Part shown: positions 1-64,000 of the stretch, piece after piece
How the letters are laid out: the number at the start of each line of letters is the position of its first letter
Numbering within the stretch: position 1 is the first letter of the stretch
NCBI GenBank assembly: GCA_951406725.2
Contig: OX597814.1
Coordinates: 190,588,001-190,652,000 of the forward strand
Length of the DNA stretch: 64,000 nt
Reading direction: 5' to 3'
From: Octopus vulgaris
Taxonomy: Eukaryota
The notes under the pieces: model-generated
Told to the model about the DNA's origin: nothing
The model's input: only the letters and a program-made list of their open reading frames with translations
Database searches by the model: none
Translations under genes and position numbers: made by a program

Positions 1-39
1 CTTACCATACAGCCATTCCTGTGCCTAATAATAGTAATA

Positions 40-194
40 TTAATAAAAGCGAAATTCTGTCTGTCTGGGACCCCTCTATCTCAGTCTACATTTGTTCTAC
101 ATAGACATATTATACCTTTTTGGAATCAGGATGGTGCCAGGATTGAAAATCTGTCCATTTGGTTCTTGAACATCCACCATTGGGATCTGATTTT
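40..194. repeat. Dispersed ~155 bp repeat (second copy ~19420-19575), resembles a non-autonomous Helitron 5' end
   Basis: Two similar copies (taataaa...gaaattctgtctg...catccaccattgggatctgattt). The Helitron assignment is by recall only. Confidence 0.45.
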
Positions 195-246
195 ACCGGC
201 ACGGAAGCCAGTTTGCTGCTCTGGCAACGATCACACTCGGATGGTG

Positions 247-277
<31 letters not shown>

Positions 278-279
<2 letters not shown>

Positions 280-975
280 ATCATCATCATCATCATCATC
301 ATCGTTTAATGTCCGTTCTCCATGCTAGCATGGGTTGGACGGTTCGACCGGGGATCTGGGAAGCCAGAAGGCTGCACCAGGCTCCAGTCTTATCTGGCAA
401 TGTTTCTACAGCTGGATGCCCTTCCTAACGCCAACCACTCCATGAGTGTAGTGGGTGCTTTTTACGTGCCACCTGCACAGGTGCCAGGCGAGGCTGGCAA
501 CGGCCACGGTCGGATTGGTGTATTTTATGTGCCACCGGCACGGAAGCCAGTCGAGGCGGTGCTGGCATCGGCCACGAGTCGGATAGTGCTTTTTACGTAC
601 CACCAGACCAGGGATCCTGGCTGGTTCAATTCGATTTCGATTTCGCTTGCCCCAACATGTCTTCGCAAGCAAAGGGGGTTGTCATGGGTGCCTGTCGTAC
701 GGTCGGATTGGTGTATTTTACGTGCCACCGGCACGGAAGCCAGTGGAGACGGCGCTGGCATCGGCCACGAGTCGGATAGTGCTATTTACGTACCACCAGA
801 CCAGGGATCCTGGCTGGTTCAATTCGATTTCGCTTTCGCTTGCCCCAACATGTCTTCGCAAGCAAAGGGGGTTGGCATGGGTGCCTGTCGTCGGATAAGG
901 TTCTATATCAACTTCGTTTGCCTCAACAGGTCTTTGTGTCCAAGGGAGGAAAGGCATTCATAAGTGGGCTGGGCT
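278..975 (-). mobile_element. SINE-like family C with (GAT)n tail and internal GGTGCTTTTTACGTGCCACCGGCAC modules
   Basis: Shared core ggttggcgttaggaagggcatccagctgtagaaac and tail ggacgttaaacgatgatgatg. Other copies ~10350-10720+, 14320-14718+, 17895-18210+, 20390-20825+, 22475-22680-, 23305-23690-, 43446-43835-, 45433-45602-, 49960-50350+, 53405-53790+, 57285-57535-, 58413-58815-, 62297-62515+. Confidence 0.8.
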
Positions 976-1512
976 CTTTTATGTTGAATAAAAACAAGGT
1001 TACTCAATACATTTGGTAAAGTGCAAATTTATCATTCCTCAATGATAATAGTATTGACAGTAACTTCAAAGTCTCAGCAAGCTTACACACACACACACAC
1101 ACACACAACCTCTTTCACAAGTTTATTTCCTGTCTACAGACATGTGCAAAGTTCTGTTTTTGTGCAAGACTAATAAGTTACATATGCAAGCCTCCTCTCC
1201 TCTTCCTAAGCCAATAACAATGCCTAAGGGACAGGCATCAGTGCCATTACCTATGAACTTCGAACATAAAGAGTTGGAAAAACAGAAGGCACTGATAATC
1301 CACTGTTCTGAATTGTACTTTACTTTTATCTTAACTTCTGAAGGATAAAGGTTAAGTTGGCCTTGATAGAATTTCAATGTAAAAAGCAGAAGAAATACGA
1401 GGCAAAGCATTTAGTCCAGAACTCTAATGATTCACCATTGAAGATAATCCATTTCAACAATATAAGTAGTTTCTTCTTCCATTATTCTCACACTTTAACA
1501 TAGATATTTACA

Positions 1513-1585
1513 TTCAAAATGGCTCAATGGATAAGGCACTGGCCTCCTAAGCCGGAGATTGTGGCTTCGAGTCCCATCAGAGGTA
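1513..1585 (+). pseudogene. tRNA-Arg(CCT) pseudogene
   Basis: tggctcaatggataaggcactggcctcctaagccggagattgtggcttcgagtcccatcagaggta: D arm, CCT anticodon arm and T loop match eukaryotic tRNA-Arg(CCT). The 5' acceptor strand (ttcaaaa) does not pair with cagaggt and the T stem has a C-C mismatch. Confidence 0.75.
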
Positions 1586-1604
1586 GATTCTTCATTTTCA
1601 TATT

Positions 1605-1831
1605 AGGCATAGGAGTGGCTGTGTGGTAAGTAGCTTGCTTACAAACCACATGGTTCCAGGTTCAGTCCCACTGTGTGGCACCTTAGGCAAGTGTCTTCTG
1701 CTATAGCCTTGGGCCGACCAAAGCTTTGTGAGTGGATTTGGTAGACGGAAAATGAAAGAAGCCCCGGGCCAATCAAAGCCTTGTGAATGGATTTGGTAGA
1801 CGGAATCTGAAAGAAGCCTGTCATATATATT

Positions 1832-1870
<39 letters not shown>

Positions 1871-2070
1871 ATCTGTGTTTGTTCCCCCAACATCGCTTGA
1901 CAACCGATGCTGGTGTGTTTACATCCCCGTAACTTAGCGGTTCAGCAAAAGAGACTGATAGAATAAGTACTAGGCTTACAAAGAATAAGTCCTGAGGTTG
2001 ATTTGATTGACTAAAGGCAGTGCACCAGCAAGGCCACAGTCAAATGACTGAAACAATTAAGAGAGAGAGA
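1605..2070 (+). mobile_element. tRNA-headed SINE family A (CORE-like segment, internal (TA)n(TG)n)
   Basis: A/B-box-like head tggctgtgtggtaag...ggttcagtccc, then ccttgggcaagtg. Copies ~16088-16735+, 16797-17225-, 44325-44965+, 54510-54920-, 59525-59937-, 63832-64000+ and many fragments. Confidence 0.85.
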
Positions 2071-2237
2071 ATATAGAATGGAATTTTTCAAAATGTTTCA
2101 TAGAATGGAATTCCATTCCTGATATTAATTCAGATGTTACTAATTCAACTAAATAAAGTGAATAATACCAGTGGGACATTATTGATACAATCTCTTGATT
2201 ATTCAATTCTTACATTTATGGCATAAGTGAAAAAAAT

Positions 2238-2440
2238 ATTTCGTTTTTGGATTTGGTTTGCAAGATTCTTTATGTGAGTTTGTGTGTTCAAACATATTCT
2301 CTTGTGTCTAGGGAGAGTCATTTTCTTTTTGTGCCTTATAATTTAACAAACACACTCACCGGTAAAATTTCCACTTATTTCTTATTTTTATTTTCCTAAA
2401 ATTTTCGTTGCGTCTTGCAACCTTTTCAATAGTCTTGACT
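2238..2440 (-). mobile_element. Dispersed repeat carrying a minimal hammerhead-like motif (Penelope-like terminal repeat relic); second copy ~17490-17722
   Basis: Two similar copies; hammerhead-like fold at 2396-2432; second copy has an inverted terminal fragment. Confidence 0.55.
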
Positions 2441-2999
2441 CTGTCATACATTCAATTATAAATATTCTCAAACCTTTTTCTCTTACCTAGAACATTTTGA
2501 AGCACTTGTTTCAGTCATTGGGCTGCAGCCACAGCAGGGCACTGCCTTGGAGGTTTTAGTGAAACAAATCAGCACCAGTGTATATTCTTCTTTAGGTCTG
2601 GCACTTATTTTATTGGTCTCTTTTGCCAACCTTCTAATTTACAGGGATGTAAACAAACCAATACTGGTTGTCAAGACGTGGCAGGTGACAAACACACTCA
2701 CAAACATATATATATATATCATCATTTAAAGACCACTTTCCATGCTGGCATGGCTTGATGGTTTGATAGGAGCTGGCAGGCTGCACCAGGTTCCGACTGT
2801 CTGTTTTAGCATGGTTTGTATGGCTGGATGCTCTTCCTAACACCAACCATTTTACTGAGTGTACTGGGTGCTTTTATACACCACTCGCATGGGTACTTTT
2901 TTCTGTAGCACCAGCACATACATGGAACCAGAACAGGTCCTCTCTATGTGGCACTGGCACAAGTGCTCTCCATGGGGTACAGGCACATTTTACATGACA

Positions 3000-3047
<48 letters not shown>

Positions 3048-3051
<4 letters not shown>

Positions 3052-3240
3052 AGAGTTTACGAAAAAAACAAAAGACAAAGACAGGTGGTATACAAAACAA
3101 ACAGATGTATTAGTATAATGCTCAGGAATAGAAAAAGTTTTTTATGTTTCGAGCCTACGCTCTTCTACAGAAAGGGACACAGGAAAAAACAAGGTGAGAA
3201 ACAAGGAGAGAAAAAAAATGTGTGTAGTGGCTAACGATCT
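3048..3240 (-). mobile_element. Penelope-like terminal repeat relic with hammerhead-like motif; related copy ~30008-30140
   Basis: cttt CTGTAGA a gagc gtag gctc GAAAC ata aaa; flanked by (TA)n. Confidence 0.5.
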
Positions 3241-3277
<37 letters not shown>

Positions 3278-4114
3278 CAGTCAGACAGATAGGTGTGTGT
3301 GTGTGTAGGTGATACATTTCCACGCAGTTTTTGTTACTTACAAGGCACTGGTTGGCCCAAGGTTATAGAAGACACTTGCTTGAAGTACGCATCATGAAAT
3401 GGAACCAGAAACCACATGGTTGCGAAGTGAGCTTCTTAACCACACAGCCATGTTTGAGTCTTTTTTTTTTTATTCTGTCCTTTTTTTTAAAAAAACAAAT
3501 AGTTGAATAACACACAATACAGATCTCCCTGTAGCTGAAGCTGATTAACACCATTTTTCTTTCCCTCTTTCTTTTTTTAATTTTTTATTATTATGTGTTC
3601 AGTTCCCCTAATTATTAGTAGCCTCTAGCTCAAGGGTAGATTACATCTGCCATAACTTTGTCAAAGCTTGTAACAAAATTCATTACAATCTACTTTATAA
3701 TCACAAACCAAGAAAACAGGAAAGTTGAGTTTGGCTTGTATATTTCCAGAAAAGAGTATCAGCCGGAACCTTTTTGTAAATTTACTAACATGTTTGTTTG
3801 TTTGTTTTTTTTTAACGTATAGTTACTGTAGAAAGGGCAGCTTTCATGACAGTTTTCAGGGTCCTTTGTGAATGGTGGGAGAGGAAGAGACAGAAAGGAA
3901 ACTACCCTAAGAACAGAGAACTGGCCCAAATGCTTGCAACAGGCTGGGCTGTATATCAGCAAAGAGCAAGGCAATGTTGTTAAATTTGGTGGTAGATTAA
4001 ATCTATCAACCAAAACAGGAACGGTTCTTTCAAAAGGCTTCTGCACAGTTTCCATCTACCAAGTTTCATTCATACAGCCTTGATTAATCCAAAGTTATGG
4101 TAGAAGACATGAGC

Positions 4115-4482
4115 ACCTTTTCAAACTCCACCTGTCTAATACCCAAGGACATGCTTACAAAATCAGAAAACAACACAGCTCCCATGACTTTCGGAAACAT
4201 TTTTTCACGCTAAGAGTCGCTCAAGCATGGAACAAACTGCCAGCATCAGTTGTTAGTTGTCGGAGCAGTGCATCCTTCAAAACTTCCATGCTTCCTGAGA
4301 TTCGCCAACACTACACCTGATTTTCTCCCCTCCATACACACACAAGCATGTATCTGACTCATACACTGTTTGCTTTCCAGACATTTGTACATTACTGCAT
4401 ATGCTTTATACGCACTTTTGACAAGTTGTGATGCACCTGAGCACTGTATACAATAATTTCGTTATTATTATTATTATTATTT
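4115..4482 (+). mobile_element. CR1/L2-group LINE 3' end
   Basis: Decayed ORF2 C-terminus GHAYKIRKQHSSHDFRKHFF...[10 protein letters not shown]...SFK followed by (ATT)n. Related pieces ~9920-10110-, 10895-11100+, 45690-45850-. Confidence 0.75.
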
Positions 4483-5154
4483 TTAACCCAAGGCACTGCA
4501 CTGTGAGAGTCAAACTTGGAACCATGTAGCTGTGAAGTGGACTTTTTAAGCACACTGCAGTATCTATATCCAGTTACGTCATAGACATAACAGCTACAGA
4601 AAATCATGATAAGACCCTTCTATTTGGCAACTTTATTTTTCCCTTCACAGTGCAGTCAGATTTCTAGCAATTCAGAAATAATTTTGAAATAGCTGTCCAT
4701 CAAATGAGGCACAAGTGTGGATGCATAATACATCTTTTATCTTCTGTCTTTTACCCATTCCAGTCATTAGGCTGCAACCATGCTGAAGCACCACCTTGAA
4801 AACCTTTACGTCAAATTCTTCTCTTTTTAACCAGCTACTTATTCTATCAGTCTCTTTTGAGAGACAAACACAGACACAAACACACACGCATATATATATA
4901 TATATTATCAATAATAATAAAGGGTAAAATTAATTAATTAATTAGCAATTAATAATTCTACCAAGTAGTGTTCAGCATGTTAAAAAGACCATTTACGGTA
5001 AACTTAAACAGTACTTTATATAATTATGAATACATTGCCTGGGAGATTCTTCTTATAGTGGAAGAAATAGCCAAGTTCTTTGGCTGCTATTTCTAAAAGT
5101 TCGGTATGTGGCAAAGCAAATTTTTTTGCTGAACCCTAATTATAATTAGATTCA

Positions 5155-5195
<41 letters not shown>

Positions 5196-6263
5196 CAGGC
5201 TTCTTTCAATTTCCATTTACCAAATCCACTCAAAAGGCTTTGATCGACATGAAGCCATAGACTGAACCCGGAACCAGGTGGTTGGGAAGCAAGCTTGTCA
5301 CCACAAAGCCACAGTGTTAATGTGCATGAGTGTGTGCGTGTCTTTGTTTGTCCCAGTCTACTGCTTGACAACAGATGTTGGTTTGTTTACACCCTCATAA
5401 CTCAGTGGAACAACAGCAAAAGAGACCAACAGAATTAAGTACCAGACTTAAAAATAGATACTTGGGTTGATGTCTTCACCTAAACCCTTTCAAGGCAGTG
5501 CACCAGCATAGCTGCAGTCCAACGATTGAGACAAATAAAATACACACACATACATACATACACATGCATATACACAAACTGTGCGCGACAGCAAAAGAGG
5601 TAGACCTCAACATTGTTGGAAATAGAGGACCATAATTATTGAATGATACAGTTATGAAGATTCACATACAGCACTTCAAGTTTCCATGTCAATGATATGA
5701 TGACCACCACACTTCTTAAGCACCATCAAAGTAACTGATGGCTCTATAGGCACTAGACCTGTGACAGTTGAGGAAGAACAGAAACTTGAAGTCTTGTAAG
5801 TGAGTCTCTGTAACTATATCATACACACAAACACACATATACACTACTGAACAGAAAAGAAAACTTTCAAAACTGGGAAATATGATTGAGTTTGAGACTA
5901 TATTTAAATACCTTGTGCTTGTAAAGATCTCCTGATCAGTCACCTGTGGCTATTTTAACCAGACAGGAGAAGCTAGCTTTTGAATATACAAACAATAAAC
6001 TTATAACAAACCAGTAGAGCAATGGACCATTAAAACCTTATCTGTGAAATTTAAATTAATTTTAAAGAATAGTTGTGCTATATGCTTAGAGACCTAAACC
6101 CTCAAACATAAGTTTAATCCCACTGCAGATACTGATGTTATTTAATGCAAACCATGTTCAAAGGCTTTCCAGCTATGACTGTCCTGTCTTTACTACGAGT
6201 ATATTCTATTATTCTAGTATATTCTATTATTCTACAGACTGTGGTCATGCTGAAGCAGTGCTG

Positions 6264-6867
6264 TTACAAAATTTAGTACAACCCCATAGTTGTAGGCCCT
6301 GGGAAAGATTGAACCTTGTTCCAGGAAGTTCCATGTTGCTGTCTAAACAAGTTTTTTACTCACATAAATACCAAGACAACAACAATAATGTACTTGGAAA
6401 CAATCCATACAGTCTCTTCTGCCTTTCTTTAAGACTATGTATGATTGAAGTAGATTTATTTGGTCTCTCTAGCAGATAAAGTAACTGCATGAAGATTTAC
6501 TCACTGGTACCACTCATAGTCTAAAATTTTATTTGAACATAATCTATTTACACAACTTAGTTTGCCATTACAAAATTTAGTACAACCCCATAGTTGTAGG
6601 CCTTGGGAAAGATCGAACCTTGTTCCAGGAAGTTCCATGCTGCTGTCTACACAAGTTTTTTACCCATAAAACTACCAAAGCAACAACGATAATGTACTTA
6701 GAAACAATCCATACAGTCTCTACTGCCTTTCTTTAAGACTAAGTATGATTAGAAGTAGATTTATTTGGTCTCTCTAGCAGATAAAGTAACTGCATGAAGA
6801 TTTACTCACTGGTACCACTTGTAGTCTAAAATTTTATTTGAACATAATCTATTTACACAACTTAGTT
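6264..6867. repeat. Tandem duplication of ~300 bp unique sequence
   Basis: 6264-6562 and 6568-6867, scattered substitutions. Confidence 0.92.
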
Positions 6868-7477
6868 CATTGTCTGACAGGTAGCTAAAACTATGTATTA
6901 CATTAAATTCATAACTGAAATATCACAAAGGTATTTTAGTTGTATTTATACAAACACACCCATAAACATAGGCATATGTTATTTGTTTACAAAAATCCCT
7001 AAGCCACCAGAATCTTTAAAACAAACAAAACGAGTATATATAATCTGGTATATCTACTGATTCTAAAAGAAAAAAACAGAGTAAAAATAAAACTTCAAAT
7101 TACTTATTTGTACTTTGAGAAACATTAACATGTTCACATTGTAAAGGGAGTAAAATATGTCAGCATGAAAACATGTTTTGAACAATAAAAAAATTGCCTG
7201 AACAAAAGAAATATGAAGAAAAAAACGTTTGATATGCATTGAATGAAACACATGTAGCCAATGGAGATAACTTTTCTTTCTTTCCAGTGTCAAACTTTTA
7301 TAAGGGGGTGTGTGTGTGCATGTGAGTGTATATATGCATGTACATGTGTCAGGCGCAGGAGTGGTTGTGTGGTAAGCAGCTTGCTTACCAACCACACGGT
7401 TTCCCAGTTTAGTCCCACTGTGTGGCACCTTGGATAAGCTGGTGCTCCAGCTTGGCTGCAGTCAAATGACTGAAACA

Positions 7478-7505
7478 ATATATATATATATATGTTTATA
7501 TATAT

Positions 7506-7580
<75 letters not shown>

Positions 7581-7607
7581 ATATATATGTGAGTGTGTGT
7601 ATATATA

Positions 7608-7650
<43 letters not shown>

Positions 7651-7687
7651 ATATATATATATATATGTGTGTGTGTGTATATATATA

Positions 7688-7768
<81 letters not shown>

Positions 7769-7777
7769 ACACACACA
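7478..7777. repeat. Compound (TA)n/(TG)n/(AG)n/(AC)n microsatellite
   Basis: Directly visible; source of the YI-repeat ORFs. Confidence 0.95.
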
Positions 7778-7895
7778 AAAACTTAACATTTTTCACTCTA
7801 GTAAAGTGAGAAAAAGATAAAAAATTATAAAAAAGAAAAGAAGGAAAGAAAAGAAAATAGGCTAGATATTAATTAACTTTTTTTTAAATACCTAC

Positions 7896-8025
7896 CTTAA
7901 ATTCACAGTGGTCTCCAGTGTATTCGTTAGTACAGGTACAGTTGTAGCCGGCTACAAGATCATTGCAGGTACCATTGTTTATGCAGGCAGTATTGTTAGC
8001 ACAGTCATCAATATTATTTTCACAT
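7896..8025 (-). CDS. crb: crumbs exon 19, cb[46 protein letters not shown]
   Basis: cag/gtaggt, 130 nt, phase 2-0; completes the EGF left open by exon 18. Confidence 0.9.
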
Positions 8026-9063
8026 CTGCAGACAGTGACGAAAGCCATTAGAATTAGAATAATCATGAAAATACTTTTTCTACAGATAATTTTGTAGGGA
8101 TATCCATCCGTATATGATAGATCAACCCTAGCCATTTCTTTAAACAATACTCCCAGTTAAAGTAGATATCGGGATGACAGTCAGCAGTTGGCATGACTAT
8201 AGCGTGTTTCCTGGAGACTATCCATATTTCTAGATCATCATCTTGGGTAGAGGGGAAAGAAGTTTTGGTTTTAGATTCCTGTTTTTGCTTGTTTTTGTTT
8301 TACCAACTTCTTCCACCGCCAAACTTTTTACAAAACCATCAGATTTGCTTGGCTACAAGTACTAATGCTTACAAATCAGTGTGGGCTTCCCACACCTTAA
8401 TAGGATGAAATAAATCTGTCAGGTGGTCACAGGTGAAGTTACCAGCCAGCCACCCAACCAGCCAGCTAACTAGTCAGTCAGTCAGTCAGTCGGGCAGGTA
8501 GGCAGACAGACAGGCAGAAACAGCAGCAGCAGTCACACAAGGCCGAAAACTTCAAAAATAGCAAGGATTGTGAAGTCTAAGGAGGCAAGTGGTATATTTT
8601 AAAGCCTGTAGCAGCAAGCAGCACCTGTTATGGCATAAGTCAGGTTTAGGAAAGATGTCATGTACAATAAGGCATAACAGTCCATTGTTCTGAGACAGTT
8701 GTCAGGAGAGAAGAGAAAACCAGCTTCTAAATTACTCACAGTCGAAAATTAAAACACTGTAAGACACAGAGATATAATTCTTGGACAGAAAAATTTTTTA
8801 TGACAAAATATAAAGTAAAGGAAGTTATTATGAAAGTGTTACAGGCCTCTTACTACAGGTAAAAATAACATACAATAAGGGCAAATGGAGGGAGGGGGCT
8901 ATTAAGCTAATACTGACATACTACAGGTGGAACAGCTAGAACAGGCTTGTCTCAGTCAGTGACCTATTTGTGAATGTGTTCATTCACTTCAAGACCTCAC
9001 ATACACCCACACCTCTTCTTTTTATCCTGCCTGTTAACCTTGCAACTCTGTGGCAATCAATAC

Positions 9064-9098
<35 letters not shown>

Positions 9099-12000
9099 GC
9101 CACAATGAAGATATGTGACTGATCTACAAGGAGATAAAAGTTTAAGGAAGAGTTGAGGCTGAAAAAGAATTTTTAAATATTATGAATAAGAAATAAAACA
9201 AAACAGTAAATTCTTTTCTTTTCTTAGTGAACAAGAAACGAATGGTGAATTGAATTACAATACATAAATTAATTTAACGATTAATCTGAAACCGGTCAAC
9301 GACATTTGTATATTTTTAGCTAAGTATAGACACAAATAGAAGGTTTATTATACATGTATTCAGTTTGAAAGATACTAATGCCTGAGTAATTAACATCATA
9401 ATCAAAAGCAGACTTTCTTTATATGTGACTGATCTACAAGCTTTAAAGAATCCGACAACAGTTTCTTAAACCTCTTAATAGTAATTCTTCTAGTAAAAAA
9501 AGCAGGAAGACACTTGTGATGTTCACAGCATAGGAATTATGATAATACTCATAAGAAAGAACACAAGTGTTCAGGTATTTCCTGCTGAGCAAGGATAAGC
9601 TTCCAGCAAGAAAATATGCAATGTGGTTTCAATTTTTGGTGGTGCATATTATATTTCATGCATGTGCCGGAATGAACAGGAGCAGGTATGGATAGGTGCT
9701 GGCATGACTGTGTGGTTAAAATGTTTCCCTCCCAACCACATGGTTCTGAGTTCAGTCCCACTGTGTGGCACCTTGGGTAGGTGTTTTCTACTACAGCTCT
9801 GGACCAACCAAAGCTTTGTGAATGGATTTGCTAGATGGAAAGTGAAAGAAGCCCTTTGTATCATCATTAAATGAATTATTTTTTTTAATTAATTTTTTAA
9901 AATTAATTAATGAAATTACTGTATACAGTGCTCAGGTGCACCACAACTTGTCAAAAGTGCATATAAAGCATATGCAGTAATGTACAAATGTCTGGAAAGT
10001 GAGCAGTATATGAGTCAGATACATGCTTACATGTGTATGGAGGGGAGAAAATCAGGTGTAGTGTTGGCGAATCTCAGGAAGCATGGAAGTTTTGAAGGAT
10101 GCAGTGCTAACATCCACTTCACCATGCTTGCAGACGGAATTTGCTGAGTTGGATTTACCAGAGTCAGAAACCCTTCTTGTCACCAAAATTTACCTGTTTC
10201 CAAGGAAGGTTATATTTTCCCCTGACCAGAAATTTTTCCCTTGAAGACTGGAAATGAACAACCTCACTTATATGACGATGATGCTTATTTACAACCATCA
10301 CATAATGTCTAAACAAGGGTGTACATACACACACACACCACACATGCAAAAAGCACCATTTGAGCATGATCATTACCAGCGTCGCCTTACTGGCACTTGT
10401 GCCGGTGGCACATGAAAAAACATTCAAGCGAGGTCATTGCCAATGCTGCTGAACTGGACCTGTGCAGGTGACACGTAAAAAACACCATTTGAGCATGGCC
10501 GTTTCCAGTACCGCCTGACTGGCCTTCATGCCGGTGGCATGTAAAAGCACCCACTACACTCTCAGAGTGGTTGGCATTAGGAAGGGCATCCAGCAGTAGA
10601 ACCTCTGCCAGATCAGATTGGAGCCTGGTGCAGCCATCTGGTTCGCCAGTCCTCAGTCAAATTGTCCAACCCATGCTAGCATGGAAAGCGGATGTTAAAC
10701 GATGATGATGACGATGATGATATACACATATAAATACATACGTATGATGGGCTTCTTTCAATTTCCAACAACCAAATCCACCCACAAGGTTTTGGTCAAC
10801 CCAAGACTGTAGTAGAAGGTACTTGTCCAAGGACCAAACTCAAGACCTCATGGTTGGTAAACAAGGTTCTCAATCACACAGCCATGGTTACACCTATGAC
10901 TTTCGGAAACATTTTTTCACGCTCAGAGTTGCTGAAGCATGGAATAAACTGCCTGCGTCAGTTGTTGACTGACATGACACTGCATCCTTTAAGGCCCTCA
11001 TGCTTTCCGAAATCCGCCGAAACTACACCTGATTATATATACACTTTAGATGAGTTGTAGTGCACCTGAGCACTGTACACAATGTTTTATTATTATTATT
11101 ATCATTATATATATATATATATATTTAAACATAATAAATAACAATAGGGTAATAAGAAAAATTAATGAAATTATTATAAATGTCTTCCCCTTTTCAAGGA
11201 CCTTTTGTTAATCCCTACTCTTTGTTCATATGTATATGACAACACTCCATCTACTCCTTTAACCTTTTAGTTACCATATTTCTGTTGAAATCATTGCCTT
11301 TGTTTTAATTAATTTCAAATGTAACGAAGAATTTAGTAAAATAACACAAGCTGATGTTTGGAACAAAGATAAATGTGAAATTTTGGTGAAAGGTATATCA
11401 TGACAGAAGCGGCGAGCTGGCAGAATCGTTAGCACGCCGGGCGAAATGCGTAGCCGTATTTCATCTGCCTCTATGTTCTGAGTTCAAATTCCGCCGAGGT
11501 CGACTTGCCTTTCATCTTTTCGGGGTCGATAAATTAAGCACCAGTTACGCACTGGGGTCAATGTAATCGACTTAATCCCTTTGTTTGTCCTTGTTTGTCT
11601 CCTCTGTGTTTAGCCCCTTGTGGGTAGTAAAGAAATAGGTATTTTGTCAGCTGTTACTTTCTGAGTTCAATTTCCGCCGATGCCGACTTATCTTTTCATC
11701 CCTTCGGGGTCGATGTAATCGACTTAATCCCTTTGTCTGTCCTTGTTTGTCTCCTCTGTGTTTAGCCCCTTGTGGGTAGTAAAAAAATAGGTTTATCTTG
11801 ACAGCACCCACAAGACTCCTTCAAAGAGTCGAGGACCCAAGGAAAAGCAACACATACAACACATTCTCAGTTTAACACCACTGCATGGTCCTTGGGGGTG
11901 TATGCTGTTGGCAGAATTCATTGAATCTGTTACAAGCATTTGGACCATGTTTCCAGTTTGAAAACACGTTCTCCCTTCTTACCCACCAATCTAAAAGACC

Positions 12001-15000
12001 CTTTAATCGGTTGCGAGCTCTGTCCTTCCTTCCTCACAAAGTGATAAAATAAGAACAAAAAACAAACCAACATCCCAACAAGTTGAACTATATCTATCAG
12101 ACATTGACATACTATCCTAGGTCTTAAACCACCATAAATGCAATAAAACAGGCCAGTGTTAGCTATGGATTAAGATTAAACTGATATCTGCTCATTCATA
12201 TCAAGGCTACACACAGTTTGCCTCATCTTAACTCAAGGTCAACTTTTAAACTGGCCTTGCTGAAGGAGTCTGCAGCCCAGTCCAGAAAGATAGGAACTTA
12301 TAATAAACTATGAGGAATTTAGTCCACAACTTCATCATTTTACCATTTCTAATAATTGAATATCTTGTTTTTTTTTGTTTTATCTAGGTGTGGTGGGGAT
12401 GGCAAGTGAACATATATACATGTATATGAGTGTATAAATATACATACATTCACAGACAGATAGAAGTGCATGTGAATATACTTTCATTTATGTGTACTCA
12501 TGTAAATGTACATGTGTGTATATATGTGCATATGTGTGAATAATGTGCATGTATATGTATATAAATATATATACATATACACTCACATTCAAGTATCTGT
12601 GCATGTGTGTGTGTTGGCAAACACAGAAACCTATGTATATAACCTACGTAGATGTCTGCCTTAATCTATATTCAAAGCTAAGGAAATTAAATTGTTAATC
12701 TGCTTGGTGCCTAATAAGCCACAACAGCAGTTGGATGAAGAAGCATCAGCAATAAACTTTAATCCTTCAATCAGTGAACAGGATCAACGAGAAATGAGAT
12801 AATCCCTAACATTGAAACTGATCTACATTTTAATGCGGGGGGGAGGGGGGCAATAATACAGGGAAAAGACTGGGGAAGTGGAAGGTTTGGGGTGAGTAAT
12901 GGAGAGAGGATGGAGAATAGGGGACAGTAAATGGAAGGATTGAGAGTTAAAGGGTGATGAAAATTAGTGAGTAGAACACTGTTGGGGATGAGGTGTCTGA
13001 GGGATAAGGGTAAGGAAAAGGAATGAGGTAGTATGAGAGAGAGAGGGGAGAGATTGTATGTGTGTGTGTATCTGCATGCATGCACGTGTGTGTGCCAGTG
13101 TGTGTTACTGAGCCCTTGACTGTGTATGATAGTTGTAAACAAATTTTTTTTCTACCCACAAGGGGCTAAACATAGAGGGGACAAACAAGGACAGACAAAC
13201 GGATTAAGTCGATTATATCGACCCCAGTGCGTAACTGGTACTTAATTTATCGACCCCGAAAGGATGAAAGGCAAAGTCAACCTCGGCAGAATTTGAACTC
13301 AGAACATAGTGACAGACGAAATACTGCTAAGCATTTCACCCGGCATGCTAACGTTTCTGCCAGCTCGCCACCTTATGATAGTTGTAAACGAGTGTCACCA
13401 TCACACAAGCAGTCTCCTTCATTTCCAATCTTTTGTAAAAGCATGTTTGGCCATTGAGAAGTATTACTAGGAAACAGGTGAGTGTGGATGACAGGAAGAG
13501 CATCCAGCCACAGGAAAATCCATCTTAACAAACTCGAGCTCATCCATACAAGCATAAGAAAATGGACATTAAAATGATGATGATAATTAATAAGCTTCAA
13601 CAGGTGGTGGGGAGGGTTCCAAAAGGGGTCCCAGGGAGTAGCATTCCAGCCTTCCTGAGCTAGTTTTCCACCACATTTCTTAAAAATCATGGTAGAGGCT
13701 TTGATCTCAGGACCGCTCATGTCTAGAAACTGAGGTTGGGAGTAAGCAAGAGCATGCTCCTCGTAGAAAATCCAGCTCCAAAAAGGCCTCATGATAACAA
13801 GGGAGAATGGGCAACAACTAGCCTAAAGGTTGAGGTGGGTTGCAGCTGCCTAGCTCAGTTGCTATGGAATTGAGGTAGATCTGGCCACCCCCATTAATAG
13901 GGACAAAACCCAGACTTAAAACACTAGATGATGTTGATGATGAACAACATGCAAGGATAGATTGGATAAATCTGAAGTACTTAACATCCCTTGGTGCAAA
14001 TATAATATTCCAAATATCATGGAGAATACATTAGCTATTACTGAGAACAATGATGACAGCAATAACAACAACAACAATTTCTTTTACCTGGCACTGGAGC
14101 AACAGATAAGTGGGTGGATGGGGGTTTCAATAAACTTTATGGAAAACAGCAGAAGAGGAGACAACACCATCGCAGTAAAACAATAAAGAAGGATATTATT
14201 TTATTACTTATTGTGAAGACCCGACAAATGAAGTATGCTGTGACTGCGAAGACCCAACAAATAAAGTGAGTTCATGTCTCGCAGGACGGCCTTCTGTGCT
14301 AACCTTGGATCGTAGGGTGACCTGCTGTGCTTGAGGAGACCTATTGAGTCAAGTCCATCAACATCAAAATAAAAATCAAATGGATATTGTAGTTGTGATA
14401 CCCGTGCCGGTGGCACATAAAAGGCACCATCCGAACGTAGCTGATGCCAGCACCGCCTGACTGGTGATCGTGTCGGGGGCATGTAAAAAAGCACCAGCCA
14501 CTCATGGCCGTTTGCCAGCCTCCTCTGGCCCCTGTGCCAGCGGCACATAAAAAGCACCCACTACACTCACAGAGTGGTTGGTGTTAAGAAGGGTATCCAG
14601 CTGTAGAAACACTGCCAGATCAGACTGGAGTCTGGCACAGCCTCCTGGCTTTCCAGACCTGATCGAACCATCCAACTCATGCTAGCATGGAAAACGGACG
14701 TTAAACGATGATGATGATGTATTATAAAAAGATTCCAACCTGGGCCAAAGCCCACCCGCCACACTTCTTGATCTATCATCACTGCCTCAAGATCCTGGAT
14801 ACATTCCTGCCAATGTCTGCAATGAAGTTGTCAACATAAGTGTAACAACATTTTCCTCTTTTTACATCACAATGAAATAGGTTCTTCTGTCATATGTTGC
14901 TGCCATTTGCAGCATCCTTGTATAGCATGGATGTCAAAAACGTCTGCAAGTGTTGTAGGGAGATTGCAGCTGGTTGTACTGAAATTCACGATGAAGAAAG

Positions 15001-17007
15001 AAGCAGGTGACCATCAATTTCCGATGAGACAGTCGCAAAGATTGAGCAAATCCTGCATAAAAATCAGTGGATCACTTGGATATCTCCACATTTTGGTTCC
15101 TTGAGATTTCCCAAAGCACCATTCATAGGGTTTTGAGTGAAAAGTTACAATATTAGAAGGTGTGTGCAAGATGGGTCCCACAAATGCTCATAGAAGGCCA
15201 TAAGCAGCAAACCCACCTTATAGTCCAGACTTGGCACCCAGTGACTACATGTTCCCTAAGTTGAAAGAACATTTGACTGGAATGTGCTTCAGCAATGACA
15301 ACGGGGTGAAAGATGAGGTTCAACGCTTCCTCAATGACATGGCAATGAGCTGGTATGACATGGGCATACAAAAACTTCCCCAGCGCCTACAAAAATGCAT
15401 CGACTGAAATGGTGATCATATAGAAAAATAGATTAAGGCGGCAAGCTGGCAGAAACGTTAGCACGCTGGGCAAAATGCGTAGCCGTTATGTTCTGAGTTC
15501 AAATTTCGAAGAGGTCGACTTTGCCTTTCATCCTTTCGGGGTTGATTAAATAAGTACCAGTTACAGACTGGGGTCGATGTAATTGACTTAATCCGTTTGT
15601 CTGTCCTTGTTTGTCCCCTCTGTGTTTAGCACCTTGTGGGTAGTAAAGAAATAGGTATTTCATCTGCTGTTACATTCTGAGTTCAAATTCCACCAAGGTC
15701 GACTTTGCCTTTCATCTTTTCAGGGTCGATAAATTAAGTACCAGTTACACACTGGGGTCGATGTAATTGACTTAATCCTTTGTCTGTCCTTGTTTGTCCC
15801 CTCTATGTTTATCCCCTTGTGGGCAATAAAGAAATAAGAAAAATAGATAAATGTTCAAACTTTAAAATGATGTAAACATCATTGATAATAAAGGTTTCTG
15901 TGATTTCTAAATATTTTTGGAGACCCTACTTTTGAGATTACCCTCATACAATATGGATGATAAACTTCATCCTTCGTTCAGTTTAATACCAAGCTTAGCC
16001 TGTGAGTGTCTCTTGCTAAGTCCACTTTGTTGCAAGTACTGAAGCCAGACGTCCAGTCTGGGAATGAATTCTTCCTTTCATTCCACTAGGAGCAGGTATG
16101 GTTGTGTGGTAAAAAGCTTGCTTTGCAACCAGGTGGTATTAGGTTGAGTCCCACCATTTGGCACCTTGAGCAAGTATCTTCTATTATAACCCTAGGCCAA
16201 CCATTGCCTTGTGAGTGAAATTGGTAGACAGAAACTGTGAGGTAGCGAGCTGGCAGAAATGTTAGCACGCCGGGTGAAATGCTTAGCGGTATTTTGTCTG
16301 CCACTACATTCTGAGTTCAAATTCCACCAAGGTCGACTTTGCCTTTCATCCTTTCGGGGTCAATTAAATAAGTACCAGTTATGCACTGCGGTCGATGTAA
16401 TCGACTTAATCCCTTTGTCTGTCCTTGTTCGTCCCCTCTGTGTGTAGCCCCTTGTGGGCAATAAAGAAATAAGAAACTGTGAGGAAGCCCATATACGTGT
16501 GTGTGTGTGTATATGAGTGAATATGTGAGTTTTGTGTTTGTGCTGTATTTGTCCCACCAGCACCATCACTTGACAACTGGTGTTGGTTTGTTTAGATCCC
16601 TTAACAGTTCGGTAAAAGGGGCCAACAGAATAAGTACCAGGCTTAAAAATAAGTAGTGGGGTCAGTTTGCCCGAGTAAAACTCATCAAGGCAGTGCCCCA
16701 GCATGGTTGCAGTCCAATGACTGAAACAATGACTTGGCTGTACAGCCATACTTGCACCTATAGCTATTTTGGTGTGTGTTTTTAAACTATATATCCATTA
16801 CTCTTTTACTTGTTTCAGTCATTTGACTGTGGCCATGCTGGAGCACCGCCTTTAGCCGAGCAAATCGACCCCAGGACTTATTCTATGTAAGCCTAGTACT
16901 TAATCTATCAGTCTCTTTTGTCGAACCACTAAGTTACGGGGACGTAAACACACCAGCATCGGTTGTCAAGCGATGTTGGGGGAGACAAACACAGACACAT
17001 AAACACG

Positions 17008-17061
<54 letters not shown>

Positions 17062-20000
17062 CGATGGGCTTCTTTCAGTTTCCATCTGCCAAATCCACTC
17101 ACAAGGCTTTGGTTGGCCCAAGGCTACAGTAGAAGACACTTTGCCCAAGGTGCCACGCAGTGGGACTGAACCCAGAACCATGTGGTTGGTAAACAAGCTA
17201 CTTACCACACAGCCACTCCTACGCCATTCTAGTGTAATCTTTTCTTTTCTGAGTACCAATTAATGTCTTTAATCATCAGTTGTTTTCTTGATCTATTTAT
17301 AAAAGGTAAAGGGCACCCCCACCCTGCCTCCCGGTCATGAATGACCATGGGATTGCACCAAGAAAGTTCCCCTCCAAGGCACAAGTCCGGGCAAGGTCGT
17401 TTATAGAAGACCAGCACTCACCCATGCATATCAGCCTTCTCCTCCATGCCATTTCTTGTTTTAAGATAATCTAAAATAAAACTTATTATATTTCGTTTTT
17501 GGATTTAGTTTGCAAGATTCTTTATATGAGTTCGTGTGTTGAAGCATATTCTGTTGTGTCTGGGGAGAGTCATTTTCTTTTTGTGCCTTATAATGTAACA
17601 CACTCACCGGTAAAATTTCCATTTATTTTTATTTTCCTAAAATTTTCATTGTGTCTTGCAACCTTTTGAAGACTATTGAAAAGGTTGCAAGATGCAATGA
17701 AAATGACTCTCCCCCGACACAACTTAAATAAAACCTTCCTTCAAAACTGCATGTTGATTTATATTCCAAACGCTAGCTTGATAAAACCACAGCTTTTTTA
17801 GTAAATTATTCATTAATTTCAAAATTAAGTGAAGCAATGGCAGTGTATTTCAACAGAAATATAGTAGTAACAAAGGGGTTAAGGAAGTTCTGGTGCTACA
17901 TAAAAATCACCCAGGGCCGAACGTGGCCGATGCCAATGCCGTCTTGACTGGCTTCTGTGCCGGTGGCACGTTAAAAGCACCAGCTGATCATGGCAGTTGC
18001 CAGCCTCACCTGGCACCTGTGCCGGTAGCACGTAAAAAGCACCCACTACACTCTCGGAGTGGTTGGCGTTAGGAAGGGCATCCAGCTGTAGCAACACTGC
18101 CAGATCAGACTGGAGCCTAGTGCAGCCTCCTGGCTTCCCAGACCCCGGTCGAACCGTCCAACCCATGCTAGTATGGAAAGCGGATGTTTAACGATGATGA
18201 TGATGATGATTCATTAATTTCAAAATTAAGTGAAGCAATGGCAATGTATTTCAATAGAAATATAGTAACAAAGGGGTTAAGGAAGTTCTGGTCCCACATA
18301 AAAACCGCTAAGAACACTCTGTAAAATGGCTGGTATTAGGAAGAACATCCGGCCATAGAAACCTTGCCAAGTCAGACTGGAACCTGGTGCAGCTCCCATG
18401 CTTTCCAGCTCAAGTCAAACCATCGAACCCACACCAGCATGGAAAACGGATGTTAGATGATGATGGTGATGATAAAATTTAAGAGAATCATATGAATACA
18501 GACCTTCATTAAAGGAATGAAGAGTAACAAAAAATTTTAACAAAAAAAGTCATTTTCTATATAAACAGACTTACCTTAAACCTTCAAATCCTTTGACGCA
18601 GTCACAAGTAAATGAGTTTATGGAATCGTTACAGGAAGCACCATTCATACAGGGTTGACTCTCACACTCATCGATGTCTTTCTCACAGAATTCCCCAGCG
18701 TAACCAGCTACACAGTCACATTTGTATTTATTCCAAATGTCCTTGCAAGTGGCTTGATTCTTACACTTATTGTTGAGGCAAACATCTGCACTCAGACATC
18801 CCAATTGTATATTTCTTTCCCGCAACAGTCGATACTGCTGTGAACGGCTGCTATTGCTTGTGCCAGGCAACAGTGGAAGATGTTTACCATTGACACTCAG
18901 GTTTTTCATGCAACCAACAAACATTTCACCGACAGTAAAGTTATTTCTTGTGAAGAAAGTTGTATAGTTTATGCTAACGTTCGAAATACTGACAACTTTT
19001 ACTCCGTCTATTGTAATCCAGGTGTTATTCTCATTCCATGCAAGCACAAGAAAATGCCAAGCACCATCAGTAACATTTTCAGAAGCATCGCCACTGATGT
19101 TTCCAGCATCTATCTTCAGAATATTATTATGCAAATACACAGAAAAATTTGAATCTGTAGTTGTATCAATTGCAGAAAACAAGTAGCCTTGCTCTTCCCT
19201 TGTTCGGAAATGAACACTGAAATTCTGAGGGTCAGTTATATAAGGGGTTGGTTCATAGAGTACACTTGATGTTTTGTTAAATGTTGCTGTTACATAACCT
19301 AAAATGACAAAAACAAACAAGCAGCATTGAGTAATTGTAAAGATTTATTTAATATTTTATTCATTTAAAACAATCATGGAAATGATAATTGTTCGTCATT
19401 CTATAAAAGTAACTTCTATGATAATAAACACAAAATTCTGTCTGAGATCCCTGTATCTCAGCCAGCATTTGTTCTACACAGACATATAATACCTTTTTGG
19501 AATCAGGGTGATCCTGGGATAGAAAATCTGCCTTTTGCTTGGTTCTTGATCATCCACCATTGGGATCTGATTTAAAAGCATTTCGGTTGCTATTTCTAGC
19601 AGGTAAAGCTTGGCTGATTCACACCATCTTGGTTGGCGTTTGTCAGATGGCATCAGAGATCAAGAGTGAGATAAATGACATTTGCTTCACTAATTTTATG
19701 TCAAGATAAGAACTCTGGGACAAAATGGCCAACAGTTGGAATTCAAGGTGGGACTGGAACAATAGAATGATTGCCTTACAGAATTAATTCTCATCCATCT
19801 TTAACCTCTGATCAAACACCACCGGGGCATATAGTCATTATAGACATATTATAGCCATGCTATTTAGCTCTCTTTAGTTTTGGGTTGTAGGTCCAATTAG
19901 CCCTCTGCAAGAGCTAGCTTCAAAGTCTGCATGAAGTGAAGCTTTTAAGCTAGTATCTAATAAATAAGTCTTGGAGTCACCTAACTCTTTTGGTACTAAC

Positions 20001-21708
20001 TTACCCAAGATTACTACAGATTCTATGATACAAAATTTCATTTTAAGAAGTGATCTAAAAAAATCATCCATCGAAATTTCAAGTTAATTTATAATTAAAA
20101 AAAAAACAGATAATGACGAAATTATTTTCCTAAATTCTTCATTATTTTCAAAATTAATTTAAATAAAATTAGTGTATTTCAACAGAAAATTGTGACAAAG
20201 GGTTAAGCTAACTAAAAATAATATTAGTCAATAATCAATAATATTTTAATTTTCATCAACAAGTACAGGTGACAACTGTCAACATATTTCACTCTTGTTC
20301 TGACCACATTAGCAAAATACTGCCTTTACTATACTTGCTGGAATAATGGCAGAAGAATCGCTAAATAATTATACAAGATTGTATTGACCGAAGCCAGCAC
20401 CGCCTTGACTGGCTTCTGTGCCAGTGGCACATGACCTGCTGTGCTTGAGGAGACCTATTGAGTCAAGTACATCAACATAAATATCAAATGGAAATTGTAG
20501 TTGTGATACCTGTGCCGGTGGCACGTAAAAAGCACCATCCGAATGTGGCCGATGTCAGTGACACCTTGATTGGCTTCTGTGCCGGTGACACGTAAAAAGC
20601 ACCAACCTATCATGGCGGCTGCCAGCCTCCCCTGGCCCCTGTGCCGGTAGCATGTAAAAAGCACCCACTACATTCACAGAGTGGTTGGCGTTAGGAAGGG
20701 CATCCAGCTGTAGAAACACCACCAGATCAGACTGGAGCCTGGTGCAGCCTCCTGGCTTCCCAGACCCCGGTCGAACCATCCAACCCGTGCTAGCATAGAA
20801 AACAGACGTTAAACAATGATGATAATGTACATTGATTGGTTTAGGAAAATATAATTGTTCAGACAATAAATAATTCAAAGATGCCATCATCCACACGAAA
20901 AATGTTTAGTTAAGTGTTAACATATCTAACATAGAGTATTAACCAAGCAAAGAAAAATCTTGTACATTTATTTAGTATTCAATTCATTATTACTTTGGCA
21001 AGCACAGGGAAGACTAAGCTATACTGGTGAGGTCAGTATAATACTGAAACATGTCCAGCATTATGATAATGACACCTGCTTCTCATCCAGAAAAATGAGT
21101 AAATATTGCAGGATTAGTGCATGCCTGACATTCCAAGAGCCTGTCCTACAAATATTAGTATTAGCAGCAGATGAACTTTCTGATGGAAAGAACAGTCTCC
21201 TCCTCATGAAAGAAACAAAATAACAGCTTCAGAATCTGACTACCCGTCTGATAAAGGTACACTTGGCACATGCATCACAACCATATGTACATGACATGGT
21301 GATCTCATATCAAGATAAACAGCACATGACTTTGCAGCTGAATTTTCTTCTGGTCGAGTAGCCCATCCTGCTCAAAAGGTCCCTGAATAAGGATTGTTTA
21401 AGGATGTTGAATGAATCACCCGTGTTTCCAAATGTGAATTATCCAAACCTCTAAGAATTCCTTTCAACACATGGCTATGATGCTCCCCAACTACTTCTGC
21501 TTGTGATCAGAGATGTACATATCGTCAGCCACTAAGGGACATGGTCAACTGGTTATGGTCAAACAACTGACAAGCAAATCTTTGGTATTGAGCAGAATAT
21601 TTGCTGTAGCCGATCTTTTATACCAAGACAAAACAATGTACATGATAACATTTCCAATCAGTTAAGATCAGAAGCCATGAGAACCACTGCCTAGTACTGC
21701 ATCAGGAC

Positions 21709-21739
<31 letters not shown>

Positions 21740-24700
21740 GAGTGAGAGATCAGCTCATGCCATCAAAGTGACACTGGATATTATTATTATTATCAATATT
21801 ATGTAATAATACTGAAATAAAACATGTTTTATTGCTGAGAGAAGGGTTACTGTTAAATAAAGGGAAAAAATGTCAGACTCAACCTACATTCATATCCATC
21901 TTCAGTATTTCCACAACGAGTATTATTAGGACAGTTGGCATAGTAACAGAAGTCTATATCTGTGCAGTTCTTACCAGTAAAACCAGCAGTGCAGTTGCAA
22001 CTACAAAAGAAGAAAAAAAAAATTTAGTAAAAAGTAAAGTTGTTAGAGCAGATAATTGGTAGCATCATTAGCGCATCAGATAAAATGCCTACAGTATTTA
22101 ATTGTGGCCCTTTATGCTGGTCTGCTTCCAATGATGGAAATCTTCATTGATAGAAATTTACGTTGGTTGGACAACAACAGAATCTCCAGACAACTTCTTT
22201 ACTTCCTTTACTTGCAACTAAGCAAGGAGAAAAGAAACCATGGAAGACCTACGCTGAGATTAAAAGATACTGCAAAAAGGAATATGAAGTGGAAAGGAAT
22301 TGATCATAAATAAGAGGCAAACTCAAGTGAAGAACTGACCAATATGGAGAAAACTTAGCAATTCGTGTCAAAGCCATGAACAGCCATAATCGTGACAACT
22401 GACTGCTAATGACAAATATTTTTGAGTTCAAATCCTGAAGAGGTTAACTTCACCATTTATCCTTACCAGGAGGTCATCATCGTCATCGTTTAACTGGCAT
22501 GGGTTGGATGGTTTGACTGAAGACTGACAAGCTAGGAGGTTGTTCCAGGCTCCAATTTGATCTGGCAAAGTTTCTACAACTGGATGGCCTTCCTAATGCC
22601 AACCACTCCGAGAGTGTAGTGGGTGCTTTTTACATGCCACTGGCATGGGGGCCATTCAGGCGGCACTGGCATCAACCCAGTTTCATAAAGTATTAAGCAA
22701 GTAGTGGAGCCAATTTAACATTCATATAAAATTCCAATGAAGATATATTGTCTAGTGCTTTGTTGAGTTCATATATTGTCTGTCCTTGTTTGTCCCCTCA
22801 ACGTTTAGCCCCTTGTGGGCAATAAAGAAATAAGATTTGTTAACATGTTGAACAAAATGCTTAGAGGTTTTTCTTCTGGTTCTAAGCTCTAAGTTCAAAC
22901 TCTGACACAGTCGATTTTGTCTTTCATCCTTTGGGGGTCAAAAAACAAGCACCAGTTGAGCAATAGGGGTCAAGAAAATTTATTAGCCTCCACCCCAGCC
23001 CACCAAAATTTCATAGGTGCACACAAATATATAAATGGTGGGTTTCTTTACAGTTTTGGTCTCCCAACTCCATTTACAGGGCATCCAGCTATAAAAGCCA
23101 TACCAAAGGCTCCCTCACCAGTACTGGTGAAATGTAAAAAGCACAAGTCTATTCTGTAAAGTGGTTAACATTAGGAAGAGTACGCAGCTATCAAAAACCA
23201 TGCCAAAACAGACAGTGAAGCTTAGTTCAGTCCTCTGGCTTACCAATTCCTATCAAACTGTTTGATCCATGCCAGCATGGAAGACAGATGTTAGATGTTG
23301 ATGATGATCATCATCATCGTTTAACGTCTACTTTCCATGCTAGCATGGGTTGGACGATTTTGACTGAGGGCTGGCAAACCAGATGGCTGCACCAGGCTCC
23401 AATCTTGATTTGGCAGAGTTTCTACAGCTTGATGCCCTTCCTAATGCCAACCACTCCGAGAGTGTAGTGGGTGCTTTTTACGTGCCACCGGCATGCGGGC
23501 CAGTCAGGCGGTACTGGCAATGACCTCGCTCGAATCTTTTTACACATGCCACCAGCACAGGTGCTAGTAAGGCAACGTTGGTAACGATCACACTCGAATG
23601 GTGCCCTTTTACGTACCACCAGCACAGAAGCCAGTTGGCTGCTCTGGCAATGATCACGTTCAGATAGTGCTCTTGGCACCCTACTAGATGACATTTGCTC
23701 AAGCTGCTACAAAGTGGGACGGAACCCAAAACCACATGGCTGTTAAGTGAACTTCTTAACCACACAACTTTCTTCCGGTTTCTAATTACCAAACCCATTC
23801 ACAAGGTTATGGTCAGTGCGGAGGCTATAGCAATGGACTGAACCTAAAACCAATGAATCAAATTCTGAATACAAAATTTATACTTACATATAACGTTCAA
23901 ATTCAATATACTGACATGTAGAATTGTTGCCACATGGTTTATTTAGCTTACAAGGATCATTTTTAACAGCACCTGACTTAACATTTGCTGTGGCAGTCGG
24001 TAGTAAAGTGTTTGGTAACCTCACAACATTGCTGGTATTATTATTAAAGACAACTGACATGTTATTTAATGCCATATCTTGTAGAATTCCACGGAAATTT
24101 TCAACAGGTTGTATACTTCTGCGCTTTCGGGTACTTGAACTGCCAGGTTTCTTACCTACAGTCAATATACTCGTATTCAAGGAACATCGATCATTTAAAT
24201 TCTGTGTTATATTGAAAGAATCAACAACCAAGGTGATGTTTTCAAGAAACACCTTTACTTCTAAAAAGTGTTTTCGGCCATCATCATATTTGGTTGAGGT
24301 TTTATAAATGAAATCCTTACAACGTTTCATTTCTGTGACAATACTGCCATCCTGTAGTCTCAGGCTGAAGTATGATCCAGAAGTGCTTCCTGTTTGGTCA
24401 GAATCACTGAAATATGCCACCTGACCATCACTATAGCGAGTGATGAAGTAAAAGGACAACTCAAGGTTTGATTGTAACTTGTCTTGGATTGTTGTTAAGT
24501 TGTATTCAGAAAAACTTAATGTCATGTTGAATGCAAAGGTTCCTGCTGTAACTTCTGCAAAAATAAGATTGACAATGTACATATTAAAACTGATTAGTCA
24601 TAGATAGATAGATAGATAGATAGAAGGAGAGGGGAGGGAGAAAGAGAGAGAGTGTGTGTGTGTGGTTGCCCAATAAATTTTCATGAATCAGAAAAAAAAA

Positions 24701-27700
24701 AAAAAAACTCAGGCACTCATATATGAGGCAATATAAGTATCAAAATTTGATACAAGGCCAGCAATTTTGGGGGAGGTATTAAATCAATTACATCAAACCC
24801 CAGTGCACAACTGATACTTATTTTATCAACTCTGAGAGGATGAAAAACAAAGTCTACCTCGGCAGAATATGAACGAACTGACAAAATGCCACTAAGTATT
24901 TTTTCCCAACATGCTAATGATTCTACCAGCTCACCACTTTAGATATGAGGTACTATTAGTCTCATAACAGCAGGTTATTGAATGGTTTCATACTGATAAC
25001 TTTGCAGAATTTGAGGTATAAATTTGCAATCATCAGACATGGCTGAATAGGAAAAGCAAGAGCTATGGTCTCTTTGCAACTGGAGGCAATGGGATGACTG
25101 TTAATTTACATTTTCATATCTGTAAGGTTATTGGCAAGGAGGACAGAAGGAGGGGGAGAGGAAGGAAGGAAGAAAACAGGAAGGAAAGACAGACAACAGA
25201 CAGGAAGATAATCAGACAGACAGACATGAGTGTGTGTATCTGTGTTTGTCCCCTGCCACTGCTTGACAACCAGTGTTGGTGTGTTTACATCCCTATAATT
25301 TACCAGTTCAGCAAAAGAGACCTATAGAATAAGTACCAGTCTTAAAAAAAGATAAGTAATGGGATCATTTCATTTGACTAAAAATTCTTTATAGTGGTGC
25401 TCCAGCATGGCCAAAGTCTAAACAAGACTGAAACAAGAAAAAGAATATGGAAACATCTCTCATCATAACTTACCGCCTTGACAAGAATCTCCAATATATG
25501 GTCGGTCGCATATACATTGTTTTTGAAACCAAAGATCAATGCAGCTGCCTCTTTCATTACAGGAATCACGTAAGCACTGGTCACTGCGTGGACAACTCAT
25601 GGTGACATGTTCAACTTTTGAAGCATTGGTAGCCAAGAGGACATTCCCATTAACAGAAACATCTTGTAGACAACCAATAAACGGTGCACTTGGTTGTTTA
25701 GAATTTGGCGATAAGTTACTGTGCAGTTTTCCAAATGAAACTTCTCCAGTTGCTGCTTCTGTTAAATCAAACTTCTTTAAGTGGCCGCCAATCTGTACAA
25801 AGAGCTCTTTTGAAATAAACTCAAACTTAATAAATTGCCAAGCAGAATTATTGACTGTATCGAAGTTTAAATTGGTAATGTTATCATTCACAAGAGCAGG
25901 CTGACCTTGTCTCAGCTGAAAGGTGAGGTATTTGTTATTTTGTAATACAAACGTGGAAACAAGAATATTTCCCAATGTTGTTTGATATTGAAATTCTATT
26001 ATCAGTTTATTGGTGGCAAGGGCTTTTGTTTCTAAAGAAGAAGAACCATTGAAAGACATTGTGGTAACGACTTGACAGTCTTTTCCATTAAAACCATGCA
26101 AACAGCTGCATGTGTAATAATGTTGTGAGTTATTTTCATCAAAGAACGGGTTGCAGGTGCCATTATTGAGGCAAGGGTTACGATTGCATCCAGTCAACTC
26201 AACAGAACAATTCTTTCCACCATACCAAGGTTTTGAGGGACCTTTTAAACAGGTACAATTATAGATTCCATCGCCATTGTAACACTTTGATCCATGCTGG
26301 CAATAACTTCTGGAACATTCATCAATATCTGTATCGCAAAGTGCACCTTCATATCCTTCCTCACAATTACATTTTGCATAGCCTATGTAATCACTACAAT
26401 TACCATGCACACAGTTTAAAGACAAGCATTCGTTGATGTCTTGGGAACAGTTATGACCTTGAAAGAGAAATAAAGAAAAGATGGCATTAATTATTTTCAT
26501 GACTGGGCACAATCTCTTTTAACTTCCAAAATACATCAACTGATAGAAACAGTTTACTAAATGGTCAAAAAAAAAAAAAACCATAACTGAGTAAAGATGA
26601 ATTAAACAATAATATGTGTATGTTGCATTATTTTCTGAGTTCAGTTCCTGTTTCTAATATTGTGCTAGCCAGTTTATCTGAAGGATTCCTTCTTCAGTGC
26701 AATCAAGGAACAGTAGCAGATAGTATATATATCCTTTTCTTATTTCTTTGTTGCCCACAAGGGGCTAAACATAGAAGGGACAAACAAGGACAGACAAACA
26801 GATTAAGTCGATTACATTGACCCCAGTGCATAACTGGTACTTATTTAATCGACCCGAAAGGATGAAAGGCAAAGTCGACCTCGGCGGAATTTGAACTCAG
26901 AACGTAGCAGCAGATGAAATATAGCAACGTGAAATAAAATGTTTTGCTCAAGAACACAACACACAGCCCGGTCTGGGATTCGAACTCACAACCTCACAAT
27001 CGTAAGCTCAACACTAACCACTGAGCCATGCACCTTCACAGACATATTTAAACATAAGCTGCCGGACGAGATAGTGAAGATGCCGATGACCGCTCAGTTC
27101 AAAGTCTCTCTTGACCAGAAATGGCCTGAACTCTTTGTATGACTACCCTCCCTGTACATAATTCCCTGTCCCCCTACATAGCCTTGCTTTTGCTTTTTGA
27201 ACCAATAAAAATTGAATTGAATTGAATTGAAAAAAAATATATCCTATTTCTCTCATTTATTTTTTCTCTTCTCTTATTATTTGCCTTCTTATTCAAATAC
27301 AGTGTTAGGTTCTAAATTCTGATACAACAACCAAGTTCAACACAAGACACCTGAAGATGGGTGGAGCATGCAACAGCTGTAATATAGTGAAAGAAACAAT
27401 CAAAATGAGGACACTAGTCTGAGTAATATGAACACACTATGTTGGTTTTTTTGACATTACTACAGAGAACTCTCTTCAAAGGAAATACAAATTTAATTGT
27501 CATTATCTGTTTCTTTATTACCCACAAGGGGCTAAACATAGAGGGGACAAACAAGGACAGACAAACGGATTAAGTCGAATACATCGACTCCAGTGCGTAA
27601 CTGGTACTTAATTTATTGACCCTGAAAGGCTGAAAGGCAAAGTCGACCTCGGCGGAATTTGAACTCAGAACGTAACGGCAGACGAAATACGGTTATGCAT

Positions 27701-29383
27701 TTCACCTAGCATGCTAACGATTCTGCCAGCTCGTGCCTTATACAAATTTAATTGTCTTTATCATTAATGACCCATGCTAGCATGGAAAACGGACGCTAAA
27801 CGATGATGATGATGATGATGAATAGGGCATGGTTCCCTACTGATAAATTAAATATTTTCTCACCTTCATAACCAGTTTCACATAAGCATTTATATCCAGA
27901 GGCATTGGCATAGGAAAACCGAGGAGAGCCAAAATAAGGAAAATTTTGACCATATAGTGATTGGTTGGAACGCTGGAGACATGCAGAAGAGTGGACGCAT
28001 GGATTAACTGAACATTCATTGATATCTGTCTCACAATGCTTGCCTTTGTAACCTTTGTAACATTTGCAGGTATAGTTCTGAAAAATAATATTAATTGGAA
28101 TTAATTAAATCACACCAAAGGATCACAAGTATAATAAACGTTTGTTATTTTTGTGTATTTTCCTCTAATGATCCCCAGCCATCTAGCCTCCCTCATTGCA
28201 GCATCACTGTGTGGTCAAGAAGTTTATCTCATGACCACAGGATTTTAGGCTTAATACCTATTTCTTTACTACCCACAAGGGGCTAAACACAGAGAGGACA
28301 AACAAGGACAGACAAAGGGATTAAGTCGATTATATCGACCCCAGTGCGTAACTGGTACTTATTTAATCAACCCCAAAAGGATGAAAGGCAAAGTCGACCT
28401 CGGAATGTAGTGGCAGACAAAATACCTATTTTTTTACTACCCACAAGGGGCTAAACACAGAGAGGACAAACAAGGACAGACAAACGGATTAAGTCGATTA
28501 TATCAACCCCAGTGCGTAACTGATACTTATTTAATCAACCCCAAAAGGATGAAAGGCAAAGTCGACCTCGATGAAATTTGAACTCAGAACGTAATGGCAG
28601 ATGAAATACAGCTACGCATTTCGCCCAGCGTGCTAATGTTTCTGCCAGCTCGCCACCTTTTTTAGGTTTAATACCTTGTGACTCACACCACTAGAAATAC
28701 AGTGAAGCTGTGAGAGGCTGTCTGTTGGGAACCTGTTACAATATCTTTTATCATTTGAATTGATGATGTCATCAATGTATCCTGCTATGTCTAGGGAAAT
28801 TACTTGAATGTATCCATCACTTAATGTGGAATTATGAACGTATCAGGGAAATTGCTTCAATGTATCAATACTTGATAGGAAGTCTACAATGTAATCTTAA
28901 CCCATATCACAAAACTAAGCACCAGGCTACTGCATTATACATGTAATTATATTGCTTCATACTATACATCATACACTATGCAAATTCTACATCACATACC
29001 TCATCACATCACATAACAATAAGACGACATGCACCGGTACGTATTCTAAAACATCCATCAACCACAGCTGACGATGTATTTGCATCTGTATGAGCAGGCC
29101 TAGTCAAGATTTATTTTGTGGTAGACTAGCAATTTCCCATGCATACAATTCTCTTCCTTCCATAACACCAATGTTGTCCACAGGAAAAGCAATACAAGGG
29201 CTGGCACTAGTATTGTTAAGGATGTTGCTGTCGGAATGCAAAGACCCAAAACAAATATTGCATGGTTCTGAATGCTCTGCCAATCCATTATTTCATCAAT
29301 TCCCAATAGAATGAATAGCAAGAATTTTGAACCTGGATTTGAACCTGGCATGCACGGAGTCAACCCACAATGCTTGGATTAAC

Positions 29384-29456
<73 letters not shown>

Positions 29457-32400
29457 AAGCAAGTATGCTTTTAAGGTAAGAGAATAAGAGTTGTGTATAA
29501 ATATATATATATATATATGGTCACCCTAGTGCACAGGATTCTTGTGATCTCATATTTCAACTGTTAGTAATCAACATAACAGTATAAGACAACTAAAGAA
29601 TACCCAGTACTACACACTGCACCTCACAACCACTTTGCCATACAATACACTACACAACAATACACCACACTGACTTACACATCACACAACACAACATCAC
29701 AGACAAAAGTGAAATTATGAAATATTTAATACCTTCACACCATCAATACACGATGCATTATTTTGACATGGATTGCTGAGACAATCATCGATGTTAACTG
29801 AACATGTTGGTCCTTTGAAGCCAGTGTCTGTACAATTACACTGATATCTGAAGTAAAGAAAACGAGATATTATTATCACAAACATCTGATCTGTCGGTGG
29901 CATTGGCATCACTCGTTTATTGCAATAATAATTTCAATGTCTACTCACATTACATTTCACTGCGATCCATTGACTACCAGCCAATGAGATACACTGGTTC
30001 AAATGCACAGAAAACTAAAGACAGGTGAAGGAACAACAAGCAGGTGTATTAGTTTGATGCTCAGAAGATTGGCAAAGTCTTTGACATTTTGAGCTTATGC
30101 TCTTTGTCAGAAAAGGACAAGATAAAGAAAAATGGAGAGAGCATGTACCTCCTTTACAGCAGCACACCTGTTTCTGTCCTCATTCTTCTCTTTCTCTCTC
30201 TGGTTGGGTAACCATGTACCTTCCCTACAGCAAGACACCTGTTTCTATCTCTCTGCCTCACTATAATCTTTCATCTCCTCCTCCAATGTCCCCTCCCCTC
30301 TCAAAAGATCTTTGTTTTGCAAGTTACTTGGTGACCCTGCTAGTGCTGGTGCCACTTAAAAATCATACAGCCCACATTGAAAAGTGGCTGGCATTTGGAA
30401 GGGCATCCAGTTGTAAAAACCATGTCTAAATTTGACCTTGCCTGAGCTTGTGCCATGTAAAAAGAAATCAGTCACTTTGCCGAGTCACTGGTGTTAGAAA
30501 GAGCATCCAGCCATAAAAACCCTGCCAAAACAGACACAGGAGTCTGGTGCAGGCTCCTGCCAGGCCAACTCCCATCAAACCATCCAACCCATGCCAGCAT
30601 GGAAGGCAGACATTAAACGATGATGGTTATGAGAGAGAGAGAGAAAAAATGTGTCGGGATTAAGAGTTTTGCATGATGAAATGACTGTCCCTCACTTGTC
30701 TTTGTCTTTTGTTTTCTGTACATTTTAACCATACATATAATATATGCACACATGATAACCCAAGTTTGATCCTGCCTGACTCAACTCCTCCTCTCATAGA
30801 CCCTTATTTCTCCTACCTTCTTCTCAGATCTTTGCTACCTTTCCTTATCCACCATCACTCCACTCAGATTTCTTGGACACTACCATCATAGATTTTATTG
30901 CACACTGTTGCTATTGAGATATATTATTCATTTAGATAATACAGTTTCATATTTAAGAGATGAGGAATTATGTACATTATTTACATTTGACAGATATTTG
31001 TCCTCATCTTGTTTGTTGTTAACACAACATTTCAGCTGATATACCCATCAGCCTTTATCAGGTGTCTTGAGGAAATTTCGAACCTGGATTCTCATCCCTA
31101 AGGTATTTTCCAATGTTGTTGTTGTTACTTTGTATGTTACTTTGCTTTTGGTCAGCATCTTGCACCAGCCACAAGTCTGGTCCGAAATCCTCAGCAGATT
31201 GTCCTGCAAAGACTGACAATTTTGCTATATCTTCTCACCCCTCTGTTAATACTTCTAGAATTTATGGCCAAACGAGGGCTATTTCAACTTTAAAATCATC
31301 TTTTGTTTCTATTTTGAAATCACTATTCACCTGGGCCAGGTAACATGCTGCGTCCTTAAGCAAGGCACTTCATTTCCTTTTACTTCAGTTTACTTAGCTG
31401 TAATAAGTACCAGCCAAATATTGATAAAGCTTCCTCTTTATCCAGCAACCATATCCTGGATTTTCAGCAAGGTTAAAGGTGAGAACATCATGAAAAATAT
31501 CTATATCAGTCCACAACTAAATAGGCACCTAAAACAATTGGTGAAAGACTGGTAATAAGAGACACATAGCCTAGTGGTTTTGTCACTGTACTCACAATCA
31601 CAAGATCATAGTTTCAACACCCAGGCGAAGCTGTGCATTGTGTTCTTGGGCAAAACACTTCATTTCACAATACCTCAGTCCACTCAGCTGTAAATAAGTA
31701 ACCCTGCCATGGATTGTGTCCCATCCAGGGGGAATGTTGTAGCTTCAGTCACTTAAACTGAGTAACCATCTCAACGAGTCCTAGAATTTAAGACATTAAT
31801 ATCCAGAGGCAGATGGTTAGTACTACCAAACCATATTCACTGGTCTTCTTGATGCCATCCTTCTGTTGACAGCTGTGAAGGAAAACAACATAATTTACTT
31901 TACAGAACAGTAGATAATATTTCTTCAGTGAACCTGTATGGAATACTTAATGATCTCAGTCATCAACTTTTGAAACCTTCACCCATCATGCTTAACCCCT
32001 TAGCATTTAAACCAGCTATATCTGGTCCAAAATATTCTGTTTTACATTCAAACTGAATAGATCCACCCTCTCACACCTATCCTATAATGTCCTTCTGAAA
32101 ATAAACAATCACATCAAAATCTCAAAGCTACAAGATAATCGATGACTAATTCAAAACAATGTGAATAATTATGCATTGCACTTGACAAAGTAATCTTAAT
32201 ACTAAAGAGTTAATGAAGAACAAAACTTGTATCCTTACGCATTCAATAGATCTTTGCATTGACCAAGGTTTTTACAAGGATTGCTTTCACATTCATTGAT
32301 ATCGATCTCACAGTTCTTGCCTTCTGTTCCATTGATACATGAACAGTTGTATGAATTGATGCCATCTTCACATGTTCCATTGTTTTGACACGGATCGTTG

Positions 32401-35400
32401 ACACAATCATCAATGTTGATCTCACAGTTTTTACCTAGGTCAGAGAAGATAAGAAATTTCAGATTCAGTGAAAAATTTTACAACACCTCATTCGCATTGG
32501 TTACAATATGTCATTTGATGTATAAATTCATCCAAGCAGTTAACTAGACACAAATGCCAGGTTTCCCTCAAATAACACCCTAGTCTCTTTCAAAAAGCAA
32601 CAATGCATTCAACAATACAGTCTTAACCCTTTAGTTACTGCATTTATTTTGAGATGCTCTGTATCTCTTTCAATTACTTTCAATATAACAAAGAATTTAA
32701 TAAAATAACTTAGTTATCATTCAGCTAGTGTTAGGAACATAAATTGTAACTAAGGTTTGGTAGAAGATTTTAATTCAAAACTTATGAAAATAAGACATTT
32801 GTACACAGATCCAGAGCCAGTTTCAGCTGGGTTGGTAACGAAAGGGTTAAATATACAAAAAGAGAAGATAATGACATACAGAATGCCATTGATCGTAGTC
32901 TGCTAGATCAAAGCTGACAGGGGGTTAAACTGAATCCAATAGGAGCTAAGTACAAATTCCATAGTGTTGCATCAGCTTACAATGTTAGATTTAAATCTGA
33001 TAATTCTAAAATAGACTAGCAAACTTTACATCGTTTTCAAGTGACTAAAACATTGAGAGATTGAAACAAAAAAAAACTGAAAACAACTTTGACATCTTCT
33101 AGAGGCTAGAAGTGAGAAACAAATAAATTTATGATGAAAATACAATCAGTTACAATGATTATAATTTCCATGATGAAGAAATGGCTATTAGATCCTTTAA
33201 CAAAATTAGTTTTGAGCAGCTGTATGAGTCAATGTGGCTTTTCGTTACACCAGAGTCAATAGTATAAATATTAGTAATGTAGTCAGTCCATTATATATCT
33301 ATCTTGTGTTCAAAAGCAGAATTTCTTGGTGACTAGGAAAAATTTCTTAACGTAGGATGAGAAGAAAATTATAATCCTATAAACTAGCAGTAACATAATC
33401 TCTATCTTTAGTTCAAAAAGTTTTATAAATATTAATTTATTTTGACCAGACAAGATCAATTTTCTCCACAACATTGATACTGATGATAGCCAGAGATCCT
33501 GAGAGAATGTGGCCTCCCAGATCAAGATAAAGGGAGATAAGCTATCCTCCAAGCATGTCTAGCTTATGCAGTTAAATGTTTCAAGTCAAACCATTGAATT
33601 TACTACAAAACAAATCAGAACTTTAAATCTGATGTCTTGAGGAAATTGTATCTTGAAATAAAATCAATCAAAACTGCAGAGCAAACCCAAGAAAAACTTG
33701 ACTAGTTTTCATTGATCTTTGCTATCTTTTCAATACTTAATACTATAAAATTCAGATTATATAACTTAGATAACTTAGATATGTTTCGACCAAAGATTGG
33801 TCCAGGCCATGTCTATATTTATTCATTCATTTATTTATTTGTAGAAAGATTTTCTTTAAGAAATATTTGAAGAAAGCAGAATCACAAATTACTAAACAGG
33901 AAAGCACTTAAGCACAACATGAATACCATTTTTTTTTTAAAGATGTTTTTAGATATTTGTTAATTTATATTTTAAGAAAATCTCTCTTTAAATATTGTGA
34001 CTGTATCAATAATTTTTTGCCAAAAATTTTTTCTGAATATATATAGAGATATATGTAATTACCTGTAAAACCAACTCGGCAACTACATACAAATTTCTCT
34101 TTGGGGTGAGACTTGCAGGTGCCACCATTTTGACAGCGTCCAGTTGAATTGGTGCAGTAGTCAAAAAATAATTCACAATTACGACCTAATGAGACAGAAA
34201 TGAACAGTAAATCATGAAGTAAAGAAATTGTTATTTATTATTATTATTATTATTATTACTAGGGATTTTGACCTTTAAATTTTGGGGAAAATATGCGGAT
34301 TATACTCGAAGATTTACAGTATACAAAGCCCAATCATGACCACCAGCCTGATAAGGGCACATCAAGTACATCAGGTACATGCATCACAACCATGTGTGTG
34401 CAACATGGTGACCTCATATTGAGATAAACAGTACATTACTTTGCAAGTGGGTCCCAGTTAGAATTTTCTTTAGATTGAGTAGCCCATCATGCTCAAAAAA
34501 GGTCCCTGAATAAGAATCGTTTAAGGATGATGAATGAAACACCCATGTTTCCAGGAGTGAGCTATTCAAACTCAAAAGAATTCCTCTCAACGCATAGTTC
34601 TGATTCTCCTTCCTACTCCTGTTCATGATCAGAAATGCACATATTGTCGGCCACTAAGAGACGTTCAACTGGTTATGATCAAGCATTTGATAAGCAAATC
34701 TGTAGTATTGGGCAGAATATTTGCTGTAGCCCATCTTTTAGACCAAGACATGTTAACATTTCCAATCAGCTAATATCAGAAACCACGAGAGCCAGTGGTA
34801 CTGCATCAGGGATATTATTGTTGTTATTATTAAGGCGGTGAACTGGCAGAATCGTTACCACACCAGGCATAATGCTTAGCAGTATTTCGTCCATCTCTAC
34901 ATTCTGAGTTCAAATTCAGCCTAGTTCGACTTCACTTTTCAACCTTTCAGGGGTCAATAAAATAAATACCCGTTGAATACTGAGGTCGACGTAACTGTAA
35001 CTGACTTATCCCCTCCCTCAAAATTGGTGGCTCTGTGCCAAAATTTAAAATTATTATTATTATCATTATTATTATTTTTTATTAATTTTATGTAACATTA
35101 ACATTGAGAGAGTTTATCATCTTAAATATGATCTTAAAATTTATTTAAAAAATTATACCAACTTACCTACAGTATACTTGCCCGCATTTCCAGAATTGTC
35201 ACAGGTGCATAAAAAATCTCCAGGTAGATTAGAGCAGACACCACCATTCAAGCAGATACCGTGATTTTCACCAGGAAATATATAATTACATTCGTTAATG
35301 TCATTCTCACAATTGGTGCCGTTGTAACCAGTTGGGAATTTTAAGTGCAGATAGTTCTCAATTGTCTCTATTTTAAAATCACATTCACATCTATAACTTC

Positions 35401-38400
35401 CAACACTATTTACACATTTGCCTTTGTTTTTACAAGGTTTCTTCTCTATACATTCATCTATGTCTTCTAAACAGTTGTTTCCTTTCATTCCTGTAAATGA
35501 ACAATATTTTTAGATTTATAAGTAAGGAATTTTCTTTTCGTTATTATTATTATTGCAAATACAGCAATGAAGATGAAAAAATACAAAAAGTGAAAAAATA
35601 TTATTCCATACATATTTATGAACTAATACTATTATTTATTTTATTACATTACATTTAATACACTGGCTATCTATCTGCGGCTTTATATAGCTATGGTGCG
35701 GCCTCACCTGGAATTTGCATCACCGGTCTGGAACCCCTATCTTGTCCAGGATATTAATCGTCTGGAAACCGTTCAGCGACATGCAACCAAGAGAATACTC
35801 TCCATCAAGCATTTGCCATATTCTGAATGCCTTACTTCCCTGGGCATGGATACATTGAAACTCTGGCGTCTGGCATTGAAACTCCGACGTCTGGCATTGA
35901 AGCTCCGACGTCTGGCATTGAAGCTCCGACGTCTGGCATTGAAGCTCCGACGTCTGGCATTGAAGCTCCGACGTCTGGCATTGAAGCTCAGACATCTGGC
36001 ATTGAAACTCAGACATCTGGCATTGAAACTCAGACATCTGGCATTGAAACTCTGACGTCTGGCATTGAAACTCCAACGTCTGCCACTGTCATACAAGCAG
36101 TATCCTTCATATCCAATCTTTCGTGAGAAAACATACTTAATCATGTAAAAATATTGCACTCCATGGAAACAGTTCAACCCATGCAAGCATAAAAAGATGG
36201 ACATTTAAAACAGTGTTGATGATGTGTGTGCAGCTCCAGTTTCCATCATCATCATTTAACATCCATGTTTCATGCTGGCATGGGTTGGACACTTTGACAA
36301 GATCTGATGCCCCTAAGGAATGCATCATGCACCACTGTTTTGGCATGGTTTCTACAGCTGGATGCCCTTCTTAATGTTAACCAATTTACAGCATGTACCG
36401 GGTGCTTACTTTTTTTCATGCTACCAGGTTTAGTGAGGTTACCATACAGCTTGCAAAACTATGAACCCTTTATGCTCGAAGATGAGGTAGGGAGGGTTTA
36501 TAAGTATGAGACAAAAAGGGCCAGAACAAAACAGGTTTCTCTCTGTTGGGCAGCTACATGACTACTGACATCTTAGAAGAAAAGGTGAGGAGTGAGACTT
36601 ATTTCAACATAGTCATGACAATAGAAACCATTATCAAAGAAAATAAAGGTTAGTTGAATTAGAGGTTAAAATAATTGTCTAGGGATAGAAGTATCCATTA
36701 CACTACTGGTATATTACCTCTGCTTAACCATGGGCATTCATATGCAAAGATATTATTCTTATAAATTATAGGTAAAGACAAGGATAAACATGGGTTTATC
36801 AAGAATCAGAATTTAAAGAAAACAGAAAATGAGAAGTACTAATGAATAGCAATTGATGACTTACATCAATTATTATTTATTAATTCAATGCAAATAGACT
36901 GCATCCCACCTAACAGCTGTTTCTGTTTCCAATATATTTTTGGTATTATCATAGATATGCAAAAATATTTATCTAAGAAAATATATTAAAAATTACAAAC
37001 CTATTGGACAGTCACAATGATAGGAATTTATTTCATCAAAGCAAACTGTGCCATTTTCACAGGTCACATTTTTGCAGTCGTCAATATTATTTTCGCAGTT
37101 GACACCATCGAAGCCTAATACACATGAGCAATTGTAGTCCCGGAACCGTTTTAGTGAAGAACATGTGGCATTGTTTTGACAAGGTTTAAATGAACATGCA
37201 TCATATTCCTCACTGCAATTCTTGCCCATCCATTCTGATGTGCAATTGCAAAAATAATCGTTCACTAAATCTTTACATTTTCCATTATTTTGGCAAGGGT
37301 TGATCAGACAGTCATTAATATCTATACTGCAGTTTTTACCTGAAAATATAAGTTAAACAGTGTTATACAATATCTCTGAATAGAAGAATCGTCAAAAAGA
37401 CATTTTAGTATTATTAAACAGCAGTTGTGTGAAAAGAAAATCAACAAAAAGGAATAAAAGGTATTTTCAAAAGAAAATCTATTTTAAATATAAGTATTAT
37501 GATTATGTTGTGAAGAGCAATGTAAGGGCCTTCCAAAATGACAAGCAGAAGAGTAGGGTCAACACAGATAATGGTTAACATTAATTTCTGTAGGGTCATG
37601 TCTGCAAGGACCTTATTCAGGGACCTTTTGAGCAGGATGGGCAACTCAACCTGAAGAAAATTCTAACTGGGACCCACTTGCAAAGTCATGCCCTGTTTAT
37701 CTTGATATGAGGTTACCAAGTTGCACACACGTGGTTGTGATGTATGTGCCTAGTGTACCCTTATCAGACAGGTACATGATGGGTATACTGGGCTTTGTAT
37801 GTTTTACCCTAGTGTCACTTTGATGGCATGCACTGCTCTCTCGAACAGCAACAACAATAATAATAATACAGAAAATGTTCTTCTCAATATGACAGACTTG
37901 CTTGTCAGTTGTTTGACTTTAACCAGTTAAACATGTCCCTTAGTGGCTGACGATATGTGTATCTCTGATCATGAGAAGTACTGGGGGAAATCATAGCCAT
38001 GTGCTGAGAGGAATTTTGGGGTTTGAATAATTCACCCTTAGAAACATAGTCGTTTTCGTTCAACATCCTTAAACCTTATTCGGGGACCTTTGAGTAGGAT
38101 TGGCTACTTGATCTGAAAAAAATTCCAAGTGGGACCCACTTGCAAAGTCATGCACTGTTTATCTTGATATGAGATCACCAAGTTGCACATATACGATTGT
38201 GATGTATGTACCCTTATCAGATGGTAGTCATGATGGGTGTATTGGGCTTTGTATATTTGTATCCCAATGTCACTTTGATGGTGTGTACTGCTCACTCACT
38301 CAATAATAATAATAATAATATCAATAATAATAATGATGGTTTAAAATTTTGGCACAAGGCCAGAAAGTTCAGGGAAGGAAATAAGTAGATTATATTAAGC

Positions 38401-39732
38401 CTAGTGGTCAACTGGTACTTATTTTATCAACCCCAAAAGGATGATAGGCAAAGTGAACCTCAGCAGCTTTTGAACTCAGAACAGAAAAACAGACAAAATA
38501 CCACTAAGCATTTTTTCGAGTGTACTAATAGTTCTGCCAGTTCGCCACCTAATGATAATAATAATAATAATAAACTCTACCTTCATATCCAGGTACACAG
38601 GAACAATTGTAATCATTAAGAAGGTCTTTACATTGAGCACCATTCTGACACAGTCCCAACGAACATTCGTCAAAGTCCTTAGAACAGTTTACTCCAGTCC
38701 AGCCAGGAGTACAATTACATTTGTAGTCTTGTATCTGATAGAAAAATATAGTTTATAAAAAAAGATTAACAGTTGTTTTTAAACATATGTGCCTCTGTGT
38801 GTGTGTGTATGTGTGTTTATGTGTGTGTATATATATATATATATTTATCAATATAGGGTAGCAAAAAAATTCAAGAAAAAATTCAAGAAAAATTTTCTGC
38901 AACCAGCGGTCAAGTGAGAAAATAGAAATAGTCACAGACTATATAATATATTCAACAAAATATTAAGGAAAGACCCTTACAGGTCATTCGACTCACTTGA
39001 AAAGAGCAGCCAAAACTCAAACCGCAAAAATAGTAGTAATTCTGAAAGCTAAAGGAGAAATAAAAACTTCTCCTTTAGCTTTCAGAATTACTACTATTTT
39101 TGCGGTTTGAGTTTTGGCTGCTCTTTTCAAGTGAGTCGAATGACCTGTAAGGGTCTTTCCTTAATATTTTGTTGAATATATATATATATATAATATTAAT
39201 TAGAGACAAAACCACTATTATGCAAATCAAACAAAGAAAGACTTAATCCAATACATAAAAAATTTTATATAAATTAAATATAATTAAATATATATTATAT
39301 ATATATAATATATATAAATTAAATATAATAAATATAATTAAATATATCTTAATTATATTTAATTTATATAAAATTTTTTAATGTATTGGATTAAGTCTTT
39401 CTTTGTTTGATTTGCATAATAGTGGTTTTGTCTCTAATTAATATTATATTATATTTTACTATAAAATTGGATTCAATCCTAAATCTGATTTTTCCCTGTA
39501 AATTTGGATTTATTCCCTAATATTTATTATTATATATATATATATATATATAGATAAGGATAAGATCGTTAATTTAAAATAAAATAACGAACCTATCAAG
39601 TGGTCAGCATGGAAAAAATAACCTTCAAAGGTAATAATTATTAAAATTATAAATTAAGGTACCTACGAGATACCATCATGCTGAAAATAGCAGCCATGAA
39701 CCGACTCTAAAGCCACCTTAAGTTTTATATAA

Positions 39733-39771
<39 letters not shown>

Positions 39772-42058
39772 AACTTGCCTGCGTGCATATGTGCATGTGC
39801 TTGTATGTGTAGATGTGAGATCATCTGTGTCTTATCATAGAGAAAACTGCAGTTCTTTCATGATTTGGCAGGTGGTGAAATATGGTAATTCTTAGTGGAA
39901 GAAGGAGCTTGTCTAGCTGATTGACAGAGAGACAGAATACAGAGACAGATGGATAGAGACAAACCCTAGTTTGAAAATGAACATGCTGATATAAGCTCTT
40001 CTGGACATGCAATGATCATAACTACAACTAGCTGCTGTGACAATGTGTATGTTGGCATTCAGCCATCGAGTCATGGTTGATGAGGGTGGAAAATATTAAG
40101 CGACTAGAATCCTTCGATCACCTCCGTCTATGCCGCATCCTTCATGTCCGATGGCATTACTTTGTCTCTAACAATTCGATGCGACACCAGTGCAAAATCA
40201 CCTCCCTCCAACAAGTCATCCTAACGAGATGTCTGCGTTGGCTGGGTCATGCCCTTCGTCATCAACCAGAATTCATCTATGAAGCAATTGCCCCTGCTCC
40301 CCTTCAGGGTTGGCGAAAGCGATGTGGTGGACAACGAAAAACCTGGCCAATGACAGTCAAGGCTGATCTGGAACCCAACCTAGGCCCCCATATCTATGGC
40401 GTTCGCCGCTGGAATAAGGAGTGGTTGGAGATCACGCGGTCGTTAGCTTCAAATCGCCAGGTCTCGTCAGCATTTGTAAGAGATGCAGCATTGAGGATGA
40501 ATAAAGCCAGCTCAAACCACCCCGGGCGAATGCTGTCTCAAGACAAGAAAGAAGTATGTTGGCATTAGTTAAGGCATCACACCTCAACAACAATATGCCT
40601 AGTGCCTATACATGATGTCTTGAGGTAGTTACAGTTAATTGTGGATCTAAAGCTTTAAAGAACAAGATGCAGCAAGCTGAATTCAATCAGTGGTTTGATA
40701 TGATACAGTACTGTCAGGGTACAGGTTGGTGTAGAATGTTACATGTCATCATCATTGTCAGCAAAACCACCATCGTTGTCACTATAATCATCATTCTAAT
40801 GCCTACTTTTCCATGCTTCTATAAGTCAGACTGAATTTGTCAAAGCAAACTTTCTATGGATGGATGGATGCCCTGCTTGTCTGCCAACCCTTGCCTGTTT
40901 CCAGGTAAGGTAATAATTCTCTATGAACAGACATGTTTCCATGAAATACTGGAAAAGAATAACACTGCATGTATAACAGTGAAACTCATTTACAACTATC
41001 ATGCAATGAAGATACAAGGAGAACCCAACAAACACACACAGGCTATATATGAGGAGATGCTGAAAAGTTCCTGGATTTAAGGGTGTTGCAAAAAAACTGG
41101 TTGGAAGTCCAACCTTCCGAGTTCTTTTAAATGGCTTAGAAAAATTGACGGACTGCTGTGGGTGAATCTGAGAGAGGAATTCTGAGACCCCCTTCGGTCA
41201 CGACACAGACCATGGGATTGCACCTAGAAAGTTACCCTCCCAGGCACAAGTCCGGGCAAGGTTGTTTATGGAAGACCAGCAGTCGCCCATGCATACCGGT
41301 CTCCCCTCTCCACACTACCAGTGTTATCCAAGAGAAAGGTGAGGGCCGATACAGCTTGGCACCTGTAACGTCACAACTCATTTCTACAGCTGAGTGAAGT
41401 GGAGCAAAGTGAAATAAAGTGTCTTGCTCAAGAACACAACATGCAGCCCGGTCCGGGATTCGAACTCACAACCTCACGACCGTAAGCTCAATGCTCTAAC
41501 CACTGAGCCATGGGCCTTTATGAGAGAGGAATATATTGTATAAAATCATAATTAACTGATCCTCCTGTATTTACTTTTATCCAAAGCCAGGAACTTTTCA
41601 GCACCCCCTTGAGCATGTATGTGTGTGTATATATTCTTTTTATTCTTTTACTTGTTTCAGCCATTTGACTGAAGCACCACCTTAAAGGGTTTTAGTCAAA
41701 GAAATCGACTCCAGGACTTATTCTTTGTAAAGCCTAGTACTTATTCTATTGGTCGCTTTTGTCAAACTGCTAAGTCACAGGGATGTAAACACACCAACAG
41801 TAGGTGTCAGGTGATGGGAACAAACACAAAAATACATATGTATTCAGTCTCTCTGTCAATCAGCTAGACAAGCTCCTTCTTCCACTAAGAATTACCATAT
41901 TTCATCACCTGCCAAATCAAGAAAGAAGTGTCATTTTCTCTATGATAAGACATGGATAATCTCACATCTACACATACAGGCACATACAAGCACATGCATA
42001 TATGCACGCAGGCAAGTTCACATATGCACACACACACAAACGCTCACACACACACAGA

Positions 42059-42107
<49 letters not shown>

Positions 42108-45100
42108 CGGGCTTCTTTCAGTTTCCATCTACCAAATCAACTCACAAGGCTTTGGTCAGCCTGAGGCTATAGTAAAAGACACTTGCCCAAGGTACCATGC
42201 AGTGGGACTGAACCCAGAACCATGTGGTTGGGAAGCAAGCTTCTTACCAAGCAGCCACACCTGCACACACATACACACACACACACACACATGCACACAT
42301 ACACACACACACAACAGGCTTTTTCAGTCACTGTCTACAATATCCATCTGTTCACAAGTCTCTGGTTGACCTGGGACTATAGAAGACACTGACTCTAGAT
42401 GCCACACAACAGGAGTGACCCTGAAGCCATATGGTTTATGCAGCATGGCCACAGCTCGTGAGCTGAAGCTAGATAAAAAAATATATTAAATTTTAACTGT
42501 AGGCTCAATTGTAGAACATTAAAACGTTCAGGGTAAACTATTACATATTAGTATTCATTGTAAGTGAGTTAAGAAAAGGAGGTGAGAAGTGGTGAGATAC
42601 AGTGAAACCCAAGGCCAATATGGGGAAAAAGAGTCGTTAAAGGTAAAAGAAGAGGATGGGGGAAGAGGAGAGAAAAAGTAAGGATGAAAGGGAAGTTTGA
42701 GAGGAAAAGAAGGAAGCGGGGTAAGAGGAAGAAGATGGAAAGAGAAGAGTAGAGAGGAATGGGATGGGTACGCAAGGAGAGTGAGGGAGGGTTTGGATGG
42801 AAGGTGGTGGGAGGAGAAGATGAGGACAGAAGGAGAGAAGAGGAAAAAGAAAAGGGGAAGAGGAAAAAGAGGAGCAAAGAAGGGGAGGGAGAAAAAGCCA
42901 AAAAGGAGGAGGAGGAAGAGGTTGTCATGAGAAACAACACACAAACTTACCAGATCAATGCAAACACCCCCATTCTTGCAGGGTTTATCAGCACAGTCAT
43001 CAATATTCGTGCTACAATTTCGATCCTTAAAACCTCCGGCACACTCACATGTATAGTTATTAATACCATCATGACAACTGAAAGAACATCAAGAGATAAA
43101 AAAAAAAAAAACTTTACAAACTTTTCATTCTCTCAAACACATGGAGGGTAAACCAAAACGGCACAAGAAAACATTATCTACAAAAATAAGTTACCCACGT
43201 GGCATTATTCTGGCAAGGAGAAGGTTCACAATCATCAATATTATTGTCGCAAGTGTTTCCATTAAAACCAAGGATGCAGCCACATTGAAATTTGTTCTCC
43301 AAGTTAATACAAGTTGCATTATTCTTACATGGATCACTGGCACATTCATCAATATCCTTGCAATCCTCTGCTGGACCTAGAAAATGTAGAATATAAAGGG
43401 AAATCTGGTTAAGAATTTAAGAGGAAATATTTTAAACCAAAGTGCATCATCATCATCATCATCATCATCGTTTAGCGTCCGTTTTCCATGCTAGCATGGG
43501 TTGGACGGTTCAACTGGGGTCTGTGAAGCCGGAAGCTTCATCAGGCCTAGTCAGATCTGGCAGTGTTTCTACGGCTGGATGCCCTTCCTAACGCCAACCA
43601 TTCCGTGAGTGTAGTGGGTGCTTTTTACGTGCCACCCGCACAGGTGCCAGACAGAGCTGGCAAACGGCCACGAACGGATGGTGCTTTTTATGTGCCACCA
43701 GCACGGGGGCCAGGCGAGGCTGGCAACGGACACGAACAGATGGTGCTTTTTACGTGCCACCGGCACGAGGCCAGTCAGGGCGGCGCTGGCAACGGTCACG
43801 AACGGATGGTTCTCTTACATGCCACCGGCACTGGTAACACGTGAAAATAAATACTGAAAGTTTACATGGTCTTTGTTTCAATTAATTTTGAAATTAATGA
43901 TGAATTTATTAAATTAACTTTTATAATAACGAAGTTGATGCTTGGAATATGATTTAGTATTTTTAATTTTGATCACTTTAAAATATGTTTCTTCATTAGC
44001 CACACAGGGCTGAACATAGATGGGACAAATTACAAGGTAGAGCTTTTCTTTTTGGGGAGGAAAAAAAAAGTGGGGGTAGGTTTTCAATCAAAAGGGATCG
44101 TAAAAGGGAGGGGGGAAACGATCAATAGGGATTGTGTATCAAAGAAATCACTTTAAAATAGGAAGTTTATATCATAGAACCAGAGGCAGTCTCAGGTGGG
44201 TTAGAATCAAAAGGGTTAATAAAATAAGTATCAGTAATATACTAGTGATCACAATTCAATTCCACATCATTTTTGCAAAAATGAAATAATAATGCAGTGC
44301 TATTTAAAATAAAATCAATAAAATAGGCGCAGGAATGGCTGTGTGGTAAGTAGCTTGTTTACCAACTACATAGTTCCGATTTCAGTTCCACAGCGTGGCA
44401 ATTGGGCAAGTGTCTTCTACTATAGCCTCGGGCCGACCAAAGCCTTGTCAGTGGATTTGGTAGACGGAAACTGAAAGAAGCCCGTCGTATATATGTATAT
44501 ATATATATATATATATATGCGTGTGTGTGTTTGTGTGTCTGTGTTTCTCCCCCTAGCATTGCTTGACAACCGATGCTGGTGTGTTTATGTCCCCGTTACT
44601 TAGCGGTTCGGCAAAAGAGACCGATAAAATAAGTACTGGGCTTACAAAAGTATAAGTCCCGGGGTCGAGTTGCTTGATTAAAGGCGGTGCTCCAGCATGG
44701 CCGCAGTCAAATGACTGAAACAAGTAAAAGAGTAAAAGAGTAAAGAGTATATGCGTGTGTGTGTTTGTGTTTGTCCCCCTAGCATTGCTTGACAACCGAT
44801 GCTGGTGTGTTTATGTCCCTGTTACTTGGCGGTTCGGCAAAAGAGACCGATAAAATAAGTACTGGGCTTACAAAAGAATAAGTCCTGGGGTCGAGTTGCT
44901 CGATTAAAGGCAGTGCTCCAGCATGGCCGCAGTCAAATGACTGAAACATGTAAAAGAGTAAAGAGTGAAATAATGTTGTCCAATGTTAACAGTCAAAGAG
45001 AATCACAGTAAGTTATAATTAGATAGTCAGAGAGGAAGCAAGTTTCATAGACTGGGAGAGTGGTGTACAAGCTTGATGATGACAATGATGGTGATGATGG

Positions 45101-48100
45101 AAGTGGTGGTGATGAGTTTATGGTATACAGAGCTCAAGGCGGCAAGCTGGCAGAAACGTTAGCACGCAGGGGCGAAATGCTTAGCGGTATTTCGTCTGCG
45201 TTACGTTGTGAGTTCAAATTCCGCCAAGGTCGACTTTGCCTTTCATCCTTTCGGGTTCAATAAATTAAGTACCAGTTACGCACTGGGGTCGATGTAATCG
45301 ACTTAATACCTATGTCTGTCCTTGTTTGTCCCCTCTGTGTTTGGCCCCTTGTGGGTAATAAAGAAATAGGTATACAGAGCTCAGGTGCACTACAACTTGT
45401 TGGAGAATAGTAAAAGGGACAGAAATTAGCAATCATCATCATCATCGTTTAACGTCCACTTTCCATGCTAGCATGGGTTGGATGATTTGACTGAGGGCTA
45501 GCGAACCAGATGGCTGCACTAGGCTCCAATCTTGATCTGGTAGAGTTTCTACAGCTGGATGCCCTTCCTAACGCCAACCACTCCGAGAGTGTAGTGGGTG
45601 CTAAGTCAAGTAAAGAACAACAGCAATGACAGACAAAAGTATATACATACTAAACAAGAGCACAGAAACATGAACAGTAAAGAAACTGTAAGAAGGAAAG
45701 GGTGCATAGGTACATCACAAGTATAGTGGTTTTGTACGTCAGGAAGCATGGAAGTTTTGAAGGATGCAGTGTCGTGATGGCTAACAACAAATGTGGATTG
45801 TTTATTTCATACTTTGACAATTCTGAACTTGAAAAAATATTTCTGTAAGTCATGGCTGGAGAGGAGCAAAGCTGGTATGCTCCACTGGATGTGTGTTGTC
45901 AGTGTGCACATGCAACAGAGCATTGGTCTACTGAGAGAGAAGTTGAGCATAATAGGAATTATATGTAGTGTGCAAGAGAGGACACTGCGCTGGTTTGCTC
46001 ATGTGATGCAGATAGATGAGGTCAGTTGCATAAAGAAATGCCAATCAGTTAAAGTAGGGGGAAGTTATGGAAGAGGGCGACTCCAGGAAGACATGGGATA
46101 AAATACTGACGGCCAATCTCAAAATGCTGAAACTCATGAAGGAAATGACAGAGGACAGAGATATGTGGCAGGTTGCTGTACTGGAGGAGACCAGCCCACC
46201 ACAACAGAACAAAGATCTGTAGCAGGATCAGGATTCAGTATCACTGGAGGGGTGTCCGATCTGATCCCGTTACATTCAATTTTAGTTAAAAATAACAAAC
46301 AAGTCAGGTTGTCTACGAACACAGCAAAAATGTTGTTTATTTCTCGTTGTAATGTAGAACTGGTGTATGTGTTCTCTGGAGGGAAAACCGACAGCCGAGT
46401 CTGTAGTACTGACTCTTGTTTGTTGGTCGAAATGATTCGTTGTGGTTCGCTGCTTGGTTGGTGTGAAGTCCTCAGAGACTGCCAGTACACATCCGTTCAC
46501 GAGGGCTGCTAAGGCCAGAGAGGCAGAATGAGCGAAACGTGTTTTAGGGGTCAGTTTCCCGCACATGCGCATGGGGAAGACTTCCGGTGGCCGACCGGAA
46601 GTAATCCCATTCTGCGCATGTGCGCTGAACCTTACACAGCAGCATCACTACAGATCCTAAAACCAAGGTGCCACATAAAAAGTATTGGTGTGGGTGCTGG
46701 TGCCACTTAAAAAACACTGGTATTGGTGCCACATAAGCACTGGTGATGGAAGAGAGACAGTAATGGCAACTACATATTTGAGAGAGAGAAAAAAACGAAA
46801 GAGTATGAATGGTTAGTAGATATGAGTAATTGTAAAAGAGAGAGAGAGAGTGATGGCTGGCAGCTGAGAAAAAGTAATGGTTATAAACAAATTAGTCATT
46901 GTTTATGTTGTAAATGATATTGGTTGTCACAATCACCTGAATCTGTATATTTGGATTCACTTATGCTAAACTCCTTCTTTACAGATATTTCTTCAATTAC
47001 AAATAAAATCTACATCATCATCATTTAACATGTTTTCCACGATGGCATGGGTTGGATGGTTTGACAGGAGTTGGTCAACCAGAGAGCTGCTCGGCTCCAG
47101 GCTCCAATTGGTTTCAATAGCTGGATGCCCTTCCTAACACCAACCATTTTGGTTAGGGCATTGGACAAAATACCTTGTAGTATTTGTTTTGGCTTTTTAC
47201 CTTCAGAAATCTAGCTGAGGTCAACTTTCCTATTCATCTCTCCTAAGTCAATAAAATGAAGTACCAGCCAAGTACTGGTGCCAACCACTTTATAGAGTGT
47301 ACTGGGTGCTTTTTACATGGCACCAGCATGGGTACTTTTTATATGTGACTGTCATGGGTATTTTTTTTTGTGGCACCAGAACAGGTGCTTTTTAAATGGT
47401 ACCAACACTTTTTATGTGACACCAAAATGATTGCTTTTTTAAGTGGCACCAGCACTTTTTACATGACATCAAAACGTGTGCTTTTTATGTGGCACCAGCA
47501 GCCTACAAGTCAAGGACAAGGATATAAACCAAAATGTAAGGGAGACACTAAGATGGTAAGTGTCATGCAACTGGTATGAGTGCTTTTTATGTGGCACCAG
47601 AGCAGGTGCTTTTTACATGGCACCTGCAACCAACACCAAGGACAAGTCCTGAATTCCTACACAACCGCTGAGCCTGGATGCGCATTCATCCATCCGTCGA
47701 TGCTCTCGGTGTCGGGGGTTGACCTGTTTTCTCTTCTGTGGGTCTTACGAATAGCAAAGGACCACGTTTTGGACTTCCCCCACTACAGAAGCAGCGATCT
47801 TGCGAGCTCTGGGATGAAGACCGCTTCACTCAACAGCAACAAAGGACAAGAATATAAAACCAAAATGTAAGGGAGACACTGTAAGGTGGCAAGTGTCATC
47901 AGCATTATGCAAAAATGGAAGAACAATGGAAGAAAAGAAAAATGGTAAATCAGCTCCAACCAGGCAAAATACATTAAGACTTCACTTACCATTAAAGCCA
48001 GGTTTACATTCACAGGTAAAGTTGTTGATTTTGTCTTTGCATAGAGTATTATTCCATGGACAGGAACTTGCTGAACAATCAAGGATGTTAGTTTCACACT

Positions 48101-51100
48101 TGTTACCTGTAAAACCTTTAATACATGCACATGTATAATTATTTACTAAATCAGTACAAGTACCACCATTTTGACAGGGCCCTGAAAGGCATTCATTGAG
48201 CTCCTAAAAAGAAAAGAAAGGAACAAGGTATTCAAAAGTTAGAGAAACTATCAGCTTCATATTTTTTTTCATTTTTTAAATAAATGAAATAAATCTTCTA
48301 AACACAATCAGTCGTTATATATACATACATCATTTAACGTCCGCTTTCCATGCCAGCACGGGTTGGACGATTTGACTGAGGACTGGTGAACCAGATGGCT
48401 GCACCAGGCCCCAATCTTGTGTAAGAAAAAAAAAGATAAAGACCCATCCCTATAAACTAGCCACCACCAACCAATCATGTTAATCATATAACCAATATAG
48501 ATTATCAATATTGCCACATATATATATATGTTGTTGTGGCCCCCTTCGGTCATGACTGACCATGGGATTACACCAAGAAAGTTACCCTCCGAGGCTCAAG
48601 CCTGGGCAATGTTGTTTATGGAAGACCAGCAGTCGCCCACACATACCAGCTACCCCTCTCCATGCCACCGATGTTATCCAAGGGAAAGGCAAAGGCCGAT
48701 ACAGCTTGGCACCAGTGGTGTCGCAGCTCATTTATTAACGTGCAAGTAGCTGAGTACTCCACAGACACGTCTACCCTTAATGTAGTTCTCAAGGAGATTC
48801 AGCATGACACAGAGTGTGACAAGGCCGGCCCTTTGGAATACAGGTACAACAGAAACAGGAAGAAAGAGTGAGAGAAAGTTGTGTTGAAAGAGTACAGCAG
48901 GGTTCACCACCACCCCCTGCTGGAGCCTCATAGAGCTTTAGGTGTTTTCACTCAATAAACACTCACAATGCCCGGCCTGGGAATCGAAACTGCGATCCTA
49001 TGACTGCGAGTCCACTGCCCTAACCACTGGGCCATTGCACCTCCACACACATATATATATATACACACATATATTTTGGTGTGAATTTGTTTTTTTTACA
49101 TGGTGCCAAGTTTACAATAATAATGGTATTTTTATATAAGATTAAAGCTTATGGTGATCACTGCACAATGACTAAAGAAAACAGTCTAAGAAAGGAGCAT
49201 ATAAGCACTTGACAGAAAAAAGGCTTTCCTATCCGCGTGGGAGTTGAACCCAAACCCACATACATATTTATATGTTCTTTGGTTGGCAAAATTGTTAGGG
49301 CATTGGACAAATTACCTTGTAGTATTTATTTTGGCTCTTTACCTTCAGAAATCTATCTGAGGTCAACTTTCCTATTCATCTCACCTAAGTCAATAAAATA
49401 AAGTACCAGCCAAGTACTGGTGCCTAAATTAGAAATATTTATTATTATTATTGAGTGAGAGAGCAATGCATATCATCAAAGTGACATTGGGGTACAAATA
49501 TATGAAGCCCAGTATACCCATCATAACTACCTGTCTGATAAGGGTACACCAGGCATATACATCACAACCATATGTGCACAACTTGCAGGCGGGTCCCACT
49601 TAGAATTTTCTTCAGGTTAAGTTGCCAATTCCACTCAAAAGGTCCCTGAATGTTTCCAGGGGTGAATTATTCAAACCCCAAAGATTCCTATCAACACAAT
49701 GCTATGATGTTCCCCCACTACTCCTGCTTGTGATCAGAGATGCACATATCGTCAGCCACTAAGGGACATGTTCAACTAGTTAAGGTCAAGCAAGTGACAT
49801 GCAAATCTGTGGTACTGAGTACAATATTTACTGTAGCCCATCTTTTATACCAAGACAAAACATGTACATAATACTTCCAATCAGTTAAGATCAGAAATCA
49901 TGAGAACCACTGCCTGGTTTATTTAGGGCATTTATTATTATTATTATTATTATTATTGTGAGATCGTTGCCAGAGCAACAAGCTGGCCTCCGTGCCGACG
50001 GCACGTTCAGCACACCATTCAAGTGTGATCGTTACTGCGTAGCCTTACTAGCACTTGTGCTGGTGGCATGTGAAACATTCGAGCGAGGTCGTCGCCAGTG
50101 CCACTGGACTGGCTCCTGTGCAGGTGGCACATAAAAAGCACCATTTGGGTGTGGCCGTTGCCAGTACCACCAAACTGGCCCTCGTGCCGGTGGCACGTAA
50201 AAGCACCCACTACACTCTTGGAGTGGTTGGCATTAGGAAGGGCATCCAGCTGTAGAAACTCTGCCAGATCAGACTGGAGCCTGGTTCGCCAGGCCCCAGT
50301 CAAATCGTCCAACCCATGCTAGCATGGAAAACGGACATTAAATGATGGTGATTTATAGTGTTGGTGCCATATAAAAAGCACTCAGTCCACTCTAAAGTGG
50401 CTGGTGTTAGAAGGGCATCCAGCAAAAAAGTTCCCTGCCAAAACAGAGAGTGAAGCCTGGTGCAGTCTTCTACCAAACCAGCCCCGCCACATTGAAATTT
50501 TATGGTCATTTATATGTATCTACCAACACAAACTACAATAAATGACTGCTAAGATAAATATATTTTATGAATAAGTTAAAATTTAAAATGGAAAAAAAAT
50601 GTTAATACTAACCTCACACATGGGACCAGAGTATCCTTCTTTACATTGACAAGTATAAGAGCCAAAAGTATCGACACATCTGGATCCATTACAAGGTCTA
50701 ACTAATTCCTTACACTCATCTACATTTTCAGAGCAGGTCTGACCTTTGTAGCCTAAAACAGAAGATGCAAACATATCAGCTTTACTGAACAATAATAACA
50801 AAGCAGGCTGAAACGCAGACAAATTTTGGATGTACAGATTTTGATGTACAGATTCAAAAAATAATTTTTTGTAACTAAACACTTTCAAATTTTGGACACT
50901 GGTAGAATGTGTCATATAAAACATGTTTTACTCTTAGCATTTTTGAGAAAAACTTATATTTACGAAGTAATTTCACATTAAAGTCTTTACCTTTTGACGT
51001 ACAGATTTATAAAATAATTTTTTGTAACTAAACACTTTCAAATTTTGGACACTGGTAGAATGTGTCATAAAACATGCTTTACTCTTAGCATTTTTGAGAA

Positions 51101-51389
51101 AAACTTATATTTACAAAGTAATTTCACGTTAAAGTAGGCCTATTTCGGTAATTTCAACCAATCAATGACCTGTATTCAGCTGAATAAAATTACTGCTGTT
51201 GTTTGTCAACAAGAACTTCCGGCAGTGTATTTTTCATTTGACACTGTTACTTATGACAACCCTAACCCTAACCTTAAAACACCTAACACTAACCCTAAAA
51301 CCCTAGCCCTAACACTCTAGCCCTAAAAGCCTAACCCTAAAACCCTAACCCTAACCCTAAAACCCTAACCGTAAAACCCTGTCATGTGT

Positions 51390-51424
<35 letters not shown>

Positions 51425-53038
51425 TGTGTGTCCCACCACCGCTTGATAACTGGTGTTGGTGTGTTTATGTCCCCATAACTTAGTTACAAAAGAGGCCAAT
51501 AGAATAATTATCAGGCTTAAAAAAAACAAAAAATAAGTAATAGGGTCAATTGATTCCACTATTCCACTAAAATTCTTCAAGGTGGTGCCCCTAATGACTA
51601 AAATAATTAAAAAAAGATTTTAAAAAAGTGAAATAAATTACCATAACTGGTAACATAGAAGACAAGCTTTTTTTACCCTAAAAATGTCTTAAACAAAAGA
51701 AAAATTCACCACAAGTGAAGTAGGCCCAACATTACATGTTTTAATACCCTAAACACTTTTTTCCCCCTAGAAAGTGTGTTGAAATTGTGGTGCATTTAAT
51801 ATGCCAATGCATCTTTTATGCCATCAGATGCAGTAGATTGTATCAAAATTTAGTAAAGACCAAAAAACTAGTACACAAGTTAAATATTACAGTCATTACT
51901 AATTACATAGCAAGACAGATTCAAAGATTTACTGCTGCTGTTGTGACTAACATCCTGTAAGAAATTTGCCTGTAAAAAGAGCAAACTAATTTTATTGAAA
52001 CTTTATAGAAATCTTTGACTGATAATTTTTACTTACGGGCTGGTTTAACCATTTCACTTCAAATAACATTTATACCCTACAACTCCCAAACTCCAGACAG
52101 ATTATGAAATATCTCTTTATCCGCTTCCCTCTCATATGTACGTATGTGTGTATGTATGTGGCTTTATGTTGAACAAACAAGGAGGAGGAATCATGGTGAC
52201 ATAAAACTCAACTTCCATTTCAATGAAAACTATCTATACATACATATATACTCACACACACATATATGAATGTGTGTGTATACATGCATATATATATTTT
52301 TATATATACACATATATACACACAAGCATACACACACATTCAGTTTCAATGAAAACTATTAATACATACATATATATATATATATACATACATACATACA
52401 CTCACACATACATATATGAATATGTGTGTATACATGCATACATATTTTTATATATACACATATATACACACAAGCATACGCACACACATTCAGTTTCAAT
52501 GAAAACTATTAATACATACATATATATATATACACTCACACACATATATGAATGTTTGTGTATACATGCATACATATTTTTTATATATACACATATATAC
52601 ACACAAGCATACACACACACATATTCAGTTTCAATGAAAACTATTAATACATACATATATATATATACACTCACACACATATATGAATGTTTGTGTATAC
52701 ATGCATACATATATTTTTATATATACACACAAGCATACACAGGCACATTCAGTTTCAATGAAAACTATTAATACATACATATGTATATATACACACTCAC
52801 ACACACATATATGAATGTGTGTGTATACATGCAAACATATATTTTTATATATACACATATATACACACAAGCATACACAGGCACATTCAGTTTCAATGAA
52901 AACTATTAATACATACATATATATACACTCACACACACATATATGAATGTTTGTGTATACATGCATACATATTTTTATATATACACATATATACACAGAA
53001 GGATACACACACACATTCAGTTTCAATGAAAATTATTA

Positions 53039-53078
<40 letters not shown>

Positions 53079-56000
53079 TCACACATATATGAATGTGTGT
53101 GTATACAGGCATACATATATTTTTATATATACACACAAGCATACACACACACACACAAACACACAATATCACACACATACATGTATGTGTGTGTAAGTTT
53201 GAAAGACAAAAGAGATTTGATAAAATGACGTCATACATTGACATTTTGTAAAGCACAACACCCACAGAAAACCACACCTTTCCTCTATTTGTTCAGTATT
53301 TCAGAATAAATGAGTCATAGTTAGTAGTTTTCTAAGAATTACATGCTTAAAAGTGATGCTTTTCAGAAATTTTGGATTAAAAAGAAATTTATTTAAATAA
53401 GAGTGGCTAACTGGCTTCCGTGCCGGTGTCACGTAAAAAGCACCATTCGAGTGTGATAGTTACCAGTGTCGCCTTACTGGCACATGAAAAAACATTCGCG
53501 TGAGATCATTGCCAGTACTGCTGGACTGGCTCCTGTGCAAGTGGCATGTAAAAAACACCATTTGAGCATGGCCGTTGCCAGTACCGCCTGACTGACCCTC
53601 GTGCCGGCGGCTCATAAAAGCACCCACTACACTCTCAGAGTGGTTGGCATTAGGAAGGGCATCCAGCTGTAGAAACTCTGCCAGATCAAGATTGGGGCCT
53701 GGTGCAGCCATCTGGTTTGACAGTCCTCAGTCAAATTGTCCAACCCATGCTAGCATGGAAAGCGGACCTTAAACGATGATGATGATAATGACAAAAGTAT
53801 CTTTTGTTTTTTAAATATTACAAAATGTTTTGATGAAGCCAAAATAGATATTTGGTTCATTTTGAGAAAAGCACACTTTTTTTTTTCTAGGCGAAATGCT
53901 ACAACAAAGTAAACCAAGCTAAAATTTTAAAAGTTGGAGTTTTTTTTTTTTTTGCTCAACCTATTTCATGGTGAAAATACAACCTGTAACTTGTTGGGAT
54001 CACAGCCAATTGCGATCAAAATGATACAGGGTACAAATGGGGTTTATGTAATTAATAAGTAGCTTAAAGAGAGATGAAAATACATCATCACATCATCATT
54101 TAGCATCTGTAGCCCACGCTGGCATGGGTTGGATGGTTTGACAAGATCTGCAGGGCCCAAGGAGAGCATCATATTTTGTTGTCTGCACTGAATGCCCTTC
54201 CTAATGCCGACCAATTTACAGAGCATACTGGATGCTTTTTCGTGTCACCAGCACTAGTGAGGAGGTTAAGTAGTTTGCAAGACAAAACTCCTTGATTGAA
54301 AGGTGAATAATGTCAGGTGTAAGAGTATGATAGGACAGGAATAGGTGGTTTTCTGTAGAGAAGATACTCAGCTGGAAAAGGAGTAAAGATGATGTGAGTG
54401 ATGAGGTGTCAGAACATAACCTCAAGTTACAAAAGAGTGAATGTGAGGGGATGAATTAAAAGTAAATTCTAATGAAAGACAGCATTTAGTATAGGTAGAT
54501 TCTCTCAAATTTACTCTTTACTCTTTTTACTTGTTTCAGTCATTTGACTGCAGCCATGCTGGAGCACCGCCTTTAGTCGAGCAAATCAACCCTGAGACTT
54601 ATTCTTTGGAAGCCCAGTACTTATTCTATCGATCTCTTTTGCTGAACTGATAAGTGACAGGGACATAAACACACCAGCATCGGCTGTCAAGCGATGTTGG
54701 GGGGACAAACACAGACACACAAACATACACACACACATATATATATGTACATATATACGATGGGCTTCTTTGAGTCTCCATCTACCAAATCCACTCACAA
54801 GGTTTTGGTCAGCCCAAGACTATAGTAGAAGACACTTGCCTAAGGTGCCATGCATAGGACTGAACCCAGAACCATGTGGTTGGTAAGCAAGCTACTTACC
54901 ACACAGCCACTCCTGCGCCTATAAATAAATAATCTATCAAAATTTAAATGGAAAAGTGAAAGCATTAATGAACAGAATAAAAGTATTTATAAAAGCAGAG
55001 GAGTCCTTACCTGTACCAGTGCAATTACAGGTGAAACTGTTGATCCCATCAATGCAAATGCCATTGGTACATGGCTTTATTTCACACTCATTAATGTTGA
55101 GATCACAATACGTTCCAGTAAAACCTAGGAGATAAATGAAACACTGTTTAAACGAAAGACTAAGCTGATGTAGCTCAAACCTGCATTGGGAACTCTCTCT
55201 CTCTAAGTGAAAATATTTCTCTTTATGTTTGAGGAAATGAAAAGCATTTATGACAATTGTGTTCAATTAATAAATTGTAATCTTTCTCTCTGCCTTCTAT
55301 CTCTCATGCCCTCCATCTGTATATTTCTGCACACAGATGCATTCGTATGTTTGCCTCCAGTGCCAAAAACTACCATCACCAAAACAGATTGGCTCTCCAC
55401 TCAACCATGCCAAATCATCAGCATTCAAACAACCGTGCCCGATTGTCTCATTCTGTCCTGGTAATGTTCACCAAACAATCATACTTCGAAGGAGGAGACA
55501 CATTTTGTAGCACTGACCTGGGGCACTGAATACTTTAGAGCTGACCCTAGATGTAACAGTACCACCTGGCCCCTGGCCATTTTGTTGCAAGACCCAGAGA
55601 CCTTGGAAAAGGATCATGGATTCTGCCTTGCCTTTCCTGATAACTATATTTAAAAAGATTTTTAACTGATGGTTCAATACTTTGTATACAAACATCTATC
55701 AGTGCATTGCAGTAATAGCTATGTCACTTAACAATTACTAGTTCCAACTTCCTTTCTTATAAATAGGTACCATGTAAAAGTACATAGCTACTACAATAGA
55801 AATTACACTACAGCTACGTGTTGTATTAGCTTGCAGTTCTAGACTCAAATTATTCCATGAGTCACCAAATAAGAAACGGACACCACAGGTTATATAAACA
55901 CATAAGACCAGTTTATTTCTGATTCCTTCAGCTTTAAACAGGTGGACACTTACATGATCTTGGGAGTGGGAGGGCGAAACATATACAAGCTATGTTATTG

Positions 56001-59000
56001 GTTTTACTATCTGCTGGTAGACTTTCTAGTACGTTTTTTGTTTTTTTTACTAGCTTGGTCTGAAGGAAGGTAATGTACCCAAGGCCTTAGCAGACTCTCT
56101 AGGCCAAGTAAGATTGATGTGGTTAATATTCCTCTTGAAAAGCTGTAAGTTGAATGCACAGGAAAAATATAAGTGCTGGGAGCAAATTTCAGAAGGATGA
56201 TATCCAGGGGAGGAAGGACTGAGCATAGTGGTTAATGAGAAGCCGGGGTGTGTGTGGGGAGGAGGACCATCTGGCTGACAAGGAGAGACTAGTGAATCAG
56301 GAAAACCTGAATGGAGAAGGTAAGAGACCAACCAGCTCTGAAGAAGAGGGGCCACAACAGTGGCATCAGAAAAGAGAGAGAGGGAAGATCGTTTCAAGAG
56401 GTCCAAGTGTATTAATGATCAAATTCATATGAATCAGTCAGATAACCTTTCCATAGATATGGTTTTGGATGTCTGTGAGTCTAGAAGCAGCACCATCCCA
56501 GATATGGAAGCATTAACTTCATTGTCAGTTTCACCTGAGATTTATCTTGGATTAATAATTGTTAAATGGTTGAAGTATTTTCCTGCCTGAAGAGGAGAGC
56601 TAGTCTTTGGAGCAATCATACCTATTTCTTTACTACCCACAAGGGGCTAAACACAGAGGGGACAAACAAGGACAGACAAATGGATTAAGTCGATTATATC
56701 AATCCCAGTGCGTAACTGGTACTTATTTAATCGACTCCGAAAGGATGAAAGGCAAAGTTGACCTCGGCGGAATTTGAACTCAGAACATAGCGGCAGATGA
56801 AATACAGCTAAGCATTTCGCCTGGCATGCTAACGATCCTGCCAGCTCACTGCCAGGTTACAATTAAAGCTGGTCAGGATGCTCATAGCTGTGTACACAGG
56901 TAGTTGAAGAATATCATAGAAGAAAGCTAATATTTATCCCCACTTAAAAATGTATATTGTGTTAGAACACAGAATACTGCAATAGTTACCATAAGAGAAT
57001 CTCATGTGGGCTTTTGGTGCATATAAACTCTTGCTTACATCAATAGTGAAAGATAAATCACCCATCATCATCATGACTGAGACTACCAGATCACGTGATT
57101 TCGGTCTTCCTTAGCCTTGTCAATGGTAGATACCTAACTGCTGGAAACAGAGGTAATATCTCTGCTAGCAATACACATAGAGCCACAGTGCCTAATCAGA
57201 CACTGGTGTTGCTAACAGCCAGACATTTTCAACTGTTGCTTACCTTACAGATATAACTTGTATATAAGTAATGTTTACCAGACCATCATCATCATCATTT
57301 AACGTCCGTTTTCCATGCTAGCATGGGTTGGACGGTTTTGACTAAGGATTGGCGAACCAGATGGCTGCACCAGGTTCCAGTCTTGATCTGGCAGAGTTTC
57401 TACAGCTGGATGCCCTTCCTAATGCCAACCACTCTGAGAGTGTAGTGGGTGCTTTTTACGTGCCACCTGCACGGGGGCCAGTCAAGCGGTACTGGCAATG
57501 ACCTCGCTCAAGTCTTTTTACATGTGCCACCGACATTAAACAGATTCATCTATTACATCCTGGAATAGTAAACGTAATCAGTTACCCGATTTAACAATAG
57601 CAGCAGCAACAACAACATTGCCATCACCACCACCACCAGCAAGCTCCTCAAAGCATTTAATGGAGTCCAGCGTTACAAGCATTCAACCATGTTTCTAGTT
57701 TAACCCTTTAGCATTCAGATTATTCTGTCAAATATAATATTTATTCATCCATATTGTTTTAAGCTAATCATGCATTATTTCATAGCTTTAAGATTTCAAT
57801 GATGTTATCACTTGTTTTTAGATTGACATTATAGGTTGGTGTGAGATACCAAATCTGGGCAGTTTTAACAGAAAACAGGTAGATTATTTGGGCCGGATAT
57901 GGCCGGTTTAAACACTAAAGGGTTAAGGATCAGCTATGAATAAGTTGTAATTAATTCCTTCCTTAGCCCCATCCCCCGGCCATCCTCCATTACCACTAGT
58001 CTTGAAGGTCTGGAAATAAGGTCATGGATGTTTGTCCTTTTGTTGCTGACTTGGGAATAAGAAATAAAAATTTAAAACCTTTATTTTTGAAGTTTATAAC
58101 GTAAGAGAAGGAAACTTACCAGGCAGACAATTACATACGAATGAATTAGTTGTGTTGACACAAGTACCATTATTAAGACATGGCATCAAGGCACATTTTT
58201 GGTTTCCTGTTGAGAATAGAAATATAATAAAAACAAAAAAATTAATTGTGTAAAACTAACTAGTTTATGTCAAGATTCACTGCATGTATTAATTTCAAAA
58301 TCTGGATCTTCCTGAAGTTCAGCTTTAATCTTCATCTCATTTAGAGTGATTAGTGAATGAAAGTATGTCTAACTTTTTTTTTGTTTTGTTTTGGTGTTAA
58401 ATTATCCACCTGTCATCATTATCGTTTAATGTCCACTTTCTATGCTGGCATGGGTTGGATGGTTTGACTGAGGACTAGAAAGCCAGGAGGCTGCACCAGG
58501 CTCTAATCTGATCTGGCAAGGTTTCTACAGCTGGATGTCCTTCCTAACACCAAGCACTCCGAGAGTGTAGTGAGTGCTTTTTACGTGCCACCAGCTTGAA
58601 TGGTGCATTTTACGTGCCACTGGCATGGGAGATAGTCAGGTGACACTGGCATCGACCACACGTGAATGGTGCTTTTTATGTGCCACTGGCACAGGGACCA
58701 GTCGGGCAGCACCGACATTGACCACACTTGAATGGTGCTTTTTTACATGCCACCAGCACGGGTACCAGTCAGGTGGCACTGGCATCAGCCACGACCACAA
58801 TTTCACTTGACACAACAAAATTAAGTCAAGCAATTATATTATGATTTCATCTTAGGGTTACTGAGCAGGCTTATAAATCATTAACTTCTCTGCTCTCCAC
58901 TTAGGTACATAATACAATTTCACATCAACTGATAGAAAGCTACTTTGATGGCAGTTTCTTCATGTATGAAGACCATGAGGGAGTGTGGTCTTCATACATT

Positions 59001-60777
59001 GATGTTGCAGAGCTTTTCTTCCTGCCTATGTTTATTAGTTTTAAAGTGAGAGTCAGTCCATGGTATCTGATCCCACTCTTTAGACTTGGAGGTCTGACCA
59101 TAGTGGTTCAGTGGGCTAAGACAGCTGCAGTGACCAGTAAGCTGTAGATTTTACATTGGAGTGGCCATCTCCCAGGTGAACTGCTTTACAAGGCTGGAGG
59201 GCTTCACCTACTTGGAGTTGACAGAAGCGCATCAAAGAGGGAACTGGACCATGTAAGAGACTCCACTCTTTGTTTTATTGCCAAGGTTGACTCCCCTAAC
59301 CTTTTTCCTTTCCCAAGGCAGTCTCTTCCAGAATATCTTGGTTAACCGATAGCTAGGTCTGAGACAGAACCTTGACAAATAGAATTTTAGCTTGGTGGAA
59401 TAAAATGAAACATGAACCAAAGATCTCCAGAGAAATTACAATAGGGACAAGAAATAAGAAATATCACAGCCACAGTGAAATACTGAGGAAGAGATCAAAT
59501 ATTCTGAATAATTACCTCTTCATTTACTCTTTTACTCTTTTACTTGTTTCAGTCATTTGACTGCGGCCATGCTGGAGCACCGCCTTTTAGTCGAGCAAAT
59601 CGACCCTGGGACTTATTCTTTGTAAGCCCAGTACTTATTCTATCAGTCTCTTTTGCCGAACCGCTAAGTGACGGGGACATAAACACACCAGCATCGGTTG
59701 TCAAGCAATGCTAGGGGGACAAACACAGACACACAAACACATACACACACATATATATATATATACACATATATACGACAGGCTTCTTTCAGTTTCCGTC
59801 TACCAAATCCACTCACAAGGCATTGGTCGGCCCGGGGCTATAGCAGAAGACACTTGCCCAAGATGCTACGCAGTGGGACTGAACCCGGAACCATGTGGTT
59901 GGTTAGCAAGCTACTTACCACACAGCCACTCCTGCGCATTTGTTTCTCTACAGACAGTAAATTATTATAATAATTTTATAGACAGTTAATTATCACAATC
60001 CATCCATCAAATAATTAAGGTGAGCTGTTAGCTCTATTGGATATCATCCAACAACTAGACAACAGAAGTATATCAATTTGTTTATGTTTTTCTAACAAAT
60101 TCCACTTACTTCAGTTGATAAGGTTACAGTAATTAATCTATTAATCGTTTTCACATTTCAATTAAAAACAATTGTTATGAGGGCGTAAAAGTATGAACCT
60201 TTGCAGTAGAGTTTCTTCACCAACCCAATTAAACTGTCAGTATATCATAACAAGTATTGGGTGTTTACATCTAGTGTATGTTACGATGCACACATATGAG
60301 TGAGAGAACATGATGTCATTTCAAATTAGGATTTTGAGCTCATAACAGCAAGAGAACAACGGAATGGAAAGAAGACTGGAAAAACCTTTCGAATGGAGAA
60401 TATGCCAATAGTTAAAAATAATAAACAATTAATTCAAAGAACCAAATTCATAGCATACATACACTTTTATATATATACTTGTTGAAGAATTAAAAAATAG
60501 AGATTTTGTTTATAACTCTCTAAGAGCAAGGTCACTTTTGATAACAGTAATAGGATATGGTTTAGTGGTTTATTTCTATTATACTGAAGAAATAAAACAT
60601 CAAACTATGAAAGTAGAAAAACAAAAGTTTTTTAATCATAAAACTTACCAAGATTCAACTCACAGTTCCGACCAGTAAATGTTGGTGAACAAGTACATTT
60701 ATAATCCTGGTCCTGGTCAACACAAGTTCCTCCATTCTGACATGGATAAGAATAGCAATCATTGACATCAACTTTAG
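7896..60777 (-). CDS. crb: Crumbs (EGF/laminin-G apical polarity protein), partial multi-exon gene; 19 coding exons in window, 5' and 3' ends not found in window
   Basis: Exons join in one open frame with consistent phases (5072 nt). About 29 EGF repeats plus 3 LamG domains in Crumbs order. The inserted [14 protein letters not shown]...[13 protein letters not shown] lies three EGFs before LamG1, as I recall for Drosophila Crb and human CRB1. Confidence 0.9.
8136..9310 (-). promoter_or_regulatory. Candidate internal promoter/enhancer of crumbs
   Basis: Free of recognisable transposons; CAGGTG/CACCTG at 8420, 8430, 8622, 8924; Grainyhead-like AAACCGGTC near 9289; orphan donor GTGAGT at 8739-8734. 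Confidence 0.35.
11408..11790 (+). mobile_element. tRNA-headed SINE family B (Meta-domain-like gtcgactttgcctttcatcctttcggggtcgataaa), partial dimer
   Basis: Copies ~13141-13373-, 15434-15836+, 16243-16471+, 26755-26920-, 27510-27739-, 28258-28660-, 45137-45368+, 56622-56855-, 61320-61530+, 62078-62295+; several carry 12-17 bp TSDs. Confidence 0.85.
14900..15948 (+). mobile_element. Internally deleted mariner transposon with nested SINE B
   Basis: [11 protein letters not shown] (15172) joined almost directly to [12 protein letters not shown]...[17 protein letters not shown]; in-frame stops; right end ctacttttgagattaccctcata is mariner-TIR-like. Confidence 0.8.
18575..19298 (-). CDS. crb: crumbs exon 18, LamG3 + two EGFs
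   Basis: tag/gtaagt, 724 nt, phase 1-2; [23 protein letters not shown] motifs. Confidence 0.9.
21238..21782 (+). mobile_element. Interspersed repeat family D ending in (ATT)n
   Basis: Similar copies ~34328-34830+, 37610-38290- and 49452-49957+ (aaaaggtccctgaataag...cagccactaagggacatg). Confidence 0.7.
21888..22000 (-). CDS. crb: crumbs exon 17, [37 protein letters not shown]
   Basis: tag/gtaggt, 113 nt, phase 2-1; bridges exons 16 and 18 exactly; not in minus ORF track. Confidence 0.9.
22105..22410 (+). mobile_element. RTE-clade LINE 3' fragment
   Basis: [16 protein letters not shown]...[20 protein letters not shown]. Confidence 0.65.
23888..24554 (-). CDS. crb: crumbs exon 16, LamG2 + start of EGF
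   Basis: cag/gtaagt, 667 nt, phase 1-2; [28 protein letters not shown] LamG motifs. Confidence 0.9.
25474..26457 (-). CDS. crb: crumbs exon 15, 3 EGF + LamG1 + EGF
   Basis: aag acceptor after pyrimidine tract, gtaagt donor, 984 nt, phase 1-1; ORF 25463-26512. Confidence 0.9.
27864..28077 (-). CDS. crb: crumbs exon 14, includes Crumbs-signature inserted EGF
   Basis: cag/gtgaga, 214 nt, phase 0-1; [50 protein letters not shown]. Confidence 0.92.
29733..29847 (-). CDS. crb: crumbs exon 13, [38 protein letters not shown]
   Basis: cag/gtatta, 115 nt, phase 2-0. Confidence 0.9.
30940..31115 (-). mobile_element. Penelope-like terminal repeat relic with decayed hammerhead; related copy ~27320-27440 on +
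   Basis: aagacac CTGATAA a ggctgat gggtat atcagct GAAA tgtt gtgtt. Confidence 0.6.
31996..32209. mobile_element. piggyBac-type MITE, ends ~30 bp from exon 12 donor
   Basis: TTAA|CCCCTTAG...CTAAAGAG|TTAA; reverse-complement similarity to 57704-57922. Confidence 0.7.
32239..32434 (-). CDS. crb: crumbs exon 12, [16 protein letters not shown]...[17 protein letters not shown]
   Basis: tag/gtaagg, 196 nt, phase 1-2. Confidence 0.9.
32627..32846. mobile_element. piggyBac-type MITE, second family
   Basis: TTAA|CCCTTTAGTTAC...GTAACGAAAGGG|TTAA; related partial copies ~11259-11395, 17720-17882, 20030-20206, 43860-44219. Confidence 0.7.
34063..34185 (-). CDS. crb: crumbs exon 11, [44 protein letters not shown]
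   Basis: tag/gtaatt, 123 nt, phase 1-1; not in ORF track. Confidence 0.88.
35167..35490 (-). CDS. crb: crumbs exon 10, two cbEGFs with loop insertions
   Basis: cag/gtaagt, 324 nt, phase 1-1; ORF 35153-35488. Confidence 0.88.
35660..35873 (+). mobile_element. CR1/L2-group LINE RT C-terminal fragment
   Basis: [20 protein letters not shown]...[16 protein letters not shown]...[15 protein letters not shown]. Confidence 0.8.
35853..36083. repeat. 21-bp minisatellite, 11 units (cattgaagctccgacgtctgg)
   Basis: Directly visible, no spacers. Confidence 0.95.
37001..37339 (-). CDS. crb: crumbs exon 9, three EGFs [16 protein letters not shown]...CDCPI
   Basis: cag/gtttgt, 339 nt, phase 1-1. Confidence 0.9.
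38581..38734 (-). CDS. crb: crumbs exon 8, [24 protein letters not shown]...CSCVPGYE
   Basis: cag/gtagag, 154 nt, phase 0-1. Confidence 0.88.
38946..39181. repeat. Perfect inverted repeat, 114-bp arms, 8-nt loop
   Basis: 38946-39059 is the exact reverse complement of 39068-39181. Confidence 0.95.
39188..39449. repeat. Near-perfect inverted repeat, ~100-bp arms, ~61-nt AT loop
   Basis: 39188-39287 pairs with 39349-39449 with about one indel. Confidence 0.9.
40075..40550 (+). mobile_element. RTE-clade LINE ORF2 3' fragment
   Basis: [18 protein letters not shown]...LRWLGHALR...[13 protein letters not shown], ending in a short caaga tail. Confidence 0.75.
41048..41612. mobile_element. Tc1/mariner-type MITE
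   Basis: Terminal inverted repeats gatgctgaaaagttcctggattt / aaagccaggaacttttcagcacc. Confidence 0.6.
41185..41518 (-). mobile_element. tRNA-headed SINE family E (CORE-like gtgttcttgagcaagacacttt), nested in a mariner-type MITE
   Basis: Minus-strand head ggctcagtggttagagc...gagttcgaatccc. Fragments ~17330-17450, 26922-27036, 31562-31740, 48540-48730. Confidence 0.75.
42570..42920. repeat. Purine-rich low-complexity tract (pyrimidine-rich in the transcript) just after exon 7 donor
   Basis: ~350 bp almost all G/A on the + strand. Confidence 0.85.
42951..43077 (-). CDS. crb: crumbs exon 7, [42 protein letters not shown]
   Basis: cag/gtaagt, 127 nt, phase 2-0. Confidence 0.9.
43199..43376 (-). 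CDS. crb: crumbs exon 6, [23 protein letters not shown]...[11 protein letters not shown]
   Basis: tag acceptor; gtgggt donor required for phase 2 join to next exon; 178 nt. Confidence 0.85.
45850..46217 (+). mobile_element. RTE-clade LINE 3' fragment (target of solo LTR)
   Basis: MLHWMCVVS...LREKL...[14 protein letters not shown]...[10 protein letters not shown]. Confidence 0.7.
46218..46652 (-). mobile_element. Solo LTR (435 bp), probably Gypsy-type
   Basis: TGTAG...CTACA termini, 4-bp TSD GATC (46214-46217 and 46653-46656), AATAAA on minus strand at 46336-46341. Confidence 0.8.
47647..47841 (+). mobile_element. Short 5'-truncated retroposon with CAA-type tail
   Basis: 9-bp TSD aaggacaag (47638-47646, 47842-47850), ends caacagcaaca, CpG-rich. 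Confidence 0.6.
47990..48203 (-). CDS. crb: crumbs exon 5, two EGFs [16 protein letters not shown]...CECKPGFN
   Basis: tag/gtaagt, 214 nt, phase 0-1. Confidence 0.9.
48735..49043 (-). mobile_element. tRNA-headed SINE (family F)
   Basis: Minus-strand head ggaggtgcaatggcccagtggttagggcag...gtttcgattcccagg with A and B boxes. Confidence 0.65.
50613..50752 (-). CDS. crb: crumbs exon 4, cb[24 protein letters not shown]...GPMCE
   Basis: tag/gttagt, 140 nt, phase 1-0. Confidence 0.9.
50845..51135. repeat. Tandem duplication, period ~154 bp
   Basis: gtacagatt...aaacactttcaaattttggacactgg...ttaaagt occurs twice. Confidence 0.85.
51258..51380. repeat. Degenerate interstitial telomere-like (CCCTAA)n tract
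   Basis: ccctaa units mixed with ccctaaaa and ccctag variants. Confidence 0.85.
52215..53160. repeat. Minisatellite, 7 units of ~125-150 bp built from microsatellite pieces
   Basis: Anchor tttcaatgaaaa at ~52218, 52344, 52494, 52628, 52753, 52891, 53021. Confidence 0.92.
55011..55124 (-). CDS. crb: crumbs exon 3, cb[22 protein letters not shown]...CNCTGT
   Basis: tag/gtaagg, 114 nt, phase 1-1. Confidence 0.9.
57704..57922. mobile_element. piggyBac-type MITE
   Basis: TTAA|CCCTTTAG...CTAAAGGG|TTAA; same family in opposite orientation at 31996-32209. Confidence 0.75.
58120..58206 (-). CDS. crb: crumbs exon 2, [32 protein letters not shown]
   Basis: cag/gtaagt, 87 nt, phase 1-1; not in ORF track. 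Confidence 0.88.
60649..60777 (-). CDS. crb: crumbs exon (window exon 1), [45 protein letters not shown]
   Basis: ttcccttttcag-type acceptor, gtaagt donor, 129 nt, phase 1-1; not in ORF track. Confidence 0.9.
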
Positions 60778-62032
60778 CTGAAAGGGAAAAAGAAATTTTA
60801 AAAACAAAAATTCAGAAAGAGTTGTTCATTTTTTTAATATTTCTTCTACACACACACCAGCTTGCTTTTGTAATTTCATTAAACACTAAGGTGGCAAGCT
60901 AGCAGAAACGTTAGCATGCCAAGTAAAATGCTTAGCAATATTTCATCTGTCTTTACATTGAGTTCAAATTCCACTGAGGTCGACTTTGCCTTTCATCCTT
61001 TTAGGGTCGATAAATTAAGAATCAGGTGTGTACTGGCATTGATCTAATTGAATAGCTGTAAAACAATGGTTAAATATTTACTTATGCAACCCATGCAAAC
61101 AAATAAGTTTATTCTGGCCTTTATTTCCCAATATATCTTTTTAAAGATGGTATGGTATCATCATCATTTAAAGTCCATTTTCCATGATGGCATGGGTTGG
61201 ATGGTTTGACCACATCTGGCAAGCTGGAGAGCTGGACCAGGTTTCAGTCTGATTTGACTTGGTTTCTACAGCAACATGCCCTTCCTAACAACAACAACAT
61301 TACAGAGTGTTTTGTAAAGTCGGTGAGCTGGCAGAAACATTAGCACACCGGGCAAAATGCTTAGTGGTATTTCATCAGCTGTTACGTTCCGAGTTCAAAT
61401 TTCGCCAAGATCGACTTTGGCTTTCATCCTTTCGGGATCAATAAATTAAGTACCAGTTACGCACTGGGGTCGATGTAATCGACTTAATCCCTTTGTCTGT
61501 CCTTGTTTGTCCCCTTATGGGCAATAAATAAACAAGAGTGTTCTGGGTGCTTTTTACATGGCACTGGCACAAGTCCTATTTACATGCCCCCAGCAAGGTA
61601 TAATTGAGAAAATTTGGCTATTATTTCTAGCAAGTCCAGCAACCATATAGTGGCTCACTTTTATGTGACATGAATGGTGGTTATAGTGTACAATAAAGAA
61701 TTTTTATTTTTATTAAACTTAAAGAAAAGAGTCCTTGAGAAACTATATGGAAATGCTTAAGTAACAAAAGCTTCATTATTTCATTGATTAAAGGTGATTT
61801 TTAATGAAGTGGTTGAACACAGCCGGACTGTATGAAGAGATGGTAATAAAATGGAGATAAAATGATATTTTGATAAATAATGAAGAAATAACATTTAAGA
61901 CATCTTTTATAGGTTATCACATATCAGTATGTTAAAGTGTCAGGTAAACCAAGGTCACATCAGGAAATAAGACAGAGTGAGGAGTATTCACATTAGTATT
62001 GCATGTGCATGCATGTTTGTGTGTGTGTGTAT

Positions 62033-62081
<49 letters not shown>

Positions 62082-62666
62082 GAGCTGGCAGAAACGTTAG
62101 CACACCAGGCGAAATGCTTAGCAGTATTTCATCTGCCATTACGTTCTGAGTTCAAATTCCGCCGAGGTCAACTTTGCCTTTCATCCTTTCGGGGTTGATA
62201 AATAAAGTACCAGTTACGCACTGGGGTCGATGTAATCGACTTAATCCCTTTGTCTGTCCTTGTTTGTCCCCTCTATGTTTAGCCTCTTGTGGGCAGTGCG
62301 TGGCCGTTCGCCAGCCTCGTCTGGCACCTGTGTCGGTGGCACATAAAATCACCCACTACACTCTCGGAGTGGTTGGCTTTAGGAAGGGCATCCAGCTGTA
62401 GAAACACTGCCAGATCTGACTGGCCTGGTGCAGCCTTCGGGCTCCCCAGACCCCAGTTGAACCGTCCAAACCATGCTAGCATGGAAAACGGACGCCAAAT
62501 GATGATGATGATGATGCATGATGCGCGTGTCCATAGGTGTGAATATATGCATGTATATATGAGTTTACTGTATAGTGTTCAAGTGCACTACAACTCAATG
62601 GAAAGGCTTAAAAGAGGAGACAGAGAGTAAACATATAAGTAAAAGAAAGAAAAACAGAAATGAAAG

Positions 62667-62706
<40 letters not shown>

Positions 62707-64000
62707 AGAGAGAGAAAGAGAGAGAAATATGAGAAAAGGAACTGTACATATAGTAGAGGGCTTAATATTTTATTACACCTGAGGAACTACATTAGTCACA
62801 CATACTTATCTTCTATTTGTGACTTTTCACTGTGATCGTTTCAACCAACAAGAGGTGTTTTCAAGTGCCACTTAAAAGCACCTCTTGTCGGTTGAAATGA
62901 TCATAGAGAGAGAAGTCTGAAGAGAATATAACTCTACATTTGTATTACATATTGAGTACTAAATGTAAAAACAAAAAAAAAAGATACTTTGAATGATCCA
63001 AATTCCAAAAAGATACCACATCAGAAGATGTATACAGAAATATTTATTTTTACTCGTTTCAGTCATTAGACTGCGGCCATGCTGGAGCACCACCTTGAAG
63101 GATTTTTAACCAAATGTATCAACTCAGTACTTATTCTTTCAATAAGCCTGGTACATATTCTATTGGTCATGGGGACATAAACACACCAACACTGGTTGTC
63201 AAGTGGTGGTGGGGGACAAACACCAACACACACACTCATATATATTGTCAGTAATTCATATATTTGAAAAAGAAGCATACTCTGGAACAGTAGAACAGTA
63301 CAGACAGGCAGATTAAATTTGAACACAGAACATAAAAACGGATGAAATGCCACTAAGTATTTTACCCAGCACAGTAGCAATTCTGCCAGCTCACCACCTT
63401 ATCAACCTGTTTAATAATAAGATGAAACTAAGACAGTGAACAGGTAGAATCGTTAACACATGCTTGGCGGCATTTCGTCCGTCTTCCCATTCTGAGTTCA
63501 AATTCCACCAAAGTCGACTTTACTTTTCATCCTTTCAGGGTCGATAAAATAGGTACCAGTTGGGTACTGGAGTCAATGTAATCGATTTACCCTCTCCCTG
63601 AAATTGCTGACCTTATGCCAAAATTTGAAATCAATAATAAGATGGAAATGCTTCAGCTAATGCAGACTGTTGGATCACTATACAGAACCTCCAGAACTGG
63701 GTATTGAAATGAGATTATTAAATTTTCAGTGTATATTAACACTATCCTTGTCTCTATTTCATGCCAAACCTCTGAATCTGTTGACCATAAGAAACTTAAA
63801 CCTATTAAAGTTTCGCGAGAAAATACACATACAGGCGCAGGAGAGGCTGTGTGGTAAGTAGCTTGCTAAATAACCACATGGTTCTGGGTTCAGTCCCACT
63901 GCGTGGCATCTTGGGCAAGTGTCTTCTGCTATAGCCCCGGGCCGACCATTGCCTTGTGAGTGGATTTGGTAGACGGAAACTGAAAGAAGCCTGTCGTATA

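Follow-up and report, generated by a model that had tools for sequence, protein, structure and literature searches.

The locus described here raises the question of whether a single crumbs gene can yield, besides the long Crumbs protein, a short form that begins at an internal start. The gene lies on the minus strand of a 2.8-Gb genome, mostly inside the window (the whole stretch of 64,000 nucleotides analyzed, G000:C1:190588001-190652000), where EGF exons and three laminin-G exons were found. Our analysis indicates that an internal-start Crumbs isoform, free of laminin G and with its own predicted ER-targeting leader, is quite likely produced. Coding exons were counted within the window, "exon 19" being the 19th of them; at least one more coding exon lies about 35 kb beyond it. 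The following exons are central to the question (window positions):

7896..8025, minus strand: exon 19, the first EGF repeat of the short form, common to the long form (Pfam EGF, E=6.5e-7), with a GT donor after 7896.
18575..19298, minus strand: exon 18 of the long form, with the last laminin-G domain and EGF repeats (Pfam Laminin_G_2, E=3.3e-10), spliced to 8025 and left out of the short form.
23887..24554, minus strand: laminin-G exon of the long form (Pfam Laminin_G_2, E=3.8e-9).
25466..26457, minus strand: EGF and laminin-G exon of the long form (Pfam Laminin_G_2, E=1.2e-6).

As in other long Crumbs forms, the EGF repeats were interspersed with laminin-G domains, and every laminin-G exon was located upstream of the proposed short-form start. 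A further laminin-G-like exon of the long form was present about 35 kb upstream of the window (G000:C1:190686624-190687112, minus strand); a hydrophobic run precedes it in frame, possibly as the final part of the signal peptide of the long form. No tail exon was found within the window or the next 20 kb; the exon encoding the ERLI tail was located about 70 kb downstream of exon 19 (G000:C1:190526154-190526015). Since this was the single ERLI-tail match in the genome among 48 scored candidates, both forms appear to share one tail exon.

The original prediction held that the reading frame of exon 19 stays open upstream of its acceptor to an ATG at 8135 (gaaATGG). We found this frame to be in phase and free of stops, with the same translation. 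Two features were defined:

8026..8135, minus strand: leader-coding stretch, with ATG 8135, a basic n-region and a hydrophobic core at residues 22–35; intronic in the long isoform.
8026..8027, minus strand: dual-use acceptor AG, the splice acceptor of the long form, which in the short form belongs to codon 37.

The first 21 residues of the leader include four K/R and two D/E (net charge +2). The hydrophobic core that had been claimed was recovered as 14–15 residues with Kyte–Doolittle values of 3.35 (11 residues) and 3.13 (15 residues). The leader thus combines a basic n-region with an h-region of 7–15 hydrophobic residues, as Sec signals do. Small residues at −3 and −1 mark the cleavage site of signal peptides; T34/C36 or C36/C38 fit this rule here and in the squid protein discussed below, and organism C, a relative, has P34 and Y36. 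The acceptor had been described as poorer in T runs than most others, and its T fraction of 0.40 was indeed the lowest among the 28 coding acceptors scored in this gene, measured over the 20 nt preceding the final NAG. An in-frame ATG upstream of the acceptor was found in 7 of the 28, and a leader of at least 12 residues in 5. Adding a KD11 of at least 2.5 left 2/28, so the caveat that T-rich intron ends may read as hydrophobic by chance holds; with at least 15 residues and a KD11 of at least 3, only the acceptor of exon 19 (1/28) was left. Judged on sequence alone, the leader frame goes only modestly beyond chance. Because chance leaders occur, such evidence cannot decide the matter, and the weight of the case falls on transcript contigs and the squid protein.

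Seventeen RNA-like runs matched 7700–8400, and six of them, from five studies and with three organism labels, were examined (X1, X2, X3, X9, X13, X17), together with two of the three runs of unclassified kind (X18 and X20). No record says RNA, and the RNA status of the runs is a guess; contigs across exon junctions do show spliced molecules. The minimum extent of the proposed first exon is as follows:

7896..8499, minus strand: extended first exon of the short isoform (X2 record 13; X3, 7998–8485; X9, 7998–8462; X17, 7998–8447).

In X2, record 13 is one contig running from 8499 to 7896, and its loose end is made up of the opening 30 nt of the following exon, which lies 42 kb downstream (G000:C1:190554033) and was found independently of this contig. 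Contigs upstream of 8025 were present in all six RNA-like runs and were continuous with exon 19 or overlapped it in four (X2, X3, X9, X17). The X3 and X9 pieces shared 30 nt with the exon 19 contig; the piece from X17, which represents organism C, was spliced to the same exon as in X2. Among the pieces listed for X1 and X13, those upstream (8084–8385 and 8150–8351, respectively) were detached from exon 19. The extension thus sits on spliced transcript contigs under three organism labels. The long-form junction (18575 to 8025) was assembled as well, in X1 and X13 inside a single contig, in X3 and X9 through a 28-nt overlap. Contigs of X3, X9 and X17 start at 8027, where the two paths merge. Exon 19 is therefore reached by two 5' paths, from exon 18 or from the intron end, and the frame is open to the tail. 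Intron-end sequence on a spliced contig next to an assembled long-form junction is the pattern of an internal-promoter isoform: at least 474 bases of intron end precede exon 19 in spliced transcripts because a second promoter likely lies in that intron. We infer this promoter, since contigs are graph paths rather than molecules and show neither strand, start nor level.

The six 5' ends of the extension contigs were scattered over 8351–8499, with no matching loose end among those listed; not falling at one base, they are a weak hint of a transcription start. X2 had a further piece at 8507–8715, and a short repeat at about 8470–8520 could hide a joint. Farther upstream, depth in the bin 8562–8952 was 0 in four of four runs (X1, X3, X9, X13), X17 was uncovered at 8542–8760 and X2 past 8715, all on contigs that show presence and not absence. 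Contig depths (X2, 28 vs. 3.9 upstream of 8507; X3, 8.5 for the extension and 5.6 for exon 18) were not used for isoform ranking. The near-identical DNA run X18 crossed the same stretch unspliced, in one piece. X20 (organism E, about two differences) misses 8026–8105 and was set aside as uninformative.

A counterpart was found in squid. When the 45-residue tail was used as query, five proteins came up among 22 candidates. One of them, P0027 (454 aa), clusters with the CRB of Euprymna scolopes (AQM40270.1, UniRef A0A1Q1MQR3, 459 aa). This nearest named homologue, together with the genome size, points to a cephalopod, probably an octopus, as the animal studied here. AQM40270.1 and two Logan-derived members of the cluster open with a hydrophobic run (KD11 3.31), which closes with T-x-C-R-C immediately ahead of the EGF corresponding to exon 19; in the squid CRB, a basic n-region comes before this run, and the leader frame is open for 52–57 codons. 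Pfam recognized EGF families and no laminin G in the squid protein. Its layout is that of the predicted short form (a leader before the exon-19 EGF, an EGF-only ectodomain, a transmembrane helix and an ERLI tail), with 47% identity over the best 359-column local alignment. It differs in a longer n-region, octopod-type and squid n-regions barely aligning, and in missing precisely those 79 residues that a single 237-nt exon encodes, which gives 8 EGF repeats instead of 10. The C-R codons in the present genome spell the acceptor itself, so the shared T-x-C-R-C suggests a dual-use acceptor in squid too. The squid CRB is the strongest evidence for a functional leader over a by-product. As a deposited squid Crumbs shows the same layout, the short form is likely old. 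Together with the spliced contigs, this layout supports the earlier proposal that one gene may yield a short Crumbs without any laminin-G domain. The squid record is named simply "CRB", although its layout suggests the short isoform; 3' probes or antibodies would for this reason not separate the two forms. A paper by Peyer et al. (2017; doi 10.1007/s00427-017-0576-5), which we take to be linked to AQM40270.1, is reportedly on squid crumbs and may already discuss the short form.

Conservation was assessed in organism C, which is about 7% diverged (of 441 letters, 33 differ and 9 are gaps). It keeps the ATG and, as the original prediction had suggested looking for in a relative, an open frame, 8026–8135 containing neither stop nor indel; all six indel events lie at 8252–8376. 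Eight substitutions were listed at 8028–8135, eight further differences near contig ends standing outside this listing. Six of the eight change a residue (Y8F, G11R, K15T, I17F, T34P, C36Y), and the two silent ones both lie in the core, one of them (8051) being also found in X2 and X18. The synonymous bias once expected across the leader was thus not seen, with only residues 18–33, the leader core, unchanged. Divergence of the leader was 7.4%, vs. 4.8–10.4% in the UTR, and T34P and C36Y spoil the most obvious cleavage site. Under eight random substitutions, the simulated chance was 0.60 for keeping the ATG and frame and 0.03 for leaving the core unchanged, the core window having been picked after seeing the data; the simulated chance of no indel in the leader was 0.19. 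Conservation in organism C is weak support for the leader at best.

Upstream of the ATG, two features were predicted:

8136..8499, minus strand: predicted 5' UTR with five upstream AUGs (8339, 8241, 8238, 8225, 8194).
8565..8603, minus strand: weak candidate core promoter, with a TATA-like word at 8603 and an initiator-like word about 30 nt downstream at 8573, a pattern match only.

Both words are frequent in AT-rich DNA and make no more than a weak candidate. A sigma-70 promoter scan was disregarded as inapplicable to an animal.

The upstream AUGs bear on the best-surviving alternative, according to which the short transcript is real and mostly untranslated, or translated from M24 (8066) or M30 (8048), so that the 37-residue leader would not be the functional N-terminus. 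We consider this improbable. The five upstream AUGs count against efficient initiation at ATG 8135. The frame from 8194 (43 codons, 8194–8063, minus strand) overlaps ATG 8135, its stop overlaps the M24 ATG (ATGA), and, judging from the substitutions listed, organism C has this frame at unchanged length. The five upstream AUGs occur there as well, including one with a good context and one that overlaps the start. However, ATG 8135 is conserved, and its context is the better one, with A at −3 and G at +4. AUG 8194 lies inside a 14-codon frame that starts at 8225 and stops 46 nt short of 8135, so that ribosomes might skip AUG 8194. The 52–57 open codons in squid also argue for translation of the leader, and a start at M24 would still yield a 12-residue hydrophobic N-terminus.

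It is highly improbable that the upstream cover comes from an unspliced or partly retained intron of the long transcript, with a leader that arises by chance when the intron end is read as protein. Several observations are compatible with this: contigs cannot show single molecules, the X1 and X13 pieces are detached, an X2 piece reaches 8715, two acceptors in 28 give a chance hydrophobic leader, and the leader diverges at nearly the UTR rate. Nevertheless, X2 joins the extension, and not exon 18, to spliced exon 19; the same stretch was assembled in organism C; in the squid protein, the leader at this acceptor is open and hydrophobic; and the exon 19 acceptor is the least T-rich of 28. The least probable account of all, with 8499–8026 as an internal exon to which an upstream non-coding exon or exon 18 is spliced at an acceptor near 8420–8580, has in its favor AG dinucleotides at about 8577, 8550, 8470, 8466 and 8416 and the 909 joints and 5116 loose ends that exist besides those listed for X1, X3, X9 and X13, but X2 and X3 contigs pass 8470 without a loose end, X2 record 18 is unbroken over 8550–8577, no joint was found among those listed for X2 and X17, and exon 18 contigs reach 8025 directly or through the 28-nt overlap in four of four runs. 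A link from exon 18 would introduce a premature stop, so that the long form would be decayed or secreted; with an upstream non-coding exon, the short protein would be unchanged.

For the internal-start isoform, nine exons were found beyond the window (78, 154, 114, 132, 237, 105, 272, 76 and 140 nt), all GT-AG and in phase. The unbroken 515-codon frame predicts a 515-aa protein consisting of the leader, about 10 EGF repeats (9 by pattern and one atypical by eye; about 410 extracellular residues), a transmembrane helix and the ERLI tail, with 19 N-glycosylation sequons. The putative helix is encoded by the 76-nt exon (G000:C1:190534555, KD12 3.59), in phase with both neighbors. As is characteristic of the Crumbs family, this single predicted helix precedes a short cytoplasmic tail that carries a GTY FERM-binding motif and terminal ERLI. 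The EGF repeat at G000:C1:190543154-190543050 has two extra cysteines, and its acceptor ends in AAG, not YAG.

The 237-nt exon missing from squid CRB encodes two EGF repeats (G000:C1:190546216-190545980). An X3 contig ends one base past the exon preceding it and an X2 contig one base past the exon itself, suggesting alternative splicing at both of its ends. It is probably a cassette, given the squid protein without its 79 residues and the X3 contig end; skipping it would give 436 aa and 8 EGF repeats.

Two protein searches recovered nothing bearing this leader. With the leader and exon 19, none of 13 candidates scored among proteins of 140–2000 aa. A profile-free search of the first 50 residues against 1.84 billion representatives gave three matches, all to repetitive unrelated proteins. 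Exon 18 retrieved 24 proteins, none named cephalopod, in a size range that full-length forms (>2000 aa) exceed.

Internal-start Crumbs forms have precedents in zebrafish and mammals, and the squid sequence is in the databases already. CRB1-B of vertebrates keeps its laminin-G domains. One study ascribes to it a putative internal promoter and a unique first exon with a predicted signal peptide, and also a swapped 3' exon, resulting in a different intracellular domain (PMC7335077). Compared with CRB1-B, the form described here keeps the canonical tail, and its first exon arises by extending exon 19 in the 5' direction across a dual-use acceptor. CRB1 database transcripts with alternative starts are tabulated in PMC5380682. 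Zebrafish Crb2b-sf has an intronic alternative transcription start and is otherwise identical to the long form (PMC7044448, PMC12510390); it lacks the first 11 EGF motifs and keeps laminin-G (PMC7044448, PMC12510390, PMC11129452, PMC5786287). It resembles our form as a short isoform from an internal start of a long crumbs gene, whereas only the first 11 EGF motifs are dropped there and all laminin-G domains here.

CRB3 and C. elegans CRB-3 are products of separate genes, about 100 aa long, with a short ectodomain without recognizable domains (PMC4359734). They share with the present form the absence of laminin G and a conserved FERM- and PDZ-binding tail, but ours has 8–10 EGF repeats and comes from the long gene. 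The label "CRB3-like" in the original prediction has to be dropped: about 10 EGF repeats are predicted in some 410 extracellular residues, which is no tiny ectodomain, the protein has a predicted 515 aa (459 aa in squid), and exon 19 onward is common to the long gene. The same paper mentions C. elegans EAT-20, a Crumbs-family protein with three EGF repeats and a conserved tail (PMC4359734), which differs in being an 808-aa product of a separate gene and not an isoform. The literature searched, largely in partial texts and covering few subscription papers, gave no description of a short cephalopod crumbs isoform. Vertebrates and nematodes split long and short Crumbs among separate genes, whereas here one crumbs gene apparently serves for both. 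If true, the choice of promoter gives a form free of laminin G, whose leader is written over a functioning splice acceptor, and the locus offers a natural test of the role of the laminin-G block: an identical tail and juxtamembrane EGF repeats, minus laminin G.

The short protein may be produced as follows. Transcription would start at about 8450–8570, and the ribosome would pass the five upstream AUGs to initiate at ATG 8135. The hydrophobic core would be bound by SRP, and the 8–10 EGF repeats would be threaded into the ER. Most likely, the leader would then be cleaved near C36/C38. Such a cut would take off C38 or fall next to it; in the long form, this residue is the sixth cysteine of the preceding EGF, and in the short form it is left orphaned. 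Retention as an uncleaved anchor is the somewhat less probable outcome; P34 and Y36 of organism C, which fit cleavage poorly, would speak for it. Cleaved or anchored, the protein would have its EGF block in the lumen and its tail in the cytosol. The Crumbs tail binds Moesin/Yurt/Expanded, Stardust/PALS1 and Par6 and functions at the apical membrane. There, the short product would recruit FERM and PDZ partners as the long form does, minus the laminin-G surface. With the same tail and no laminin-G, promoter choice would therefore uncouple polarity scaffolding from long-range extracellular adhesion.

A more far-reaching reading is doubtful: octopods and squids would have kept the promoter switch since their split, the squid CRB would be the short form, some tissues would make the short form only, and the leader would stay as an uncleaved anchor, producing a two-pass protein with a loop of 8–10 EGF repeats and a polarity tail. 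The literature examined, in the parts covered, describes no two-pass Crumbs topology.

Several minor observations were made elsewhere in the gene. The intron before exon 19 contains dense high-copy interspersed repeats (window 9735–18336), which pick up contigs of other loci by the thousand. A 334-codon frame in the 42-kb intron that follows exon 19 resembles, by eye, a LINE reverse-transcriptase fragment (L002:8638-9639, minus strand). A second hydrophobic leader of 31 residues, rich in F and L (G000:C1:190550656-190550564), has its ATG in frame with a downstream EGF exon and probably comes about by chance in a T-rich intron end. At window positions 50923–50753 (minus strand), 57 codons, mildly hydrophobic (KD11 1.77), are open from an ATG before the acceptor of an EGF exon.
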